Position numbers and translations under genes: made by a program. Of a stretch of DNA of 64,000 nt, positions 1 through 64,000 are shown in pieces. Where the stretch lies: sequence record OL960581; one strand, written 5' to 3'. The notes beneath the pieces were generated by a model that saw only the letters and a program-made list of their open reading frames with translations, was not told the DNA's origin and did not search any database. The stretch is from Escherichia phage vB_EcoM_SA20RB. Positions within the stretch are counted from its first letter, which is position 1. Each line of letters opens with the position of its first letter.

Positions 1-11
1 AATTTTCCTTA

Positions 12-2189
12 TTAGGCCGCAAGGGCCTTCATAGTTTTAGCGATTTGGGAAACTTCATCATCACTTAAAGAGTTGCGATAACCGATGAAGTCGGAAACAA
101 TACGGAATTTCTTGGTAAACTCAGCAACCATTTTATCACTGTTTTTTGAAGCATTACGTGATAATTCATCAAAAAGATTAGTTACTGTCCAGATGTCATG
201 ACCGATGGTATCTTTTCCACCGTTGAAATATATACCCTGCAATGAACTAACCATATTACCAAGGCGAGTATATTCTTCGGAAACTTCATCTACACTGAAG
301 TACTTCATCATAAAATCTAGTTCAGGATACTTAATAATTTTATCAATATATCGTTTAGCTGAACTTGAATAACCTACATACTTATCATAATCTACAGCAT
401 CAAAAGCATCTACATATAAATCACGCAGAGTTTCAAAAATACATTGGCACTGACCAAGTTCTTTTACCTTTTTCTGCAAAAGCGGACGAATAACATAAAA
501 TTCATTAATACCAATAAGATTAGCCATACGAGTCAAAATACTCGTAGATGGATGACAAAGCGATGTAGTACCATCCATAGAGAAAATATCAGAACGATGC
601 ATATATGCTACATAACCAGTAATTTCATCTGCTTCTGATGTGAGTGTAAATAGTTCCTCTTTTTCCCAGCGTCCGTCTTTAATTTCAAACTTAAATGCAG
701 TAGCAGCTTTAGGACGAGGAGCTTTACTTTTAACTGCCTTCGGAATATAACTTTTAACTAAAGCTTCAATTTCTGACAAATAATGAATGTTAACTTCATC
801 ACTTTCAAACATTGCCATAATATCAGGAAGCAAATCAATCTGCGATTCTACTTCTGGATTAATAAACAGAAGCCGCTCATTGTGATGAATATTTAAGGTG
901 TTATTAAATTCACTATCATCTAACGCGCGTGCTAATCCACGGACAATATTAACACGATTTTTAGTATTATCAATAACAATATTAATTTTTGTCGTATTAA
1001 TACCAAACAGACGATAGCTTGACGCAACGGCTGAAGTTTCATGGCTTTGCTTAATGCGTTTCAGTCGAGGGTCAAGATTTACTTCATACACAACCCCTGC
1101 ATTGCATAACTTACTGTCAGGTTCAAACATGCTCTGCATCTTTTTATATGACAGATTTTTAGTCGTGAATTTGACTGAATTGCTAATCATATAATCTCGA
1201 GCAGAATATCCCATCTTCATCAATTCACGGTATGTATGACGAGGAGATGTAGATTCTTTAAATCGTTTTACATCTTCATTAAATGCCTGCTCACTGAGCT
1301 CTTTAACACGCTCAATAATATTTTTACGAGTACGATCATCTAATGAAAGAGCTTCGCGTGATGGAGCAATATCAAGTGAACCCATTGGAAACTTAATGTA
1401 ATTCACTTCATTGCGGATGCTTAACCAGTTACGATCTCTAATAACACCTTCGATAGGATAAACAATGCCGCCATAGATAGCATACAATCCACCGCGATCT
1501 GGCCAGTATCTTTCTGGATTTACACCGTAATAGTCATCAAAATCCGGAAAATAATCAATTTCGCGGTCAAGACCATTAATGATAGCCAAATCTTTGAATG
1601 GTCGCATGATATAAGAAACTTCATAAGCAAAGTTTCTAAAGTCTTTTTCTTCAACTGGAACTACGATTTCAATACCAGTTTTATCATCTGGACCCATTTC
1701 TTTTACGAATGTAGGTTTAATCTGCGGACCATCACCATCCATGTAAGCTACATAACCACGAATTTCACCTTTATGATATGAAGTAATACTAAATGTATCA
1801 GTATAACTAAACGGAGATTTAGAACCTAAACCAAATCCACCAATGAAATCGTTAGATTCAGCCTTAGATGAACTAAAGTATGAATTATACAACCCAGGAG
1901 AATTATCATCACCCTGAATATCAAAATCGCTCATACCTGGACCAAAATCTCGGCAAACAAATCGCGGATCTAATCGTCCTGGAACTTGAATGATAAATTT
2001 TTCAGGATTTCCATTAAGAGCATGGGCATCAATCATGTTGGTAATCAATTCACGAACCACTGCGCGAATCTTGTTTGTATACAAATCAGATGACAGAATT
2101 TTAAATACTTTAGGATTTGCTGCGATGCTAAATGCCTTTGATTTAGAACCATTACCAAGAATTGTTTCTTTTTCAGTGGTGATAATCAT
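12..2189 (-). CDS. rIIA: rIIA protein (GHKL-type ATPase-like N-terminus)
   Basis: 725-aa ORF; length, N-terminus [20 protein letters not shown] and map position match T4 rIIA as I recall it. Confidence 0.93.
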
Positions 2190-2199
2190 AATTTCCTCA

Positions 2200-2403
2200 T
2201 TAATTCATATTGCGTTTAATAACTTCAGCAACTTCTAGTAGTTCATCTTTAGTTGCAGTATCGGATTGAATTTTATCTCTAATATCCTTAAAGCGGTTTT
2301 TAAACTCTTCGGCTTCTCCCATATCGAAAAAGCGTTGAATGATTCTATATTCTCGATGAACTGCTTTATCAAAAAGTTCTAAATTTACTCTATATGATTT
2401 CAT
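2200..2403 (-). CDS. rIIA.1: rIIA.1 small protein
   Basis: 67-aa ORF directly upstream of rIIA at the coordinates I recall for T4 rIIA.1. Confidence 0.7.
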
Positions 2404-2428
2404 TTCAATATCCTCATTTGCCCAATTA

Positions 2429-2458
2429 ATTATACCACATCCTTGTGGTAAAGTAAAC
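2429..2458 (-). promoter_or_regulatory. early promoter with spacer hairpin (upstream of rIIA.1)
   Basis: Minus strand GTTTAC, 18 nt containing CCACAaggaTGTGG, TATAAT. Confidence 0.7.
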
Positions 2459-4278
2459 TATTGGCTCATCCATTCTTTACGAAGGTCAGCATTATCTCCC
2501 ATGAGCATTTCAAAAAGCTCCTTCCAATTCTCAGGAAGTTTAACAACATCATATACTGGATTTTGAATCATCTCACGATACTCAGATTTTTCCAAAGAGC
2601 CAAGTCCCTTAATATAACGGATGCTATGTTTAGGTAGAGCATCTTTAGCACTCTCATATTCAGCGACTGTATAAAACCATTCTTGTTTTTTACCGACCTG
2701 AGCGATGATTACAGGAGTTTTGACAAAGCGAATTCTTCCTTGTTCAAACAGTTCTGGCCAATTACTGAAAAATCCGAGCAGAGAAGGATAAATGCTTCCT
2801 AGACCATCATGGTCAGCATCGGTCATAATAGCAATATTATGATAATTCAAGTTTTCAGCTTTTTCACCAAGAACTAATCCAGTGATTGCGCAAATATCAA
2901 ACAGTTCTTTATTTTTAAGCATATCAGCATATGACATACCCCAACTGTTGAGAACTTTACCACGCAATGGATAACCGCCATGAAGTTCTTTATCACGAAC
3001 ATCAATAAGATATCCGATAGCAGAATCACCCTCAGTCAAGAAAAGAGTCGTGTCAGCATCTTTACCACAAAGATTCGCTTTAATATGTTTATGAACCTTA
3101 GCTTTAGAAGCCTTTTTAGCTGCTTTAGTTTCTGCTGCTTTTTCTGCCGCCAATTTACGAGCCAAGGCAGCTTCAATAATTGGCATCAAAATAGCTTCAT
3201 TATTTAGAATAGCGCGTGAAATCTTTTTAGCATCAAGTTGAATATGACTACGGATTTCACCAAATGGAGAAGTCAAACGCTCTTTAGTTTGAGAATCAAA
3301 TCGCATGTTTTTCATATCACGAACAAACATAACGATAGTCAAACATTCTTTAACACGTGCTTTAGTTACATCAATTTTGAACTTACGTTTGATTTGTGGA
3401 ATAAGGTCTTCACAAATATCATCCATAACACAGTCAATGTGATGGCCACCATTCTTAGTGTGAATGTTATTCACATAAGTTAATTGGCGAAATCCATCCG
3501 GTGAACGACCAACCGCAATAGAACAATTTTCTTGTTCTTGAACAATAGCATGTTCATCATACTGTCGTGCATATTTCTTAAAATTACCCTGAACCTTTTT
3601 ACCATTAAAGGTAAATTGAATATCAGGATAAACAACAGCAAGTGTCTGGAGACGATCTAGTGTAATGTCAAGATAAACTTGGGACAGCTCATTAGTTTCA
3701 AATGACATAAAATCTGGAATGAAAGTAACACGAGTTCCTTTCCATTTTCCAGGAATAGTTTCCCAGGATTTATTTTCCATGCCATTTGAACAACGAACTA
3801 CAATATTATTTTGACCATCACCAGTTTCACCAACAAACATCACAGAAAAAATGTTAGTTAAACTAGAACCAACACCATTCATACCACCGGTGACACGTTC
3901 TTTATCATCACCGAAGTTACCACCTGCTTTTGGAATAGTCCAAGCAGCAACTGGACCAGGAATTTCTTCACCGGTAGGTGTTTTAACCATCGCTTGTGGA
4001 ATACCGCGACCGTTATCTTCAACTGTTACCTGATTATTTTTAATGGTAACATTAATTTTATTCGCGAATTTAAACTTAGTACGAATACCTTCATCTACTG
4101 AGTTATCGATAATTTCATCAATAAGCTTAACAAGACCAGGTACATACTGAACACTTTCCCATTTACCAAACAGAAAGCGCTCATGCATTTCATTAGCAGA
4201 AGAACCAATGTACATGCCGCTACGCTTTTTGATATGTTCAATATCGCTCAGAATTTTAATTTCATTCTTAATCATCAC
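2458..4278 (-). CDS. 39: DNA topoisomerase II large (ATPase) subunit, uninterrupted gp39+gp60 equivalent
   Basis: 606 aa; starts (M)MIKNEIKILSDIEHIKKRSGMYIGS like gp39 and ends ...TDADHDGLGSIYPSLLGFFSNWPELFEQGR...RKEWMSQ like gp60, contiguous across the T4 bypass site. Confidence 0.93.
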   Translation of the reverse strand: MMIKNEIKILSDIEHIKKRSGMYIGSSANEMHERFLFGKWESVQYVPGLVKLIDEIIDNSVDEGIRTKFKFANKINVTIKNNQVTVEDNGRGIPQAMVKTPTGEEIPGPVAAWTIPKAGGNFGDDKERVTGGMNGVGSSLTNIFSVMFVGETGDGQNNIVVRCSNGMENKSWETIPGKWKGTRVTFIPDFMSFETNELSQVYLDITLDRLQTLAVVYPDIQFTFNGKKVQGNFKKYARQYDEHAIVQEQENCSIAVGRSPDGFRQLTYVNNIHTKNGGHHIDCVMDDICEDLIPQIKRKFKIDVTKARVKECLTIVMFVRDMKNMRFDSQTKERLTSPFGEIRSHIQLDAKKISRAILNNEAILMPIIEAALARKLAAEKAAETKAAKKASKAKVHKHIKANLCGKDADTTLFLTEGDSAIGYLIDVRDKELHGGYPLRGKVLNSWGMSYADMLKNKELFDICAITGLVLGEKAENLNYHNIAIMTDADHDGLGSIYPSLLGFFSNWPELFEQGRIRFVKTPVIIAQVGKKQEWFYTVAEYESAKDALPKHSIRYIKGLGSLEKSEYREMIQNPVYDVVKLPENWKELFEMLMGDNADLRKEWMSQ

Positions 4279-4327
4279 TTATCCTCGTTTGGTTTCGGGA
4301 ATATTATACTCCAATAATCATAAAGCT

Positions 4328-4345
4328 AAAGGCCCGAAGGCCTTT
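4328..4345 (-). terminator. UUCG-tetraloop hairpin after gene 39
   Basis: AAAGGCC-UUCG-GGCCUUU on the minus-strand RNA. Confidence 0.6.
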
Positions 4346-4614
4346 TATTTAAAACGAATAGTCGAATCCTTGAAGAATAGACCAGAACATACTGTTCCTT
4401 CTACTTTCTGCCCAGTAGGTCCAATAGCACGAAATCCAGTATGTTGGAAATCATTTTCAGAGCAACCGAACCAATTATATCCAGTGATTTCAATATTAGT
4501 AAAACCACTTGAAGACAAAACTTTGGTTGCATTATCAGCATCAGTACATCCTATTAAAGACACTGCTAATACTAATGCTGCAATAGAACGATTAATATAT
4601 TTCATAATTTTCAC
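4345..4614 (-). CDS. small putative lipoprotein
   Basis: 89 aa; signal peptide followed by lipobox-like SLIGC; in the 39.1 slot. Confidence 0.55.
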   Translation of the reverse strand: MKIMKYINRSIAALVLAVSLIGCTDADNATKVLSSSGFTNIEITGYNWFGCSENDFQHTGFRAIGPTGQKVEGTVCSGLFFKDSTIRFK

Positions 4615-4988
4615 TTAAATTTAATGGCTTGAAGAAGACTAATAACTCTCAAGCGGCTTCTTTCATCTTTAACTGTAAAGGAAAGAGGGTCACCAGATTT
4701 CATAGTGATAGTGCATCCAAAATCAAAATTTTCGGGAACTTCTTCGAAGAAGTCAAATTCTTCAGCATAAATTAGAACATTACTCTGCGTACTGTGAAGA
4801 ATTTTTCCGTCATTTCCAGATGCTGTACTAATCATCGTAACATTATGACCTTTCATATCTTCAACGATAAATTCGCTTGTAGATATTACAGCATTAATAG
4901 AACCATTCCTATAAATAGCAGACATTAGATATTTCTTTTCTTCGCCTTCGCGAATACGATATTTCTTACCGATTTTAAACATAATCAC
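4611..4988 (-). CDS. hypothetical protein
   Basis: 125-aa ORF with GTG start at 4988 (ATG two codons in); 4-nt overlap with downstream ORF. Confidence 0.5.
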   Translation of the reverse strand: MIMFKIGKKYRIREGEEKKYLMSAIYRNGSINAVISTSEFIVEDMKGHNVTMISTASGNDGKILHSTQSNVLIYAEEFDFFEEVPENFDFGCTITMKSGDPLSFTVKDERSRLRVISLLQAIKFK

Positions 4989-5160
4989 CCTTTAAGTAAG
5001 TCGTAAAATCCACCATTCACATGCTTAGGAGCGGAAACTAACCGAATAGCAATCCGATGACAATCAGGACATACATCAGTATCCCTTTCAGAAATTTTCT
5101 TGATTTTTTCGTATTCTTTTGCGCAGTCTTTGGATTGACATTTATAATCATAAAGAGGCA
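4985..5160 (-). pseudogene. FmdB-type zinc-ribbon ORF split into two frames at an A6 run
   Basis: Frame 1 (5160 to 5038) gives MPLYDYKCQSKDCAKEYEKI... then stops at 40 aa. The -1 frame continues ...KISERDTDVCPDCHRIAIRLVSAPKHVNGGFYDLLKG to a stop at 4985. The switch point is the T6 run at 5103-5108. Confidence 0.5.
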
Positions 5161-5163
5161 TAA

Positions 5164-5583
5164 TTATTCCTTAAAGTGAGCTTTCAACATCTGATACAAT
5201 GACCATGCCTGTTCATTATTTTCAATAATAACTTTCATTACCGGGAATTCTGTGAAATCTTCTATTTGTTCTTGCTCTTCCTGCTCTTGCTCTTCGGCTG
5301 CCTGATATGGATTTTCCACTTCATCAAAGAACCCAGCTTCACTTTTTGAAAGCCAAATAAAGTCTTCATCCAAAACATCTTTACCAGAAGATAGTACTAA
5401 ATTTCCAGTAGATGACAAAATTTTAATAGGACGCCCAAGAGCATCCACATCTAAAATTTTAAAAGGATACATACCTAAACGTCGCGCATAGATTCCGTTA
5501 TCAGTATGGTCTTTAATAAAATTTTCTTGAGCTTGTTTATTTTTAAATTGATACCATTTATTAACTTCAAATTTAATAGCCAT
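5164..5583 (-). CDS. goF: hypothetical protein in the goF (comC-alpha) slot, acidic [10 protein letters not shown] tract
   Basis: 139 aa; size and position match T4 goF as recalled; sequence identity not verifiable here. Confidence 0.45.
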
Positions 5584-5798
5584 TAATAAATTTCCTTCCA
5601 GTAAGTTGTGCCGTCTTCAGTAATTTCACGAAATACACCGTAAATTGGCTGTTTATCACCGACTTTCTCATACACATAAACAGAAGTCAAGTGAGTAAAC
5701 TTGCTAGTATGTTCCTTTTGAACTACTACCAAATTTGGATCAAATAATACATCTTCAAATTCATCATTAGTGCAGTTCTGAACAATTTTACGTTTCAT
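5583..5798 (-). CDS. cef: small protein in the cef slot
   Basis: 71 aa, same length and position as T4 Cef as recalled; ATGA-type overlap with downstream ORF. Confidence 0.5.
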
Positions 5799-5865
5799 TA
5801 CAATTTCCTCATTAATTAAACATTGGAGCGATGCGTTTCAGAAGAGTATCAGCACCTTTAGCGAA

Positions 5866-5945
5866 TTTCCATTTTATTCTCCAAGTTGTTTTCTGTATCA
5901 GTAGTTGATATTGATATAGTACCATAATCAACTACTGATGTATAT
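5866..5945 (-). repeat. orphan promoter-cassette relative with a perfect 13-bp hairpin and a 4-codon mini-ORF
   Basis: cattttattctccaa leader; ATCAGTAGTTGAT (5897-5909) pairs with ATCAACTACTGAT (5927-5939) around GGTACTATA. Confidence 0.6.
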
Positions 5946-5969
5946 AGTTTTATGAAAAAATTTTAAACT

Positions 5970-6458
5970 TTATGCATAGAGAGCATTGCTATAGTGTTTA
6001 ATCCAACTTTCAGGAATGACTTTGTATGTTCCTAAAAATACCACATTGTACAGCTTAACACCATCTTCTACCCATTGATCGGTAATGTATCCACACATAG
6101 CACGAGTATAAACAACCCTTCCATCGTCTTTGATAAAGTTAAATTCACAAGGAGCAACGAACTTGATAGCTTGACCGAGTTTCCACTTAAAGTCTACGCC
6201 TACATGCGAAGTATCAATCGTTTCAATTCCTTTAGCAGGAACAGCTTTCAAAAACGCAGACTCAAGAAATTTCGCACGAACATAGCCAAACTGAGGTTTA
6301 GACTTTCCATCTTTAGGAATGATACGCACTTTTACTTCAGAATCTTCATCTTTAACACCGTGTTTAAGCTGAATGCTTACAATTTCAACCAATTTTCCTG
6401 CTGCTTTAGAGCGGGATTTATCAGATACACGAGCTAATTCACCAATATTAATAATCAT
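5970..6458 (-). CDS. motB: MotB-like protein (modifier of transcription)
   Basis: 162 aa, the T4 MotB length, in the right slot; C-terminal half is paralogous to the next ORF. Confidence 0.55.
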   Translation of the reverse strand: MIINIGELARVSDKSRSKAAGKLVEIVSIQLKHGVKDEDSEVKVRIIPKDGKSKPQFGYVRAKFLESAFLKAVPAKGIETIDTSHVGVDFKWKLGQAIKFVAPCEFNFIKDDGRVVYTRAMCGYITDQWVEDGVKLYNVVFLGTYKVIPESWIKHYSNALYA

Positions 6459-6502
6459 AGTTATCTCTCACTTGTTAAAAAGATTTTATACTCCACAGGA
6501 CC

Positions 6503-6532
6503 ATTATACTCTGGTCCCAAGAGTTTGTAAAC
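6503..6532 (-). promoter_or_regulatory. early promoter upstream of motB
   Basis: GTTTAC, 18 nt, TATAAT on the minus strand. Confidence 0.65.
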
Positions 6533-6534
6533 TA

Positions 6535-7077
6535 TTAATTCAAAATAGCTACCACTGCACTACGAGGTACTACACTAAAATCACCTGCATGAACAACGTT
6601 CAGAAGTTCAACACCATCTTCAATCCACTGGTCTGTTACCCAACCACAGACCGAAATAAATGGGGTCTTGATAACTACAGCACGAGTTAGAAGGTCAGTA
6701 GGATCGCATTCTTGGAAGAGGATAAGCTCTGCTTCAAAGACTATAGTTTTAATTACTTCATCATTATCTAAGCGTTGTGCTCGAATCACGTAAGCTTTAT
6801 TCTTATCATGCCAATTACTTTTTGAAAAACTTTTAACCACAAACTCGCCTTCACCCAAAACACTGGTCAATGCTTTATAACCCAAACTTAGTTCAGTAGT
6901 TTTAATTTCAGTTTCAACCAGTTTGTAGGTTTTGTCAATTTCGATGGTCCGAGCAGTCATAAAAGTTTCCTTAATTTCTAATGGTTTAACAAGAGTGCCG
7001 TATATGCTTGCTATATCCATATCAAATATTTTATCTATAGGATTTGGGGTGTATTCAGGATTATAATTAAATTTCAT
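6535..7077 (-). CDS. MotB paralog
   Basis: 180 aa; C-terminus CGWVTDQWIEDGVELLNVVHAGDFSVVPRSAV aligns with CGYITDQWVEDGVKLYNVVFLGTYKVIPESWI of 5970..6458. Confidence 0.55.
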   Translation of the reverse strand: MKFNYNPEYTPNPIDKIFDMDIASIYGTLVKPLEIKETFMTARTIEIDKTYKLVETEIKTTELSLGYKALTSVLGEGEFVVKSFSKSNWHDKNKAYVIRAQRLDNDEVIKTIVFEAELILFQECDPTDLLTRAVVIKTPFISVCGWVTDQWIEDGVELLNVVHAGDFSVVPRSAVVAILN

Positions 7078-7079
7078 AA

Positions 7080-7583
7080 TTATCTCATTTCAATAAAATC
7101 TACAAGTTCAGCATGGGATTTGCGGAACATTACTTGATGTCCTCCAATGATAACTTGGTCATCTGGCACTTCGTATACAGCAAGATAAAATCCTTTAGAA
7201 GATAATTCTTCACGCTCTTCTCGGGTGAACCATCTCATCATATCATATTCACTAGCGAAAGCAAAATGATAAAGAGCTATAAACCATCCTGGAATATAGT
7301 GATCTACGCCTACATATTCCTCTTTCTCAAATTTAGTATTAATTGCTATATTAGCATTTTTAACTAATAATTTGTCTTCGCGCGGAAGAGGAATTCTTTT
7401 GTTATCATTACTATGATGCATAAAATTAGGTCTATCATAACCTACGTGTAATAACCACTCTTCGCTCCATGAATCTATTATACTCCTGTATGGCGTTATT
7501 TGAACACAAAGATTTCGACGTATTGTTATAGCATCTTCACAATTAAGAATACTAAAAGATGATTCAACACGATAAATTTTCAT
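7080..7583 (-). CDS. hypothetical protein
   Basis: Track ORF 7080..7622 trimmed to MKIYRVES because an early promoter (7611-7640) lies inside the N-terminal extension. Confidence 0.5.
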   Translation of the reverse strand: MKIYRVESSFSILNCEDAITIRRNLCVQITPYRSIIDSWSEEWLLHVGYDRPNFMHHSNDNKRIPLPREDKLLVKNANIAINTKFEKEEYVGVDHYIPGWFIALYHFAFASEYDMMRWFTREEREELSSKGFYLAVYEVPDDQVIIGGHQVMFRKSHAELVDFIEMR

Positions 7584-7610
7584 TTTATTATCCTCAGTAG
7601 CTATGATGTT

Positions 7611-7640
7611 ATAATACCACAACTAACCGAGGAAGTAAAC
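7611..7640 (-). promoter_or_regulatory. early promoter
   Basis: GTTTAC, 18 nt, TATTAT. Confidence 0.6.
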
Positions 7641-7646
7641 AACTTT

Positions 7647-8330
7647 TTATCGTTTTGTTGGAAGAGACAGAGGATCGCACTCTTCCTCTGACGGAGCATC
7701 TTCAAGACCCATAGCATATCGCAAAGCATACTTCATCATCAGGATGTCTTTCGCACAGTCATGAATAGAATCATGTGCAACGAATCCATCTAAAGTTCCC
7801 TTTGGAAGGGGGCATGTGGTCATATCACGAACAAGCAGAAGTGCTTCAATTCTGGTACGAATATCACGCTGATTCCAAAATTTACAAGGTTCTAACTTAA
7901 ATGTATCAAGCTCATTCTCGGAAACACCATTAAGACGTTGAATATCGCGAATGAGATCAACTAAAATTGGAAAATCAAACGACATTCCACGGCACCAGCC
8001 TTGAGATTTCCAAGGATCGATGTTATGTGCATTGATGTAATCATTAAATTTTGCAATACCATCGATAGTGCTTACATCTTCATCTGATGGTGCAATATTT
8101 TTTCGAGCTTCGGGAGACTGATTTTTCCACCATTCAATAGTGCTTTTAGTAAAAAGACGATGTCCTTTTTGGCTTTTTAAATCAAACTTGATTTTAATGC
8201 CACGTGAAACTAATTCATCAAATGTTTCAACTACTTCCGGATTAGGGTCAAAGGCAATAACAGCCAAATCAATAACAGCTGCCTTTTCACCGCTTCCCAT
8301 TGTTTCAAAATCTATAATAAAATCAAACAT
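7647..8330 (-). CDS. dexA: exonuclease A (DEDD-type 3'-5' exonuclease)
   Basis: 227 aa, the T4 DexA length; starts MFDFIIDFETMGSG (DxE exo motif); sits next to dda. Confidence 0.88.
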   Translation of the reverse strand: MFDFIIDFETMGSGEKAAVIDLAVIAFDPNPEVVETFDELVSRGIKIKFDLKSQKGHRLFTKSTIEWWKNQSPEARKNIAPSDEDVSTIDGIAKFNDYINAHNIDPWKSQGWCRGMSFDFPILVDLIRDIQRLNGVSENELDTFKLEPCKFWNQRDIRTRIEALLLVRDMTTCPLPKGTLDGFVAHDSIHDCAKDILMMKYALRYAMGLEDAPSEEECDPLSLPTKR

Positions 8331-8605
8331 TAAATTTTCCTCGCTAAATCGCGAATTTGACCTACAGTATAATCTTGGATATAAACTTTATTAATGGGCT
8401 CATCAATAAATTTTGCCATAGATTCAATATCTTTTTGTATCTCTTCAAGACTGTATACTATCTTTAAAGCTTTTTCGCGAATAGTAACATTATCAGGTCC
8501 TGAATTTTCTTGGATGACAGCTTTAATGTTTGCCATAAGAGATTTAAACTGCTGCAAACTTAATTCAATCATTAATAACCGCCTTATAAAGATGGCTAAT
8601 TTCAC
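8330..8605 (-). CDS. small helical protein (probable start MIELSLQQF at about 8572)
   Basis: 91-aa ORF, paralog of 8565..8825 (shared QF..L, LEEI..D, I.DY..G.I..L). Confidence 0.5.
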   Translation of the reverse strand: MKLAIFIRRLLMIELSLQQFKSLMANIKAVIQENSGPDNVTIREKALKIVYSLEEIQKDIESMAKFIDEPINKVYIQDYTVGQIRDLARKI

Positions 8606-8825
8606 CTAAAATGTAATCACTGATTGTAACAGTTTTTACTTCACCACAAAAGAATTCTAACGCAATCAAATCTCGTTCAATTTCTTCCAATTGAAGCATT
8701 AACTTGCCTGATTCAGTTTTCACATTTTTGCGATTTTTGCTATAAGCTATTTCATAAATTTCGCTTACTTTATCTTGAAGAAGATAAAACTGATCTTTAG
8801 TTATTTCCACGAATAGCTTCCTCAA
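8565..8825 (-). CDS. small helical protein, paralog of the previous ORF
   Basis: 86-aa ORF between dda and dexA. Confidence 0.5.
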   Translation of the reverse strand: MRKLFVEITKDQFYLLQDKVSEIYEIAYSKNRKNVKTESGKLMLQLEEIERDLIALEFFCGEVKTVTISDYILGEISHLYKAVIND

Positions 8826-8831
8826 ATTTAA

Positions 8832-10151
8832 TCATACATAAAATACATCATAACGACCACGGGTAACACCAACATAAAGAAGCTGCTGAGCTAGTTCAGC
8901 ATCTGCATAATGAATACAAGGCGTATAGATAAAAGCACGGTCTACAGACATGCCCTGAGCTTTATGGAATGTTGATGCAGGAAGTGCTTTCACTTTACTG
9001 AACTGTGATTTAGCATCCCAAAAATCACTCCACGGAGCTTTTCCACCTTTATTCCAATTTTTATAAGTTTCTGCCGTTTTACCTAAAAATAGGTTAAACT
9101 TATATAGCTCTTCATCAGATGAAATTATTTTAATCTTTTCACGATAATATTCATCATCGCCGTAAGTTTCTACTGTTAAATCCCAATGACGAATTAGATA
9201 TTCTCCAGGAACACCACGAGCTTTAACAAATGTTGATGTATATTCTGCTTCTATAATACGAACTAATTGTCCGTTATTAAAAATAATTTCTGACACAGGC
9301 TTTCCATCAATTTTATATGTTTTAATTAATGGTTCCTGCATTACAATAATTTCACCAACGATAAAATCTTTATCAGTTTCAAAAATCTTTTTACGAATAA
9401 TGCTATTTAACTTGTCAACAGATTTATTCGTAAATGCCATTACGCGATTTTCAAACAAATCATCTAGTGATTTTACGATTGAAAAATAATTTACCATAAA
9501 ATCGCGTAAAGCGGTATCACCAGTAAATCCACGTACTCCATGCCCGTCAACAATTTTATCATAAATCCACTTACCATTACGAACATCAGTAGCTACATCA
9601 ATAATAGGAGCATTACTGCGTTTAACTTCAGTGAGTTCACACTGATAAAAATCTTTGTGTGTAAAGAATGGACTGATATAAGCAGTATTTTCTCCTGGAT
9701 CAACAGGTCTAATTTGCTTATTATCACCTATTCCAATTATAGTACACCAAGGTGGAATAGTTGAAAGCAGAATTTTAAATAGCTTTCTATCATACATTGA
9801 CACTTCGTCGCAGATTAATACCCTGCATTTAGCTAAATCTGGTACTTCCTTCTGTTCAAAAAGAACGTTTTCTTCATACGTAACTGGGTTAATTTTAAGA
9901 ATACTGTGAATAGTACTCGCTTCTTTCCCCGACAGTTTTGAAAGAATCTTTTTAGCTGCATGTGTAGGAGCTGCCAAAATGATACCAGTTTCGCCTGTTG
10001 ATATTAAAGCTTCAATGATGAACTTAGTAAGAGTAGTCTTACCGGTACCGGCAGGTCCATTAATAGTTACATGATGTTTCTTTTCTTTAATAGCCTTCAT
10101 AACAATGTTAAAGGCATTTTTCTGGCCTTCGGTCAAATCATCAAATGTCAT
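8832..10151 (-). CDS. dda: Dda SF1B DNA helicase
   Basis: 439 aa, the T4 Dda length; Walker A GPAGTGKTT; MTFDDLTEGQKNAFNIV N-terminus. Confidence 0.93.
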   Translation of the reverse strand: MTFDDLTEGQKNAFNIVMKAIKEKKHHVTINGPAGTGKTTLTKFIIEALISTGETGIILAAPTHAAKKILSKLSGKEASTIHSILKINPVTYEENVLFEQKEVPDLAKCRVLICDEVSMYDRKLFKILLSTIPPWCTIIGIGDNKQIRPVDPGENTAYISPFFTHKDFYQCELTEVKRSNAPIIDVATDVRNGKWIYDKIVDGHGVRGFTGDTALRDFMVNYFSIVKSLDDLFENRVMAFTNKSVDKLNSIIRKKIFETDKDFIVGEIIVMQEPLIKTYKIDGKPVSEIIFNNGQLVRIIEAEYTSTFVKARGVPGEYLIRHWDLTVETYGDDEYYREKIKIISSDEELYKFNLFLGKTAETYKNWNKGGKAPWSDFWDAKSQFSKVKALPASTFHKAQGMSVDRAFIYTPCIHYADAELAQQLLYVGVTRGRYDVFYV

Positions 10152-10459
10152 CGTAAATTCCCTGCAATTGGTATACTAACAATACGCCCAGTATCTAAAA
10201 TTCGCTGATATAATCTTTGTGTGTCTACGTCAGGCTTAACATGTTTAACTTCTATTTTATTAAACCAAAATTTACGTGGAGTCTCAACTAATCTTGGAAT
10301 TCCCTTACCTAAAGCTAGTCGATACTGCTCTTTAAGAGTGGTAAATACTTTATCAGCAATCTTCCATTCAAAAAATACAGCAGGACGATGTTCATCAAGT
10401 GGAACTGGCGCCGTAAATCCGTCTTTGTCTCGGTAAACTATCGCATATACATAAACCAT
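10148..10459 (-). CDS. dda.1-position hypothetical protein
   Basis: 103-aa ORF, 4-nt overlap with dda start. Confidence 0.55.
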   Translation of the reverse strand: MVYVYAIVYRDKDGFTAPVPLDEHRPAVFFEWKIADKVFTTLKEQYRLALGKGIPRLVETPRKFWFNKIEVKHVKPDVDTQRLYQRILDTGRIVSIPIAGNLR

Positions 10460-10460
10460 A

Positions 10461-11216
10461 TTATCCTCGGATAAGTTTAAAAATTGAACAATTTAGCGGG
10501 TATCCTCTTTTCAGTTTAAGTTTATCAATAAAAGACAAGTTTTGATACCGCTCTACACCTTGAATAATTTTATCACACATATCATATTGCATTTCTGCTT
10601 CTGACAACTTTTTCACGGTTTTCCAATCCGAGCCTTTAAGAAGAACGTTCAATTTAACAACTTCAGCGCCTTCTGCTATACGAGAACCATCAATACGAGC
10701 TTTGAGTGCTATAATCGTTAGCTTAACGTCAGAAGTTTGTTTTGATTTAGAAAGCTGAGAAATGTGCTCAATTCGGTTTTCACGTTTTTTCTGTATAGCT
10801 TTAATTTGATTATAAGTCTTTTTGATTTTAGCCCATTTCTTTTCATCTAAATTTAGTTTATGAACTTTTTTCGCAGATGAACGACCAATTCGCAAAGCAA
10901 ATAAATCACGCTTTTCAATCAGCTCTTCTAAAGTATAATCAGAACGAAATGTATTATACTTTTTCTTTACTGCAATAACATTCCCTTTAATGTATCCAAC
11001 GTTATTATCAAAACGTTCTAATGATAATTTCTCTCCTTCAATACGATTATCAAAAGGTTCTCCCGAGTAAGCGCAAACTTTCTGATCTAAAATGTTCTTA
11101 ATGTAATTGAAGTCTAAGTTAAAATCTTTAGAACGTCTTTTTGCAGATGCCTGAGTATGCTCTAAACGACGTGTAATTTTACGAATTTGATTTTTGGACA
11201 TATTATGCAGTTTCAT
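10461..11216 (-). CDS. srd: Srd-like protein (sigma-decoy / RNase E modulator in T4)
   Basis: 251 aa between dda.1 and modA, matching the T4 srd slot and size as recalled. Confidence 0.6.
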   Translation of the reverse strand: MKLHNMSKNQIRKITRRLEHTQASAKRRSKDFNLDFNYIKNILDQKVCAYSGEPFDNRIEGEKLSLERFDNNVGYIKGNVIAVKKKYNTFRSDYTLEELIEKRDLFALRIGRSSAKKVHKLNLDEKKWAKIKKTYNQIKAIQKKRENRIEHISQLSKSKQTSDVKLTIIALKARIDGSRIAEGAEVVKLNVLLKGSDWKTVKKLSEAEMQYDMCDKIIQGVERYQNLSFIDKLKLKRGYPLNCSIFKLIRG

Positions 11217-11252
11217 ATTTTTCTCACATCTTACGGACGGTTGACTAACTAT

Positions 11253-11282
11253 ACTATAACATTTTTACCTTGGCTTGTAAAC
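11253..11282 (-). promoter_or_regulatory. early promoter upstream of srd
   Basis: GTTTAC, 18 nt, TATAGT. Confidence 0.6.
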
Positions 11283-11297
11283 AACTTTATGTAAAAA

Positions 11298-11322
11298 TGC
11301 TTTAAAAATTTCATGGTATAAT
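11298..11322 (+). promoter_or_regulatory. plus-strand MotA-box / extended -10 promoter candidate, antisense to modA
   Basis: Plus strand aaTGCTTTA, 12 nt ending in TGg, TATAAT. Confidence 0.45.
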
Positions 11323-11339
11323 GAATCTAAGTCCTTCCA

Positions 11340-11942
11340 TTATAGATTAAATTCTTCAAAATCGAGAGTATAGATAGTGTATGTTGAATACTTTTTATAC
11401 TCATATCTATCTGCAATTCTAAATACACTTCCAGCCGGTATCATTACTTCTTGTTCATCCGAAACTAATTCCATATTACGATAGCGATGGCTATCTGGAA
11501 ATTTAAAGCTTGGATTATATTCTTTACAGCGTAGAGCTTTTATAGCATACTCCTGGAAATTGAATACCATAGGAGCTTTGAATTCAAAAATAACCTGTGT
11601 GTTATATTCTAAACCAGAAGCAAAATGTAGAGCTATATTTTTATCATATGAAGCTGATACGACTTTATCAAATGTAATAATATCAATTCCTTGATTTAAT
11701 ACTTGCTTAGTCTCAGCTGGAACACCTCTCCAAAGAGGTTTATCGTTTGGTTCCAAACGAGATTTGATTATTTCATTTAACCAAGAGTGGTCGTCTGGCT
11801 TATTAGTAATACAATGAATTAAAAGTTCAATTTCGGATAAATTAAATCCTTCAGAAAGTAATTCTTCACGAATAGAAGCACGCACCGATGCATCCATTGA
11901 TTTGATTTTAAAATCTTTTAATTGCATTGCTGAATATTTCAT
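11340..11942 (-). CDS. modA: ADP-ribosyltransferase ModA
   Basis: 200 aa, the T4 ModA length; paralogous to the next ORF (W/YRG..., EQE..IP motifs typical of R-S-E ARTs). Confidence 0.8.
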   Translation of the reverse strand: MKYSAMQLKDFKIKSMDASVRASIREELLSEGFNLSEIELLIHCITNKPDDHSWLNEIIKSRLEPNDKPLWRGVPAETKQVLNQGIDIITFDKVVSASYDKNIALHFASGLEYNTQVIFEFKAPMVFNFQEYAIKALRCKEYNPSFKFPDSHRYRNMELVSDEQEVMIPAGSVFRIADRYEYKKYSTYTIYTLDFEEFNL

Positions 11943-12562
11943 TCAACTACCTCAATATCATACACTTTAAATGTTCCAAATGAATCGTGTAATTTTTCTT
12001 TTGAAATAGAAGTTATTTTATACTTTCCAATTGGAATCATCCATTCTTGTTCACGCACAATCATCATTAAGTTATCAGTACGTTCTGAATCTAATCCATC
12101 AGTATCTTCATATGTATACTTAAACTCAGTATTAGGAGAAGAAAGTATAATATCGCTGATATGGTCAGAATAATTAAAAGCTTTATCAGTTTTTAAGCGA
12201 AATATTATTTCAGTGAAATATTCAGCATAAGAAAAACCGCACGCTGTGTGCAAACTAGTAGTAAATGAATCTACTCTGTTCGTTGAAAACACTTCTCCAA
12301 CTTGTAAATCTTTAATGAGTTCTTTTGTCGATTTTGATATACCACGATATAACTGATAAGGCGATTTAGTTAAATGCTTTTTAATGATTTTATTTAACTG
12401 TCTGTGAAGAGCTTCATTCTTTTTGGCTTCCATACATTGCCAAAGAATTGACTGTTCAAAGTCAGTAAATTTTTCACAGACCTTTTTATACATATCATAT
12501 TGAAAATCAACGCTTTCAGCTTTTATAGATAACTGTTCAACATCTGCAAGATTAATAATCAT
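11939..12562 (-). CDS. modB: ADP-ribosyltransferase ModB
   Basis: Track ORF 211 aa; starting at MIINLADVEQ gives 207 aa, the T4 ModB length; LYRGIS and REQEWMIP motifs. Confidence 0.8.
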   Translation of the reverse strand: MIINLADVEQLSIKAESVDFQYDMYKKVCEKFTDFEQSILWQCMEAKKNEALHRQLNKIIKKHLTKSPYQLYRGISKSTKELIKDLQVGEVFSTNRVDSFTTSLHTACGFSYAEYFTEIIFRLKTDKAFNYSDHISDIILSSPNTEFKYTYEDTDGLDSERTDNLMMIVREQEWMIPIGKYKITSISKEKLHDSFGTFKVYDIEVVE

Positions 12563-12588
12563 GATAGCCTCCATATACTTCAGAAGCT

Positions 12589-12618
12589 ATCATATCATCG
12601 TTAGAAAGGAAAGTAAAC
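12589..12618 (-). promoter_or_regulatory. early promoter upstream of modB
   Basis: GTTTAC, 18 nt, TATGAT. Confidence 0.6.
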
Positions 12619-12629
12619 AACTTTTTGAA

Positions 12630-12812
12630 TTATTTTGCCCAGGGAGCCCAGGGCGGAGGGTCAAGATGGTATGAAGCTAGTTCTTCTAGAAGAGCATCTG
12701 GGGCTTCAATTCCATAATTCTGTAATACTATACGGTACTCTTTCTTATAATCACTAGAATCATTCTGGATATTCGTAGAATGATTATTTTCTAACATCTC
12801 AAATAAATCCAT
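12630..12812 (-). CDS. hypothetical small protein
   Basis: 60-aa ORF downstream of an early promoter; modA.x slot. Confidence 0.45.
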   Translation of the reverse strand: MDLFEMLENNHSTNIQNDSSDYKKEYRIVLQNYGIEAPDALLEELASYHLDPPPWAPWAK

Positions 12813-12820
12813 ATTAATTC

Positions 12821-13291
12821 CTAGCGATAAAAACCAAAACGACGATTAGTTTCAATAATCTTTCTTTCTTCTTCGGACATTCTCCAGCGTAGTCCAACAT
12901 CAAAATGAGCCCAGACCATCTTAACAAATGCATTTATATCTTTAATATCTTCAATAATAAATGTTTTACTTTTAGAAGGTTGACTAGCTAATTTAACTTT
13001 ATCGTCTTCAAACAAGTCAAAAAGACCATATTCATGAGCCCTTTTATAGCCTTTAATAGTTAAAGCTTCAGAAGAAGAAAACGGTGAATCAGTATTCTGC
13101 AAAATATCTTCAGTATGCTTTATAATTAGAATAACATTTTCTGGATATTTTCTTTCTTTTATATCTTTAATTAAAAGATCCGGATTTTCTGCTAAAGGAA
13201 TAATTAATGAGCACTTTTTATCAAGTGTATTTACTGATTTACCTTCTTTAGACATAAATTCTATTGAATAATGTTTTGCTACTTCAATCAT
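12821..13291 (-). CDS. hypothetical protein
   Basis: 156-aa ORF in the minus-strand operon. Confidence 0.5.
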
Positions 13292-13448
13292 GTGATTTCC
13301 TTTTGCCTACTAATGGACCGTCAGGAATTTTGTTTTCCTGAATATATTTCTCATTTTCTTCCATCATTTTACTGCCAATTTTAAGAAGCAAATCCATTGC
13401 TTCATTTGCTTTATCCTTAGCCTCTTCTAACGTCATATCTCTGTTCAT
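13284..13448 (-). CDS. hypothetical 54-aa protein (below track cutoff)
   Basis: Hand translation [25 protein letters not shown]...; its ATG overlaps the upstream stop (ATGA). Confidence 0.35.
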
Positions 13449-13648
13449 GATTTATCCCCATAGATGTCTCTCATCAATTTAAGCGCTGAGCGTTCTAATT
13501 TCTTTTCTTTCTCAGCACTAATCATTGATTTCATCCATTCTTCTGATTCGTTCTGCATTTCTTTATTTGCTTGTTCAACCCAACCATCGTCAATATACAT
13601 TGAGTTTGGTCTATTGAACCATTCGAGCATTTTCTTCAGAACTTTCAT
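13445..13648 (-). CDS. srh: small protein in the srh slot
   Basis: 67-aa ORF; position relative to mrh/modB matches T4 srh as recalled. Confidence 0.4.
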
Positions 13649-14108
13649 CTGTTTTACCTAAAACAACCGTAGGAGCATCATCAAATTCATGAATTTTTAG
13701 CAAATTTGGATGTAAACTATTCCATACAGAAGAAATAAAGTATGATAAAGCATCTTCGTCCACAATTATAAATTTATTTCCTTTATCTATTTTCCAACTA
13801 TATACTGAATCGTACGAATAAAAAGATAAAGGTTCATCATTATATTTTTCTGTGTTAACATTAATGTATTCTGATTTAGTAAATGCTTCAATTGCTCTAA
13901 ACGGAATATTTGGTACAGTTTCAATAATTCCGATCTTTTTAAGTTTTATTTCAGCATCTTCTGGAACTGGCATTGAAACGAAATTTTCTACAAGATACAT
14001 TGGGTCACAATAACCCTTATCAATCATTACTGCTACAGTAATTGGAACATCTTTAGCAAATGACATGCTATTACTGCTAATATACATTTCAAACAAAATC
14101 GCTTCCAT
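13611..14108 (-). CDS. mrh: protein in the mrh slot
   Basis: Track ORF uses a TTG start; ATG at 14108 (MEAILFEMY) is preceded by GAGGAAA. Confidence 0.4.
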
Positions 14109-14116
14109 AATTTTCC

Positions 14117-14458
14117 TCAATCACAAGATGTAGATGAACAACTAGAATCACAAGAACTTCCACATGAATCGCCAGTCCATACATGAACAGGAACATTAGT
14201 ATCATATGAATCAGAACTAGACTGTGTATTCTGCGTATTAGATGATGCAGTAGGTGTTGACCAACGCCAAGGATTTTTATAATATTCCTGGGCTTCTTCA
14301 TAAGTCATAGTAACTGCTTCTACTGTTCCATCTCCCATATAAACATATTCAACTACAGTTAAAGGAAGGTAGTCATTTGAAATAGGAACTACACCTTCTC
14401 CGGGAGTTGTAGAGAAAAAATCTGTAAAGAAATTTTTAAACCAATTAAAGATAAACAT
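14117..14458 (-). CDS. hypothetical protein with Ser/Cys-rich C-terminal tail
   Basis: 113 aa ending ...[20 protein letters not shown]. Confidence 0.5.
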
Positions 14459-14664
14459 TACAAAAAGCCTCTTTTGAATTCGACTTGCTTATCACCATAA
14501 TCATACCGAATCTCTGCATTAAATTCAACAGAACCATCTGCGTACATCATAAATGAATGCACAACAACTTCTGTAGACCATGGTTGCAATTCATATTTCT
14601 TCATTACATGCCGTGAAATGATAATATCTAAATCTTCATTTGGTTTAATCCAACGATTTAACAT
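14458..14664 (-). CDS. hypothetical small protein
   Basis: 68-aa ORF downstream of early promoter 14691-14720. Confidence 0.5.
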   Translation of the reverse strand: MLNRWIKPNEDLDIIISRHVMKKYELQPWSTEVVVHSFMMYADGSVEFNAEIRYDYGDKQVEFKRGFL

Positions 14665-14690
14665 AGTGCTCTCCTCTATAAGATAGTTCT

Positions 14691-14720
14691 ATTATACCAT
14701 ACTCATTTTGATATGTAAAC
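14691..14720 (-). promoter_or_regulatory. early promoter
   Basis: GTTTAC, 18 nt, TATAAT. Confidence 0.65.
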
Positions 14721-14730
14721 CATTTAAATG

Positions 14731-14756
14731 AAAAAAGGACTCCCGAGGGAGTCCTT
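14731..14756 (-). terminator. rho-independent terminator after soc
   Basis: GGACUCC-CUCG-GGAGUCC followed by U6 on the minus-strand RNA. Confidence 0.8.
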
Positions 14757-14762
14757 GAATTA

Positions 14763-14999
14763 TTAACCACCTATATTTGTAGGTGTAAACATTGCAGCAT
14801 TCTTAGTTTTCCAATCAGCTGCATCAGAAACTACAGTAGAGTATGCTGCCTTTTCAGAAGGAAAGGTCTGATAATGAGAATCTGCGATACGATGCTCGTT
14901 AGAATAAATTTCAAACGGAACAGAAACTTCCATACCTTTAACTTCTTTGCCTTCACCTGCTGGATGAGTAAAGGTCTTGATGTTAACGAAACCACCCAT
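14763..14999 (-). CDS. soc: small outer capsid protein Soc (RB69-type sequence)
   Basis: 78 aa, MGGFVNIKTFTHPAGEGKEVKGMEVSVPFEIYSNEHRIADSHYQTFPSEKAAY; late promoter upstream and strong terminator downstream. Confidence 0.88.
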   Translation of the reverse strand: MGGFVNIKTFTHPAGEGKEVKGMEVSVPFEIYSNEHRIADSHYQTFPSEKAAYSTVVSDAADWKTKNAAMFTPTNIGG

Positions 15000-15030
15000 A
15001 ATAAACTCCTTTATTGTTTAATTACAAGTG

Positions 15031-15038
15031 TATTTATA
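15031..15038 (-). promoter_or_regulatory. late promoter TATAAATA for soc
   Basis: Exact TATAAATA on the minus strand about 30 nt upstream of the soc ATG. Confidence 0.75.
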
Positions 15039-15212
15039 TCAATCTTCAATGAAAACTTGTGCCAGGAATTCATGTTCATCTTTAATTTGTTTATATAAAG
15101 CCATTACAGCATTTATATTAGAGCTATCTACTTTAAGTTGATAAGCATACCACTCGTGTAAATTAATTAAAGCTTTTTGACGTCTAATAAATTCTTCTTT
15201 GGATATTTTCAT
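15039..15212 (-). CDS. hypothetical 57-aa protein (below track cutoff; soc.1/soc.2 slot)
   Basis: Hand translation MKISKEEFIRRQKALINLHEWYAYQLKV...; ATGA overlap with upstream ORF. Confidence 0.4.
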   Translation of the reverse strand: MKISKEEFIRRQKALINLHEWYAYQLKVDSSNINAVMALYKQIKDEHEFLAQVFIED

Positions 15213-15403
15213 TTTGAATGCTCTATAATTAATTTTAAAGCTTCTTCACTGACAAAAATTTCGTCATGACCTTCTGTAACTTCAACCATATGAAGCTGAT
15301 TAGTTAAGAGCTCACATACGAGCTCCTTGTTATAATCTTTAAATAGCTGGTCAATACGCTTCTTGCGGGCTTTCTTAAGCTGGCGCTTATTTAAACGAGC
15401 CAT
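15209..15403 (-). CDS. hypothetical small basic protein
   Basis: 64-aa ORF; overlaps the stop of gene 56. Confidence 0.45.
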   Translation of the reverse strand: MARLNKRQLKKARKKRIDQLFKDYNKELVCELLTNQLHMVEVTEGHDEIFVSEEALKLIIEHSK

Positions 15404-15921
15404 TAATAACCTCGGTCTTGACGTGCGAAATTTTCTGCATTTTTCAAATAATAAAGTTTAAAGATTTCTTCAGCAGTAAGACCAAGACCTTGGAACATAT
15501 TCAGAACGAAATGAAGAATATCAATCATTTCAAATTTAATTTCCAACTGGTCTTGCGGTGACAAATCAGTAATCAGAGTTTCACGGCGTTCACCATGTTG
15601 CGACTTCCAAGGTTTCCATACAGCAGATGCGTCTTTTTCACCATTACTCATACCACCAAGAGAAGTCAGAAGTTCACGGAATTCATCATCAATATAGTCT
15701 TTCTGATTACGTAGCCAATCAACAACTTCACCGGCAGTAGCCAAATCATCAGGATGACGGTTATATTCAGGTTTATCTTTAGCTAAACGAACCTGCAGAG
15801 ATTTCTGCATATCAAGCATAACCTGCAGCGGGTCTTTTTCATCACCGAGAATATCCCAGTATTCATTTTGAGCTTTATCAGCGCCTTCGATCAGTTGTGA
15901 ACATTCGTTAAAGTATGCCAT
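15403..15921 (-). CDS. 56: dCTPase-dUTPase (dCTP pyrophosphatase)
   Basis: From MAYFNECSQLIEGADKAQNEYWDILGDEKDPLQVMLDMQ (172 aa), near-identical to recalled T4 gp56; the longer track ORF runs across its own promoter. Confidence 0.9.
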   Translation of the reverse strand: MAYFNECSQLIEGADKAQNEYWDILGDEKDPLQVMLDMQKSLQVRLAKDKPEYNRHPDDLATAGEVVDWLRNQKDYIDDEFRELLTSLGGMSNGEKDASAVWKPWKSQHGERRETLITDLSPQDQLEIKFEMIDILHFVLNMFQGLGLTAEEIFKLYYLKNAENFARQDRGY

Positions 15922-15955
15922 TATTTTTCCTTTCAATTCATGGGTTAGTAGATTA

Positions 15956-15979
15956 ATTATACAATAAATATATAAAGCA
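15956..15979 (-). promoter_or_regulatory. MotA-dependent middle promoter for gene 56
   Basis: Minus strand aTTGCTTTA, 11 nt, TATAAT. Confidence 0.7.
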
Positions 15980-15992
15980 ATAAGGAGGACAT

Positions 15993-16193
15993 ATGGTACA
16001 AAAATTAATGGCACTTGTTAATGCCATCAAAGGTAATAAAAAACGTATAGCTTTTACTATTTCTGCTATGGTAGGAATTTTACTCTGGAACTTTATTTTA
16101 TCACCAATTGCAATTGCGCATGGTGTTAATATTCCAGTAGTTACTCTTGATACATTCGTAGATTTAGCATTTGCTCTAGTTGGGCTAATTTAA
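15993..16193 (+). CDS. candidate 66-aa two-TM membrane protein (only plus-strand coding candidate)
   Basis: TAAGGAGG 5 nt before the ATG; hydrophobic segments IAFTISAMVGILLWNFILSPIAIA and VDLAFALVGLI; stop overlaps the primase stop. Confidence 0.4.
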   Translation: MVQKLMALVNAIKGNKKRIAFTISAMVGILLWNFILSPIAIAHGVNIPVVTLDTFVDLAFALVGLI

Positions 16194-17218
16194 ATCTTGG
16201 CATATTTAGATAGCCGCATTTTAGCCATTAACCCCTGGGCAATATTATTTTTCATATATTCCATAATTTGTTCAGGGGTTGCACCTTCCTTTCTAATCAT
16301 ATCATTGACATCTTTTGATTTCCAGGGAGATTTATCCCAAAACATAACCCTTTCTCCTGCATCAACTAATTTAGTCATTCGTTTGATAGTGTCAGGGTGA
16401 CGAGGTTCATTATCTAAAACCCACACTCGTCTATCTTTAAATGGAACAACTTCTAGGTCTAATTGACCGCCAGTAATGGCTATACCATTTTCAATAAAAA
16501 GTGAATCTATAGGTCCTTCTAGAACATATACATCACCATCTTTGACTCGTTCAACTCCATAGATTTTTGTTGCCTCAGGATAAGCTTTGATGGTGATATA
16601 TTTTTGAGGAGCATCTTTCTTTAATGCACGTCCTTGAAAAGACTCAGCTTTTCCATTAGCATTATAAATTGGAATAACAAGACGAGGCTCAGGTATTTCC
16701 TTTTTATATGTTCCTGGCGCTATACTGTTAACTAATTTAGGCCATTCAGTTGTAAACCAAAGATATTTCCATTTATCCTTTGGAATACAACGAGCTTTTA
16801 CATATTTTATAATTGGATGGTCTTCCGCCAGTTTATCTAATCTAATACATGACGGAAGAGATTTAATTATTTTCTTCTCAGGTTGTTTAGGAAGTTCTTT
16901 AGGTTTTTCTACTGGACGACTTTTACCTTTTTCTTTTCTTATTTCAAAGATATACTCACGATATAAATCAGGTTCAAACTCCTTTAAATATATTCCGATT
17001 GGTGCATGATAGTTGCAGTTATAACAATGAATATTTCCTTCATTATTATCGCCATAATACCATCCACGGGCTTTATTTTGATCGGTTTTTGAATCTCCAC
17101 AAACAGGGCATCTAAACCGTAATTTAAAAGTTGAACTATTATTTACTTGTGCGAATTTAGGCAAATGAGCTAATGCACGGTATGCAAACTCATTATCAAT
17201 CCAAGGTATTGATGACAT
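16190..17218 (-). CDS. 61: DNA primase
   Basis: 342 aa, the T4 gp61 length; zinc ribbon CPVCGDSKTDQNKARGWYY...CYNC; MSSIPWIDNEFAYRALAHLPKF. Confidence 0.95.
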   Translation of the reverse strand: MSSIPWIDNEFAYRALAHLPKFAQVNNSSTFKLRFRCPVCGDSKTDQNKARGWYYGDNNEGNIHCYNCNYHAPIGIYLKEFEPDLYREYIFEIRKEKGKSRPVEKPKELPKQPEKKIIKSLPSCIRLDKLAEDHPIIKYVKARCIPKDKWKYLWFTTEWPKLVNSIAPGTYKKEIPEPRLVIPIYNANGKAESFQGRALKKDAPQKYITIKAYPEATKIYGVERVKDGDVYVLEGPIDSLFIENGIAITGGQLDLEVVPFKDRRVWVLDNEPRHPDTIKRMTKLVDAGERVMFWDKSPWKSKDVNDMIRKEGATPEQIMEYMKNNIAQGLMAKMRLSKYAKI

Positions 17219-17220
17219 TT

Positions 17221-17385
17221 TTACTCTTCTTTTTCTTTAGATTCCTCTTTTTTCTTTTTAGGAATCTGTTCAGGACCTTTATTTACTACAGCACCTGACG
17301 TTGTTCCAGTAGAGATATTTTCAGGATTACCACCTGAATCTCCAGCTACCATATCTTCTTTAATAAATTCTTTAAACGTTTTCAT
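17221..17385 (-). CDS. 54-aa disordered peptide with capsid-targeting-like N-terminus (61.1 slot)
   Basis: Hand translation MKTFKEFIKEDMVAGDSGGNPENISTGTTSGAVVNKGPEQIPKKKKEESKEKEE; GAGG RBS; ends 2 nt before the primase ATG. Confidence 0.5.
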   Translation of the reverse strand: MKTFKEFIKEDMVAGDSGGNPENISTGTTSGAVVNKGPEQIPKKKKEESKEKEE

Positions 17386-17397
17386 ATTAGCCTCTAA

Positions 17398-17691
17398 TTA
17401 TTCACCTACCACTTCAGCGATGATATTTTTATTATTAAAGTTTTTATCGCAATACAGAACATAATTATACTGCATTACACCACCAGACTTAAGCTGTTTT
17501 TGCACTTCGGCTTTCATTTCAGGACGATCACGCTCAACGATATTCATAATATCCGCTTCAATTTGAGTTTCAACCTCAGTCTGATCTGCAGTCATAGACC
17601 ATTCACACAAATCTTTGTCATAACCCGCCATAGCAGGCTGAGCAGTACAAGAAGCCAAAGCAAAAATTGCAGCAAAAACAAATTTTTTCAT
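17398..17691 (-). CDS. sp: Spackle periplasmic superinfection-exclusion protein (inhibitor of gp5 lysozyme)
   Basis: 97 aa with signal peptide MKKFVFAAIFALASCTAQPAMAG; matches T4 sp (61.3) in size, slot and recalled sequence. Confidence 0.78.
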   Translation of the reverse strand: MKKFVFAAIFALASCTAQPAMAGYDKDLCEWSMTADQTEVETQIEADIMNIVERDRPEMKAEVQKQLKSGGVMQYNYVLYCDKNFNNKNIIAEVVGE

Positions 17692-17794
17692 GATAATCTC
17701 CTCAGTAGTTTATGTTTACAGTATCTCAATTTTCAACAAAAGTAAACACTAGTAGAAGTAAACAGACAAATTGCAATAATTGGTGATTTCAGTT

Positions 17795-17977
17795 TCATTC
17801 TTCTCCTCCTTCGTGTTGATGAACATATTCTTTTTCAAGTCTAGAGCACAAGTTTTCATATTCAACTAATAAAAATGAATCAAGTGCGTTATTTCTATGC
17901 TGACACCGTTCTTGTAAAGAATCCATCTCTGAACGTTGTTCTTGTGTTAATAATTGATAACCTGATACTTTAGACAT
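17795..17977 (-). CDS. hypothetical small acidic protein
   Basis: 60-aa ORF with its own early promoter upstream. Confidence 0.45.
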   Translation of the reverse strand: MSKVSGYQLLTQEQRSEMDSLQERCQHRNNALDSFLLVEYENLCSRLEKEYVHQHEGGEE

Positions 17978-18006
17978 TTTGTTCTCCGCGATTAGCTGAT
18001 AGAATT

Positions 18007-18036
18007 ACTATAACACAACTCTATCAGCTTGTAAAC
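18007..18036 (-). promoter_or_regulatory. early promoter embedded in a stem-loop
   Basis: GTTTAC, 18 nt, TATAGT; flanked by 9-bp inverted repeat AGCTGATAG/CTATCAGCT. Confidence 0.6.
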
Positions 18037-18038
18037 TA

Positions 18039-18281
18039 CTATTTTACTAGCATCAATAACTGTTTCTCTAACTTGACGATTTTACGAAAGTATCTTTTGC
18101 ATTGGCGAATCTGCCTCTTCGTAGGACGTACAACAAACTTAATAAATTCCACTCGACCAAATGGAGGACTTTCTTCTGCTGGAATATCTAACACCAATTC
18201 CCACGTATCTGCAATAAGTGCTTTGAATTGCGTATTTTTCCTGACTTTATACGGAGTAGGTTTAAATAAAACAATATGCAT
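18039..18281 (-). CDS. small basic protein in the 61.4 slot (possible TifA-like ToxN inhibitor)
   Basis: 80 aa from MHIVLFKPTPYK; ATG 1 nt after the dmd stop, preceded by GAGGA; assignment by position and size only. Confidence 0.4.
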   Translation of the reverse strand: MHIVLFKPTPYKVRKNTQFKALIADTWELVLDIPAEESPPFGRVEFIKFVVRPTKRQIRQCKRYFRKIVKLEKQLLMLVK

Positions 18282-18282
18282 A

Positions 18283-18465
18283 TTATCCTCGGCAATCCAC
18301 TTCGCACACTTTCTTGTCATCAATGAAAGCTTTAACTAATGCTTTATTAACTTCAGCATATTGACTAGTAGCCCATTGAACGTCATCTTTCATCATTGTG
18401 ATTTCTTTAGTAAACATGCTTTCATTCTTAAACCACCCCATAAAAACTACCTTTACCAATTCCAT
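18283..18465 (-). CDS. dmd: Dmd antitoxin (inhibitor of RnlA/LsoA)
   Basis: 60 aa, the T4 Dmd length, directly downstream of gene 41 (61.5 slot). Confidence 0.6.
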   Translation of the reverse strand: MELVKVVFMGWFKNESMFTKEITMMKDDVQWATSQYAEVNKALVKAFIDDKKVCEVDCRG

Positions 18466-18493
18466 AACAATCTCCTCATTTAACCAACAAGAC

Positions 18494-18524
18494 TACTATA
18501 CCATAGTCTTGTCAGCTTGTAAAC
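18494..18524 (-). promoter_or_regulatory. early promoter embedded in a stem-loop, upstream of dmd
   Basis: GTTTAC, 18 nt, TATAGT; 8-bp inverted repeat CAAGACTA/TAGTCTTG around the -10. Confidence 0.6.
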
Positions 18525-19951
18525 TAAAATTTTAATTCATTTGCCAAAGCATCTAACTGAGCTCGAGTGGATTCATTTCTTTGATAACGATTCTGCTCAG
18601 CCTGAATCTGCTGTGAACCTGCTACTTCGTTCACTTCAGTTGGAGTAGAATCTTGTTCAATTTCTACCCATTTCTGATTTCCCTTTTGAACACCCATCAA
18701 AAACTTATTCCATTTGTTCTTATCACCATATCGTGATTTGATTTGCTTAATAAGTTGTTGTTCAGCAGCTGCTAGCTCCTCGGTTTCAATGACCGCAAGC
18801 ATAAAATCGGCTGTTGCTGGAAGACCAGCAGATTCTGCAATATCGCTCATGTTAACATCAGAAGAATCCCAAGCTTGTTTACCAACCTGTGCTGCAGTCC
18901 AAAGAACAGTTTCGGTTTCAACAGCCAGAGCACGCAATTCCTCTGCAATAGCTTTAACAGTTGTGTAACTATTTTCTGAATAAACTCTAATGCGGCAAGA
19001 TTTACAAATACCTAGATAGTCGACAATAATGATTGTTGGAACAAAATTCTTTTTGAGCTTCAATTCATTCAAGAGAGACCTGAATGTGTTAGCATCTGCT
19101 CCGCCAGTAGGATACTGTTTAACGATTAAACGGCCGAGAGTAGATTTCTCACGCCATTTTTCCATTTTTCCTTTATACTCAGCGTAAGAAATATGTCCAT
19201 CATCAATGTCATCAAGAGAAACATCAAGCATATTAGCATCAATACGCTTAGCACAGACTTCTTCTGCCATTTCCATGGAAATATAAAGAACATTATGTCC
19301 GAGCTGTAAATAATCTGCCGCTAATGAACACAATCCTAATGATTTACCGACGTTAACGCCAGCCATTAAAACGTTCAGTGTTCCAGTTTCAGCTCCGCCT
19401 TTCGTAATTTTGTTTAGAATTCTGAGTTTAAATGGAACCTTACGAGCTTTATTCATATAAGATAGCCAACGTGCTTCGTAGTCATCCATCCAATCATGAC
19501 CAACGTAACTATCAAATGAAATTGATAATGCTTGGCGCATGATGTCAGGAATAGCACCAACATCCGGCATTTTCTTATTTCGTTTTTCCGGAGGAAGCTC
19601 AGCATTAGTTTGAATTTCGATTATTTTAGACGTAGCATTAAACATCGCCCTTTGCTGAACATATTTTTCTGTTTCTTTTATTAACCAACTGTGGTCTTCT
19701 GGAGAATCAGCTAGTTTTGAAATAAGTGTTTTTACACCAGAATATTCTGTTTCAGTAAATGAACTATTTTCTAATGCAACATTTAACGCATTAATAGATG
19801 GAACGCTATGGTATTCATTAACATGAGATTTAATTAATTTGAATGTATTTTTAGCTGGACCACTTTCAAAATATTCTGAATCCATATATGGCCAAACTTT
19901 TGAAAAATAAGCTTGATCAAATATGAGATGAGAAAGAATAATTTCTACCAC
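18524..19951 (-). CDS. 41: replicative DnaB-family helicase
   Basis: 475 aa, the T4 gp41 length; Walker A GVNVGKS. Confidence 0.95.
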   Translation of the reverse strand: MVEIILSHLIFDQAYFSKVWPYMDSEYFESGPAKNTFKLIKSHVNEYHSVPSINALNVALENSSFTETEYSGVKTLISKLADSPEDHSWLIKETEKYVQQRAMFNATSKIIEIQTNAELPPEKRNKKMPDVGAIPDIMRQALSISFDSYVGHDWMDDYEARWLSYMNKARKVPFKLRILNKITKGGAETGTLNVLMAGVNVGKSLGLCSLAADYLQLGHNVLYISMEMAEEVCAKRIDANMLDVSLDDIDDGHISYAEYKGKMEKWREKSTLGRLIVKQYPTGGADANTFRSLLNELKLKKNFVPTIIIVDYLGICKSCRIRVYSENSYTTVKAIAEELRALAVETETVLWTAAQVGKQAWDSSDVNMSDIAESAGLPATADFMLAVIETEELAAAEQQLIKQIKSRYGDKNKWNKFLMGVQKGNQKWVEIEQDSTPTEVNEVAGSQQIQAEQNRYQRNESTRAQLDALANELKF

Positions 19952-19960
19952 ACTTACTCC

Positions 19961-20323
19961 TTAAAAGAATTTAAATTTTTTCTTTGACCTTTTATTAAAC
20001 GCATCTTGTAGTTGCATTGTAATACATTTTTCTACATGAGGAGCTAACTCAGCTTTTCTTTCTTGGTCAAGAACAGCAAAGTCCATTACGACTTTTCCAT
20101 CAACCCAATCTAATTTTGTCACATACACAATGTGTGTAGAACCATCTTCTAGTTTAATGACAATCTCCTGGATAACATTTTCCATGGCAGATTTAATTAT
20201 CTTAAGAGATTCATTAAAAAGACGTTCTTTTCTTTCTTCTTCCCCCTCCGAAGAGGGGGATTCATCGATAATTTCTAGATCTAAATCTAAATCATCTTTA
20301 TTCATTAAATTCTTCCATATCAC
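19961..20323 (-). CDS. 40: gp40 head-vertex assembly chaperone
   Basis: 120 aa between uvsX and 41, as in T4. Confidence 0.6.
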   Translation of the reverse strand: MIWKNLMNKDDLDLDLEIIDESPSSEGEEERKERLFNESLKIIKSAMENVIQEIVIKLEDGSTHIVYVTKLDWVDGKVVMDFAVLDQERKAELAPHVEKCITMQLQDAFNKRSKKKFKFF

Positions 20324-21479
20324 TTAACTGATCTAGGTCAGTTTCTAAATCAGCTGCTGATTTACTTTTACTTTCTGGAGATTTAAATTTTTCAACCTTT
20401 GAGTTAATCAATTCATCAACTTCAGCTTCAACAATTTCATTACTATCAATAGCACCTAACTGATAAGCATGTTTAATAGCATCTCGGAATGGTTGATGCT
20501 TAAATAAAGGACCCCAGAATGTAGTGCAGTTGGTATCTTTTGCACGCCAAGATTTTTCTTCGCGAATCATCTCGCCGGTTTCTTCGTCAAGAAATTCACG
20601 AGCATACCAGCCATTTTTAGGTTTTACCACAAATCCTAATTCAAGAGCCATATCTAACAATCCAGAATAAGGATCGATACCACCGTCAAATTTAACATCA
20701 ATAAAGAATTTACTTTTTTCTTTAACGGTACGAGATTTTTCTACATTTAGAACAAATTGATACCCCTGAAGATCAGAACCATCTTTAATCTGGCGCTTAC
20801 CGATAATGAATACAGTATCAGCCGAATACATTACGCCTGTACCACCTGTCATCACGGTTTTACTAAACATTTCAATTGTTTCAATTGTATGGTTAACCGC
20901 AACGCACGGAATGTTTTTAATACTAAAATAAGGAGTAACAATACGGAATAATGACTTCAGTGATTTAGCACGAGTCATATCTGCCACAGATTTTTCATTC
21001 AAGGCATCTTCCGTTTCTTTCTTAGAAGCCATATTACCGATTGAGTCGATGAATACAATAACCTTTTCACCACGCTCAATAGCTTCAAGCTGGTTCACCA
21101 TATCAATTTTCAGTTGTTCAACTGACTGAATTGGTGTATGAATTACTCGTTCCGGGTCAACTCCCATGGATCGCAAATAAGCAGGAGTAATACCAAATTC
21201 GCTATCATAGAATAGACAAACCGCGTCAGGATATTTGTTCAAATACGCCGCAACCATAGTCAAAGACATATTTGATTTAAAGTGTTTAGAAGGACCTGCA
21301 AAAATGGTTAAACCAGACTGCATACCACCATCAATCGCACCAGAAATAGCAATATTAAGCATTGGGATTTTTGTACGGATTACATCCTTTTCATTAAAGA
21401 ATTTAGATGTAGTCAGTTCAGCAGTCATTTTAGAAGTGGAAGCTTTAATCAAACGGGATTTTAAATCTGCAATAGACAT
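20298..21479 (-). CDS. uvsX: UvsX RecA-like recombinase
   Basis: 393 aa; GPSKHFKS Walker A; long identity with recalled T4 UvsX (…FFIDVKFDGGIDPYSGLLDMALELGFVVKPKNGWYAREF…). Confidence 0.95.
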   Translation of the reverse strand: MSIADLKSRLIKASTSKMTAELTTSKFFNEKDVIRTKIPMLNIAISGAIDGGMQSGLTIFAGPSKHFKSNMSLTMVAAYLNKYPDAVCLFYDSEFGITPAYLRSMGVDPERVIHTPIQSVEQLKIDMVNQLEAIERGEKVIVFIDSIGNMASKKETEDALNEKSVADMTRAKSLKSLFRIVTPYFSIKNIPCVAVNHTIETIEMFSKTVMTGGTGVMYSADTVFIIGKRQIKDGSDLQGYQFVLNVEKSRTVKEKSKFFIDVKFDGGIDPYSGLLDMALELGFVVKPKNGWYAREFLDEETGEMIREEKSWRAKDTNCTTFWGPLFKHQPFRDAIKHAYQLGAIDSNEIVEAEVDELINSKVEKFKSPESKSKSAADLETDLDQLSDMEEFNE

Positions 21480-21556
21480 TCATTTTTTCCATAGGCATCA
21501 TTATATTTTCCTCACTGGTTAAAGATAGAGTAATTATAACACAATAAATTTAGGCA

Positions 21557-22405
21557 TTAATCAACTGCTATCGGATGAATAGCATTAAACTTATGAAACG
21601 CTTCTGATTTTTCTTTGCGCGAAACACACATGCGAAGAACCTTTAATGGCTCGTCTTCTTCACCCAACGATTTTCTCTTTTCAATATTCGATGTTTTCCA
21701 ACGAGCTTGCTCTGGAAACTCTCTATTGATTTGCTCAAGAGCTCTATTATGTTTTGAATTACTACGAATTGAACTACATCCGCCAGGAGCTTGCGCTTTT
21801 CCGGATACAACCAGATATTTGAACAAGGCCAAATGCGGATAACCTTGATTAATTAAATTGAGAAATGCATACATATCTTCGCATAAATCAATTTTTCCAT
21901 ACCCAATTTGTTCTGTTGTAAGTTTCCCGAGGTCATACCAAGTATTCGTGAATCCATATGAATTTTCACGATAATTACCCCAAGATGAAGTAATTTTAAA
22001 AATAGGCAGACGAGCATGACCATGATAATACCCGCAATCCATGGCATCTTCAACGTATTGAATCAATTCATAGAACTGTTCACGAGTTAATTGATTAATT
22101 TTATCTACGCAGCGACGATCATCTTTCTTTCGCATTGAACTCATACGAATAGTAGTATCATCATCAATCATCCAAATTCGTTGACCTGCATACATATCAG
22201 TAATTGCTTTACGAGTACCAGCAATTCCATTAACATCATCAGGAATAGTTATAATTTTAGCTCTAGACCCGTAAGCGTCATAATAAGCTTTTTCTTCGTG
22301 TTCACGTACTACAATATGAGGTTCATAATCAGTCGGAAACATATCAAGGGCAGAAACTGCCCCGACACGCTGATAACTTGGAATTACGAATTGAATCATT
22401 TCCAC
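21557..22405 (-). CDS. GT-A-like glycosyltransferase in the beta-gt slot (likely beta-glucosyl-HMC-alpha-glucosyltransferase of T2/T6 type)
   Basis: 282 aa with an IWMIDDD acidic motif; lies between uvsX and 42, where T4 has segA plus the 351-aa beta-gt. Confidence 0.5.
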   Translation of the reverse strand: MEMIQFVIPSYQRVGAVSALDMFPTDYEPHIVVREHEEKAYYDAYGSRAKIITIPDDVNGIAGTRKAITDMYAGQRIWMIDDDTTIRMSSMRKKDDRRCVDKINQLTREQFYELIQYVEDAMDCGYYHGHARLPIFKITSSWGNYRENSYGFTNTWYDLGKLTTEQIGYGKIDLCEDMYAFLNLINQGYPHLALFKYLVVSGKAQAPGGCSSIRSNSKHNRALEQINREFPEQARWKTSNIEKRKSLGEEDEPLKVLRMCVSRKEKSEAFHKFNAIHPIAVD

Positions 22406-23136
22406 TCACCTTTATAATCTTTTTTCACAATATGAGTTTCGCCAGTATTCCACCAATGATCAACCAAGTAAAAATGACGAAAATATACATGAAGACTTCC
22501 AACATTCCATATAATAGAACCTGCTTTATACTGACGAGTTGAATCGCCTGCATTCAAGTCAGATACTAATTTATCTAGTACGTATTTTTGCCATGCATAA
22601 TCATTACGGAATCCGAAGACCACGTCATTTGAACGCATGCTTACTACTGCATTGACTTTCTTATCACGAATCAGGTACTGCACTGTATTAGTACACATGA
22701 AATCTGACATACCATCTTTATTGTAGTCAAACTGCATGGATGGACGAGTATAAATCATGATACCACGCCGAGAATCAGGATTTTGACCAAGTTCAGCTAA
22801 ACACATATCATACTGGGCATAGTTATCTTCTGACCAGATGGCCCAACCATAATTCGAGTTAATTTCGCCTTTAGAAGATGCTACCTGCTGCCAAATCTTT
22901 GGTGTTTCACCCGGAATATCTTTAACAAACAAACTTTTAGATTTATACCATTCAAGTTCACGTTGAATGTATTCATCATTAAGAGCGCCAAAAATAAACG
23001 GTTCATCTGCTACAAATGATGCACCAATAATTTCAATAGTTTTAACACCAGTTTTATCAACTACGAAATCTTTTTCTTTTAATGCAAGCCCCAAATGAAG
23101 ACGGATTTCTTCAACTGTCATAGAGTCACTAATCAT
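22396..23136 (-). CDS. 42: dCMP hydroxymethylase
   Basis: 246 aa, the T4 gp42 length; thymidylate-synthase-like sequence. Confidence 0.92.
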   Translation of the reverse strand: MISDSMTVEEIRLHLGLALKEKDFVVDKTGVKTIEIIGASFVADEPFIFGALNDEYIQRELEWYKSKSLFVKDIPGETPKIWQQVASSKGEINSNYGWAIWSEDNYAQYDMCLAELGQNPDSRRGIMIYTRPSMQFDYNKDGMSDFMCTNTVQYLIRDKKVNAVVSMRSNDVVFGFRNDYAWQKYVLDKLVSDLNAGDSTRQYKAGSIIWNVGSLHVYFRHFYLVDHWWNTGETHIVKKDYKGEWK

Positions 23137-23143
23137 TTAAACC

Positions 23144-23293
23144 TCAATTGATACATTCATATTTAACTTGTAACAGTAATAAACCCCAACCTATAATAAG
23201 TGTCGGAATCATACAAGGAACCGTTACGCTATAGTATATACTTATTATAATCATCAAGATTAAAAGCAATACTGTTAAAATTTTGCTTTTCAT
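23144..23293 (-). CDS. 49-aa hydrophobic peptide (below track cutoff)
   Basis: Hand translation MKSKILTVLLLILMIIISIYYSVTVPCMIPTLIIGWGLLLLQVKYECIN; its ATG overlaps the imm stop (ATGA). Confidence 0.35.
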   Translation of the reverse strand: MKSKILTVLLLILMIIISIYYSVTVPCMIPTLIIGWGLLLLQVKYECIN

Positions 23294-23541
23294 TCCTTCT
23301 CTCTGATGATAATTACTTGATTCGGTTGTGCAGATTTTTTAGTTTCACCCGCAATTGACCAAATAAATGTAATAAACCAACCAATAATTGACCAATTAAA
23401 CAGTAAAGATGTGAAAAAGATTCCTACTGTCGATTTTGACCCACGCATCAAGGCGATGAACCACGGAAGCATGTATATAATAATAGCCAACACGCCTGAA
23501 ACTAAAACCATAAAAATTGAACCTGCTACTAAAGTTTCCAT
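23290..23541 (-). CDS. imm: Imm superinfection immunity membrane protein
   Basis: 83 aa, the T4 Imm length; two TM segments; slot between 43 and 42. Confidence 0.78.
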   Translation of the reverse strand: METLVAGSIFMVLVSGVLAIIIYMLPWFIALMRGSKSTVGIFFTSLLFNWSIIGWFITFIWSIAGETKKSAQPNQVIIIREKE

Positions 23542-23548
23542 GTTTTCC

Positions 23549-23929
23549 TCACTTAGTCAAATTTTTTACACATGAATTATAAGAATTCACTACATACTCC
23601 ATCGGAGCATTTTTACCTGTACGCCATTGGTAATTATTAGCCCAATTAGCCCAAATTTCGGCGCAGTAGTTTTCAATTTTTTCTTCGCGTGTAATTACAT
23701 CCGAATTACGATATGCTTGAGCAGATTCGTCTGGACGAATAGCTTCGTCAAAATTCGCCTGCATTTGTTCTACTGTCTGTTTTGGAGCCTCTTTATAACA
23801 CTTGACGTTAGGATTATAAAATTTGCTTGAACAGTTTACAATTTTTCCTGCATCAGACTGATTTACTACCGGTCCTTGAGCTACACAGCCAGTAAGACCC
23901 AATGTAATAACCAAAATAGCAATTTTCAT
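23549..23929 (-). CDS. putative lipoprotein
   Basis: 126 aa; MKIAILVITLGLTGC lipobox. Confidence 0.55.
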   Translation of the reverse strand: MKIAILVITLGLTGCVAQGPVVNQSDAGKIVNCSSKFYNPNVKCYKEAPKQTVEQMQANFDEAIRPDESAQAYRNSDVITREEKIENYCAEIWANWANNYQWRTGKNAPMEYVVNSYNSCVKNLTK

Positions 23930-23939
23930 AATAATTTCC

Positions 23940-24197
23940 TCAAATACAAGTAGTAATTACTCCAGTAGTGCTTACACAGGTATTACCTAATTGAACACCA
24001 AGCGTTCCATTAGTATTCATATGAAGATTATCATCAATTTTTGTTGATACTTTACCATTCATGTGAATAACAGTATTAGATTCAATCACATTCTGAGTGT
24101 CATTTTCAATATCAATAAATGGAACAGCTGCTAATGCAACTAGAACAACTGCTAATGCAACTAAACACGCTGCTAAACAACCATAAACAATTTTCAT
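23940..24197 (-). CDS. single-pass membrane protein
   Basis: Trimmed to MKIVYGCLAACLVALAVVLVALAAV because the promoter cassette 24191-24280 lies inside the track ORF extension. Confidence 0.5.
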   Translation of the reverse strand: MKIVYGCLAACLVALAVVLVALAAVPFIDIENDTQNVIESNTVIHMNGKVSTKIDDNLHMNTNGTLGVQLGNTCVSTTGVITTCI

Positions 24198-24280
24198 TTT
24201 ATTCTCCAAATCCGTATCAGTTGATAGTTGTATAGTACCATGGAAGAACAGAGATGTAAACCGTTTTGTGAAAAAATTTT
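24191..24280 (-). repeat. early-promoter/leader cassette, copy 1 (50 nt + 25 nt identical to copy 2, 15-nt spacer swapped)
   Basis: ttttcattttattctccaaatccgtatcagttgatagttgtatagtacca [15 nt] gtaaaccgttttgtgaaaaaatttt. Confidence 0.85.
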
Positions 24281-24344
24281 TAATGAATTTACAGGACCTA
24301 GAATCATCTATTTTTCCTAAGTATAGATTTATATTACTTGTATG

Positions 24345-24366
24345 AAAAAGGGACCCGGAGGTCCCT
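24345..24366 (-). terminator. rho-independent terminator after gene 43
   Basis: GGGACC-UCCG-GGUCCC followed by a U5 run. Confidence 0.75.
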
Positions 24367-24378
24367 AGATTTATTCTA

Positions 24379-27075
24379 TCAGCCAAACAGGAAGTCTAAC
24401 GAAGCTTTTTCCTCATAGTCCATACCTGCCGATTCACACATACCCGCAAGTGGTTTAACAAACGATTTTTGGAACAAAGTTGAGTAGTCAATCCAAGACA
24501 GTACGTCAGAACGAATTTCTTTTGGAAGTTCTGTGCCTGATGGCCAAGCAATGCACTTGTCACCAAATGGATTTCCTTCACGTAATGGAAGAACCATTAC
24601 CTTATTTCCATCCAAAATTGGAGCTACACCTAAACCACTAACAGCTCGACGATAAGTTAGTACGCCACGAATATGGAACGGGCATTTAAATCCTGGCCAA
24701 CCTTTATCATCATATTTCGCTATATCGTTCGCAGTTTTTACTTCAGCAATAACTTTATAGTCAAGTTGACGATATTCTTTCTCAAAGTTCTTGTAGTATT
24801 CTTGGACAGACTCTTCACCTTCCTGAAGAATACGACGAATACTTTCTTCGAGAGCTTCTTGTACTGCTTTTGGTGTTGAACTCTGTTGAGTTTCCATACC
24901 CATAATTTTTAGATGCGGTTCGGCAAATCGCTTATCTTCCATATCATAAACGTTCAGAGCATAACGTTTTTTCGCTTTCCAAAATCCACCAACACCCTTT
25001 GAACCAAGCGGAGGGCAAGAAATAGCTTCACGGTCCATATGCATCAGATGCTCGCGGTTATTCATATAGTCACATAACTCACGATATGCAACATCAATCA
25101 TAGGTTCCATCTTTTTCTTACCAAACTGATTCATGAATTCAACTAAATCATTTTGTTCTTTAAAGCGATCAAGACCTACTTTTTCAATAACTTTATCTAC
25201 ACAAACATATACCGAATCAGTATCACCTGCTGCGATGAAATCTTCACCATTAGTTCCACATACTTTATTCAGATATTCATTAATTTTGCGAGCAATCCAC
25301 TGAATACCGACTTGACCGAAAATTGTGATAGCAGTAGCATTTCGCAAATCATAGTAACGGAAATGAATATTACCAAGAGCACCATAAAGACTGTTAATAA
25401 GAATTTTACGGTTCAGCTGATTTGTGTTAGCAAGTGTAGCTGCTTTTTCACATTCTTCGATCAGACTATTAAGAACAGATTCGGTGTAATTCGATAATTC
25501 GTTTAAGAAATCATCACTGAACTTAACATATCGTTCAACTTCTGGTTTAGTTGAACAAGACCCTGCACCTTTCATAATAATCTTTTTAATAGCTTCGGCA
25601 TTCATTTCTTCAGCGAACATTTTCTTTTTCCAATCTTTACGCTGGAAAAATACTTTAGCGATTTCCTTTGGAATGATACCTTCTTGGTGCTTATCATACA
25701 TCCATCCATTCGGAGAGCAAGAATATTCATCACTTGGCTTAGGAGCTGTTCCTGCGATATATTCATGAATTGGATGAACTTTAAACTGCCCACGAATAGT
25801 CTCAGGACTAATGTTAACCTGACGAATAATGCTAGGATACAGAGACGTCAAGTCAAAACTCATAATGTATCGACGAGCAATCGGTTTAGGTTCAAACACA
25901 AATGCACCTGGAAAACTCTGTTTAACGTGTGAACCTTGTTGAGGAATAACCTTATGTTCACCTTTCAGTGAGTTAAAAATAATAGCATCCCAAGTTTTAA
26001 TAGGACTCATTACACCAGAAAAAGGCATTTTAGCGTAATAAGACATACTTAAAACTAGATCGATAAACCCACGAATTTTATCAATTGCTTGAACTGATTC
26101 TACGTCAATGATGTTATAACTAATGTATCGTTGATGATTAGTCTCACGAAGTTTATTAATAGGACCATCGTACGGTAATTTACCTTTTTTGGTTTCATGT
26201 TGAGCAACTGATTCCAAAGAGAACGATGGCAAATTAGTAAATGCGAATTTCTTGTACAAATCTAAATAATCAAGAATAGATACGCCATCAATAGAATAAA
26301 TTTCTTTGCTACCGTACATATTTTGAATTAGTTTAGATTTTACCCGACCGATTGGAGAGAAGCGTTTCATACTGCGTTCACCGAGAACCATTTTAACACG
26401 GTTCATGATATACGGAACGTCAAATCCCTCAATATTCCAACCGGTAAAAATAGCAGGTCGTTTCTGTTCCCAGAGATTAATATATTCCATGAGCATATCA
26501 CGCTCATTATCAAATGGCATATAAATTACTCGGTCAAGAATTTCTTGAGGAACTTCATCACCACCTTCACAGTCAAGCTTAGCAGCTAACTTTGCATCCC
26601 ATTTTGATACTGAACCGTACATTGAATTCAACAAATCAAAGACGTAAAAACGATCGTCAATTGAATCATAATGAGTGATAGCATCAATTTCATATTCTGC
26701 TTTCATTGGGTCAGGAAATTTATCACCAGTAACCTCAATGTCACAGTTAGCTACACGAACAAATTTTCGGTCATAAACAATTTCTGAACCATATGTATCA
26801 CTGATATAAGCGAGTTTAAAATCGTTCATACCGAGAGCTTCGAGACCGATGTCTTCCATTCGCTTCATCCAGTCTCGTGCATCTTTCATTGATGGAAATT
26901 TTTGAGGAGCACAATTTTTACCATAAATGTCTTTGTATTTTGACTCTTCCTTACAATGCCTAAACATAGTCGGAAGATATTCTACTTCACGAGTACGTTC
27001 CTTTCCGTTTTCATCAATATAACGCTCAACAATATTATTTCCGACTGTTTCGATAGAGATATAAAATTCTTTCAT
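24379..27075 (-). CDS. 43: DNA polymerase (family B)
   Basis: 898 aa, the T4 gp43 length; MKEFYISIETVGNNIVERYIDENGKERTREVEYLPTMF; DTDS polymerase motif. Confidence 0.97.
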   Translation of the reverse strand: MKEFYISIETVGNNIVERYIDENGKERTREVEYLPTMFRHCKEESKYKDIYGKNCAPQKFPSMKDARDWMKRMEDIGLEALGMNDFKLAYISDTYGSEIVYDRKFVRVANCDIEVTGDKFPDPMKAEYEIDAITHYDSIDDRFYVFDLLNSMYGSVSKWDAKLAAKLDCEGGDEVPQEILDRVIYMPFDNERDMLMEYINLWEQKRPAIFTGWNIEGFDVPYIMNRVKMVLGERSMKRFSPIGRVKSKLIQNMYGSKEIYSIDGVSILDYLDLYKKFAFTNLPSFSLESVAQHETKKGKLPYDGPINKLRETNHQRYISYNIIDVESVQAIDKIRGFIDLVLSMSYYAKMPFSGVMSPIKTWDAIIFNSLKGEHKVIPQQGSHVKQSFPGAFVFEPKPIARRYIMSFDLTSLYPSIIRQVNISPETIRGQFKVHPIHEYIAGTAPKPSDEYSCSPNGWMYDKHQEGIIPKEIAKVFFQRKDWKKKMFAEEMNAEAIKKIIMKGAGSCSTKPEVERYVKFSDDFLNELSNYTESVLNSLIEECEKAATLANTNQLNRKILINSLYGALGNIHFRYYDLRNATAITIFGQVGIQWIARKINEYLNKVCGTNGEDFIAAGDTDSVYVCVDKVIEKVGLDRFKEQNDLVEFMNQFGKKKMEPMIDVAYRELCDYMNNREHLMHMDREAISCPPLGSKGVGGFWKAKKRYALNVYDMEDKRFAEPHLKIMGMETQQSSTPKAVQEALEESIRRILQEGEESVQEYYKNFEKEYRQLDYKVIAEVKTANDIAKYDDKGWPGFKCPFHIRGVLTYRRAVSGLGVAPILDGNKVMVLPLREGNPFGDKCIAWPSGTELPKEIRSDVLSWIDYSTLFQKSFVKPLAGMCESAGMDYEEKASLDFLFG

Positions 27076-27112
27076 AGATATTCCTTAGTTTATAGCCCGA
27101 GTTATTAGGCTC
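27073..27112 (-). promoter_or_regulatory. gp43 autogenous translational operator (hairpin with AAUAACUC loop plus RBS)
   Basis: Minus strand reads GAGCCTAATAACTCGGGCTATAAACTAAGGAATATCTATG, the RNA element known from T4 gene 43 and the original SELEX work. Confidence 0.85.
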
Positions 27113-27133
27113 TTGATATATTATACTCCAAAT

Positions 27134-27151
27134 AAGGGGCCGAAGCCCCTT
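27134..27151 (-). terminator. UUCG-tetraloop hairpin after regA
   Basis: GGGGC-UUCG-GCCCC then UUAUUU. Confidence 0.65.
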
Positions 27152-27153
27152 GC

Positions 27154-27522
27154 TTAATTACCAATCGTATATTTAGGAACGAGTTTCCATTCATGTTTTT
27201 GTTTAAAAGAAATAACTCGGAAGTTATTGGTTAAATCTTTCATAAAAGTTCTTTGACCAGGAACGATTTCAATCAGTCCCCAATCTTCTAACAGCCACGC
27301 AATCGAATCACGACGAACTTCATCTTCTTCTGTCATTTCAACCTGACGGCCATCCATACGAAGCATTTCTTTAAAATGAACGATATAGTATAGTCCTTTT
27401 TTCTGAAGAATATGACAGGACTGATACAGAACTTTATCTTTATTATTAGCAATTCCCATACGAGTCAAGGTTTCTTTTACTTTCAGAAAATCTTCAGGTT
27501 TTTTAAGAGTAATTTCAATCAT
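27154..27522 (-). CDS. regA: RegA translational repressor
   Basis: 122 aa; MIEITLKKPEDFLKVKETLTRMGIANNKDKVLYQSCHILQKKGLYYIVHFKEM. Confidence 0.93.
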   Translation of the reverse strand: MIEITLKKPEDFLKVKETLTRMGIANNKDKVLYQSCHILQKKGLYYIVHFKEMLRMDGRQVEMTEEDEVRRDSIAWLLEDWGLIEIVPGQRTFMKDLTNNFRVISFKQKHEWKLVPKYTIGN

Positions 27523-27523
27523 T

Positions 27524-28087
27524 TTACCATTCCAATGCTAGTTTTTTGAGTTGTTTCTGTTCTTTTACATTCTTAGTCACTTCTTTCAAAAAATCATCCG
27601 TGACTAAACCTTTTAGTTCTTTTAATACTAAAGGAAGTTTTCCATTTTTAGTAAGAATTGATTTATAGTTAATTGCATCATTTGTATTAACTTGATACCG
27701 CTTAGCAAGTAACTTAATAATCAATACTTCAGTAGAATCTTCGACCAGTTTTGCCCATTTACCATATCTTTTACCCCGAGGAACAGCAGCCATCAGATAA
27801 TTAAAATGGGCTTCATCGCTTAAACCTGATCCAATTAAATTCATAGCATATACAGCTGGCATGCATTCAGGAAATTGTGATAATGCATTCTCAACCATGT
27901 ATTTTGAATAATCTTTTTGAGCAATAGAGCATTTAGTTTTATTATTAATAGCTCCAATTATTTCAAAAAATTCATTTTCAGCTTTTTCCTTAAAAGAATC
28001 AGCAGCAGATTGGACAGCTGTCCAATCTTTTGAATACCAAGCAACTTGATGCTCGTTTAATTGAATATCATCTTCAAATAAGCTCAT
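27524..28087 (-). CDS. 62: clamp-loader small subunit
   Basis: 187 aa, the T4 gp62 length, adjacent to gene 44. Confidence 0.92.
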
Positions 28088-28088
28088 A

Positions 28089-29048
28089 TCACTTCCACTG
28101 CATTTCGCATGCTAATTGAATGAAAAGATATGCTAAATGTAATTCCGTATTAGCCGCAATTCCATGATACTGGTTATTTTCACCAACAATTTCATACATA
28201 CGAATAATACTTTGCGGAGTTACGCGTGTATAGATTTCTTCGGCAAGTTTACCTACGAACCACGAATAATCAGCTGCATATTTTGGTGCTAAAGCTCTGA
28301 GCTGTTTAACATCTTTATTTTTGAGAGATTCAAGAACATCATCAATAGCACCACGATCGTTAGTAACCAGTGATAAAATACCAGCATCCAAAACACCTTT
28401 AGATGAATAACTATCGAGCTCACCAATAGTTTTACGAAAATCCGGAAAATTCTTTTTAACCAAAGCTGCTACAACTTTCATATCAGCTATAGCAATTCCT
28501 TCATGCTTGCAGATTTCAGTCAATCGACGAATCATCTGCTTCATCATTTCAATTTTATCTTCATCAGTCGGTTGACCGAATGTAATAACTCGGCAACGTG
28601 ACTGAAGCGGTTTAATAATACCATCAATATTGTTAGCAGTAATAATAATACTACAGTTTGAACTATAAGCTTCCATAAAGGAACGAAGATGTCGCTGAGA
28701 CTCTGCTAACCCTGAGCGGTCAAATTCATCAATAACGATTACTTTTTGACGACCATCAAATGAAGCTGCACTAGCAAAATTAGTCAAAGGACCACGAACG
28801 AAATCAATTTTACAGTCTGATCCATTCACAAACATCATATCAGCATTTACATCATGACACAATGCTTTTGCTACAGTTGTTTTACCTGTTCCTGGAGAAG
28901 GAGAATGAAGAATAATATGTGGAATTTTACCTTTACTTGTAATAGATTTAAAGGTTTCTTTATCAAAGGCGGGAAGAATACATTCATCGATAGTAGATGG
29001 ACGATATTTCTGTTCAAGAATGTGTTCTTTTTCATTTACAGTAATCAT
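28089..29048 (-). CDS. 44: clamp-loader large subunit (AAA+)
   Basis: 319 aa from [22 protein letters not shown]; Walker [10 protein letters not shown]. Confidence 0.95.
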
Positions 29049-29080
29049 AATTTCCTCATTCAAGTTTTAGTGTAAATTAT

Positions 29081-29098
29081 AAAGGGCCGAAGCCCTTT
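29081..29098 (-). terminator. UUCG-tetraloop hairpin after gene 45
   Basis: AAAGGGC-UUCG-GCCCUUU. Confidence 0.65.
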
Positions 29099-29099
29099 A

Positions 29100-29786
29100 T
29101 TAAAAGTCGTGGGTAGAATCAGCTTCAAGAGCTACTACATAATTCGCATGTTCACCTTCAAATTTAGCAGCGCCTTGTTTACCTTTTGCCCAGAGCAGAA
29201 GTTTATAATTTCCTGGTTGCATTTTCATATTTGCCATATTGATAATGAAATTAAATGTATTTTCACCATCATAATCACCAAGAGTCAAAGAATATTTAAC
29301 ACGGGTCAAAGCAGAATCTTCTACTTTATTAAAACCGTTAATTACGATTTTACCTTCTTTTACTGTGATAGCAATTGTATCAATCTGCAGACCGCGAGAT
29401 ACACGCAACAGCTGTTGAAGGTCTTCAGCTTTAATTTCGGTAACAACAGATGCTACCGGGAATGGAATTGGTTTATTAGGAGCAACTACTGTACTCGGAT
29501 CGGCTGCTGGCCAAAAAATTGTTGAACGGGCATCAGCAATTTTAATATTTCCATCTTCTGACTGGGAAATTTCTGCATCATCATTAACTAGAGACAGAAT
29601 ACCGAGAAAACCGTTCAAATCGTAAATCGCTACATCAAAATCAATAGTGTCAGAAATATTTGCTTCCGCATAAGTTGTACCATTAACTGCGCGAGTCATA
29701 ATAAATTGACCAGATTTAAGCATAATACCAGAGTTAATAGTAGCGAAATTTTTGAGCAGAGCAGTAGTATCTTTAGACAGTTTCAT
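29100..29786 (-). CDS. 45: sliding clamp
   Basis: 228 aa; MKLSKDTTALLKNFATINSGIMLKSGQFIMTRAVNGTTYAEANISD. Confidence 0.95.
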   Translation of the reverse strand: MKLSKDTTALLKNFATINSGIMLKSGQFIMTRAVNGTTYAEANISDTIDFDVAIYDLNGFLGILSLVNDDAEISQSEDGNIKIADARSTIFWPAADPSTVVAPNKPIPFPVASVVTEIKAEDLQQLLRVSRGLQIDTIAITVKEGKIVINGFNKVEDSALTRVKYSLTLGDYDGENTFNFIINMANMKMQPGNYKLLLWAKGKQGAAKFEGEHANYVVALEADSTHDF

Positions 29787-29815
29787 GTAATTTCCTTCAA
29801 TTCAAATGAGATTTA

Positions 29816-29840
29816 ATTTTATAACTAATTTAATAAAGCA
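29816..29840 (-). promoter_or_regulatory. MotA-dependent middle promoter upstream of gene 45
   Basis: Minus strand TTGCTTTA, 12 nt, TAAAAT. Confidence 0.6.
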
Positions 29841-29841
29841 A

Positions 29842-30231
29842 TTAACGATTAAAATCGGCAGCAATTGTTTCCGCAACAATTTGAGCAGCAACAATTAGAC
29901 GTTCATCTGCATTACCACAATAATCATCTTCAAGGCGTTCACCACATGAAGTCATAATAAATTTAGCACCAGCATTTAAAGATTCTGTCGTATGTTTGCG
30001 CATTAGTTCAATCCATTTATTACTTACTTCACGATCGATAGCTTCATAATACGCATGACGAGCAGGTGCAGATTTAATTTTGCTCTGAATAACTTCCATC
30101 GCGTTATCAGAAAGAGACAAAACCCATGCTCGACGAATTTTATTTTGGTTTTGTGGATTTGATTCAGAACGCACGTGTTTTGGCTGAATATCTTTTACAT
30201 CAACAGTATAATTCACAGTAATTTTAGTCAT
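29842..30231 (-). CDS. rpbA: RNA polymerase-binding protein RpbA
   Basis: 129 aa, the T4 RpbA length, directly upstream of 45. Confidence 0.78.
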
Positions 30232-30240
30232 AATACACCT

Positions 30241-30429
30241 TTAGTCATAATAATCAGTAACAGTCCAAGCTTCATTTCTGTTGGACATTATTTTCGTATA
30301 TTCTGCTTTAAATGCATTCTTAAGCATAGATTCAGTAACTATATGCTCTTCATTAGAAAAATTATTTCTCAGAATATATCGTTTTATTTCAGGAATAGTT
30401 AATAGATGCTGTCCAGTTGAATATTCCAT
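30241..30429 (-). CDS. hypothetical small protein (45.2 slot)
   Basis: 62-aa ORF with a MotA-type promoter upstream. Confidence 0.5.
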   Translation of the reverse strand: MEYSTGQHLLTIPEIKRYILRNNFSNEEHIVTESMLKNAFKAEYTKIMSNRNEAWTVTDYYD

Positions 30430-30446
30430 GTTTTTCCTCCATAGAG

Positions 30447-30470
30447 ATTATACTCTAATAAATTAAAGCA
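30447..30470 (-). promoter_or_regulatory. MotA-dependent middle promoter upstream of 30241..30429
   Basis: Minus strand aTGCTTTA, 11 nt, TATAAT. Confidence 0.65.
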
Positions 30471-30484
30471 TAATCTCTTATAAA

Positions 30485-32167
30485 TTAAACCATTACAGTA
30501 AATCGACCAACTTTCTTCATTTGAAGATGCTGACCATATTCTTGCGGGTCATGGTCTTTATGCGAAATTATAAAAACATTAGTATTTTTCATTGAATTTA
30601 TAATATTAGCTACGCCTTTAATACCTTCGGCATCAAATGACCCATCAAACACTTCATCAAGAATTAATGTACTAATACTAACACCAGATACGATAGAAGC
30701 AATATCACGCCAAGTAAATAAAAGAGCAATATCGATTCGTGCTTTTTCACCTTCACTAAATGAAGCATAACTAAAATCTTCGCGACCACGAGATTTAATT
30801 GTCTCATTAAATTCTTCATCTAATGTAAACACATAATCCGCTTCCATTATTTTAAGATAATGGTTAATCTGCTTATTAAATAATGGAATGTACTTTTTAA
30901 TAATAGCACCTTTAATACCAGAATCTTTGAGCATATCAGTCAAAATTCCTCTGTGGTATTTTTCCATTACTAAATTAGTTTTTGTCTTAACAATTTTATC
31001 AAGTTCTTCTTGAAGCAGTGCTATTTCATCAGCATGGTCAATAAACTCGGATGATGCTTTTTCTATAGCTGCTTTAACTTTTTTAGCTTTATCTACCGTC
31101 GTGATTAGAGATTGCTTTTTATTGCGAATATCATTCGCCAGCGTCTGTTGGGTTTTAATATTATCTCGGTATTCATCAACGAGAACTTTTAAATTATCAC
31201 GATGTGTTGAAAGCTGTTCAAACGAATGCGTGCATTCAGAAACTTTATCTTTAATTTTAGAAACAACTTTATCACCGGAACTTAATTGTGACAAACAGGT
31301 TGGACATAATCCACCTTCGTGATACATATTAATGACTTTATTATACGAGTCAATTTTTGATTTAATTAAAAATGCTTCTTGACCGATTTTATTAAATGCA
31401 TCAGTCGGGTCTTCATCCAAAACAATATTAACTAATCTTTCATTAGCTTCTTCTATTTCCGATTTTAACGTTCTAGCTTCTTTTGCCAAATCATCATACA
31501 TATTCTGTAGACGAGTAAGGTTATCACCAGTTAATTTTTTCTGGCGTTCAACGTTATCATTATATATTTTAATTTGTTGGATAATACTATCTTTTTTAAC
31601 ATCAAGCACTTGGTTTTGTGAATTTAATTCACGTATTAGTGCTTTATTAAGCTTATCCATTTCAGCTAATGTTCCTACCTCGAGCAGGTCTTCCACAAGC
31701 TTTCTTCGTGCAGGGGTCGACAAACCCATGAAAGGGGTATACCCTGCTGTACCAAGGACAACAATCTGCTTGAAACTGGCATATGACATTCCGATAAGCT
31801 GTTCAAATTCTGCTTGGAAATCTTTACTGCTGGCAGATTCATTAAGACGTGTACCGTTAACGGTGATTTCGAAAACGTTTGGTTTTTGTCCTCTTTTGAT
31901 ATAGTACTTTTTCTCATCATATTCCATCCACAGTTCAACTAAAAGTTCTTTCTTATTTGTGCTGTTTATTAATTGACCTTTCTTTACATCACGGAATGGC
32001 TTGCCAAAAAGCCCAAATGTGATGGCTTCTAACATAGTAGACTTACCACCGCCATTTCGTCCAGTAATAAGAGTTTTTTGAACCTTATCTAGTTGAATGT
32101 CAATAGGATTTCCACCTACTGACATTATATTTTGATACCTAACTCGGTTTAGTTTAAAATTCTTCAC
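30485..32167 (-). CDS. 46: recombination endonuclease subunit (Rad50/SbcC-like ATPase)
   Basis: 560 aa; Walker A GRNGGGKST; zinc hook CPTC; long coiled coil. Confidence 0.93.
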   Translation of the reverse strand: MKNFKLNRVRYQNIMSVGGNPIDIQLDKVQKTLITGRNGGGKSTMLEAITFGLFGKPFRDVKKGQLINSTNKKELLVELWMEYDEKKYYIKRGQKPNVFEITVNGTRLNESASSKDFQAEFEQLIGMSYASFKQIVVLGTAGYTPFMGLSTPARRKLVEDLLEVGTLAEMDKLNKALIRELNSQNQVLDVKKDSIIQQIKIYNDNVERQKKLTGDNLTRLQNMYDDLAKEARTLKSEIEEANERLVNIVLDEDPTDAFNKIGQEAFLIKSKIDSYNKVINMYHEGGLCPTCLSQLSSGDKVVSKIKDKVSECTHSFEQLSTHRDNLKVLVDEYRDNIKTQQTLANDIRNKKQSLITTVDKAKKVKAAIEKASSEFIDHADEIALLQEELDKIVKTKTNLVMEKYHRGILTDMLKDSGIKGAIIKKYIPLFNKQINHYLKIMEADYVFTLDEEFNETIKSRGREDFSYASFSEGEKARIDIALLFTWRDIASIVSGVSISTLILDEVFDGSFDAEGIKGVANIINSMKNTNVFIISHKDHDPQEYGQHLQMKKVGRFTVMV

Positions 32168-32379
32168 AAAAGATTCCTTTTAATGTATCTTTTAGACCAT
32201 TCTATCATATCATCATAATCTAAAAAGTATTCATCAAATTCAGCCATGCAAACAACACCTTGTGCTGCTTTTGATGTGATATAAATTATTCCAACATATC
32301 TAGAATCTTCTTCGGTGTAATCAATATTTGCTATGAATTCATCATTAATGTCAAATGTCGAAAACTTCACAGTATGCAT
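32164..32379 (-). CDS. hypothetical small acidic protein (46.1 slot)
   Basis: Track ORF trimmed to MHTVKFSTFD; overlaps the gene 46 start by 4 nt. Confidence 0.45.
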   Translation of the reverse strand: MHTVKFSTFDINDEFIANIDYTEEDSRYVGIIYITSKAAQGVVCMAEFDEYFLDYDDMIEWSKRYIKRNLL

Positions 32380-32614
32380 CCTTAATACAAGATACAGCCA
32401 TATCTTGTAATGATTTAGGTGTATCATTATCTAAAATGTTGAAGTTAAAAGATACAGCCCAGTCAGTGCAGACCGTAACCTTTTTAATACAATTATCTTC
32501 AACCTCTAGCGGTTCAAACCAATATTCAATAATTTCTTTATGCCCAATATCATCTTTTACTTCGCATTCAAAATGCTGACTCATCATAACATTTTTAAAT
32601 TCATCAAAAGTCAT
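32351..32614 (-). CDS. hypothetical small protein (46.2 slot)
   Basis: 87-aa ORF; overlaps the gene 47 stop by 4 nt. Confidence 0.5.
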   Translation of the reverse strand: MTFDEFKNVMMSQHFECEVKDDIGHKEIIEYWFEPLEVEDNCIKKVTVCTDWAVSFNFNILDNDTPKSLQDMAVSCIKDAYCEVFDI

Positions 32615-33630
32615 TGTGTTGCCTCTACATATAACTGATTTGCATATTGAATAAGTGCTTCGCGATCAGAATCAGTGATGTCTGGAATTGCATTAATGTA
32701 TTCTTCCATCAACGTCTGAAGAGATTGAACTTCAACTTCTTCACTATCATCTGACTCGACAGAGTTATCAATCTTTGACACAACTCGTAATGAATGCACA
32801 ACTTTTTCTAGTTCAGATTCGAACTTCGTCAGATTTTTGTCTACTTCAGTTACTATAACACGCACTGACAGATTTGTAAAATCTTTATAGTCAATTTTTC
32901 CCTTAAATGGATATTGAATTCGACGATGCCAAGTAGTGTTGTTTGGAATAAATTCCATTCGTTCTGTTTCTGTATCAAACATCCAGAACCCACGAGGGTC
33001 ATTCTCGTCACCCGCAGTTAGTGTCCATGGTGTCCCAATATATCTGACGTTAGCAGCCTCAGAGATAGTATGGAAGTGACCAGACCACACTTCTTTGTAA
33101 GTCTTAAGGAAATCAGGTTCAAGACCGTGAGATTTCATTCCTTTATAAAAATAAAATCCATTCAGTTCCCAGTGACCAACACAAAAAGAAGCAGATGAAG
33201 TTTTGATGTGTTCAAGAATTTCACCAGTGTTTTCTTCACACATCCAAGGAATTAAATCAATCAAACATCCGTCAAAATCTACTGTAGTAGGCTTATCATA
33301 TACTTTAACATTAGGATATTTAGCCAAAAGCTCAGTAGAAGCATTTGGATGCATTACATTTTTATAGTGGAGATCGTGATTTCCTACAATAGTATGTAAT
33401 GTGATTCCAGCGGCATCAAGCATTTGAACTATTTCACGGGCAAACTCCATAGTTTTATGCGTGATCGCTTTTCGTACATCAAAAATATCACCGTATTGAA
33501 TCCATACAGTAATTCCATTTTTCTTAGAATATTCTATCGCTTGCTTAATTCCATCAATTTGAATACCGCGAATCCATTCATCATCAGCTTTAACGCCTAA
33601 ATGCCAATCACCCAAGTTTAGTATTTTCAT
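32611..33630 (-). CDS. 47: recombination endonuclease subunit (Mre11/SbcD-like)
   Basis: 339 aa; MKILNLGDWHLG and GNHD phosphoesterase motifs. Confidence 0.93.
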   Translation of the reverse strand: MKILNLGDWHLGVKADDEWIRGIQIDGIKQAIEYSKKNGITVWIQYGDIFDVRKAITHKTMEFAREIVQMLDAAGITLHTIVGNHDLHYKNVMHPNASTELLAKYPNVKVYDKPTTVDFDGCLIDLIPWMCEENTGEILEHIKTSSASFCVGHWELNGFYFYKGMKSHGLEPDFLKTYKEVWSGHFHTISEAANVRYIGTPWTLTAGDENDPRGFWMFDTETERMEFIPNNTTWHRRIQYPFKGKIDYKDFTNLSVRVIVTEVDKNLTKFESELEKVVHSLRVVSKIDNSVESDDSEEVEVQSLQTLMEEYINAIPDITDSDREALIQYANQLYVEATQ

Positions 33631-34231
33631 GGTGTCTTTTCCATCCTAATTTAGCTGCTTTTGAAACTAGTTCTTTAATTTTTCCTTTTGTCCATTCAGG
33701 ACCAGGAGGTTCATGACATAACATTTGCTTAACTCCGTTATTATACCATTTTTTACCTTTATTATGTGATGAAGCTTTAAATTTATTTGACCTTCCTTTT
33801 ACATAACCTTCTGGAATATACGGTAAAAAGGCAGATTTTCCTGTTAATGGGTCATGTGAATGTATGTTTCCTTTACAATTATGAGAACCATATAATGGAT
33901 GATTTTGTCCTTTAATATCTCTTCCAAATGAACCTTTTGGAGCAGCATATGACATATTAAAGAATAATGGATTTTTAACCGCATCATGCAAACGTTGATA
34001 ATATAGCTCGCATTTAATAGCTTCTTCGCGTGTATCAAATTCATCTAAAATGCATGAATCAAATAAATGTGGGTTATTTGAAAGTTCTTCATTATAAATT
34101 TTCTTATACTTTTTAGATAAAACTGATCCATGATATCCGGCTAAATGCCTGTCTAAAGATGTAGATCCAATATAAAAAGGAGGAAGTTTATCTCCACTAT
34201 ATATTGTTAAATAAGTTATATATTTTTTCAT
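33608..34231 (-). CDS. free-standing GIY-YIG homing endonuclease (seg-like)
   Basis: 207 aa; YLTIY...FYIGST, conserved R/H/E (REEAIKCE), C-terminal G.NHP.YG..H NUMOD-like repeats; 23-nt overlap with the gene 47 start. Confidence 0.78.
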   Translation of the reverse strand: MKKYITYLTIYSGDKLPPFYIGSTSLDRHLAGYHGSVLSKKYKKIYNEELSNNPHLFDSCILDEFDTREEAIKCELYYQRLHDAVKNPLFFNMSYAAPKGSFGRDIKGQNHPLYGSHNCKGNIHSHDPLTGKSAFLPYIPEGYVKGRSNKFKASSHNKGKKWYNNGVKQMLCHEPPGPEWTKGKIKELVSKAAKLGWKRHHENTKLG

Positions 34232-34368
34232 ATATCAAGAACCGTCATTGAAATGCAAAATAAAATTATTGAAATAAATCCATCTGGAGTGCTAAAGAAC
34301 CCAATCCAACACGCTCTAGTGAATAGATAAAATGCGAGAAAAAGTATCACATATCCAAGAAATATCAT
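34228..34368 (-). CDS. 46-aa hydrophobic peptide (below track cutoff)
   Basis: Hand translation MIFLGYVILFLAFYLFTRACWIGFFSTPDGFISIILFCISMTVLDI; its stop overlaps the seg-like ATG (ATGA). Confidence 0.3.
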   Translation of the reverse strand: MIFLGYVILFLAFYLFTRACWIGFFSTPDGFISIILFCISMTVLDI

Positions 34369-34391
34369 TATATCAAACTCCGTATAAAGCT

Positions 34392-34409
34392 AAAGGGCCG
34401 AAGCCCTTT
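34392..34409 (-). terminator. UUCG-tetraloop hairpin at the alpha-gt stop
   Basis: AAAGGGC-UUCG-GCCCUUU overlapping the stop codon. Confidence 0.65.
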
Positions 34410-35610
34410 ATTTTGTAATAATGTCAAACTGTTCTTTAAAGCAGAAGCTTGAATCTTGATGCTGATACAAAAATTCATAAGCTTTTTCGCGTTCACGGTC
34501 ATAAAGAGCTCGGTCAGATGACAGTTCTTTAATACGTTCAAATGTTGATTCCATGTCATTTTCATCAAACCAAACGATACCGCTATCATGAGAAATTAAC
34601 GGAGTATTATCAACACGGAATTTTAAATTTTCGCCAGTAGATTTCCAAAATACTGGAATTGTTCCACATGCACCAAGCTCGAGATGAGTATATTCTAAAG
34701 AACGTTGTAGATATTTTTTGTCCAACTTACTCAGCTGATAACCAAATCCGGATTTACTCATGCGCTCAAGCATTTCGCTATTTACATAACGGTCAAGAAT
34801 TTGCGTTGGCAAATTAGGAGCAATTTTAATTTGGTCTACTTGATGAAGACGATAATACTCGTATGGAATTCCTTTTTCTTTAATAGGAATGAACGCAGGA
34901 GAACGTTCCAGACCTTCCATAATAGTACTTAGCCCAGCAGGTTTAAGATGTTTTTCGTGAAAATCAAACATCTGATAAAAACCTTTCCATGTAGTCGTAC
35001 GACCAATCCAACGGTTGACATTCATGTTAATTTCAGAAACATCTTTCCAGTAGGTTGATCGAACCTTCGCAATATCCATAGGAGGCTGAAAGTTGTATAC
35101 AGTCGGTGCTTCTTCAATATCATCAAACAGAGAAACTGTTTCTGGATACCATTCTTTCATCAAAACTTTATTAAAATCACCATTATCAGAATGACTAAAA
35201 ATAACATCAGCTCGACGAACAGTTTCTTCTAATCCCAAATTTCGGCGCAAAGAAAGAGAAGAATGGTCATGTTGATAAACTACAACACGAACTGAAGGTT
35301 TAATGTTATCAATAATTTTTTTATAGTTATTAATAGTGTCTTCTTCGACTGAAGTAGCAGGAACTGAATTGATAATTAGAATATCACAATCATTTACCAG
35401 CTTAAGTGTTTTATCGTATTCTTTTGCCAATAAAACCGGAATTGAAAATGATTTATAATCATGCGCGCAATTACGAGTAAATGATTTATCTTTAGCATAA
35501 ACCAAAGTTACTTCATGACCATTTTTAATAAACCAATCACGCTGCTCGAGAGAAAATTTAGTTACGCCGCAACCTTCAAGACCTCGAGCCATAAAAATAC
35601 ATACTTTCAT
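34408..35610 (-). CDS. a-gt: alpha-glucosyltransferase (HMC-DNA)
   Basis: 400 aa, the T4 alpha-gt length; MKVCIFMARGLEGCGVTKFSLEQRDWFIKNGHEVTLVY. Confidence 0.88.
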   Translation of the reverse strand: MKVCIFMARGLEGCGVTKFSLEQRDWFIKNGHEVTLVYAKDKSFTRNCAHDYKSFSIPVLLAKEYDKTLKLVNDCDILIINSVPATSVEEDTINNYKKIIDNIKPSVRVVVYQHDHSSLSLRRNLGLEETVRRADVIFSHSDNGDFNKVLMKEWYPETVSLFDDIEEAPTVYNFQPPMDIAKVRSTYWKDVSEINMNVNRWIGRTTTWKGFYQMFDFHEKHLKPAGLSTIMEGLERSPAFIPIKEKGIPYEYYRLHQVDQIKIAPNLPTQILDRYVNSEMLERMSKSGFGYQLSKLDKKYLQRSLEYTHLELGACGTIPVFWKSTGENLKFRVDNTPLISHDSGIVWFDENDMESTFERIKELSSDRALYDREREKAYEFLYQHQDSSFCFKEQFDIITK

Positions 35611-35634
35611 TTAATATCCTCATTGTTTTGGTTT

Positions 35635-35658
35635 ATTTTACCAAAAATTTATAAAGCA
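35635..35658 (-). promoter_or_regulatory. MotA-dependent middle promoter upstream of alpha-gt
   Basis: Minus strand TTGCTTTA, 11 nt, TAAAAT. Confidence 0.6.
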
Positions 35659-35660
35659 AT

Positions 35661-35680
35661 ATAGGAGCCGAAGCTCCTAT
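35661..35680 (-). terminator. UUCG-tetraloop hairpin upstream of the alpha-gt promoter
   Basis: AUAGGAGC-UUCG-GCUCCUAU. Confidence 0.6.
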
Positions 35681-35850
35681 CCGCATAATACACCATACAG
35701 AGGCTCATTAGAGCTTCTAAATTTTATACGTTTATGTGTTATAGTTCCTTCTGCTTTAGCTTTATCATGAGACTCTTTAAAGCGCCTCATCATTTCTACT
35801 TTAGAGGAACGAATTTTATTATAATCTATTTCACAAGTCTGGGCGTTCAT
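35677..35850 (-). CDS. 57-aa basic peptide (below track cutoff)
   Basis: Hand translation MNAQTCEIDYNKIRSSKVEMMRRFKESHDKAKAEG...; its stop lies inside terminator hairpin 35661-35680. Confidence 0.35.
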   Translation of the reverse strand: MNAQTCEIDYNKIRSSKVEMMRRFKESHDKAKAEGTITHKRIKFRSSNEPLYGVLCG

Positions 35851-35853
35851 CTT

Positions 35854-36060
35854 TCACAGTTGCCACCATTTTTTGACTTGATAGGAATCAACCCACACTT
35901 TCATATTAGGGTCTGCTCTTACAATAGGAGGATTAACTTCTTTAATTGAACTATCATGGTATTCTTTTTCAGAAATTTTCACGCAAAGATGACCATTCAA
36001 AGATTCAGTAAATCCTGCATTAATTTTAAGACGCTTGAATTTTACGCGTGTAAGCATCAA
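35854..36060 (-). CDS. hypothetical small protein
   Basis: 68-aa ORF between 55 and a-gt. Confidence 0.45.
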   Translation of the reverse strand: MMLTRVKFKRLKINAGFTESLNGHLCVKISEKEYHDSSIKEVNPPIVRADPNMKVWVDSYQVKKWWQL

Positions 36061-36343
36061 TCATATCCTCAATCTGCGATCTAGTAGTCTTCCAAAGAAT
36101 ACTAATGAGTTCATCGTTATATGGCTGTTTTAGAATATCCCGACTTTTCTTGATAGCATATTCGTATTGAGCAAAATTATTGTTTTCAGCTGCAATCTGA
36201 GCGTGTTTATAAAGACGGTTCAGTTCGCGTTTGTTTTTAGACAATAACTTATTTGCTTTTCTTTCTGCTTCAAGACGGTTCTTTTCTTCAATAGAAGAAA
36301 TAAGCTTTTCCACTTCATCATTAATTTCGGGTTTATCAGTCAT
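36026..36343 (-). CDS. hypothetical helical protein
   Basis: 105-aa ORF. Confidence 0.5.
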   Translation of the reverse strand: MTDKPEINDEVEKLISSIEEKNRLEAERKANKLLSKNKRELNRLYKHAQIAAENNNFAQYEYAIKKSRDILKQPYNDELISILWKTTRSQIEDMIDAYTRKIQAS

Positions 36344-36344
36344 A

Positions 36345-36563
36345 TTATTTCTCTAATATAAAATAAAAATCATCATCTGTTAAATGATACCGATAGTTTA
36401 ATTCTACACCATTAGATTTAAAAGCGGTATCATACGGATTTTCTGGATCAATATCAATGTCAAGAGCTAAAACTTCCCTGAGATACATTTTAAGTAAATA
36501 GGGAATAGCTTCAACTTCAGGTATTTCTTCCAAGAATCCGGAGAGGTTAATCGTTAGCCTCAT
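36345..36563 (-). CDS. hypothetical small acidic protein
   Basis: 72-aa ORF; overlaps the gene 55 stop. Confidence 0.5.
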
Positions 36564-37110
36564 ATAAAAAATCCAAACTAGGAGAATCGTCTACAACACT
36601 TTTCTTTTCAGCCCCCGGTGTTCTATAGGTTGATTCTTCGTAATGCGTCATTTTATCGTAGATGTCTTGAATAAAAGTTTCATCTACTAACGCAACCATA
36701 TCGTCGTCACGACTGTCATAGACATTGTGAACGAAGTAACTATATTTCTTTGCAACTTCCTTACGTTCTTTTTTAATACGTTGGACGAATGCATTAAAAC
36801 AAGCTTGAGTTATATATGCATGTGGGTTTTTATATTTCGTTTCATCAAAATTATGAAGCCCCTTAATAGAAGCTTCTATACCATCTGCAATCATTTCTTG
36901 TTTCCAAGATTGGGTGTATCCTGAAAAGTTGAAACGTTTAGATAAGCCTTCTGCAATAAGCATAATGGCTAATCCGATAGTATCATTCTGACGAACTACT
37001 TTATTTGGGTCTTTATTATTTGCTAATTCTGTTTTCCAATCAATAATAGCTTGTAAAAGCTCTTTATTGTTTACGTAATTATATTTAGGCTTAGTTTCTG
37101 ACATTTTCAC
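36547..37110 (-). CDS. 55: late-transcription sigma factor gp55
   Basis: (MK)[36 protein letters not shown]; 185-187 aa depending on start. Confidence 0.93.
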
Positions 37111-37182
37111 CTCTTAGCTCAATTCATAGATCTATTATATCATAATATTTGAAGATCTATCTTAAAGCATAGAGGATATCAG

Positions 37183-37452
37183 TTATCTAAGTAAACAGTA
37201 TGCTTGGAACACTTTCTCCATCATCTTTTTAAATTCATGAATATCTATGTAATGACTAGTTAAATCAGCATGATATAAAAAGTCTAAAAACTTTTCATGT
37301 GTGCTAGCATATTCACTTTCATTTAATTCAGAAACATGGCTTTCCCAATATCCAACACCAGTCTTATTTGGGAAAAATGAAATTTTCATGTATTGGTCAA
37401 CATAGAAAATGCCATAATTTTCAATAGTAATAGAAATATTAATAAATTTCAT
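37183..37452 (-). CDS. hypothetical protein (55.x region)
   Basis: 89-aa ORF. Confidence 0.45.
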   Translation of the reverse strand: MKFINISITIENYGIFYVDQYMKISFFPNKTGVGYWESHVSELNESEYASTHEKFLDFLYHADLTSHYIDIHEFKKMMEKVFQAYCLLR

Positions 37453-37670
37453 ACATTCATCAACTTAGCCGCTTCGAGAGCTGCATCTAGTGAATCAAAT
37501 TGGTCAACGTATTCAATCAATTCGCCATAATTAGCGTATAACCACCATTGGCTAAATTCATACTCAAGGATGAATCCATTTCCTTCAATTTGAGTTAAAC
37601 CAATGCCATTTGTATTTACTTCATATCCGGCAAGACGTAAATCGTTAATAAGAGCTTCGTTCATATTCAT
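37449..37670 (-). CDS. hypothetical small acidic protein
   Basis: 73-aa ORF, 4-nt overlaps on both sides. Confidence 0.5.
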   Translation of the reverse strand: MNMNEALINDLRLAGYEVNTNGIGLTQIEGNGFILEYEFSQWWLYANYGELIEYVDQFDSLDAALEAAKLMNV

Positions 37671-37993
37671 ACCTTAGCAATTTTCAGGTCAGCAAATTTT
37701 TTCTTGCGTTGATTTTTCATACGACGAATAGTTTTATCGGAAATTTCATGCTTTTGATAAGCTTTAGATTCTACACCAAAAGCTTTAACATCAAATTCTG
37801 ACAAGATATATTGAACCAACAATTCACGGACAGTATTGCGTCCAATTTTCTGATCATTCTGTTTCATCGTCTGATGAAGTTCTTTTTCCCATTTATCCAA
37901 AATTTGAGGAGTTACAATATCGCCTTTTTCTAGCAGAGAAACTACTTTATCATATGCATAAGAATTGATGGCGTTTTTAATTTGAATAGTCAT
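37667..37993 (-). CDS. hypothetical protein with basic C-terminus
   Basis: 108-aa ORF; terminator hairpin upstream at 38032-38047. Confidence 0.5.
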   Translation of the reverse strand: MTIQIKNAINSYAYDKVVSLLEKGDIVTPQILDKWEKELHQTMKQNDQKIGRNTVRELLVQYILSEFDVKAFGVESKAYQKHEISDKTIRRMKNQRKKKFADLKIAKV

Positions 37994-38031
37994 ACATTAT
38001 CCTCAATTGCGTTAAAATTTTATTATCCAAA

Positions 38032-38047
38032 AAGGGCCGAAGCCCTT
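38032..38047 (-). terminator. UUCG-tetraloop hairpin
   Basis: AAGGGC-UUCG-GCCCUU followed by U5. Confidence 0.65.
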
Positions 38048-38246
38048 AGCTAAACTGTTTGGCACCCTTCCAGCCTTCGTACATCATTGCAGCTGATATT
38101 AATATTGCTCCTGCGCATTTTGAATATTTGTGATTCCAAAACCAGTTCAGAAAAACTTCGTCATCAATACCTTGGGCTATCATATTTTCAAAGAACTGAC
38201 GACGAGCTTCGGCAATTCGTTGTGATAATTTAGATTCAGGATTCAT
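38046..38246 (-). CDS. hypothetical small protein
   Basis: 66-aa ORF. Confidence 0.45.
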   Translation of the reverse strand: MNPESKLSQRIAEARRQFFENMIAQGIDDEVFLNWFWNHKYSKCAGAILISAAMMYEGWKGAKQFS

Positions 38247-38378
38247 TTAAATTTTCCAGTTACCGTTTTCATCAATGAATTTAATCCAGTCATTTACTGA
38301 CCACTTAGTCGTATCGCCTTTTGGAGCGACATTTAAAGTGTATAATCCTTGTTTAAAAAGCATGCGTTTGATATTCAT
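38247..38378 (-). CDS. 43-aa peptide
   Basis: Track ORF trimmed to MNIKRMLFKQGLYTLNV, preceded by GAGGAAA just after the upstream stop. Confidence 0.35.
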   Translation of the reverse strand: MNIKRMLFKQGLYTLNVAPKGDTTKWSVNDWIKFIDENGNWKI

Positions 38379-38385
38379 ATTTTCC

Positions 38386-38679
38386 TCAGCTGTAACGATA
38401 GCACTCGTTTGATTTACGCTTAGCAACTCGTTGAGAAGTATTGTAATCAAAATCATCGTCAATGTAAACTGATTTTTTCAACTTTCTTACTTCACCACGC
38501 AATTGACGATTTAACTCATCTTTAACTTCTGAATCAATGCCTTTCATTCTACGCCATTTATCTGAGCGAAAAATGTTTTCAACCATATCTTTATGACTTA
38601 CACCATCAGGAGCTTTACGCTTTCCGAAATAGTCATAATCACGAACTTTCAAGTCTTTACGACGATACGTTTTACCCAT
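38386..38679 (-). CDS. hypothetical highly basic protein
   Basis: 97 aa from MGKTYRRKDLKVRDYDYFGKRK. Confidence 0.45.
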   Translation of the reverse strand: MGKTYRRKDLKVRDYDYFGKRKAPDGVSHKDMVENIFRSDKWRRMKGIDSEVKDELNRQLRGEVRKLKKSVYIDDDFDYNTSQRVAKRKSNECYRYS

Positions 38680-38854
38680 GGAGTTTAATTTCCTTAGCAA
38701 CTGAACTAAATACAGCACGATCACAAATCATCTGTTTATGTAACTTGAGTATAAGATAATAAACTTCAAAACCGTTTACATAAGTAACACGAACAACATT
38801 ACCATTAATAAAATAATATTGTCCCTTTTTAATTTCTTTATCAACCACAACCAT
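38672..38854 (-). CDS. hypothetical small protein
   Basis: 60-aa ORF just downstream of early promoter 38885-38914. Confidence 0.45.
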   Translation of the reverse strand: MVVVDKEIKKGQYYFINGNVVRVTYVNGFEVYYLILKLHKQMICDRAVFSSVAKEIKLHG

Positions 38855-38884
38855 ATCAAATCCTCAAAGGCAATTCATATGTTA

Positions 38885-38914
38885 ATAATACCATAGTTTG
38901 AACTTCTTGTAAAC
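38885..38914 (-). promoter_or_regulatory. early promoter
   Basis: GTTTAC, 18 nt, TATTAT. Confidence 0.6.
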
Positions 38915-39011
38915 AACTTTGTGAAATTATTTTAGGGAACGATAAGAAGGGAACGATAGCTTAGAATGGTAATATACAGAATGCGAGAAAGAAAGGCCCA
39001 GAGGGCCCGTC

Positions 39012-39320
39012 TTAGTCTTCTATGATATCTCTATCATATCCAAGTGAAATGAGAGTTTCTTTGAAGTGTTTAATGTTCTTTTGTCTAGAATCATTGATGA
39101 AAATGACTGGATAACGAATGTTAAGAGATGTGAATCCAGCGCGTTTAGCAAGAGATACAATCAGTGGACGATCATACTCAATCTTACCATTATTTGTAAG
39201 AACTTTATAGAAAGTAAAAGGAGCATTGAGCTCCTTTAGAAGTTTTGTAACTGATTGACATCCAGGACAACGACCTACTTCATCTGGAATTCCATAGACT
39301 TCAATCTTATTTTGTTTCAC
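39012..39320 (-). CDS. nrdH: NrdH-like glutaredoxin
   Basis: 102 aa; CPGC redox motif; slot upstream of the 55.x genes. Confidence 0.82.
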   Translation of the reverse strand: MKQNKIEVYGIPDEVGRCPGCQSVTKLLKELNAPFTFYKVLTNNGKIEYDRPLIVSLAKRAGFTSLNIRYPVIFINDSRQKNIKHFKETLISLGYDRDIIED

Positions 39321-39322
39321 AA

Positions 39323-39535
39323 CTATTCCTTACTAAGAGCAGCATTCAGCTTATTAGTAATTTTATCCAGACGCTCATTGAACTCGCTAGAAGACAGTCC
39401 TTTTTCTGGAGAAATCAAACTAATCACGAAAAATATAACAATAAAAGGAATAAGGAAAATAGCTCCAACTGCCATAAACAAAAAGAATGTTACGGTTGTA
39501 AGAAAATCAGCTAAACCTTTACGAAATTTATACAT
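39323..39535 (-). CDS. small membrane protein
   Basis: 70 aa with one long TM (FLTTVTFFLFMAVGAIFLIPFIVIFFVISLI). Confidence 0.5.
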   Translation of the reverse strand: MYKFRKGLADFLTTVTFFLFMAVGAIFLIPFIVIFFVISLISPEKGLSSSEFNERLDKITNKLNAALSKE

Positions 39536-39650
39536 ATTTTACCCTTAATTGATTAACCAAGCATTGATAAGCACTAAACTATATTGCGAATAAAATTCTG
39601 GACCAAAATGAAAAATCATATCATTTATAGTGTCCATAATATAATTCAAT

Positions 39651-40121
39651 TTAATCATGTTTCCACACCCCATCGGTATTTGACCAAAGTCGCTGATTAT
39701 CTGATCCTCGCCACAGCTTTTTGGTAGGAAGATTTTTCTCATACTTCCCATCAATAATAACATCAACATATTTAAGCATTTCTAGTTGTTTAATATCTTC
39801 AAATTTATATCCTGTCCACAACCAAATGCTTTTATTGGAATAAAGATTTTTTACTGTTTGAACCACAGAGTGAATAACATCTCGGTTATCAGGATAGAGA
39901 GGGTCTCCTCCAGTTATAGTTAATCCTTCTATATAATCATTATTCAAACATTCAATTAATTGTTCTAGTGTTTCACCAGTGAATGGAACACCATTTCTAG
40001 CATTCCATGTTGATTTATTATAACACCCTTCGCATTTATGCAAACAACCTGTAACGAAAAGAACTGTCCTGCATCCAGGACCATTAACAAAGCAGCATGG
40101 GTATATTCTGTCATAATTCAT
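39651..40121 (-). CDS. nrdG: anaerobic ribonucleotide reductase activase (radical SAM)
   Basis: 156 aa; radical-SAM-type Cys cluster CLHKCEGC (Cx3Cx2C); the T4 NrdG length. Confidence 0.92.
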   Translation of the reverse strand: MNYDRIYPCCFVNGPGCRTVLFVTGCLHKCEGCYNKSTWNARNGVPFTGETLEQLIECLNNDYIEGLTITGGDPLYPDNRDVIHSVVQTVKNLYSNKSIWLWTGYKFEDIKQLEMLKYVDVIIDGKYEKNLPTKKLWRGSDNQRLWSNTDGVWKHD

Positions 40122-40950
40122 TTATATATTTCCAATTATAGCCTTCAACACTTTTACGTTCGCCATTTAAACATTTTAAAATATTTCCTTTGCTAGAAAT
40201 ATTAAAATATTTTGCTGCGTCTGGTATATAATTAAATGTTTTTAAAAGAACACCATCTTTATATGCGCCAAATAAATTAAGAGTATATTTTTCTCGAAGA
40301 CGCTGATGTTTCCTTTTCATAACCTCAGGATTTGCATACGCCAACCTCAATGAATTTCTATGTTTTTCTTTTACTTCAGGTTTTTGCATTGCTAACTTAG
40401 TTAGCCTGGAAATTTTATTTCTAACTTCGTCAGTTTTCATTGCATTTGACAAATTTAATAAAGTTTTATTTCTAACTTCAGGTTTTTGCATTGCTAACTT
40501 AGTTAGTTCTCTATGTCTTTTTCTAAAATCGTCATCCTTCCATATATTTTTCGATAATTTTGACATAGAGCGGTGAAATAATTCCTTTTCACTGGAATAC
40601 AATTTAAAAATTTCATCCAATTCATCCGCATTAAATCTATCGGTATTCGAGTTTATCATTCTATGAAAGGCATAACACATTTTACTATTGCTTGTTTTAG
40701 CTAAATAGTAATGAGCTAACGCATGGTCATAATATGACAAATTAACAATATTCCATTTATCTGTTTTATATTCAGGAAATATAGATTTGGGAAGCACGTG
40801 ATGTGCTTCCGTTTTTCCTTTTATTTTAGGATTATTATAATTTTTTGTTATCAAATCAACATATGACAATAGTAAATCATTATTTTCTTCAAATATTAAA
40901 GCTAATTTATCATTCACAAAATCGCAAGGATAAAATCTATCGTAATTCAT
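40111..40950 (-). CDS. free-standing HNH homing endonuclease (mobC slot)
   Basis: 279 aa; HNH motif AHHVLPKS...NIVNLSYYDHALAH; repeated ..LTKLAMQKPEV(R/K).K NUMOD-like modules; lies between nrdD and nrdG. Confidence 0.82.
   Translation of the reverse strand: MNYDRFYPCDFVNDKLALIFEENNDLLLSYVDLITKNYNNPKIKGKTEAHHVLPKSIFPEYKTDKWNIVNLSYYDHALAHYYLAKTSNSKMCYAFHRMINSNTDRFNADELDEIFKLYSSEKELFHRSMSKLSKNIWKDDDFRKRHRELTKLAMQKPEVRNKTLLNLSNAMKTDEVRNKISRLTKLAMQKPEVKEKHRNSLRLAYANPEVMKRKHQRLREKYTLNLFGAYKDGVLLKTFNYIPDAAKYFNISSKGNILKCLNGERKSVEGYNWKYINEL
40373..40506 (-). repeat. 32-nt perfect direct repeat inside the HNH gene (copies 40373-40404 and 40475-40506)
   Basis: acttcaggtttttgcattgctaacttagttag occurs twice, 102 nt apart, encoding LTKLAMQKPEV twice. 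Confidence 0.85.
40909..40950 (-). repeat. diverged duplicate of the nrdG 5' end (compare 40080-40121)
   Basis: ATGAATTACGATAGATTTTATCCTTGCGATTTTGTGAATGAT versus ATGAATTATGACAGAATATACCCATGCTGCTTTGTTAATGGT. Confidence 0.75.
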
Positions 40951-42226
40951 TGGTGTTTAACCCTATGCATGATTTCTTTATTTTTTCCGAGATTAAATCC
41001 GCGTTCATTCGGATTTCCCAAATAACCACAAGTTCTTCTTATTGTGTTCATCTTTTTAGGATCAGTTTCTCCACAAATAGAACAAACAAATCCGTTTTCA
41101 GTAGGAGTCATTTCATGTGTACTTCCACATGTAAAACATTTATCTACTGGCATGTTAACACCAAAATAATCTAAATGTTGTGCAGCATAATCCCATACAG
41201 CCTCAAGACCTTTTAAGTTATTTTTCATATCAGGAAGTTCAACATAAGAAATGTGACCACCTGTCGCAATGAAATGATATGGGGCTTCGCGAGAAATCTT
41301 TTCAAATGGAGTGATATTTTCTTCTACTGAAACATGGAAACTATTAGTGTACCAGCCTTTATCAGTAACATCTTTTACACTTCCATATTTTTCAGTATCA
41401 AGTTTACAGAAGCGATAACAAAGGTTTTCAGCAGGTGTAGAATACAAGCTAAAAGCAAAACCAGTTCTTTCAGTCCACTGCTTAAGACGAGCATTCATTT
41501 TAGTTAAAATTTCCTGTCCAATATCACGACCGACAAGAATATTCAATTCGTGAATACCAATGTATCCTAGGGACACTGAACTTCTACCGTTTTTAAATAA
41601 CTCAATTATGTCGTCATCAGGTTTAAGACGAACCCCGAATGCACCTTCTTGGTAAAGAATAGGAGCAACAGTAGCTTTAACTCCTTTTAAGGAACTAATT
41701 CTACACATCAATGCTTCAAAACATAAATCCATTCTCTCATTGAACAATTCGGCAAATTTCTGTTCATTGAACTGTGTTCCAATATAAGAATCTAATGCGA
41801 TACGAGGAAGATTCAGTGTTACAACACCAAGATTATTACGTCCATCAAGAATTTCATTACCAGTCGAATCTTTCCATACGCTCAAGAAACTACGGCAACC
41901 CATTGGAGAAACAGGAACAGATGAACCAGTGATAGCTCTATTGTTCTTAGCTGAAATAATATCAGGATACATCCTTTTGCTTGCACACTCTAGAGCAAGC
42001 TGCTTAATATCATAGTTCGGATCGTCTTTGTAAAGATTAACACCTTCTTCAACGAACATGACAAGTTTAGGGAAAATAGGAGTTATCCCATCACGACCAA
42101 GACCTTTGATACGATTTTTCAGAATTGCTTTCTGAATCATTCGTTCAGTCCAGTCAGTTCCCGTACCAAATGTAATTGTTACAAAAGGCGTTTGACCATT
42201 AGAGCTGAAAAGTGTATTTACTTCAT
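40947..42226 (-). CDS. nrdD: anaerobic ribonucleotide reductase NrdD, exon 2
   Basis: …EVNTLFSSNGQTPFVTITFG… through the glycyl-radical end RRTCGYLG; exons 1+2 sum to 605 aa, the T4 NrdD length. Confidence 0.88.
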
Positions 42227-43271
42227 CATTATATTCAGCATGAGTCGCAAATTCATGCCCGTTTATATGAAACAACAAAATTTGGATAGTCCATAGATAT
42301 GCAACGTTCTTTTATAGTGCTAGGATGAAAATTTAGCGCTTTAGCTGCTTCTATATAAGACGTATACTTAATACCGTCAACAACCACATATTCAGGAACT
42401 TTATGAATAGTAGTCTTAATACTCAAAACAAGAGGATGAGTTTCGACTTCACTTTCAGTGCAATTTAAATATTCCGCTGCTTTTTTAAAACTTCTAAAAG
42501 TTTTATTTTTAAGCTTTATCGATACTTGTTTTTTACTTTTTCGACTATTGATATTATTTTGCACATGTTCCTTAGATCTTCCGTTTTTAGCATAATATTC
42601 AGCTACAGAAGATTTTATATTGTTTTTATGAGATTCGGATAACACTTTACCCTTATGAGCATCTCTTAATTTTTGAATATGTTCTTCAGTATCCGGATGC
42701 TTATAAAACTTTTTACCGCCTATGGATTTATTTAAACATTTTTTGCTATAAAAATATTTACGTATGACCTCTTCTTCATGTTTTAATGCATCTTTATAAC
42801 TATCAAATGTTTTTAAAATTATCCATTTAGTAGGTGTATCAGTTTTTAAGCGTTCATTTATATACTTAGATGACGTTGTGTAAGTTTTCCAGTTTGTGGG
42901 CTTGTTTTTAATTGTTCTAAATTTTTTATAACCGATATAAATGTCGCCATTAGAAAACTTAACTAAGTATGTAAATGCGTCTTTATCTTTTATTTTAGTA
43001 CAACGTCTTTTTATCCATTTCATTGTTTCACCTCGTATTCATAAGATAATCTTATTTATACAAGATGACTGCTGCATGTCGCCATGCAGATTAGACTATA
43101 TCTTCATCTTTCGATGCCGGCCGTTTCGAATAGCATTAGCTTCTATTCTACACCGTTACATTCATCACGGTTAGTCGTTAGGCATTTAGTTCAAAAGAAC
43201 ATTTAGCACGGGATTGTCTACTAGAGAGGTTCCCCGTTTAGACCGGTTTTACATGAGCCTGAATTAAATTA
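42227..43271 (-). mobile_element. group I self-splicing intron in nrdD (sunY-type) carrying the I-TevII ORF
   Basis: Exon 1 frame stops 2 codons after ...AFQAYE. The intron core has ctaaacggggaacctctctagtagacaatcccgtgctaaat, typical of T4 introns. The 5' splice site follows a U and the intron ends in G. Confidence 0.85.
42253..43023 (-). CDS. I-TevII: intron-encoded GIY-YIG homing endonuclease I-TevII
   Basis: 256 aa; NGDIYIGYKK GIY-YIG motif; located inside the nrdD intron. Confidence 0.85.
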   Translation of the reverse strand: MKWIKRRCTKIKDKDAFTYLVKFSNGDIYIGYKKFRTIKNKPTNWKTYTTSSKYINERLKTDTPTKWIILKTFDSYKDALKHEEEVIRKYFYSKKCLNKSIGGKKFYKHPDTEEHIQKLRDAHKGKVLSESHKNNIKSSVAEYYAKNGRSKEHVQNNINSRKSKKQVSIKLKNKTFRSFKKAAEYLNCTESEVETHPLVLSIKTTIHKVPEYVVVDGIKYTSYIEAAKALNFHPSTIKERCISMDYPNFVVSYKRA

Positions 43272-43809
43272 ACTCATACGCCTGGAATGCATCGTATACG
43301 TCTTTTTCTGTTTTAGACTGGGCATAATTCAACGCATCAGCGATTTGCCATTTTTCTGCATCCTCAATATGTTTTGCATAGGTGCGTTTAACATAAGGAG
43401 AAAGTACTTTATCTACATTAGCAAAAGTCGTTCCGCCGTACTGATGTGAAGCAACCTGTGCAGTAATTTGTGCCATAATTGCAGTAGCAACGCCAATTGA
43501 TTTAGGAGTTTCAATCTGTGCATTGCCGAGCTTAAATCCGTTCTCAAGCATTCCTTTTAAATCTACTAAACAGCAATTAGTAAATGGAAGAGCAGGGGAA
43601 TAATCAATATCGTGGAAATGGATAATTCCGCTTTCATGCGCTTTCATAATAAAAGACGGGACCATATTTTTGGCAATGTGTTTAGACACAATACCAGCCA
43701 TAAGGTCCCGTTGAGTTGGAAAAACACGAGAATCTTTATTAGCATTCTCGTTCAAAAGGTCTTTATTAGTTTTATGAATCAATCCTTCAATTTCTTTTTC
43801 AATTGTCAT
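43272..43809 (-). CDS. nrdD: anaerobic ribonucleotide reductase NrdD, exon 1
   Basis: MTIEKEIEGLIHKTNKDLLNENANKDSRVFPTQRDLMAG...; ends at GAG-U just before the intron. Confidence 0.88.
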
Positions 43810-44279
43810 TTTAAACTCTTTCTAAGCTGCTTCTTAAATGAAGCTATTAATTGTGTTTTAGTGTCAGATTCATTATATTCAAATCCTCTTTGAAGCATCT
43901 CAGCCATCATTTCCTCTTTTCCTAAACGAGAAAATTCCTTTGATTTATCTCCAACGAAGTTAGGGTGAATATTATTTTGGGTGTAATCGGATTTTAAATA
44001 AGTAAGTAAATTTTCTAACCATTCAAGATAATCAACGCCTTGTCCCTTTAAGCCAGAACGATTAAATTTGTGCTTCATTTGACCTTCCGCTGCATTGCAA
44101 AGATTACAGAGCAATCCACGTACCTTTCCTGCTTTTGGTCCATTTAATTCATGGTCATGGTCAAGGTGATTAGCTTGAACATCAGGATTTAGTTCTCGTT
44201 GGCAAATTAAGCATTTACCGTTTTGTGCATTATAAAATTTCTGTTTTTCTTCTTTATATAATTTGCCAGTCAATAACAT
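43806..44279 (-). CDS. 49: endonuclease VII (Holliday junction resolvase)
   Basis: 157 aa; MLLTGKLYKEEKQKFYNAQNGKCLICQRELNPDVQANHLDHDHELNG. Confidence 0.93.
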   Translation of the reverse strand: MLLTGKLYKEEKQKFYNAQNGKCLICQRELNPDVQANHLDHDHELNGPKAGKVRGLLCNLCNAAEGQMKHKFNRSGLKGQGVDYLEWLENLLTYLKSDYTQNNIHPNFVGDKSKEFSRLGKEEMMAEMLQRGFEYNESDTKTQLIASFKKQLRKSLK

Positions 44280-44320
44280 AATAAAACCCTTACCTTAAAT
44301 AGATAAGGGTATTTATTATT

Positions 44321-44497
44321 TCAAGTATTGTAAAACATTCGATGCAATCGTTTATATTGCCGAATCATCTTTTTAGTAGGACGAGAATAAGTTCCTACAC
44401 AAGTGGTCATATTAGGGTCTGTAGAATTTCCTTTAATAAAAAGTTTCCAAACCTTACCACCATTTAACTTTTCAGTATAAATCAATTCAGTTTTCAT
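44321..44497 (-). CDS. 58-aa peptide (below track cutoff)
   Basis: Hand translation MKTELIYTEKLNGGKVWKLFIKGNSTDPNMTTCVGTYSRPTKKMIRQYKRLHRMFYNT; TAATG overlap with upstream ORF. Confidence 0.4.
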   Translation of the reverse strand: MKTELIYTEKLNGGKVWKLFIKGNSTDPNMTTCVGTYSRPTKKMIRQYKRLHRMFYNT

Positions 44498-44943
44498 TAA
44501 AACGCTCGGTCAGAAAAAGAAATTTGAGTTTCAAGCCATTCAATATATTCTGCTGCAGCTTGCATCAAATTTCCTTCATAACCATCATTATTTTCTTGTG
44601 CAGCTAATTTAGCTAATGCATATGAAATACGTTCACCTTGAAAAGCGGCTTTAGGTTTATGAATAGCTTGATCAACTCGTTCTACAACTTCTTCAATTTC
44701 GCCATTTTCCGCTGATTCAGTATTCCACAAGCACCAATACGTAATTGGCTTATCGTAAATGTTAATAATCTTTCCATCAGAAAGTTCAATTTCAATAATT
44801 CCAGTATCAGGTTCTATGTCGTCTTCGCATTCTTTTGCAAGTTCACGAACTTTAAAGACAGTACCTGCACTAAGTTCTGGCCAGTAATTACACAGCCCTT
44901 TATCAGCACGATTAATTCTAAACCACTTATCTACTATAATCAT
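44497..44943 (-). CDS. hypothetical protein (49.x/pin region)
   Basis: Track ORF 154 aa; probable start MIIVDKWFRINRADKG. Confidence 0.45.
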   Translation of the reverse strand: MIIVDKWFRINRADKGLCNYWPELSAGTVFKVRELAKECEDDIEPDTGIIEIELSDGKIINIYDKPITYWCLWNTESAENGEIEEVVERVDQAIHKPKAAFQGERISYALAKLAAQENNDGYEGNLMQAAAEYIEWLETQISFSDRAF

Positions 44944-45065
44944 GTCCCATCTCCATATCAATTAAGTCATTTATCGTAGGTTCATTATATACTGTTTCTT
45001 CATCAGTGTAAACCGGTTCTTCCGGCTCTGGCTCTACAGTTTCCCATCTAGCCGCCCACCAAGGT

Positions 45066-45275
45066 TTAACCCCGAAGCTTATTAAGTTCTTCATAATCAA
45101 TCCAGGATTCTAATCCTGATGGCAAATCAGATTCAATTTCCCAAAGAAGTTCTTCAATTTTATGAAGACGATCTAGTTCTTCAGCAGGAATAGTAACCAT
45201 TGACGGAGCTCTTGCTACACTAATATCGTAAATCATATTTACCCCAGTTTGACCATGCAATCGCCGTATTTCCAT
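45066..45275 (-). CDS. hypothetical small protein
   Basis: 69-aa ORF. Confidence 0.4.
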   Translation of the reverse strand: MEIRRLHGQTGVNMIYDISVARAPSMVTIPAEELDRLHKIEELLWEIESDLPSGLESWIDYEELNKLRG

Positions 45276-45454
45276 TTAGAAATAGACTTTTCACCGTTAG
45301 AATAATAAACTTCGAGTTTAGCACGATTATTTTTAATTTGAATAACCTTTGCTGTCATCAAAGTTCCATACCCGTAATAAACTGCAACCTCATCACCTAC
45401 ATATACCGCGCTTCCGCGGTAGTCATGGATATAATCAGTTCCTTCGAGCATCAT
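45239..45454 (-). CDS. hypothetical small protein
   Basis: 71-aa ORF; overlaps the nrdC stop by 4 nt. Confidence 0.45.
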   Translation of the reverse strand: MMLEGTDYIHDYRGSAVYVGDEVAVYYGYGTLMTAKVIQIKNNRAKLEVYYSNGEKSISKWKYGDCMVKLG

Positions 45455-45714
45455 TTAAAGTATTCCCGCAATTGGTCAAATCCACCAATATGACTTCCAT
45501 CAGGAGCAAATACTTGCGGCATTGTCAAACCAATTTGAGTATCACGACCTAGTTTCGTCAGAAGCTCAGCGATTTTCTCATCATCAAAAACACCTTTTTC
45601 CGGCATAATGTTGATAAATTCAAACGGCTGTTTCTTCACAGTCAAAAGACGTTTTGCATTATCGCAATACACACATTTGTGGATGTTGCTATCATAACCA
45701 TATACTTTAAACAT
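45451..45714 (-). CDS. nrdC: T4 thioredoxin/glutaredoxin NrdC
   Basis: 87 aa MFKVYGYDSNIHKCVYCDNAKRLLTVKKQPFEFINIMPEKG...; matches T4 NrdC as recalled. Confidence 0.95.
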   Translation of the reverse strand: MFKVYGYDSNIHKCVYCDNAKRLLTVKKQPFEFINIMPEKGVFDDEKIAELLTKLGRDTQIGLTMPQVFAPDGSHIGGFDQLREYFK

Positions 45715-45715
45715 A

Positions 45716-45958
45716 TTATTCCTTAATTCCTAGTACTTGTTTAAAAGTCTCGTCGTAATCAAGACTTTGACCCGTTTGTTCTTTATGTTTGTATATAATA
45801 TCACTTACTTCTGATAGCATATTTTTATATGAACGAGTTAAAGCAGATTTAAGCACGCTGTATCTATCAGGAAATTTACCGTGTTCATTATAATACGCTA
45901 TTGCTAATTCACGGACTGCCTTTTCAGCAATCTCCATATATTCTTTACGCTTGGTCAT
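45716..45958 (-). CDS. hypothetical protein (nrdC.1 slot)
   Basis: 80-aa ORF. Confidence 0.5.
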
Positions 45959-46262
45959 TTTCTTCTCGGTTAAATCGGTGTTTACAATGACGACATTTAT
46001 AACGAAGATTACTAGTCTGCCAATGAATTAATTGAACCTGTTCAGTACCACATTTTGGACAGTTCGGAACATTCTTAGAAACCCTTTCGCGGCGTTCAAC
46101 CATAACCATAATGGCATCCCAGGCTGGAGGTTTAAAATCTAAATCATCACAACCATGAATCTTTCCACGCATTTCCAGATCGTCTTCTTCACCAGCCATA
46201 ATAATTTTAATTAGACTGGAATTACTTGAAGCTGCAATATCTTCTAATAGACGCTTTTTCAT
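45945..46262 (-). CDS. zinc-ribbon protein (nrdC.2 slot)
   Basis: 105 aa with CPKCGTEQ...CRHCKHRF. Confidence 0.5.
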
Positions 46263-47188
46263 TTCAATACCTCAATAGCATTACGTAAACCATTTGCTTT
46301 TGCATTAAGAGCTTTTAACAATTTAGTGTGTTCGGCAATTTGGGCTTCAACTTCAATCAAACGAGCATTGAGATATTCGCGTTCTTCGCTCAAGCTATCA
46401 ACCTTTTCTACTTTAGGTTCTTTTACAACTGGCTTATATGTATTAGGGTTCTTCAGTTTAATTAGAATACGTGAACTGTATAACATTGAACCATTATTTT
46501 CGATTTCGTCATACATTTCTACTACGTCCATGATTTTTAACATCATGCGGAGTTTATAAGATAACGAACGAATAGTTTTGTTGTGCTTATTAATTTCTCT
46601 AGCTGTCATGGTGCCGAGATTACGTGAGTAATAATAAGGAACCTGGATATTAATTAACACTGATGAACCACCTGGCTTGTGTGTTACTTCATCAGCAATA
46701 ACCCAGTCCTTAACATGAACTGTATTTGTACGGTCATCACCAGCGGTAAATAGTTTGCGAGCATGCTTAAAAAGCATATTCACTTGGTCATTGAACTGAC
46801 AAGCAAATTTATCAGCAAATTTAGTTTCAGGAATGGTAGATAACCAATCAGCCAAATGAGTCTTTTTAACATCGTTAACAATAGTAAATTCAACCAAATC
46901 GGTTATAGATGTCGCAGATTTAATGAAGCTTGGCTTCATAAAGTTTTTAATGTTATCGCGAGCTACAGTAGAAGATAACATACGAGAACGTTTAAACCAT
47001 TCAAGCAAATTGCCTAACGAATGAGAATAAGCGTTTTGAGTATCTTTACAGATATGATTTTCCTGACCAACATATTGAAGGAAATCACGAAGAATATTAT
47101 TGATTACTGCTCTGTGTCCAATCTGATAACTACGGTGTTTAGTAATAAGACTGTCAAAATAATCAATATAATGTTTACGAGTTTTCAT
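46259..47188 (-). CDS. coiled-coil-tailed family member A
   Basis: 309 aa; shares KIMDVVE and tail heptads with 47241.., 48300.. and 49337.. Confidence 0.6.
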   Translation of the reverse strand: MKTRKHYIDYFDSLITKHRSYQIGHRAVINNILRDFLQYVGQENHICKDTQNAYSHSLGNLLEWFKRSRMLSSTVARDNIKNFMKPSFIKSATSITDLVEFTIVNDVKKTHLADWLSTIPETKFADKFACQFNDQVNMLFKHARKLFTAGDDRTNTVHVKDWVIADEVTHKPGGSSVLINIQVPYYYSRNLGTMTAREINKHNKTIRSLSYKLRMMLKIMDVVEMYDEIENNGSMLYSSRILIKLKNPNTYKPVVKEPKVEKVDSLSEEREYLNARLIEVEAQIAEHTKLLKALNAKANGLRNAIEVLK

Positions 47189-47240
47189 GTTCTTCTCACT
47201 TGGTTAATGATTTATACTCCGAGCCATCCTTGGCTTTAAA

Positions 47241-48242
47241 TTACTTAATTAACTGTAAAGCTTGTTCAAGACGATCCAGGCGATTAACAGATTCTTCCCA
47301 AATCCTTTTAGCCTGCTCATATTCTTTCTGCGCTTTATTAGAAATTTCTAGAGCTTCTTTATAAGCTTTTTCTAGTGCAATAACTTCTGGACGAATTTCT
47401 ACAGGTTCAGGCGAATCATCAAGATTATCCATTAGTTCCTCAAGTGTAATTTCTTCTTTAGGAGTATTCACAATTTCATCACATTTTTGTTGGTAAATTT
47501 CTTTATCAGTCGGTGAGTACGCACATTTCACTTCACGAAGACTAACTACAATTTTATATCCTTCCCAACCACACATATTTTTGAAAGGATATGTATGAAT
47601 ATTTTCTACTGTTTCCATACAAAGTAATGCGGTTTCTAATTGACGAGTTATAGTGCTAGCAATTGAGAAAAATTTATTAATGTTCTTTTGGTTAGTTTCT
47701 GGTGTAAAAAATCCATAATTCACAAAAATAGATACTTTATTTTTATCAAGTTCATATTCTTTTATGATAATCATATCAGAAGCCAAAGGATGAATTTGAC
47801 GATAATCGCCATAACATAATTTAGAAGCTGATTTTAGAAGTTGCTTCTTGAAAAGTCTGAAATTACTAATCCAACGACGAGTAAAAATATTCTCAGGGTC
47901 TTCTTTATTATTAAGATGATAAGAATTAACATCACCGAACCAATTATATCCTACTACATCTTTGGTTCGTTTAATTTCTTTCCCAAAATTACCAAGAATA
48001 TCCCGATTAACCAAATATGAAAGAAGACGAGACTCTTTAAAGGTTTTCTTGATAACATCTTTATCTACACGGCTAGAAATTTTACGAATTTCATGAATAA
48101 ATTTAACAGAAGAAACAATACTTGCGTCAACACTATTGAGCCATTGATTGATAATAGAAATAACGCTATTTTGACCAAACATCGGTATAGCTTTATCATC
48201 AATAACACTATTGAATGATTTGATATATTCGTTACGAGTCAT
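47241..48242 (-). CDS. coiled-coil-tailed family member B
   Basis: Trimmed to MTRNEYIKSF (333 aa) because early promoter 48271-48300 lies in the track extension; motifs FKKQLLKSASKL and CMETVEN. Confidence 0.6.
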   Translation of the reverse strand: MTRNEYIKSFNSVIDDKAIPMFGQNSVISIINQWLNSVDASIVSSVKFIHEIRKISSRVDKDVIKKTFKESRLLSYLVNRDILGNFGKEIKRTKDVVGYNWFGDVNSYHLNNKEDPENIFTRRWISNFRLFKKQLLKSASKLCYGDYRQIHPLASDMIIIKEYELDKNKVSIFVNYGFFTPETNQKNINKFFSIASTITRQLETALLCMETVENIHTYPFKNMCGWEGYKIVVSLREVKCAYSPTDKEIYQQKCDEIVNTPKEEITLEELMDNLDDSPEPVEIRPEVIALEKAYKEALEISNKAQKEYEQAKRIWEESVNRLDRLEQALQLIK

Positions 48243-48270
48243 ATTAATCTCCTCAGTAGAAAGTAAGAAC

Positions 48271-48300
48271 ATTATACCACATCCTTGTGGCAAAGTAAAC
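48271..48300 (-). promoter_or_regulatory. early promoter with spacer hairpin; 32-nt near-copy of 2429-2460
   Basis: attataccacatccttgtgg(c/t)aaagtaaacta is shared with the rIIA.1 promoter, one mismatch. Confidence 0.7.
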
Positions 48301-49328
48301 TAGTTCAGTGCATTTAGTGCATTGTTCAGTTTAGAACGTTGCTTCGTGAGATTTTTGACTTTTTCTTGAGCTTTTTCTAGCATCTTTTCAGCTTCTAACA
48401 CTTCATTAGTTGCTTTAACGAGTTCATCATCTACTGCCTTGATAGACTTCTCAATCGCATCCGCGTGCCATTTTTCAACAGGTTTAAGACTCGGATTTTC
48501 AACAGGAAGAAAATTCGCTTTATTGAATTTCCATGCATCCTTATTACCTGAACTATACATCCAAAATTTAGGATCGTTTGATGAGTAATTGGATAAATTT
48601 AAATTTAAGTTATCTTGCACTTCTTGCTTTTTCTCTTGCGTGACTTCGTCCTTTCTCAAAAAATCGTATTTAAATGAAATGATCATATCAAGTTCATATG
48701 TTGTTGTGTCTAATTTAAATCGTTCGAAATGCTGTGAAATCTTAGACTGAACAGCAGCAACAACGTCCATATACTTAAATGCTTCTGTCAACTGTGATTT
48801 AAGGCATTCGCAAATTGAAAGAGAATTTTTTGTATTAGGTTTAAAGCTAATTCGTGCAGTTCTGTTATTTTCTTTTAATGGTCTTACTTCCATCTGAAGA
48901 GTATAACCATCAAATTTCAGATTCTTTAAGTTAATATCAGAACCTTTTAATCGACTCGCAGTTGATAAAATTTGCTTTAATTGTCTACGGAACAGAGCAA
49001 TAAATCTCCATTCAATACGATAATGATTTGGATTGAAAAATCCAGATGATAAATCGACCTTACTTTGACCAACGCCTTGAACAAATAGAGGATTTTTATA
49101 ATCGATAGTTTTACAGAAATCGGTGAGCTGCTCACGAGCCGTCATTTGTGTAATATAACCCGCTTTACTAAAATTACGCACCCATTCACTGCTATTCGTA
49201 TACTTAAAGTGATGAATAACACGATTAACTTTATCAGGGTCTAAATTATTTTCACACAAAAATGTCATAACATCACGAGTATAACTGGCATTACGAACCA
49301 TATCTTCAATTTGAGAACGAGTTTTCAT
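48300..49328 (-). CDS. coiled-coil-tailed family member C
   Basis: 342 aa; motifs FRRQLKQILSTASRL and KYMDVVA; tail ...LEAEKMLEKAQEKVKNLTKQRSKLNNALNALN. Confidence 0.6.
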   Translation of the reverse strand: MKTRSQIEDMVRNASYTRDVMTFLCENNLDPDKVNRVIHHFKYTNSSEWVRNFSKAGYITQMTAREQLTDFCKTIDYKNPLFVQGVGQSKVDLSSGFFNPNHYRIEWRFIALFRRQLKQILSTASRLKGSDINLKNLKFDGYTLQMEVRPLKENNRTARISFKPNTKNSLSICECLKSQLTEAFKYMDVVAAVQSKISQHFERFKLDTTTYELDMIISFKYDFLRKDEVTQEKKQEVQDNLNLNLSNYSSNDPKFWMYSSGNKDAWKFNKANFLPVENPSLKPVEKWHADAIEKSIKAVDDELVKATNEVLEAEKMLEKAQEKVKNLTKQRSKLNNALNALN

Positions 49329-49336
49329 GGTATTCC

Positions 49337-50227
49337 TTAAGATTTAAGTAAATCAACAATTTTAATTAACTTTTCACGCTCAGATTTAGCTTTACTACTC
49401 AATCCAGATAGTCTGAAAATTTCATCGTCATATTGTTGAATAGAAATATTCAGCTCTTCAATCTGCTTATTAAAATAATCAATTTGTTCAGAATGTTTTT
49501 CGTTACTACGAACTGGTACAGGTTTTGTAGGCAATTTAGTTGAACTGGATTCATCCGGACGATAAATTAAAATACAACTTGAACCAATAGGGCATTTTGC
49601 ACCAGATGAATATTCTAATGTTCCAGCTTCTTTTAAAACTTCAAAAGCTAAACAGAGATGATGCCCCATATTAACATAATCTGTAGAGTGAGCTCTGATA
49701 TAATAATCATCTCCACGAATACTAAATTTAAAGCATTTAAGGTCTTCTGTATTATTGGTCTTAAAAATCATTTGTTTATCTAGACCTTTAGCTAATCGAG
49801 CGCCTAATGCTAATAATCGTCGTTGATTTTCCCACAAATCTGCAATCATTTGGTCAAATGATAACTTCGGCATTAGTCGACCATAAAGGTCATATCCTTT
49901 ATTGTAATTACGAAGGATTTCACTCGCATTAATACGAGACAACGCTCCAATTTTATTAAGGGCTTTCATAATGCGATTAGATAAACTCATTCCAGACCCG
50001 TTTGTTCGCTGTAAATGTTTTTCTAATCCAAATCCAATATCAACTTTAAACTTATCTAAAATTTCAGCATGAACATCTCTGTCGATAACATTCAAATCCA
50101 AAGTTGGGTTAAATCTATGAAAAAATTTATCTGGCTCTCCACGGCGAAGTACAGTCCATTCATTCATCATTTTTTTATTAACTAAAGATTTAATTACTGC
50201 ATTGACATTATTAATTACTACTGACAT
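49337..50227 (-). CDS. coiled-coil-tailed family member D (most diverged)
   Basis: 296 aa from MSVVINNVNAV, preceded by GAGGAAAA; tail ...LSGLSSKAKSEREKLIKIVDLLKS. Confidence 0.55.
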   Translation of the reverse strand: MSVVINNVNAVIKSLVNKKMMNEWTVLRRGEPDKFFHRFNPTLDLNVIDRDVHAEILDKFKVDIGFGLEKHLQRTNGSGMSLSNRIMKALNKIGALSRINASEILRNYNKGYDLYGRLMPKLSFDQMIADLWENQRRLLALGARLAKGLDKQMIFKTNNTEDLKCFKFSIRGDDYYIRAHSTDYVNMGHHLCLAFEVLKEAGTLEYSSGAKCPIGSSCILIYRPDESSSTKLPTKPVPVRSNEKHSEQIDYFNKQIEELNISIQQYDDEIFRLSGLSSKAKSEREKLIKIVDLLKS

Positions 50228-50234
50228 ATTTTCC

Positions 50235-50642
50235 TCACTCAATTTCAATTTTACTAAATACACAGAATATGATTGAACAGACTACATAAGCACCACACAC
50301 AGATTGAACTAATACCATCCCAAAGAACCAAACAATATTATCAAACAGTGTCTGTTTTACGTCGAAAGGACGTAAACTTACAGTAATATTATCACCTTTT
50401 TCTATTGAAGAATACATCTCTGGGGAAATATATTCACTAAATCTATAACCGTCTTTGAGTTCATATACGGCAATAAACGATAAACTAGACCCTTTTCCTT
50501 GTGTTCCTGTAATGGTATTAACTACAGTAACATCATAATCTTTATAATGCATATAATCATTAATTGCGTAATAACCATATGCAACTACTACACATAAACA
50601 ACATATCAATAAATTCAATCTTTTAATTATCAACTGTTTCAT
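50235..50642 (-). CDS. bitopic/two-TM membrane protein
   Basis: 135 aa with N- and C-terminal hydrophobic segments. Confidence 0.5.
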   Translation of the reverse strand: MKQLIIKRLNLLICCLCVVVAYGYYAINDYMHYKDYDVTVVNTITGTQGKGSSLSFIAVYELKDGYRFSEYISPEMYSSIEKGDNITVSLRPFDVKQTLFDNIVWFFGMVLVQSVCGAYVVCSIIFCVFSKIEIE

Positions 50643-50697
50643 AATAATCTCAATTAAAAGGGCTTAGAACCATTATACCATCCTTGGTATAAAGCGG

Positions 50698-51225
50698 TTA
50701 TGCGAGTACCGTCTTTAACCGTTCTTCAAACTTCCGAAGAGTATTTTGGCGTTCAGCTCTTTGCTTTTTGTAAGTTTCAATACGCTCTGAAATGAGAGTG
50801 TATCGTTCATTTACTGATTCTTTCATAAAATCAGGAATTTCACGAGAAGCTTTAATCTCGTCAAATTTATCAATAACAGCTTGCTCTTCAGCAATTAAGT
50901 TATCATACATTAAAATATCTTTCTTGATGAACTCAATATCTTCTTGAGTTACACGAGATAATTTAGATGCTTTATCCTTTTTGTACTGTTCGTTAGTATC
51001 ACGAGACCAGTGCAATGTACGATTTTTATTCGTATTTTTGTAAATTTCTACAATACCGATCTCATCAATAATAACGATCCAATTCCAACGGGATTTGTAA
51101 ATTTGTCCTCCATCAACAGTGATTTCACCTCCGATTGAGATGTCGTTAAAGAACTTGCTTTGTGCTTCAGATTTAAATTTACCATCGTTGTAATTTACCA
51201 AGTTGAAAATATCTTTAGCGTTCAT
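50698..51225 (-). CDS. hypothetical protein with coiled-coil tail
   Basis: 175 aa; C-terminal ...ERIETYKKQRAERQNTLRKFEERLKTVLA. Confidence 0.5.
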   Translation of the reverse strand: MNAKDIFNLVNYNDGKFKSEAQSKFFNDISIGGEITVDGGQIYKSRWNWIVIIDEIGIVEIYKNTNKNRTLHWSRDTNEQYKKDKASKLSRVTQEDIEFIKKDILMYDNLIAEEQAVIDKFDEIKASREIPDFMKESVNERYTLISERIETYKKQRAERQNTLRKFEERLKTVLA

Positions 51226-51251
51226 TTTGTGTTCCTCCGTAGTTGATAGTT

Positions 51252-51283
51252 GTATAGTACCACAGAGGAACAGTCTTGTAAAC
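51252..51283 (-). promoter_or_regulatory. early promoter cassette (shares agttgatagttgtatagtacca with 24219.. and 52680..)
   Basis: GTTTAC...TACTATAC plus the shared leader. Confidence 0.6.
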
Positions 51284-51285
51284 CA

Positions 51286-51600
51286 CTAAAAGAAACTTCT
51301 TTCACAATTTTTTCCACTGAACCAGGCGCTCACTGCTTTCTTAGTCTCAGGAGCAGTGTTATCCATAAACCATTCAAAGGCAGCCTTTTTATGATTCTGG
51401 AGGGCTTCTCGGGCTTTAATCTGCTCACGGTCTATTAACACTAACATATGAGCCTTTCTTGTCACCATGGGCTTCTTATGATTTTTTGAATACTCCCAGT
51501 CATTTGTCCATCGCATTGTCGTTGCGAACTGAAATACTGCTTCTTTAATTTTAGTTTCGTAAATTTCACGAGCCTTTGAGTATAACATCATTACCTCCAT
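51286..51600 (-). CDS. hypothetical protein
   Basis: 104-aa ORF. Confidence 0.45.
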   Translation of the reverse strand: MEVMMLYSKAREIYETKIKEAVFQFATTMRWTNDWEYSKNHKKPMVTRKAHMLVLIDREQIKAREALQNHKKAAFEWFMDNTAPETKKAVSAWFSGKNCERSFF

Positions 51601-51689
51601 TCACCAGTTTAATTCTAGTCATCTTTTTAATGGCAGTCCATATAATCTATTTCTGAACTGCCTTTTTGTCATAGAAGTCCTCTTATGAA

Positions 51690-52658
51690 TTATTTCAGAA
51701 GAGTAACCTCAGCAATTTCTTCCCAACCGTTTTTGTCGGTCATAATAAAGTCAGCAAGATAAAGAGCAGTACGCAGTGAAACATTGCGTAAACGGTTAAC
51801 ATTAACTTTCATCCATGATAATGCTTTATAAGTTTCTTCATCAGAAAGACCGCGCTTTTGCATCATGTCAGTTGAAAGAATAACATCTTCAACCCTGACC
51901 ATAATTTCTTCATTAGTATGAACACCCAAATCCAAATAAACCGAGCGGGACACTAATGCTTGTAAATGTGGAGCAAGTTTAGTACCACGGTCTAATTCGC
52001 GGTCAATGTCAACGTTTGTGATAAAAACAATCGTTCCTTTAAATTCAAACTCACGCTCAATGCCTTTTTCTTCTAAGTAAGAAGACGCAGTGCTCCAGCA
52101 GACTTTACGGGTCTCTCCGGTGTCCAGAGCGGCTTTTAGAAGATTAAGAATGTCCATATCAGAGAAAACATCCACATCATCAATCAAAAGGACAGAATTC
52201 TCTTCACGATTATTCCAAAGCTGCTCATAAAGACCAATACCAGAGATTTTACCATTAATGCTTTTATATTCAATGTATCCAATATCATTTGCTTTATTTA
52301 AAGCTTTATCTAAAGAATACGTTTTACCAATACCTGCTGCACCAGAGATAATCAATGAACGAATATTTCCATTAATAATACCATTCGTCATCATTCCCAT
52401 AACATTAAATCTTTTATTAATGCGGGTTTTCATATCTTCATACGATTCTTTAACTTCTTCAACCTTTACACCATCATATGAAATATCTGATTTGTAAACC
52501 CAAACACCGCGACGTTTACCGTCAATTTCAACAAAAACTTTACCATCTCCTTGTGCATCTACCGGAGCATTATCTGGGAACCATTCGCCTAAGAGCTCAA
52601 AAGTTCCAGAGATTTCTTTACCGAAGTAGATACCCTTATTGATAGTTACAGTTTTCAT
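51690..52658 (-). CDS. AAA-type ATPase (nrdC.10 slot)
   Basis: 322 aa from MKTVTINKG; Walker A GAAGIGKT; Walker B VLLIDDVD. Confidence 0.7.
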   Translation of the reverse strand: MKTVTINKGIYFGKEISGTFELLGEWFPDNAPVDAQGDGKVFVEIDGKRRGVWVYKSDISYDGVKVEEVKESYEDMKTRINKRFNVMGMMTNGIINGNIRSLIISGAAGIGKTYSLDKALNKANDIGYIEYKSINGKISGIGLYEQLWNNREENSVLLIDDVDVFSDMDILNLLKAALDTGETRKVCWSTASSYLEEKGIEREFEFKGTIVFITNVDIDRELDRGTKLAPHLQALVSRSVYLDLGVHTNEEIMVRVEDVILSTDMMQKRGLSDEETYKALSWMKVNVNRLRNVSLRTALYLADFIMTDKNGWEEIAEVTLLK

Positions 52659-52741
52659 TTTATTCTCCAAATCCGTATCAGTTGATAGTTGTATAGTACC
52701 ATAAAGCTTTATGCTTGTAAACCGTTTTGTGAAAAAATTTT
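52652..52741 (-). repeat. early-promoter/leader cassette, copy 2
   Basis: Same 50-nt and 25-nt blocks as 24191-24280, upstream of the AAA ATPase gene. Confidence 0.85.
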
Positions 52742-52752
52742 GAAATAAAAAA

Positions 52753-52770
52753 GGGAGCCCGAAGGCTCCC
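52753..52770 (-). terminator. rho-independent terminator after the nucleotidyltransferase gene
   Basis: GGGAGCC-UUCG-GGCUCCC followed by U6. Confidence 0.8.
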
Positions 52771-52772
52771 TA

Positions 52773-53783
52773 TCATTTATAATAACTTCGGTGGTTTTCA
52801 AGATAAACCCTCTCAAGGAAGTCATCCCAGAAACCCATGTCTACTTTTTGTTGCATACCGTTCTTAGAAGCTTCAATAGATGCTGCTTCTACTTGATCGA
52901 CCACATCTTCCAAAAACTCTTGAACAGTTTTAAATGGATGTTTACCAAGCTTCACGTCGAGAATAAATGGAGCGTCTTGGAGTGGATAGACTAAGTCACC
53001 AGTTTTGTAAATTTCCAATAGTTGGAGTCCACCACGACAAGCATGACTCAGAGCTTTCCAGTCAATACCCTCATTCGCTTCAGCCTTACGAGCACGTTCA
53101 CCATATTCAGCATCAAGTTTATTCAAAGACTGCTTAAGCTCAATAAGAGAAAGAGTTGTCTGATATTTACGACCCAACACAGTGTAGAACGTTTGTGGGC
53201 CTGTTTTCTCATGATTATGGAATACCCATTCACAGAATTCGTTCTCTGGAAGACGATGCTTAATATCTTCAACTTTAGTTCGACGCTGCTTAATGGAACC
53301 GTCTTCTTGGTAATCAACCCATTGCTCAGGGATTTGATTAACTACTTTCAATACATCACGCAATGCGGCCAAACGAGAACCCTTGACACCATATTTAGAA
53401 GCTTGCTTGCGGACATATCCTAAATAAGATTTCATGTTAGTTGTATAAAAACGAGAACGATTGTCTTGAATAAACTTCCACACATCAGGTAAATCAGATT
53501 TAACCACTAGTTCAGGTGGAGTGTGAAGCATATCTAATGCTACGGTTTCACCATCTGCTGCTAATTTAAAGAAATATTTAAGACTGTATAGTTCATGGTC
53601 AATATCATCTTTAGTGTTTTTAGATGATGTGTTGTTGGTATTTTTACTCATATGCTCTTTAACATTTCCGATAAGAATATCACGAGCAGGAGGAACAAAG
53701 ATTTCTTTAAAATCTACATCAGATTCTGGGGTAGAAGTTCCATAAAGATGACTACCAAAATAACTTTTCATTACTGTTTTCAT
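52773..53783 (-). CDS. pol-beta-superfamily nucleotidyltransferase (nrdC.11 slot)
   Basis: 336 aa; N-terminal FGSHLYGTSTPESDVDF (G-S-x11-D-x-D). Confidence 0.65.
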   Translation of the reverse strand: MKTVMKSYFGSHLYGTSTPESDVDFKEIFVPPARDILIGNVKEHMSKNTNNTSSKNTKDDIDHELYSLKYFFKLAADGETVALDMLHTPPELVVKSDLPDVWKFIQDNRSRFYTTNMKSYLGYVRKQASKYGVKGSRLAALRDVLKVVNQIPEQWVDYQEDGSIKQRRTKVEDIKHRLPENEFCEWVFHNHEKTGPQTFYTVLGRKYQTTLSLIELKQSLNKLDAEYGERARKAEANEGIDWKALSHACRGGLQLLEIYKTGDLVYPLQDAPFILDVKLGKHPFKTVQEFLEDVVDQVEAASIEASKNGMQQKVDMGFWDDFLERVYLENHRSYYK

Positions 53784-54226
53784 TTAACATCCTTAAATTC
53801 TATCATAGGGCAGATTTTAGATTTACTAGCTTTAAGGTATTCAACGATTACACTATTAGGATGTTCAATACCGTTTTCTTCGTCTTGTTGACGCTTCCAC
53901 GCTCTATCATACCTGACTCCTTCCCATAAACCTGAAATCTTAGCTACAATATATGCTATACCTACTGCAATAACGACAATCGTAGCAAATATCAGTACAC
54001 CAAATACGGTTCCGCCTGCGTGTAGAAGCCAGAATCCTGTAACACCAAATTGACTTAAAATAGCTTGTCCTACCACCCAACTACCTAATAGCCCCGATGT
54101 GCAAATAACACCGATAACTAAGAACGTCCACGCCATTTTCCAGAAATATTTACACAAAGAATTCGGACGCTGCCAGTAAAAGAAATCATGCATACGAACG
54201 TGCCAAGAGTTTTCATTAATAATCAT
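53780..54226 (-). CDS. polytopic membrane protein
   Basis: 148 aa, 3-4 hydrophobic helices. Confidence 0.5.
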   Translation of the reverse strand: MIINENSWHVRMHDFFYWQRPNSLCKYFWKMAWTFLVIGVICTSGLLGSWVVGQAILSQFGVTGFWLLHAGGTVFGVLIFATIVVIAVGIAYIVAKISGLWEGVRYDRAWKRQQDEENGIEHPNSVIVEYLKASKSKICPMIEFKDVK

Positions 54227-54228
54227 AA

Positions 54229-54750
54229 TTATCCTTTCATTGAAGGTGTAACAGTTGTTAAATACTTAATCATAGCTTCAGCTTCTGATTTTGATAATGA
54301 AATTTCTCCATTGTTTTGACGAATAGAAATAAAATCCGGATGACGGTCACCACCAGCTTTTAAAATACACATATAAGTATCAGTTTCATCTTCAATATCT
54401 GAAATGATTGAAGCAGTTCCGCATGAATGCGGTTTTTGATAAATCAATGCAGCTTTTCTTCCACCGTTTGACTGTTCATAAACTTTTAACACATCAAACA
54501 AATCACTTCTTTTATCAATAGCTAAGATGTTGTTTTCATCTTCAATGTTAAATCCTTCGGATACTTCATAAAGTGTCACCCATAAATCACCTATATCGAT
54601 AGTAGCATTTCCTTTTCCACGACTTTCAAGAGTATGACAAATTTTCTTGATTTCGTCATAACTCATTTTAATAATATCATCTCCTTGAATAAGGAAGATG
54701 TCATTTTTAAATTCAACACGAATTAAACCGCTTTCACTTGAAATAAACAT
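54229..54750 (-). CDS. hypothetical protein, paralog of 54757..55314
   Basis: 173 aa; ISLSKSEAEAMIKYLTTVTPSM aligns with VTFTKDEAIALKTYLDSVIPTM. Confidence 0.5.
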   Translation of the reverse strand: MFISSESGLIRVEFKNDIFLIQGDDIIKMSYDEIKKICHTLESRGKGNATIDIGDLWVTLYEVSEGFNIEDENNILAIDKRSDLFDVLKVYEQSNGGRKAALIYQKPHSCGTASIISDIEDETDTYMCILKAGGDRHPDFISIRQNNGEISLSKSEAEAMIKYLTTVTPSMKG

Positions 54751-54756
54751 ATTTCC

Positions 54757-55314
54757 TCACTTTGAAATCATAGTTGGAATGACAGAATCAAGATAAGTCT
54801 TTAGCGCAATGGCTTCGTCTTTGGTAAATGTGACAATATGTGATCGAAAATCATCAATTTGACGAATAGTTAAGACATCTCCCTCTTCATAACATTTTGA
54901 TACATTTAAAAGAGTTTCATCATTCTGATTGCAATCGTTAGTAATAATAGCATTGCAATTTTTGAGCCATTTTAAACTATGTTTTCTTTCATTAGAATAA
55001 TAAAAATATTTAATCTTAGCTATAAAACTATCCCAATGAATAACTGATAAACACATTGACTCACTTTTAATATTAAATCCTGGGCATGAAGAATAAAAAT
55101 GAATTTTGTGCTCATCATTGATGCTTACTATTTTATCAGTATAAGGATATTCAATTTGGGTTAAATGAATGATTTCACTAGGCGTAAAATACAGCATATC
55201 GTCTTCTTGCGTCAAACGATACATGTTATTTACTTTTTCTATAGCCAATTCACCAAAAAGCGGACTAACTTCTAATACTAATCGTTTCATATTGATTCTC
55301 TTCGACTCATTCAC
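54757..55314 (-). CDS. hypothetical protein, paralog of 54229..54750
   Basis: 185 aa; GTG start with AGGAG upstream (alternative ATG at about 55290). Confidence 0.5.
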   Translation of the reverse strand: MNESKRINMKRLVLEVSPLFGELAIEKVNNMYRLTQEDDMLYFTPSEIIHLTQIEYPYTDKIVSINDEHKIHFYSSCPGFNIKSESMCLSVIHWDSFIAKIKYFYYSNERKHSLKWLKNCNAIITNDCNQNDETLLNVSKCYEEGDVLTIRQIDDFRSHIVTFTKDEAIALKTYLDSVIPTMISK

Positions 55315-55449
55315 AATTACATACTCCTTTGAATAATATCAATAATGTTGTTCACCAGATTATAAGTAAACATCGGGTGATAATATTGAATCATCACATA
55401 CACAACAAACAAAACTTTCATTCTCTTCTCCTTGGCAGTTGACAAGATT

Positions 55450-55479
55450 ACTATACCATAACCTTGCCAACTTGTAAAC
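55450..55479 (-). promoter_or_regulatory. early promoter
   Basis: GTTTAC, 18 nt, TATAGT. Confidence 0.6.
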
Positions 55480-55481
55480 CA

Positions 55482-55655
55482 TTAAATGACGTTTTCAATA
55501 AAATTCTGAAGCTTTGTGTGAGCATCAACCATGATTTTCATTTCTTCCTTTGCGAAAGCTGTACCTCTTTCACGAGAAGAATACTCATAGTCAGAAACTG
55601 CATTAGCATATTCTTCAATTAGCTTCATTAAAAACATCTGCTTTTCAGTTTTCAT
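55482..55655 (-). CDS. 57-aa helical peptide (below track cutoff)
   Basis: Hand translation MKTEKQMFLMKLIEEYANAVSDYEYSSRERGTAFAKEEMKIMVDAHTKLQNFIENVI. Confidence 0.4.
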   Translation of the reverse strand: MKTEKQMFLMKLIEEYANAVSDYEYSSRERGTAFAKEEMKIMVDAHTKLQNFIENVI

Positions 55656-55839
55656 TATTCCACCTAATCATTTCAAGATATTGAACTAACTTAGCTTTAG
55701 ATTTATCCAAATCCTTTTTAGCTGCTTCTATACCATCGTATGAATATCCTTCACAATGCTCAACTGCCAATTGGTATGAATCTATTTCAATATCACGTGC
55801 TAATTTAATGATTTTTTCAAACTGTTCACGTGTTAGCAT
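55645..55839 (-). CDS. small helical protein
   Basis: 64-aa ORF. Confidence 0.45.
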   Translation of the reverse strand: MLTREQFEKIIKLARDIEIDSYQLAVEHCEGYSYDGIEAAKKDLDKSKAKLVQYLEMIRWNNEN

Positions 55840-55841
55840 AC

Positions 55842-56045
55842 TTAAACTCTCGTATTATGATCGATAATTTCATCAAGAAACATATCTAAAGCTTCTACAG
55901 CATTATCAACTTTAGCTTCAAGTTCTTCAGCGCCTTTATTTGCAATGCCTGACGAAAACCAAGCAAAGTCACTAAGTTCCTCATCTGCTTTGCGAATTAA
56001 AGCTACCAATTCTTTAATTTTATCTGCTTGTTCGATACTAATCAT
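55842..56045 (-). CDS. small acidic helical protein
   Basis: Trimmed to [13 protein letters not shown]; TAATG overlap with upstream ORF. Confidence 0.45.
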   Translation of the reverse strand: MISIEQADKIKELVALIRKADEELSDFAWFSSGIANKGAEELEAKVDNAVEALDMFLDEIIDHNTRV

Positions 56046-56233
56046 TATTCCACCACATATGAAAGAGAGAATATTGCACACGCCATATGAGTTGCAGCTT
56101 CATCACACATATCATAACGTTTCTTAAGAAGTTTTTCAAGTTCTTCACTGGTAACTTCATCCATGTTGACGAAAAAATCACCATTAATGATGACGTAGAT
56201 ATTTCCTTCTTGATTAAGTGCTTCAATTTTCAT
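56045..56233 (-). CDS. small acidic protein
   Basis: Trimmed to [14 protein letters not shown]; early promoter cassette directly upstream. Confidence 0.45.
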
Positions 56234-56259
56234 GATGTTCTCCTCTTTATCTGATGGTT

Positions 56260-56291
56260 GTATAGTATCACAGCTCAAATGGAAAGTAAAC
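56260..56291 (-). promoter_or_regulatory. early promoter cassette (diverged copy of the 24191/52652 family)
   Basis: GTTTAC...gaTACTATACAacc. Confidence 0.55.
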
Positions 56292-56306
56292 CGGTAAAAT
56301 GAAAAA

Positions 56307-56324
56307 AGTCTCCCGAAGGAGACT
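56307..56324 (-). terminator. rho-independent terminator after rI.-1
   Basis: AGUCUCC-UUCG-GGAGACU followed by U6. Confidence 0.8.
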
Positions 56325-56328
56325 AATG

Positions 56329-56715
56329 TTATTCGAGGGAAAGAAGATATTTACTTTGATAAAACATTCCAGTAATATCATCTATCGTGCTTTGAATGGC
56401 TGGAGGCATTTCTTTATAAATGCTGTTAGATTGGTCTAGTATGCGATCAATCATTTTAATTGTGTCGGTAGGAAGTTTACTAGCATCTGGAATTGAAGGT
56501 GTGTATTTTCTACCAGAATACCCCAAATATTGCTCACCAAATTTATCAATCAAATCTGGTAACTCAGAGAAAATAAAATCGTATGCTTTATGTCTAGCAT
56601 AACTTTTAGTTTCAAAATGCGCAGAATGAAAATAAGCTTGTGCAGCCATTAATAAACCTAAGTATTCATCTGCCTTTGAAGGTTTTCCACTTTGTGAAAA
56701 GTCGCTGAATTTCAT
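56329..56715 (-). CDS. rI.-1: rI.-1-slot protein
   Basis: 128-aa ORF directly downstream of rI; terminator follows. Confidence 0.55.
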
Positions 56716-57005
56716 TCAGTCTCCAATTTAATGTTCATAATTCTAGCGTATGATTGTGCCATCTCCGCGCCTCGCTCTATACATTCAAAATCGGAAGAGC
56801 ACGGGTCATTTTTATAGGTCGTTCGCATAAAACTATAGAACTGTTCAGATGATTCTACGCTTTTATTTTCAAAAAGCATATAAACATGTCTAATGCCAGA
56901 TTCCATAAATTTATCAAAATGAGGATCGACATTTGCTTCAATCGGTGGAGATAAAGCAAACGCTAATCCTAGCATGGCAAATAGTGCCGTTGCTTTTAAG
57001 GCCAT
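56712..57005 (-). CDS. rI: RI lysis-inhibition antiholin
   Basis: 97 aa MALKATALFAMLGLAFALSPPIEANVDPHFDKFMESGIRHVYMLFENKSVESSEQFYSF... Confidence 0.92.
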   Translation of the reverse strand: MALKATALFAMLGLAFALSPPIEANVDPHFDKFMESGIRHVYMLFENKSVESSEQFYSFMRTTYKNDPCSSDFECIERGAEMAQSYARIMNIKLETE

Positions 57006-57017
57006 AAAGGCCTCCTA

Positions 57018-57230
57018 TCATTTTTGTCCTGTATTTACTTTATGCCGATGCACGGCCTTAACTTTATCAAGGTATTTTTCAAAATTTCGCAATCTAGTAT
57101 AGTCTGCCGGAGATTGGTTGAGTGATACTTCTCGACGCAAAGCTGAAATGATATTTCCAACTTCCCTACGAATTTCATCTAATTGAAGAACAGTAAGATT
57201 GCGAAGTTGCTTTTCAGTTAATTGTAGCAT
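57018..57230 (-). CDS. rI.1: rI.1-slot small protein
   Basis: 70-aa ORF with TATAAATA upstream. Confidence 0.5.
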
Positions 57231-57255
57231 ATATACCCCTTTAGTTAGATAAACC

Positions 57256-57263
57256 TATTTATA
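57256..57263 (-). promoter_or_regulatory. late promoter TATAAATA upstream of rI.1/rI
   Basis: Exact TATAAATA on the minus strand about 25 nt upstream of the 57230 start. Confidence 0.65.
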
Positions 57264-57272
57264 ACTTTTGCA

Positions 57273-57854
57273 CTAACCGAGCTTTTTAGTTAATTCATTC
57301 CAATGTTTTCTGCACAAAGAAACATAAATTTCATCACCAATACAGATTTGATTACCTTCTTTAACTGGTGTTCCATCTTCCATTAATCGAGCTGTCATAA
57401 TAGCTTTTTTACCACAATGACAAACTGCTTTTAGTTCAATAAGTTTATCTGCAATCGCCAAAAGTTCTTTAGAACCTTCAAATAATTTTCCAGCGAAATC
57501 AGTCCTTAGTCCATAAGCCATAACAGGAACATTATATGTATCAACAATTCGGCTTAATTGATGCACCTGTTCAGTTTTTAAAAACTGAGCTTCATCTACA
57601 AATACGCAATGAATATCTTTTTGTGCTTCAGCCCATTTATAGAACTCAAAAATATCCATATCATCCGTAATAATATTCGCTTCCTGTTTAATTCCAATGC
57701 GAGAAACGACTTCACAAACAGAATCGCGAGTATCAATAGCAGGTTTAAGAACTAATACACCCATTCCGCGTTCTTTATAATTATGCGCAGCAGTTAAAAG
57801 AGAAGCAGATTTTCCAGCATTCATTGCTGCATAAGTAAAAATTAAACTCGCCAT
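57273..57854 (-). CDS. tk: thymidine kinase
   Basis: 193 aa; AAMNAGKS P-loop; C-terminal zinc-site cysteines. Confidence 0.93.
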   Translation of the reverse strand: MASLIFTYAAMNAGKSASLLTAAHNYKERGMGVLVLKPAIDTRDSVCEVVSRIGIKQEANIITDDMDIFEFYKWAEAQKDIHCVFVDEAQFLKTEQVHQLSRIVDTYNVPVMAYGLRTDFAGKLFEGSKELLAIADKLIELKAVCHCGKKAIMTARLMEDGTPVKEGNQICIGDEIYVSLCRKHWNELTKKLG

Positions 57855-57863
57855 ATCACCTTC

Positions 57864-58049
57864 TTAAAGCGTATTCACATAAGCTATTAATTCGTTTTCT
57901 TTCTTATCAAACCGGTCAGCAAATTCTTCTTGCTGTTCGGGAGATAGCGGGCCGTATTCATCATAAAAGGTGTTTGCTTCTGTATGCTCATCTAGAAGTT
58001 CATGGATAAGCTCAAACAATTTATCTTTTTGTTCTTTACTCAGACTCAT
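57864..58049 (-). CDS. small acidic protein (tk.1 slot)
   Basis: 61-aa ORF. Confidence 0.45.
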   Translation of the reverse strand: MSLSKEQKDKLFELIHELLDEHTEANTFYDEYGPLSPEQQEEFADRFDKKENELIAYVNTL

Positions 58050-58219
58050 ATATTAATTTCCAGGAGTTTTAAAATAATTCGCTTTTGCTTAAATATTTCC
58101 ATAGTTAAATGGTCAGTATCTTTTTGACCGATTCCAATAGCAAAACCTTTATTAACAGCGAGTTCAATTAAATTATCAAGCTCACGTAACACTTCATATT
58201 GTAACTCAAAACTATTCAT
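58046..58219 (-). CDS. 57-aa peptide (below track cutoff; tk.2 slot)
   Basis: Hand translation MNSFELQYEVLRELDNLIELAVNKGFAIGIGQKDTDHLTMEIFKQKRIILKLLEINI; ATGA overlaps at both ends. Confidence 0.4.
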   Translation of the reverse strand: MNSFELQYEVLRELDNLIELAVNKGFAIGIGQKDTDHLTMEIFKQKRIILKLLEINI

Positions 58220-58443
58220 TTTGGTTTACCTTCTTTAACGAAATCGGGATAAGGATAAAATCCTGAATAAAATCCTTCACCTTTATGATTGATGCATCCT
58301 TTATTAGAACAATAGCACCAATAGTCGAAATCACAAGCCATTTCATCATTACATAAAGCAAAAACAACCGGCCATTTACACTTTTCACAATGGGCATTTT
58401 TAAGAATACTAGTTTGGCTCATAACCATGTAACCTTTAAGCAA
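58216..58443 (-). CDS. Cys-rich small protein
   Basis: 75 aa with CEKC...C...CYCSNKGC pattern. Confidence 0.45.
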   Translation of the reverse strand: MLKGYMVMSQTSILKNAHCEKCKWPVVFALCNDEMACDFDYWCYCSNKGCINHKGEGFYSGFYPYPDFVKEGKPK

Positions 58444-58631
58444 TATTCTTCTACATGTTGTTTACGACCTTTCCTATCAATAAAGGTATATTCAACAAAT
58501 GTTCCAATATAGTCTTTATCTACATCATGAGGACTATTAATTGGGCATTTAGTACGGCAAATGCGTTCCCATTGACGAATAATTTCTGCTTTGTTTTTAG
58601 GATCAAACGGATGCGGGTAATGTACTTTCAT
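58419..58631 (-). CDS. hypothetical small protein
   Basis: 70-aa ORF. Confidence 0.45.
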   Translation of the reverse strand: MKVHYPHPFDPKNKAEIIRQWERICRTKCPINSPHDVDKDYIGTFVEYTFIDRKGRKQHVEEYCLKVTWL

Positions 58632-59082
58632 AATCCACCACTATTAAATCAATATCAGGAGTAAACATGTCGATTAATTTAGAAACCTTATCCCAATCAC
58701 CGCCAGCAATACCACAACCTATGCGTGGAATGTAAATTACTGGTTTAAACAAAAGGGTCTCTGCCTGTAGATTTAATTCTATCATGCAGTTTACTAAAGC
58801 ACCATAATCAAGATTAGGACCCGGTTCGTATTGCGTATACAGGTTATAGCATATACCAAATCCCGTAGGACTATGTTTAAAAACAATAGACATATCGCCT
58901 AATTTATCGCGAGAACCGTACTCGGTAGTAGTTTTATCTATTTCTAAAATTTTAGGATAGGCCCTCGCTAATTGACCCGCTACACCTGAACCCATAGTAT
59001 GAAAGCAGTTGCACCCGTGCGCAATAATATTACCTTGAAGAAATAGGGCGACAATATCGCCCTTGATATATTTTACAATCAT
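58603..59082 (-). CDS. macrodomain protein (TARG1/OARD1-like ADP-ribose binding/hydrolase)
   Basis: 159 aa; motifs IAHGCNCFHTMGSGVAGQL and IPRIGCGIAGGDW. Confidence 0.65.
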   Translation of the reverse strand: MIVKYIKGDIVALFLQGNIIAHGCNCFHTMGSGVAGQLARAYPKILEIDKTTTEYGSRDKLGDMSIVFKHSPTGFGICYNLYTQYEPGPNLDYGALVNCMIELNLQAETLLFKPVIYIPRIGCGIAGGDWDKVSKLIDMFTPDIDLIVVDYESTLPASV

Positions 59083-59426
59083 CTAGTACTCAATCCTCGA
59101 TTATAAGAATCTACCAAACGGTCAACCATTGAATGACAAGCGGCTTTATCTTTCTCCTCCGCAACTGAACATTCTAAGGTATTCCACTTTTTAGCATATC
59201 GTTTTAACAATGTATCATTTTTATATCTACTTGATTTATCTCTTTCTCCGTCTTTATATGCATATATTAATTTCTGCGCAAATTCAGCTTGGCATGCTTT
59301 ATTTTTCCCACAATAATCTGCCGCAGTGCGATTTACATATTCTCTAATTTCAGTATATGATGTATCTGCTGACGCAGAAGCAGAAAATGAAATTAATCCT
59401 ATACATAAAACCAAAATTTTAGTCAT
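59079..59426 (-). CDS. vs: Vs (valyl-tRNA synthetase modifier) slot, secreted-type N-terminus
   Basis: 115 aa, the T4 Vs length as recalled; signal-like MTKILVLCIGLISFSASASA. Confidence 0.5.
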   Translation of the reverse strand: MTKILVLCIGLISFSASASADTSYTEIREYVNRTAADYCGKNKACQAEFAQKLIYAYKDGERDKSSRYKNDTLLKRYAKKWNTLECSVAEEKDKAACHSMVDRLVDSYNRGLSTR

Positions 59427-59964
59427 TTACTATTTCCAAAAGTTTATTATTTTTAAGGTAATTAGCCTTTTCTAGGACTTCAGAAGCATATTTAGAACCT
59501 GCTTTAACATTCCATCCCGAATTATAAGAGGATATTGCTTTTCTTATATCACCCTTATGTATATTTAACCAATAAGAAAGTTCAATGTACGCCCAGGAAG
59601 CTGAATTGGATCGTTTATTCAACATTCTTTTTATTTCGGCATCGGTCATATTATAACCAAGTTCCTTAACTCTTGCTCGCATAGTAGGCAAATAATTTTG
59701 GAACATTCCGTAGGCGTGATGCTTTGGTTTAGATTTTAAATTAACTCCGGCAGAGCTTTCTTGCCATAAAATAGCAGCCATTATATGACCCAATCCGCTC
59801 TTGTGGATGTTTTTGTGTGTTTTATATTTTCCATCCTTAGAAAATTGTTCCCCGAATTGATATGCGTAGCGCATGTTATCGAGTTGGACATTACTGAAAG
59901 TATGCTCGGAGCTATGTGCCATCATTGAAATGGCCAATAGACCAGCGAGTAGTGCTTTTCTCAT
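59419..59964 (-). CDS. vs.1: secreted lytic transglycosylase-like protein (vs.1 slot)
   Basis: 181 aa; signal peptide; ILWQESSAG catalytic-Glu motif of the SLT family. Confidence 0.6.
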   Translation of the reverse strand: MRKALLAGLLAISMMAHSSEHTFSNVQLDNMRYAYQFGEQFSKDGKYKTHKNIHKSGLGHIMAAILWQESSAGVNLKSKPKHHAYGMFQNYLPTMRARVKELGYNMTDAEIKRMLNKRSNSASWAYIELSYWLNIHKGDIRKAISSYNSGWNVKAGSKYASEVLEKANYLKNNKLLEIVND

Positions 59965-59971
59965 GCTTACC

Positions 59972-60433
59972 TCATTGAGTTTTAATTACGGCTTTAGAAG
60001 CCTTTCCTGGTAAACGACGACTGTTGATAATTGCCATCCTACATTGAAGTGACGGGTCTTTGAACTTCGCGTTAGGTTTACAAACTGTAAATCCAAGCCA
60101 AAGATTTCCATCTGTGATTTCTAAACGTCCAGGACGATATTCAACCCCATCAATAAAATCCTCGTCAATGTCAGGACGCGGAGGCATACTCAGGAATTCA
60201 TTAACTTCTAAAACATGGTCTTTTATTTTGTGGAATAATTCAAAAACATATGTCTCATCAATCTCCCGTTGAATTGCACGATCAAGAAGATGTTGAGAAT
60301 ATTTTAGATGAAACGATGAGACCCCTGCTGCTTTTGATGCCTCACGAATCTCATTGTTAATTTGACGAAACTCCGACTCAAAGTGACGACGAAGTTTATT
60401 TCGACGGATAAAAACTTCTGTATTGATAGTCAT
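59972..60433 (-). CDS. regB: RegB endoribonuclease
   Basis: 153 aa MTINTEVFIRRNKLRRHFESEFRQINNEIREASKAAGVSSFHLKYSQHLLDRAIQ. Confidence 0.93.
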   Translation of the reverse strand: MTINTEVFIRRNKLRRHFESEFRQINNEIREASKAAGVSSFHLKYSQHLLDRAIQREIDETYVFELFHKIKDHVLEVNEFLSMPPRPDIDEDFIDGVEYRPGRLEITDGNLWLGFTVCKPNAKFKDPSLQCRMAIINSRRLPGKASKAVIKTQ

Positions 60434-60460
60434 GTTATTCTCCTCTTAACTGATAGAAAA

Positions 60461-60490
60461 ATTATACCACAGTCAAGAGGAAAAGTAAAC
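60461..60490 (-). promoter_or_regulatory. early promoter upstream of regB
   Basis: GTTTAC, 18 nt, TATAAT. Confidence 0.65.
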
Positions 60491-60492
60491 AA

Positions 60493-60771
60493 TTATTCTT
60501 TAAATCTAATCAATTTATTCATAGACTTTGTAACTTCTGCACGAACCTCATGTAGGTTTTTAAGCTGTTCAAGACGCTGCTCATAGTAAGCAATTTCATC
60601 TTCTTCGAGACAGTCCTGTGAATCTTCTTTAAGATAACGTGCATAGTCCTGGAAAGCTTTACGGACTACTTCCTGGAAGTCATCAAGACTTTGAATTTTC
60701 TTAGGAGCAACAGATACACGACGAGGGGCAGTATAATACTCATAACCAAACCCTGCGCTTAATTGGGCCAT
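60493..60771 (-). CDS. hypothetical protein (vs.3 slot)
   Basis: Trimmed to [13 protein letters not shown]; TAATG overlap with upstream ORF. Confidence 0.45.
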
Positions 60772-61037
60772 TAATATTTTTCCTCTGGTTGGAACACAGC
60801 ACGACAAGCCCACATACTGGCTTCTTTGAGTTTCGTTTTAGCAATAGTTAACTGATCGAGACTTTCAGCATAATTCTTCGCGAATTCACAGTCTTCACAA
60901 TTATTTAGTGCTTCCCAGAATTCATCATACAAAGCATCAAAGATAAGTCCTAAACGAACTTCAGCGTCTTTGATAGCATTCACTTTACCGATTTTCTCTT
61001 CAGTATGTGGTTTATAACCTTTAATGTCTTCAATCAT
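60771..61037 (-). CDS. vs.4: vs.4-slot protein (possible Acb2-type cyclic-oligonucleotide sponge)
   Basis: 88-aa helical ORF, second ORF after regB; assigned by position only. Confidence 0.45.
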
Positions 61038-61251
61038 ATTTTACTTCCTCACCAGTACCTAAATCATATTCAACTAAACGAATAGGCTCATGAATGCCAT
61101 AACCCTGAACAGAAATTTCTGTCGTAGGATAAATTCCATCAATATCACCCATATTCCATGCTTCATTAAATTGCTGTTCGCCTGAATTACTAAACCACTC
61201 GGCGAAAGCATTTAGCACATCTTTAGAACCTTCAATAATTATCTTTGCCAT
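61030..61251 (-). CDS. hypothetical small acidic protein (vs.5 slot)
   Basis: 73-aa ORF. Confidence 0.45.
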   Translation of the reverse strand: MAKIIIEGSKDVLNAFAEWFSNSGEQQFNEAWNMGDIDGIYPTTEISVQGYGIHEPIRLVEYDLGTGEEVKYD

Positions 61252-61613
61252 TACAAACTCTCAGTAAAGGTACGAGCGATAACGTCGCGCTGCTGTTCCG
61301 GAGTTAGAGAGTTAAAGCGAACTGCATAACCGGATACACGGATGGTCAGCTGCGGATATTTTTCCGGATGCTTAACTGCATCTTCCAGAGTTTCACGACG
61401 CAGAACGTTAACGTTCAGGTGTTGACCACCTTCAATTTTAACTGTAGGCTGTTGCTCAATTTCAATTTCACGGGCATGCAAACCATAGAAAATTTCTGGG
61501 TCTACAAAAGAGTCCTCTTTAAAGGTTTTAGAGACAATAATTCGTGCTTGAATACCATCTTCAAAATAAATAGTACCTTTATGTGTGCCTTCAAGAATTT
61601 GATATGCTTTCAT
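61251..61613 (-). CDS. vs.6: autonomous glycyl-radical cofactor (GrcA/YfiD-like)
   Basis: 120 aa ending ...[36 protein letters not shown], near-identical to the E. coli YfiD/PflB glycyl-radical C-terminus. Confidence 0.8.
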
Positions 61614-61620
61614 ATAAACC

Positions 61621-61848
61621 TCAATTAGAAAATAAATTTATCCAAGATTGTTCTTTAATTAAAAATGGCTCAGAATCATATGCCATTAAACTCTGTGTGA
61701 TTAGTCCTTTAAAAGGCCCATCAATAAATTCCATGGTAAAATATGGAATTTTATTCATTAGCCGTGCATTAGGAGCCGTGCACAAAACTCTGCATCCTTT
61801 GAATACGCCTTTTTGTAATTTGTATTGCTTAGGATAAAATTCGCTCAA
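61621..61848 (-). CDS. hypothetical small protein (vs.7 slot)
   Basis: 75-aa ORF. Confidence 0.45.
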
Positions 61849-61948
61849 AATGTTATTTTTTTTGCCAAAATTTCAAAATGATTCACCAATTTATTTTTAA
61901 TAGTTTTTGGTGAAAAATAAAGATATTCGAAAAGCTGAGTGTCTGTCA

Positions 61949-62491
61949 TCATTGCATTCCGATTACGAAAAACTGCGGACGAGTAATACCACCAATGCAG
62001 CATTTACTATTGCAGCAGTGTTGCACAGTTTCAATATGAATATCGTAAATTTTATCCATATCAGGAGATTTAACAGGCTCATCGATTATATACAAAATTC
62101 GAGAAAGCGATAAACCTCTGAACTTGCTACCTCTATTACCAACAAAACTACGGACAGAATCAGTAAATAAACGGAATCGAATATCATCGCTAGAATAACG
62201 AGAAAATTCTTTTTTAATGCGGCCCGCAGAAATTTTAGCGTAAGCTGAAGTATTAGAAAGAACAATAACTGTTCCACCATCATACAACCAATTAGCGGCA
62301 AAATTAGTTACTGCAGTTGATTTACCAGATTGTCTGCCACCATCTAAACGAAGTGTACAATATTCTTTAAATAAATGCGACGAATCAGGTACATAAAATC
62401 CACTATTACAAATTTCTTCTACTCTAGCATCAGAATGGTGTGTAAAAGCATTCATCAGGGATAGATAAGGACCAGTTAAAAATGTTCTCAT
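61949..62491 (-). CDS. P-loop NTPase (vs.8 slot)
   Basis: 180 aa; Walker A GGRQSGKST; Walker B ILYIIDEP. Confidence 0.55.
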   Translation of the reverse strand: MRTFLTGPYLSLMNAFTHHSDARVEEICNSGFYVPDSSHLFKEYCTLRLDGGRQSGKSTAVTNFAANWLYDGGTVIVLSNTSAYAKISAGRIKKEFSRYSSDDIRFRLFTDSVRSFVGNRGSKFRGLSLSRILYIIDEPVKSPDMDKIYDIHIETVQHCCNSKCCIGGITRPQFFVIGMQ

Positions 62492-62631
62492 TTCTTCTCT
62501 CTAAGTTTGGGCCATTCCATGGCGCATGAATTGTCCATTTCTGTATTTACCCATTACCGCACTTGGGCTCGACCTTATTACAGGTTGGCGGGAATCCCTC
62601 ACAGAATCATGAGGTCCAGGTTGTTCCCATA

Positions 62632-63105
62632 TTATTTGAACGATTTAACGTACTGAATAGAACCTTTACTATTCACGAAAGCGATTTTACCATTTTTATT
62701 ATACATGGTAGCAGTACGCTGATAGCCATAAGTTTGCTTACCAGATTGATAACCAACTAATGCAAAATTATCTTCACCCATTTTATTCTGTTTAGCACGA
62801 ATGCGTTCATGACCATGTGCCATAAGAACCTTAGCATCACCAGTTGCAATGGATCTACGAGTTTTTTCATCTTCAACTGTATTAACAAAGTCGTCAAATG
62901 AATCAAATTTAGCATGAGATTTATTATACAGTTTTCCATCTACTGCATAATTATATCCCTGTACATCCATCTCAACTTCTGTACCATCATCCAATACAGC
63001 AGTGATTTTCTGTCCTTTTTTAAATTTCAAAAGATCAGTAAAAGATTCAGCAATAATTTGAGAATTAATAGCTGCTTCAGTAATAAATTCTTGATATGTT
63101 TTCAT
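62632..63105 (-). CDS. internal head protein with capsid targeting sequence
   Basis: 157 aa starting MKTYQEFITEAAINSQIIAE (T4 CTS consensus MKTYQEFIAE with I-x-E protease sites); the ipII/ipIII slot next to e. Confidence 0.7.
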   Translation of the reverse strand: MKTYQEFITEAAINSQIIAESFTDLLKFKKGQKITAVLDDGTEVEMDVQGYNYAVDGKLYNKSHAKFDSFDDFVNTVEDEKTRRSIATGDAKVLMAHGHERIRAKQNKMGEDNFALVGYQSGKQTYGYQRTATMYNKNGKIAFVNSKGSIQYVKSFK

Positions 63106-63159
63106 GTGTTTCCTTTAAATATTTTAATTAGTAATCTATTTATTTAAGTAACTGTGAAT

Positions 63160-63189
63160 ATACTATCACAGTTTTAGGAGAAAGTAAAC
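63160..63189 (-). promoter_or_regulatory. early promoter embedded in a stem-loop, upstream of the internal protein gene
   Basis: GTTTAC, 18 nt, TAGTAT; 8-bp inverted repeat AACTGTGA/TCACAGTT around the -10. Confidence 0.6.
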
Positions 63190-63193
63190 AACT

Positions 63194-64000
<807 letters not shown>

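What the first reader, a model, noticed from the sequence alone, without database searches (positions are those of the whole stretch)
58603..59082. TARG1/DarG-like macrodomain in a phage that also encodes the ModA/ModB ADP-ribosyltransferases
The 159-aa ORF has the two signature loops of the TARG1/OARD1 macrodomain subgroup: IAHGCNCFHTMGSGVAGQL and IPRIGCGIAGGDW (compare PRIGCGLDRLxW in human TARG1). DarG antitoxins, which reverse DarT DNA ADP-ribosylation, belong to the same subgroup. In a phage the protein could erase host DarT-type or other ART-based defence marks. It could also edit the phage's own Alt/ModA/ModB (including RNAylation) modifications. It is embedded in a chain of overlapping small ORFs downstream of tk.
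Basis: partly seen in the sequence, partly recalled or inferred. Interest (0 to 1): 0.52.

Follow-up and report, generated by a model that had tools for sequence, protein, structure and literature searches.

The report
T4-type phage anti-DarT2 macrodomain (tk.4/adfM)
This is gene tk.4 of a T4-like phage, a small ADP-ribose-removing macrodomain; the T4 version was recently shown to let the phage escape the bacterial DarTG2 defence, so the finding is correct but already explained.

Summary

Two refinements came out of this work. First, the TARG1 K84/DarG K80 catalytic lysine is an invariant glutamine here (Q84, 122 of 122 homologues), and TARG1 D125 is alanine. This matches SCO6735, a proven thymidine-ADPr DNA hydrolase whose Gln85 is essential. 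It is not a DarG equivalog (27.7 bits against a cut-off of 250; no DarT-binding domain). Second, this allele is only 58% identical to T4 Tk.4, although the flanking genes are 93-100% identical. The tested protein is therefore a diverged ortholog.

Reversal of the phage's own Alt/ModA/ModB marks is unlikely, because those are arginine N-glycosides. No Tk.4 protein has yet been assayed biochemically.

The parts
58603..59082 (-). tk.4/adfM ORF, 159 aa, a single macrodomain
58969..59025 (-). ADP-ribose-binding loop 1 (residues 20-38, IAHGCNCFHTMGSGVAGQL). Contains H22 and N25, which align with SCO6735 H24/N27 and DarG N22.
   Evidence: Alignment. H22, G23, N25, C26, G33 and A35 are present in every homologue that spans these columns (120-122 of 122). 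The roles of N27 and H24 in SCO6735 are described in PMC9411070.
58828..58845 (-). NLYTQY motif (residues 80-85). Q84 (codon 58831-58833) occupies the column of TARG1 K84, DarG K80 and SCO6735 Q85.
   Evidence: MAFFT reference alignment and hhalign of the family profile against Mtb DarG and SCO6735. Q84 is invariant in 122 of 122 sequences. SCO6735 Q85A is inactive on DNA and protein substrates.
58693..58731 (-). Phosphate-binding loop 2 (residues 118-130, IPRIGCGIAGGDW). A126 sits in the TARG1 D125 column.
   Evidence: P119, G122, G124 and W130 are present in every homologue that spans these columns.
59079..59426 (-). vs (valyl-tRNA synthetase modifier), the gene immediately upstream. Its TGA stop overlaps the tk.4 ATG (ATGA).
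   Evidence: 100% identical to T4 Vs. PHROG 1256.
58419..58631 (-). tk.3, the gene immediately downstream. Overlaps the tk.4 3' end by 29 nt.
   Evidence: 93% identical to T4 Tk.3. PHROG 2008.
60461..60489 (-). Best sigma-70-like promoter match on the coding strand, just upstream of regB. Candidate early promoter for the regB-vs.1-vs-tk.4 unit (inferred only).
   Evidence: TTTACT-17-TATAAT with an extended TG, 10 of 12 matches. The scan as a whole is not above chance (18 sites found, 22 expected).
11340..12562 (-). modA (11340-11942) and modB (11939-12562), the ADP-ribosyltransferases named in the finding's title. Context only.
   Evidence: tblastn gives 97.5% and 96.6% identity to T4 ModA and ModB. 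ORFs listed.

Best explanation
The ORF is the tk.4 (adfM) gene of a T4-like phage. It encodes a stand-alone ALC1/TARG1-class macrodomain that works as an orphan, antitoxin-like counter-defence enzyme.

Proposed mechanism: on infection, the host DarTG2 system releases DarT2, which ADP-ribosylates thymidine in TNTC motifs of single-stranded phage DNA and blocks replication. Tk.4 is made from the regB-vs.1-vs-tk.4 transcription unit. It binds the ADP-ribose through loops 20-38 and 118-130 and hydrolyses the thymine-ribose N-glycosidic bond, restoring normal DNA. Catalysis most likely follows the SCO6735 mechanism rather than the lysine mechanism of DarG/TARG1: an invariant Gln (Q84), positioned by Asn (N25), orients the distal ribose for attack by an activated water.

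Status of each step. Shown for the T4 ortholog: the gene is genetically required on DarTG2 hosts. Shown here: fold, class, active-site residue pattern, synteny and orthology. Inferred: enzymatic activity of any Tk.4 protein, the Gln-based mechanism, and equivalence of this 58%-identical allele to the T4 protein.
For: Orthology: the gene occupies the same slot between vs (100% identical to T4) and tk.3 (93%) as T4 tk.4, with 58% identity over the full length.

Genetics in T4: tk.4 was the single significant HIDEN-SEQ hit on a DarTG2 host, and a clean knockout became DarTG2-sensitive; the gene was named adfM (bioRxiv 10.1101/2025.11.20.689424).

Active site: Q84 is invariant in 122 of 122 homologues, and N25, H22, G122 and G124 are present in all homologues that span those columns. 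Q84 aligns with SCO6735 Q85 and with DarG K80. SCO6735 cleaves dT-ADPr on DNA, protects against DarT in vivo, and its Q85A mutant is dead (PMC9411070).

Profile similarity to SCO6735 (E=3e-16) exceeds that to Mtb DarG (E=2e-12).

Precedent: phage PhiKZ gp104, a different macrodomain lineage, removes DarT2 ADPr from ssDNA in vitro (PMC13309987), and T4 AdfN (a NADAR) does the same for DarT1.

The window allele fits the family consensus in loop 2 (GCGIAGG) better than the genetically validated T4 allele does (GAGIGKG).
Against: No Tk.4 protein has been assayed biochemically; the preprint only infers hydrolysis. The tested T4 protein is 42% different from this one. The protein lacks the extended lysine-bearing mobile loop that helps SCO6735 bind DNA, and it is acidic (pI 5.0). 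It scores far below the DarG family thresholds. SCO6735 Q85A also inhibits DarT by binding alone, so non-catalytic neutralisation is not excluded.
Confidence: 0.75

Rival explanations
1. Tk.4 neutralises DarT2 mainly by binding and inhibiting the toxin stoichiometrically, not by hydrolysing DNA-ADPr.
For: Catalytically dead SCO6735 Q85A, DarG K80A and TARG1 K84A all inhibit DarT in vitro, and SCO6735 does so most strongly. The T4 evidence is purely genetic.
Against: The whole ADP-ribose-binding and catalytic residue set (H22, N25, Q84, G122, G124) is conserved in all homologues spanning those columns, from distant phages and bacteria. That pattern is expected for an enzyme and not for a toxin-specific binder. 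The protein also lacks the dedicated DarT-binding C-terminal domain of DarG (159 aa against a model of about 338 positions).
Confidence: 0.08
2. This allele's main substrate is another nucleic-acid ADP-ribose mark, for example uracil-ADPr on RNA or the product of a different DarT-like or ART toxin. Under this reading the two deeply diverged tk.4 alleles differ in specificity.
For: TARG1, DarG and SCO6735 all also remove uracil-linked ADPr from ssRNA (PMC13036486). The tk.4 body is a divergence island, 33-63% nucleotide identity to T4 inside flanks that are 97-100% identical. Both alleles are common: 312 phage records for the window type and 224 for the T4 type at 90% identity or more.
Against: The differences between the alleles fall outside the three active-site segments, which are nearly identical. 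Cassette-like mosaicism is ordinary in this region; the tk.1-tk.3 interval is also rearranged. T-even phages remain sensitive to the mRNA adenine ADP-ribosylase CmdT, so at least that mark is not countered.
Confidence: 0.1
3. It is a small-molecule enzyme of the Poa1p type, an ADP-ribose-1''-phosphate phosphatase or O-acyl-ADP-ribose deacylase. This is what the database label 'phosphatase' suggests.
Against: The label derives from the domain's historical name, not from an assay. The only phenotype known for the gene is specific to DarTG2. From general knowledge, T4's RNA repair pathway (Pnkp/Rnl1) does not generate Appr1p.
Confidence: 0.05
4. It reverses or edits the phage's own Alt/ModA/ModB ADP-ribosylation or RNAylation of host proteins.
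For: modA and modB are in the same window. In general, a writer-eraser pairing is attractive.
Against: ModB (and ModA/Alt) products are arginine N-glycosides. They are removed by ARH1 and resist treatments that cleave O-linked marks (PMC10468400; PMC8120803). TARG1-like macrodomains are documented on Asp/Glu esters, OAADPr, phosphate ends and thymine/uracil, not on arginine. tk.4 is roughly 46 kb from modA/modB and showed a fitness effect specifically with DarTG2.
Confidence: 0.02

Closest known systems
T4 Tk.4 = AdfM (anti-DarT factor Macrodomain), NP_049723; bioRxiv 10.1101/2025.11.20.689424
   Same: Same gene slot (vs | tk.4 | tk.3), same length class (159 and 155 aa), 58% identity end to end, and the same invariant residues, including N25 and Q84.
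   Different: 42% of residues differ, although the flanking genes are 93-100% identical. Loop 2 reads GCGIAGG here and GAGIGKG in T4. The anti-DarTG2 phenotype has been tested only for the T4 allele.
Streptomyces coelicolor SCO6735 (PDB 5e3b) and Bacteroides BT1257 (2afc/2fg1): Gln-type ALC1-like macrodomains
   Different: Only 26-27% identity. Tk.4 lacks the 5-7-residue longer mobile loop carrying K89/K94, which contributes to DNA binding in SCO6735. One is cellular and DNA-damage-induced, the other is a phage gene.
DarG (DarG2) antitoxin macrodomain, Mtb and Thermus (PDB 5m3i, 5m31)
   Different: Catalytic Lys80 is replaced by Gln. There is no C-terminal DarT-binding domain and no linked darT gene. 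It scores 27.5-27.7 bits on the DarG models, against 266 bits for Mtb DarG and an NCBIfam cut-off of 250.
PhiKZ gp104, also named 'AdfM' (Cell Rep 2026, PMC13309987)
   Same: A phage-encoded stand-alone macrodomain that counters DarTG2. For gp104, in vitro removal of ADPr from ssDNA has been shown.
   Different: It belongs to a different lineage. gp104 is DarG-like with the Lys motif (FPTKDNW) and scores 133 bits on the DarG HMM. BLASTP against the window protein gives only 23 bits. The shared name therefore covers two independent recruitments.
Human TARG1/OARD1 (PDB 4j5r)
   Same: Same class, similar size and the PRIGCG loop. It is the top Foldseek hit (E=8e-10). TARG1 also removes thymine- and uracil-linked ADPr.
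   Different: The K84/D125 catalytic dyad is Q84/A126 here. Identity is about 22%.

Membership tests
Macrodomain superfamily (Pfam PF01661) | Profile match above the curated threshold | tested here: met
   32 bits against a gathering score of 22, covering profile positions 2-117 of 118.
Macrodomain superfamily (Pfam PF01661) | Three-layer alpha/beta/alpha macro fold | tested here: met
ALC1-like / TARG1-like macrodomain class | Nearest structural and sequence neighbours are TARG1, DarG, Poa1p, SCO6735/BT1257 and ALC1, clearly separated from the MacroD, PARG and viral macro classes | tested here: met
TARG1 proper | Lys84/Asp125 catalytic dyad | tested here: not met
   The two columns are Gln84 and Ala126 in the window protein, and Gln and Gly in T4.
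DarG antitoxin (DarTG2) | Catalytic Lys80 in the FPTKKHW motif | tested here: not met
   The column is Gln in 122 of 122 Tk.4-family sequences.
DarG antitoxin (DarTG2) | C-terminal DarT-binding domain (protein of about 330-340 aa) and a score above the equivalog cut-off | tested here: not met
   The protein is 159 aa and matches only positions 2-142 of the 338-position model. NF048014 gives 27.7 bits against a cut-off of 250. The PADLOC DarG model gives 27.5 bits, against 266 for Mtb DarG.
DarG antitoxin (DarTG2) | Adjacent darT toxin gene | tested here: not met
   The neighbours are vs and tk.3. A bacterial homologue (P0094) is also stand-alone.
SCO6735/BT1257 Gln-type subclass | Gln at the catalytic column, with Asn and His in loop 1 and a Gly-rich loop 2 | tested here: met
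   Q84, N25, H22 and G122/G124/G127/G128 align with SCO6735 Q85, N27, H24 and the loop-2 glycines that include G128.
SCO6735/BT1257 Gln-type subclass | Extended mobile loop carrying DNA-binding lysines (K89, K94) | tested here: not met
   Tk.4 has the short loop, like TARG1 and DarG; the reference alignment shows a 6-7-residue gap.
AdfM of T-even phages (T4 tk.4 ortholog group) | Syntenic position between vs and tk.3, with full-length homology to T4 Tk.4 | tested here: met
   58% identity over 155 aa, E=1e-70.
AdfM of T-even phages (T4 tk.4 ortholog group) | Required for plating on DarTG2 hosts; removes ADPr from thymidine in ssDNA | not testable with these tools
   The genetics exist only for the T4 allele. 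No biochemistry has been published for any Tk.4.

The most novel reading that the evidence does not exclude
The two common tk.4 alleles of Tequatroviruses are 58% identical in protein and sit as a cassette between near-identical flanks. The most novel reading is that they are not functionally equivalent: they have diverged under pressure from different DarT2 variants or other nucleic-acid ADP-ribosylating toxins, and so differ in linkage or toxin specificity. A linked point is that T-even AdfM was recruited from stand-alone Gln-type 'genome-protector' macrodomains (SCO6735/BT1257-like), not from the DarG2 antitoxin as PhiKZ AdfM apparently was.
Probability: 0.15. Interest if true: 0.45.

Novelty: already known. 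Interest (0 to 1): 0.2.

Why it matters
That function, however, was published for T4 in November 2025 (adfM, anti-DarTG2), and macrodomains are known to occur in about 41% of myoviruses. What remains of practical value is threefold. The enzyme's chemistry is probably SCO6735-like (Gln) rather than DarG-like (Lys). The name AdfM now covers two unrelated macrodomain lineages. And roughly half of sequenced Tequatroviruses carry this untested, 58%-identical allele, so extending the T4 phenotype to them is an inference that a simple allele swap could check.

Tried and rejected
1. DarG membership. The PADLOC and NCBIfam DarG models match only weakly (27.5 and 27.7 bits; NCBIfam cut-off 250). It was rejected as a DarG equivalog.

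2. DarT partner. I looked for one next to a bacterial homologue (P0094, Pelagimonas, on a 1.6-Mb contig) and found none.

3. Promoter and terminator scan of 57000-62500. The number of sites is not above the shuffled expectation (18 found, 22 expected). Only the site upstream of regB is worth mentioning.

4. GC composition. The tk.4 divergence island (0.38-0.39) is not clearly distinct from regional variation of 0.31-0.43, so composition gives no evidence of foreign origin.

6. The LeRoux 2022 DarTG paper (PMC9250638) is not held in the library, so DarTG2 host-range data for T-even phages come only from later papers.

7. CmdTAC as a target was rejected, because T-even phages, which carry tk.4, are strongly restricted by it.

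Only the linear distribution was assessed.

Full report
OBSERVATION. The ORF exists as described, but on the minus strand: 58603..59082, ATG start, 159 aa. The two quoted loops are residues 20-38 and 118-130. The comparison with human TARG1 (MPRIGCGLDRLQW) is accurate; I verified the TARG1 sequence against PDB 2lgr/2l8r/4j5q. The ORF is tightly packed with its neighbours. Its ATG overlaps the TGA of the upstream gene (ATGA), and its last 29 nt overlap the next ORF. Because all these genes are read from high to low coordinates, the ORF lies upstream of tk in the transcription unit, not downstream. modA and modB are in the window at 11340-11942 and 11939-12562, 97% identical to T4.

WHAT THE WINDOW IS. 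The 2-kb region around the ORF is 97-98% identical to many Tequatrovirus genomes, including CrRp10, Shfl2, HY01 and PE37. Comparison with annotated T4 (NC_000866) gives the gene order rI.-1, rI, rI.1, tk, tk.1-3, tk.4, vs, vs.1, regB, vs.3 and onward. The ORF is tk.4. RefSeq labels it 'phosphatase; contains A1pp phosphatase motif', and other records use 'macro domain protein', 'RNase III inhibitor' or 'Poa1p-like'.

ACTIVE SITE. I aligned the window protein and T4 Tk.4 with sequences recovered or verified from PDB alignments: SCO6735 and BT1257, TARG1, and Mtb and Taq DarG. At the column of the catalytic lysine (TARG1 K84, DarG K80), both phage proteins have Gln, as do SCO6735, BT1257 and ALC1. 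At the TARG1 D125 column the window protein has Ala and T4 has Gly. Profile-profile alignment gives the same register: NLYTQ aligns with NMIGQ in SCO6735 and with NFPTK in DarG. The family scores higher against SCO6735 (E=3.4e-16) than against Mtb DarG (E=2.3e-12). Q84 is invariant in all 122 sequences examined. H22, G23, N25, C26, N80, Y82, G122 and G124 are conserved in every homologue that spans those columns. The literature makes this pattern meaningful. SCO6735 lacks both TARG1 catalytic residues yet cleaves thymidine-linked ADPr from DNA and protects S. coelicolor from DarT. Its Q85A mutant is completely inactive, and N27 (N25 here) positions Q85 (PMC9411070). Tk.4 differs from SCO6735 in lacking the longer mobile loop with K89/K94. 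It is therefore a short-loop, Gln-type member of the class.

IS IT A DarG? No. It scores 27.5 bits on the PADLOC DarG model, against 266 for the Mtb DarG macrodomain, 133 for PhiKZ gp104, 36 for T4 Tk.4 and 34.5 for SCO6735. On the NCBIfam DarG equivalog it scores 27.7 bits against a cut-off of 250. It has no DarT-binding C-terminal domain and no darT neighbour. A bacterial homologue (P0094) is likewise stand-alone. It works like a DarG macrodomain but is not a member of that family.

FUNCTION: ALREADY PUBLISHED FOR THE T4 ORTHOLOG. The HIDEN-SEQ preprint (bioRxiv 10.1101/2025.11.20.689424, November 2025) infected a DarTG2-expressing host with a T4 transposon library. It found tk.4 as the single significant hit, showed that a clean knockout is sensitised to DarTG2, and named the gene adfM. 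Hydrolysis of DNA-ADPr is stated there as likely, not shown. That preprint does not mention SCO6735, TARG1 or the Gln substitution. Independently, a Cell Reports 2026 paper gave the same name, AdfM, to PhiKZ gp104 and showed in vitro removal of DarT2 ADPr from ssDNA (PMC13309987). gp104 carries the DarG-type Lys motif (FPTKDNW) and is barely alignable to the window protein by BLASTP (23 bits). The two 'AdfM' proteins are thus separate lineages of the class. T4 also carries the NADAR enzyme AdfN (gene 30.3) against DarTG1 (PMC11825919). Tk.4 protein has been detected in T2-infected cells by proteomics (bioRxiv 10.64898/2026.06.19.733364).

THIS ALLELE IS NOT THE T4 ALLELE. The window protein is only 58% identical to T4 Tk.4. 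By contrast, Vs is 100%, Vs.1 99.4%, RegB 99.3%, Tk 99% and Tk.3 93% identical. Nucleotide identity to T4 is 97-100% through vs and 73-90% in the first ~130 nt of tk.4. It falls to 33-63% over most of 58631-58950 (one 30-nt bin reaches 80%) and returns to 77-97% in tk.3. The gene body is therefore a swapped cassette. In GenBank phages the window-type allele (90% identity or more) occurs in 312 records and the T4-type in 224, plus 159 records at 80-90%. The differences lie in the 62-79 hairpin, the 104-115 region and the C-terminal helix and strand. The three active-site segments are almost unchanged. In loop 2 the window allele (GCGIAGG) matches the family consensus better than the validated T4 allele (GAGIGKG). 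I therefore infer the same activity, but it is an inference.

RIVALS. (a) Pure binding inhibition of DarT2 is possible, since dead SCO6735 inhibits DarT. It is disfavoured by deep conservation of the catalytic residues. (b) A different nucleic-acid mark could be the target: class members also cleave U-ADPr on RNA. T-even phages remain sensitive to CmdT, so that mark at least is not countered. (c) A Poa1p-type small-molecule phosphatase or deacylase activity is suggested only by the inherited label. (d) Erasing the phage's own Alt/ModA/ModB marks is unlikely. Those marks are Arg N-glycosides removed by ARH1, a linkage not documented for this macrodomain class, and the tk.4 phenotype was specific to DarTG2.

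VERDICT. The biology is already known at the level of the T4 ortholog, so interest is low. The residual open points are the lack of any biochemistry for Tk.4, the probable Gln-type mechanism, the dual use of the name AdfM, and the untested 58%-identical allele.

Noticed in passing
window 58631-58950 (body of tk.4) compared with flanks 58423-58631 and 59070-59700: tk.4 is a sharp divergence island relative to T4. Nucleotide identity is 33-63% over most of the island, with one 30-nt bin at 80%, between flanks of 77-100%. This indicates cassette-like allele exchange. Both alleles are common in GenBank Tequatroviruses: 312 records for the window type and 224 for the T4 type at 90% protein identity or more.
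   Followed up: partly
window 17224-17691 (61.1 | sp junction) and 15921-16193 (56 | 61 interval): This phage lacks T4 gene 61.2 (adfA, the first described anti-DarT1 factor) and T4 dam at their syntenic positions. 61.1 abuts sp, and only about 270 nt separate gene 56 from gene 61. There are no tblastn or blastn hits to either gene anywhere in the window.
   Followed up: partly
window 58216-58443 (-): There is an extra Cys-rich 70-75-aa ORF (PHROG 2306, function unknown) between tk.2 and tk.3 that T4 does not have. The whole tk.1-tk.2 interval is rearranged: the window ORF at 57864-58049 matches T4 Tk.2 at 54%, and T4 Tk.1 has no counterpart.
   Followed up: partly
window 59045-59063 (-), 19 nt inside the tk.4 ORF: A GC-rich 8-bp hairpin, GGGCGATATTGTCGCCC, is followed by a T-rich tract and looks terminator-like. 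It is conserved in T4, and one GenBank record (OL631480) annotates a 'terminator' under the tk.4 match. It might attenuate read-through from vs into tk.4 or stabilise the mRNA.
   Followed up: partly
literature; PhiKZ gp104 compared with window 58603-59082: The name AdfM has been given independently to two different macrodomain lineages. T4 Tk.4 is Gln-type and scores 36 bits on the DarG HMM. PhiKZ gp104 is Lys-type and scores 133 bits. The two are only marginally alignable by BLASTP, at 23 bits.
   Followed up: yes
window 59419-59964 (-), vs.1: Vs.1 (181 aa, predicted N-terminal signal-like segment) gives weak PHROG matches to lytic tail and transglycosylase-type proteins (E=8e-5). Some GenBank records annotate it as an SLT-domain protein.
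   Followed up: no
window 61030-61251 (-): The ORF at the vs.5 position (73 aa) shares only an 18-residue stretch with T4 Vs.5 (58 aa), while its neighbours vs.4 and vs.6 are 98-99% identical. This is another small mosaic patch.
   Followed up: no

Follow-up and report, generated by a model that had tools for sequence, protein, structure and literature searches.

A candidate family of pseudoknotted non-coding RNA in T4-like, Vequintavirus and other enterobacterial phages

Sequence comparison of the 140-nt spacer between the internal virion protein (ip) gene and the vs.8-like gene of Escherichia phage vB_EcoM_SA20RB (record OL960581) indicates, with high confidence, a functional structured RNA element that is neither a deletion scar nor coding sequence. 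Our fuller proposal, for and against which we see about equal chances, is that the spacer carries one member of a structured phage non-coding RNA family that has not been described before and that probably binds a factor. That the element is specifically a factor-binding, largely trans-acting RNA is put forward more tentatively, with somewhat less than an even chance. The core of the element, 88 nt from the 5′ strand of helix P1 to the 3′ strand of a pseudoknot, occupies positions 62541..62628 on the minus strand of the window (the whole 64,000-nt stretch of DNA analysed). Covariance model R1 found a single copy in the window (62541-62597, 75 bits, E 9e-20), and the 5′ hairpin was added to the region placed by R1 from alignments A4 and A2.

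The spacer and its neighbouring genes

The spacer (62492-62631) extends from the stop codon of the ip ORF (62632-62634) to the ATG of the vs.8-like ORF (62489-62491), both located from the sequence and the ORF list, with minus-strand genes on either side. The upstream ip gene (62632..63105, minus strand; DUF7412, phrog_3155) encodes 157 aa, and its stop codon lies 3 nt ahead of P1. The downstream vs.8-like P-loop ORF (61949..62491, minus strand) encodes 180 aa with 87% identity to T4 Vs.8; residues 3-180 match positions 2-177 of the 177 in phrog_1488, a family of unknown function, and there is a weak P-loop match to terminase large subunit. The translation start region of this ORF (62489..62508, minus strand) combines the purine-rich GAGAGAAGAA with the ATG. 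The vs.8-like ORF is probably outside the function of the RNA. The likely source of the element-bearing transcript is a candidate T4 early-type promoter upstream of ip, GTTTAC-N18-TAGTAT, read from the sequence at 63160..63189 (minus strand); we take it to match the T4 early-promoter consensus, and the promoter scan did not list this position. This promoter motif also lies just upstream of the element copy or remnant in loci L029 and L030.

The original prediction of a spacer with no ORF and no T4-type promoter was borne out. ORFs in the spacer are chance-sized, the longest on the gene strand having 33 aa and a GTG start (62501-62602). A promoter and terminator scan of the spacer gave no sigma-70-like promoter and no intrinsic terminator, and reading by eye gave no TATAAATA late promoter or TGCTT MotA box. 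The GC content of the spacer is 47.1% vs. 34.4% for the whole 64-kb window, and equally GC-rich 140-nt windows make up 0.26% of all such windows. The spacer was thus correctly described as GC-rich, but not as richer than everything around it, since GC content climbs to 50.7% near 61268, within the GrcA-like vs.6 gene. The description “hairpin-dense” found no energetic counterpart: minimum free energy (MFE) z-scores against shuffled sequence were +0.53 for the transcribed strand and –0.81 for the other, non-significant on both, and a thermodynamic fold signal was rejected. The evidence for structure in the spacer is comparative, not energetic.

Fold of the core element

Alignments and covariation define a 5′ hairpin, P1/P2 (62590..62628, minus strand). 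In P1, GGGAA (62624-62628) pairs with UUCCC (62590-62594); both sides vary in all five pairs, and 94.8% of cells are paired in the alignment of relatives. Variants of this helix include AAAGG/CCUUU, AAAGC/GCUUU, AAAGA/UCUUU, GGGAG/CUCCC, and GGGG/CCCC. In P2, CCUCA (62610-62614) pairs with UGAGG (62597-62601) in the alignment and closes the loop UGAUUCUG; the variant CCUUA/UAAGG occurs in L053. These two nested helices had been predicted from the window sequence, and both covary in relatives.

A second stem, P3/P4 with junction J (62549..62589, minus strand), emerged from alignment A3. P3 pairs GCC (62587-62589) with GGU (62549-62551) and shows covariation: columns 10-48 are C–G in 33 sequences and G–C in 6, with one unpaired, and columns 11-47 are C–G in 31, U–A in 5, G–C in 2, A–U in 1, and G–U in 1, with none unpaired. 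An unshifted register of P3 was rejected by a slide control, the reported register suiting more lineages. P4 pairs ACCU (62582-62585) with AGGU (62572-62575), is 100% paired in A3, including one A–U to G–C swap, and closes the loop GUAAUA, a hexaloop conserved as GURANA. In the P1 and P3/P4 alignments, G–U pairs are confined to the gene strand.

Two further predicted helices fared differently. The GCCCA/UGGGU helix is broken in 5-17 of the 40 sequences, depending on the pair, and its core pairs are uncompensated; the partner of UGGG, in P3, is instead the GCC(A) that immediately precedes the ACCU hairpin. The window does contain the GCCAU-gga-AUGGC helix, of which relatives retain only 3-4 pairs, all uncompensated. 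Of the four predicted helices, two were right and one was wrong, the GCCAU-gga-AUGGC helix being a candidate. Run over the full set of aligned T4-like sequences, RNAalifold recovered P1 and otherwise only a long-range helix between invariant segments, which we regard purely as a hypothesis.

A pseudoknot joins the internal loop of P1/P2 to the tail after P3. Its 5′ strand, CUG (62617..62619, minus strand), lies in the 5′-side internal loop between P1 and P2 and pairs with CAG (62541..62543, minus strand), located 5 nt after the 3′ strand of P3. Both covariation and duplex energies support this pairing. The three central pairs show zero mismatches in 17 distinct T4-like variants, with the compositions C–G in all 17; U–A in 6, C–G in 8, A–U in 2, and G–C in 1; and G–C in 14 and C–G in 3. 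The observed pairing was not equalled in any of 5000 shuffles, and native loop:tail duplexes were more stable than swapped ones (–6.75 vs. –5.03 kcal/mol, p = 3e-6). Pairs were counted in Python, MAFFT on the 16-nt mini-sequences having been rejected for spurious gaps.

Junction J and the 3′ extension

The P3/P4 stem carries a near-invariant 19-nt junction, CGAGCCnnnGnGCGGUAAn. This junction J (CGAGCCCAAGUGCGGUAAU; 62553..62571, minus strand) forms a bulge between P4 and the 3′ strand of P3 and is likely the functional site, as suggested by its cross-lineage conservation. The string AAGGUC..GC..GCGGUAA is common to T4-like phages, Vequintavirus, and other lineages. The invariance of J is due in part to the search patterns used for collecting loci, and loci from a looser pattern have C[G/A/U][A/-]GC[C/G/A/U]NNN(G)N ahead of GCGGUAA.

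In T4-like phages only, the core is followed by a 3′ extension (62509..62540, minus strand) that is conserved across T4-like genera and contains GGA motifs at 62534-62536 and 62516-62518 and the local GCCAU-GGA-AUGGC hairpin at 62511-62523 (all minus strand). The extension survives without the core in CAU_ECP01-type phages. It can alternatively form 12 pairs with junction J. This pairing is compatible with 26 of the 35 sequences, only through one-sided pyrimidine-for-pyrimidine changes opposite G, and double compensations are absent from the 35.

Distribution and genomic context

The spacer sequence has matches in 1,124 phage records. Between T4-like phages and Vequintavirus, 43 nt of core sequence share 86-95% identity within unrelated flanks, and the core is also present in enterobacterial phages of 44-70 kb and in several uncultured phage lineages. 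In T4-like genera it invariably precedes vs.8 or an ip-like gene directly, with a copy number of 0, 1, or 2. Phages with the core and without vs.8 include Vequintavirus, EcoPhCCP1, the KpCHEMY26-type, and others; CAU_ECP01 has vs.8 without the core. Downstream of the element lie, variously, vs.8, an ip-like gene, phrog_3330, tRNAs, or a terminator only or nothing. The core is an autonomous module.

Outside the T4-like phages, the element usually lies inside or beside same-strand tRNA arrays, often with an intrinsic terminator following. The loci with a terminator after the element are L078, L111, L116, and L028/L117. At least 10 non-T4 groups have same-strand tRNA genes within about 600 nt of it, among them Vequintavirus and a sister group, a 46-kb group, L069, L078, L098, and L097. 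The element is between two tRNAs in L047, and between tRNA-Glu and tRNA-Met in L101 and L109; in L111, 33 nt separate the end of tRNA-Ser from the start of the model match, and a terminator comes after the element. The tRNA arrays are downstream of the element in Vequintavirus and the 46-kb phages, and the tRNAs are upstream of it in L111, L098, L097, L101, L069, and L078. T4-like phages are the exception: the 64-kb window has no tRNA gene, and the tRNA cluster of T4 starts ~6 kb from the element.

The element is restricted to phages. A blastn search of 5,426 E. coli genomes gave no match to it, and a host origin or a base-pairing host target was rejected on this ground. The only plasmid match is one 137.6-kb record, as large as a Vequintavirus genome. 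Degenerate-pattern matches in GC-rich metagenome contigs and MAGs were set aside as chance hits; they lie within coding DNA and have neither the flanking hairpin nor P3. One set of these comprises L031, L033, L037, L040, L042, L044, L045, L051, L055, L059, L064, and L070-L072, and a second comprises L089, L091, L092, L094, L095, L102, L105-L107, L110, L113, L118-L121, L123, and L125. The covariance model gave no match on the scanned subset of these loci.

Comparison with known RNAs

The element is new relative to Rfam 15 and searchable text. At gathering thresholds, Rfam 15, including all curated riboswitch and self-cleaving ribozyme classes, gave 0 matches in the window; at E ≤ 10, the interval 62300-62800 gave three chance-level matches (E > 1), none on the core. 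Across 13 non-T4 loci, Rfam 15 detected the neighbouring tRNAs and left the element unmatched. A tRNA or tmRNA identity was rejected, with 0 ARAGORN genes in the window and no Rfam tRNA match on the element in any lineage. We also discarded a resemblance of GUAAYAAGGU...UGCGGU to the 3′ end of 16S rRNA: it is a 10-mer with one mismatch, of which ~6 are expected by chance, and it sits in a different structural setting in each RNA. Searches of the literature on the sequence itself, the locus genes, phage structured RNAs, anti-defence ncRNA, and T4 transcriptomics found no description of the element. The SegB amplification paper and the Minerva preprint deal with different loci.

Like T4 species 1 and 2 (rnaC and rnaD), the element would be a phage-encoded ncRNA of about 120-140 nt. 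The T4 species adjoin same-strand tRNA genes at the end of the cluster, as does the element in L111, L098, L069, and L109. Unlike them, the element has no homology detectable by covariance model in the T4 tRNA-rnaD-rnaC region, and in T4-like phages it lies ~6 kb off, inside mRNA, without a known stable product. Paralogy with rnaC/rnaD was rejected, R1 finding nothing in T4 68000-76000 at E ≤ 1.

The leader of T4 gene 32 mRNA resembles the element in being a conserved pseudoknot 5′ of an early gene of T4-like phages. That pseudoknot always accompanies gene 32 and binds its product, whereas the core of the element is also present where vs.8 is missing, in phages unrelated to T4 and next to tRNAs; strict co-occurrence of the gene 32 kind is absent in both directions, with core without vs.8 and, in CAU_ECP01, vs.8 without core. 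The gene 32 leader pseudoknot is also absent from Rfam (PMC10690425). A large comparative screen of IMG/VR phage contigs has reported 10,006 unnamed candidate structured RNAs (csRNAs), which are conserved, covarying intergenic motifs (PMC10690425), and some of these, like the element, adjoin tRNAs or precede genes.

Proposed function and alternatives

We propose that the element is read on the gene (minus) strand and that its invariant junction and loop, positioned by the pseudoknotted scaffold, would bind a conserved factor encoded by the enterobacterial host or by the phage. This factor might be a protein; a tRNA-directed enzyme or nuclease is another possibility. In non-T4 lineages, the element would be a discrete small RNA, freed by tRNA-processing enzymes or ended by a terminator. 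In T4-like phages, the module would be embedded in the early ip→vs.8 transcript and appears to have gained its 3′ extension beside the vs.8 ribosome-binding site. Since this extension can pair with J, occupancy of the junction could be coupled to translation of vs.8. The T4-like phages have no dedicated promoter or terminator for the element, which may therefore act only in cis there. Classical labelling of T4 low-molecular-weight RNA is reported to have revealed only eight tRNAs and species 1 and 2, which argues against an abundant stable RNA in T4. A structured leader and a small RNA had both been suggested originally; a conserved, covarying, pseudoknotted RNA is compatible with either.

Should this model hold, one autonomous pseudoknotted RNA module would be common to T4-like phages, Vequintavirus, and several other groups of enterobacterial phages, and the better conservation of its core than of the surrounding genes points to a shared molecular target. 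Its repeated placement in tRNA operons would then bear on the current question of what phages gain from tRNA arrays, codon supply or escape from tRNA-directed immunity. There is a modest chance that the element represents a new RNA class in which the invariant junction is catalytic (a self-cleaving ribozyme) or acts as a decoy or inhibitor of a conserved host tRNA or translation factor. An example of the latter would be RNA counter-defence against tRNA-targeting immune nucleases, which, if true, would explain retention of the element among phage tRNA genes.

A cis-acting leader, either a translational operator or a riboswitch-like sensor, is a rather unlikely alternative to the factor-binding RNA that we favour. 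The core would bind a ligand or protein, and the extension would switch access to the ribosome-binding site (RBS) of vs.8 or the ip-like gene; elsewhere, control would operate through the following terminator, a detail that we likewise rate as rather unlikely. The element does have one riboswitch-type feature, an aptamer-like conserved fold with invariant junction nucleotides, and in T4-like phages it is always immediately 5′ of a start codon. Of the 12 possible extension/junction pairs, the only positions that vary preserve pairing. The aptamer-like core is followed by a terminator in L078, L111, and L116, with an RBS and ORF after the terminator in L078. The upstream stop codon lies 0-3 nt from P1, so that terminating ribosomes would melt P1 and the pseudoknot. 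Against this, the genes downstream are unrelated across lineages (vs.8, ip-like, phrog_3330, tRNAs, or nothing) and share no functional relation of the kind generic to riboswitches, and in Vequintavirus a sigma-70 promoter, read from the sequence, separates the element from the next ORF. As for an expression platform, the junction/extension pairing is possible but lacks double compensations, and the terminators of some lineages come with no visible antiterminator and no alternative core/terminator pairing. CAU_ECP01-type phages, moreover, hold the extension without the core.

Self-cleavage or processing of polycistronic or tRNA-operon transcripts is distinctly unlikely, as is its more specific form, in which cleavage would split ip mRNA from vs.8 mRNA or free neighbouring RNAs. 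A compact pseudoknot with an invariant junction in varied same-strand contexts is characteristic of twister, pistol, and hatchet-type ribozymes. The element shares the compact pseudoknotted fold and the invariant junction nucleotides, and its genomic context in phages is varied yet always on the strand of its neighbours. However, it matches no Rfam 15 ribozyme class even at E ≤ 10 and has no nameable cleavage-site signature, and the tRNA arrays are already served by RNase P, RNase E, and RNase Z.

Processive antitermination is improbable. An RNA of the HK022 put or Bacillus EAR type would modify the transcribing RNA polymerase; the further detail, read-through of stretches that are untranslated, Rho-sensitive, or interrupted by terminators (tRNA arrays and T4 delayed-early regions, for example), is no more probable. 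EAR is an intercistronic, pseudoknotted RNA that acts in antitermination. HK022 putL/putR and Bacillales EAR are, like the element, structured RNAs within a transcription unit, and the element too is intercistronic or lies in untranslated regions by tRNA arrays. It precedes the arrays in Vequintavirus and the 46-kb group, and in several lineages it precedes terminators. It differs from put and EAR in showing no sequence kinship or Rfam relation with known antiterminator RNAs and no consistent position relative to tRNA arrays and terminators: it is downstream of tRNAs in the six lineages given above, and in L111 it is the last feature before the terminator.

A DNA-level role, as a recombination or homing hotspot or a protein-binding site, is very improbable. 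It would accord with the variable copy number and with a location bordering a hyperplastic region in which ip genes and denV are gained and lost, but the strand-specific G–U pairs and the compensatory changes in four helices argue for selection on the single-stranded fold of the transcribed strand.

The coding question and denV

It is highly improbable that the spacer is coding, whether for 39 N-terminal residues of Vs.8, as annotated in T4, or for the separate 33-aa ORF at 62501-62602. In T4, the element is annotated as the first 39 codons of Vs.8, and both NC_000866 and the 1986 record X04567 carry a 219-aa ORF (ORF 64.0, vs.8) through it; the 33-aa GTG ORF of the window shares that frame. 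The T4-style frame is, however, open in only 1 of 38 T4-like sequences, being closed elsewhere by TAG, TAA, or TGA (in the window by an in-frame TAG at 62501-62503). Indels of 1, 2, and 17 nt in the T4-like alignment, none a multiple of three, shift the reading frame, and the upstream in-frame peptides of relatives differ. Variation tracks base pairing rather than codons. The PHROG profile of the Vs.8 family (phrog_1488, 177 positions) begins at the internal Met. The original prediction had held that alignment of the segment to the interior of an intact gene in relatives would make it a simple remnant; such an alignment exists formally in the T4 Vs.8 annotation, but the closed frames and the start of the profile speak against its substance.

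The 219-aa annotation of T4 Vs.8 is almost certainly an artefact. In T4, the most intensively annotated phage, the element has been hidden for ~40 years within an over-extended ORF 64.0 / vs.8. We recommend that Vs.8 be annotated from the internal ATG, both in T4 and in the many annotations derived from it, and entry of the element in RNA family databases would end “hypothetical protein” and “RegB domain protein” calls in new genomes.

The reading of the spacer as the scar of a denV deletion is refuted: denV is missing from the window (none encoded in the 64 kb; best tblastn E-value 1.5), as originally predicted, and T4 denV lies directly upstream of the same position, but denV and a near-identical spacer sequence are both present in T4, MLF4, Merlin, and SonariX, and alignment places the spacer on the T4 DNA that immediately follows the denV stop codon, outside denV itself. 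The placement of the spacer “where T4 carries denV” was thus about right, except that T4 has denV plus the same 140 nt right after its stop codon. The absence of denV from the window had also been linked to the lack of v-gene function in T2-type phages; the absence stands, but that lack is a separate matter, unconnected with the spacer. In MLF4, denV lies between e and ip, and the element also occurs in phage families without denV at that locus.

Results

The 140-nt spacer (62492-62631, -) lies in a T4-like (Tequatrovirus) segment whose genes are on the - strand. Its upstream neighbor is the gene of a 157-aa internal virion protein (ip; DUF7412, phrog_3155; 62632-63105), itself preceded by lysozyme e (63194-63688), and downstream lies a 180-aa P-loop ORF (phrog_1488; 61949-62491) that is 87% identical to T4 Vs.8. 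The ip gene, of the DUF7412 type, is neither T4 ipII nor ipIII, and its likeness to ipII is confined to the N-terminal 75 residues (33% identity). A T4 early-promoter-like motif read from the sequence upstream of ip (GTTTAC-N18-TAGTAT; 63160-63189, -) is absent from the output of a consensus promoter scan; Klebsiella phage W15-2 and Escherichia phage CAU_ECP01 have it too, immediately 5' of their element copy or remnant.

The original prediction of a GC-rich, non-coding spacer in a window without denV holds, predicted folding energy excepted, because the spacer contains only chance-sized ORFs, scans found no sigma-70-like promoter or intrinsic terminator in it, its GC content is high, and tblastn with T4 DenV over the 64 kb gave a best E of 1.5. 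GC content is 47.1% vs. 34.4% for the window, with only 0.26% of 140-nt windows as GC-rich, but a stretch of a GrcA-like gene near 61268 is richer, contrary to what had been claimed. Nor is the spacer hairpin-dense by predicted folding energy, which is no better than that of shuffled sequence (z = +0.53, transcribed strand).

Its reading as a denV deletion scar is excluded by the presence of the spacer alongside denV in T4, MLF4, Merlin and SonariX. The T4 copy begins directly behind the denV stop codon and extends as far as the internal vs.8 ATG, and the gene order is e-denV-ip-spacer-vs.8 in MLF4 and denV-spacer-vs.8 in Merlin and SonariX. The denV and ip genes are variably present in this hyperplastic region, and the spacer is constantly on the upstream side of vs.8. 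Among relatives, denV lies between e and the DUF7412-type ip gene (MLF4, BP32, P8) or is absent, and its presence is therefore polymorphic within Tequatrovirus.

In T4 the segment is annotated as residues 1-39 of the 219-aa Vs.8 (NP_049732); an alternative start was already given in the 1986 record X04567. Comparison of T4 (NC_000866, 4793-4940) with the window (62492-62602) showed that T4 carries a 9-bp tandem duplication (CTTATAGAG twice) and, immediately before the conserved ATG, TAT in place of TAG; by chance, the two changes together open the frame through the RNA element. The equivalent frame in the window starts with GTG and ends at TAG (62501-62503). Three observations reject a protein-coding reading: the frame is open in T4 alone among 38 T4-like sequences, with various stop codons closing the remainder; in-frame upstream peptides differ among these sequences because the indels are not multiples of three; and the alignment of the 177-position PHROG profile of the family begins at residue 3 of the short form. 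Judged by these sequence comparisons, the T4 Vs.8 annotation is probably 39 codons too long. Some GenBank records carry ORFs called over the element, labelled 'RegB domain protein' or 'hypothetical protein'.

A blastn search with the 140-nt query matched 1,124 phage records, including Tequatrovirus and other T4-like genera on Klebsiella, Enterobacter, Citrobacter, Yersinia and Salmonella; query positions 40-84 also matched one 44-kb phage and, at 86-95% identity, genomes of Vequintavirus (rV5-like). In a four-way alignment (window, T4, Merlin, EmilHeitz), CCAACCUGUAAUAAGGUCGAGCCCAAGUGCGGUAAUGGG is kept with few substitutions in all four, and its flanks are unrelated or differ in length. Scanning IMG/VR and metagenomes for patterns, and then applying a covariance model, brought in further lineages; GC-rich matches in MAGs and soil contigs were rejected as chance matches within coding DNA. 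Nothing similar was found in 5,426 E. coli genomes, and the single plasmid match is a 137.6-kb record (CP057073, E. coli 'plasmid') the size of a Vequintavirus genome. The copy in CP057073 is of the Vequintavirus type, as are those in the 'Campylobacter phage' records MG065635 (C12) and MG065662 (A142) of 137-141 kb; all three seem to be mislabelled Vequintavirus genomes.

T4-like phages carry zero, one or two copies. Two copies occur in some T4-like genera: W15-2 has them at 2011-2067 and 2534-2592, in Jiaodavirus one precedes an ip-like gene and the other vs.8, and three uncultured T4-like contigs (L066, L080, L082; 172-178 kb) have two in tandem, the junction of the second being shortened (AAGGUCAGCCCGCGGCGGUAA).

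Comparative analysis supports a fold on the - strand. Two of the predicted helices were borne out: P1 (GGGAA/UUCCC; 62624-62628 with 62590-62594) changes on both sides at all five pairs, with 94.8% of cells paired and variants including AAAGG/CCUUU, AAAGC/GCUUU, AAAGA/UCUUU, GGGAG/CUCCC and GGGG/CCCC, and P2 (CCUCA/UGAGG) is CCUUA/UAAGG in one relative (L053) and a longer two-part hairpin in other genera. Depending on which pair is considered, 5-17 of 40 sequences break the proposed GCCCA/UGGGU helix, and its core pairs are uncompensated. P3 (GCC/GGU; 62587-62589 with 62549-62551) has covarying column pairs, namely 11-47 (C-G 31, U-A 5, G-C 2, A-U 1, G-U 1; none unpaired) and 10-48 (C-G 33, G-C 6; one unpaired). 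P4 (ACCU-GUAAUA-AGGU) is paired in every case; an A-U to G-C swap is seen once, in a second copy. The 19-nt junction J (CGAGCCCAAGUGCGGUAAU; 62553-62571) connects P4 to the P3 3' strand, and its invariance is partly built in because many loci were collected with patterns fixing parts of it; varying positions are visible at loci from a looser pattern.

A pseudoknot links a tail 5-9 nt after P3 to the internal loop on the 5' side of the P1/P2 hairpin. Its pairing is CUG/CAG in the window, CCUG/CAGG in L057, CGCCGA/UCGGUG in Merlin, AAACCG/CGGUUU in L054, ACAC/GUGU in L023, CGC/GCG in L022, GCCAGC/GCUGGU in Vequintavirus, GUGAGGG/CCCUUAC in L049, AAACCA/UGGUUU in L078, CUCCGG/CCGGAG in EcoPhCCP1 and CGGA(A)/(U)UCCG in the 46-kb group (L-numbers denote collected loci). 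The three central pairs show no mismatch in 17 distinct T4-like variants, and two of these three pairs vary, with four and two pair types. No shuffle out of 5000 paired as well as the real sequences, and swapping loop and tail partners gave less stable duplexes than the native combinations (p = 3e-6). G-U pairs occur on the - strand only, and the gene strand is therefore the folded strand.

In T4-like genera the core is followed by a conserved 3' extension (AAAUGGAC...GCCAUGGAAUGGCCC; 62509-62540, -) that adjoins the vs.8 ribosome-binding site and is absent from the other phage families carrying the element. CAU_ECP01-type phages keep the extension alone and have lost the core: in CAU_ECP01 (2500-2563), AV118 and FL23, GGGGUAAAUACAGAAAUGGAC...GGCCC precedes vs.8. 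The CAU_ECP01 vs.8 is split and annotated 'endoribonuclease'. The extension could form 12 pairs with J; variable positions exchange pyrimidine for pyrimidine opposite G only, keeping the pairing, with a few exceptions and no double compensation. Within it are two GGA motifs, spaced by 18-19 nt, which would be candidate CsrA-like sites.

Outside T4-like phages the element is often linked to tRNA genes. It lies between tRNA-Thr and tRNA-Gly in L047, between tRNA-Glu and tRNA-Met in L109, and 50-300 nt downstream of a tRNA in L098, L097, L101, L069 and L078; in L111 the model match starts 33 nt past the tRNA-Ser end. Intrinsic terminators, identified by reading the sequence, stand directly after it in L111 and within 20-110 nt in L078, L116 and L028/L117. 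In Vequintavirus it is found about 0.6 kb upstream of a tRNA array, after polynucleotide kinase and phosphoesterase genes; as read from the sequences, three hairpins come next, then the sigma-70 promoter of an unrelated ORF (phrog_3330). In Vequintavirus and a sister group (L050 4600-4900; L003 2920-3000), the motif TAGAGGGCTTGAWAGTGC flanks the element on both sides, the promoter 3' of it is strong (TTGACA-17-TAAAAT or TAAACT), and the ORF behind has an N-terminal, AT-hook-like KKRRRRGRP. KpCHEMY26-type and 46-kb phages hold the element within an 8-bp stem, in a non-coding island of about 800 nt of nested long stems before a tRNA. In L076 (8340-9130, -), Klebsiella phage KpCHEMY26 and 46-kb relatives, the stems of this untranslated island (GUGCUCUUAUCGUUGUG... 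paired with ...CACAAC..AGGUAAGAGCA) enclose one or more further units of about 100 nt besides the element, with tRNA-Met after; the other units match no Rfam family.

Neither ARAGORN nor any Rfam 15 model matched the element in any lineage, the covariance model found no relative in the T4 tRNA-rnaD-rnaC region, and full-text searches of the published literature by sequence and topic found no description. It may be among the 10,006 unnamed viral RNA candidates of a 2023 catalogue (PMC10690425).

Discussion

The data show a conserved RNA module, strand-specific and pseudoknotted, that changes genomic context as one piece; it is real, novel as a family, and very probably a functional structured RNA. 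What deserves following up is this unannotated and widespread RNA family rather than the absence of denV, and it is more interesting than the original framing.

As to mechanism, we tentatively favor a factor-binding, mainly trans-acting RNA. A conserved partner would recognize J and the P4 loop as displayed by the scaffold. For most lineages we envisage a small RNA, freed from the transcripts of tRNA operons or terminated by a terminator of its own; in T4-like phages it would be carried on an early ip-vs.8 transcript, from the early-type motif at 63160-63189, and the 3' extension may additionally let it gate vs.8 translation. In behavior it is closest to the species 1 and 2 RNAs of T4, which are phage RNAs linked to tRNAs and of unknown role; in T4-like phages it also resembles intercistronic regulatory pseudoknots such as the gene 32 leader or EAR. 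It belongs to none of these groups. The main evidence against a stable RNA from the element in T4 itself is the classical tally of low-molecular-weight RNAs in that phage.

A purely cis-acting leader or riboswitch appears unlikely. A ribozyme or processing element is doubtful, an antitermination RNA improbable, and a scar, coding sequence or DNA element would each be very hard to sustain.

Two of the uncultured, element-bearing phage contigs also contain group I introns (Rfam RF00028): L109 (4112-4333, -; 91 bits) and L078 (12784-13079, +; 54 bits).
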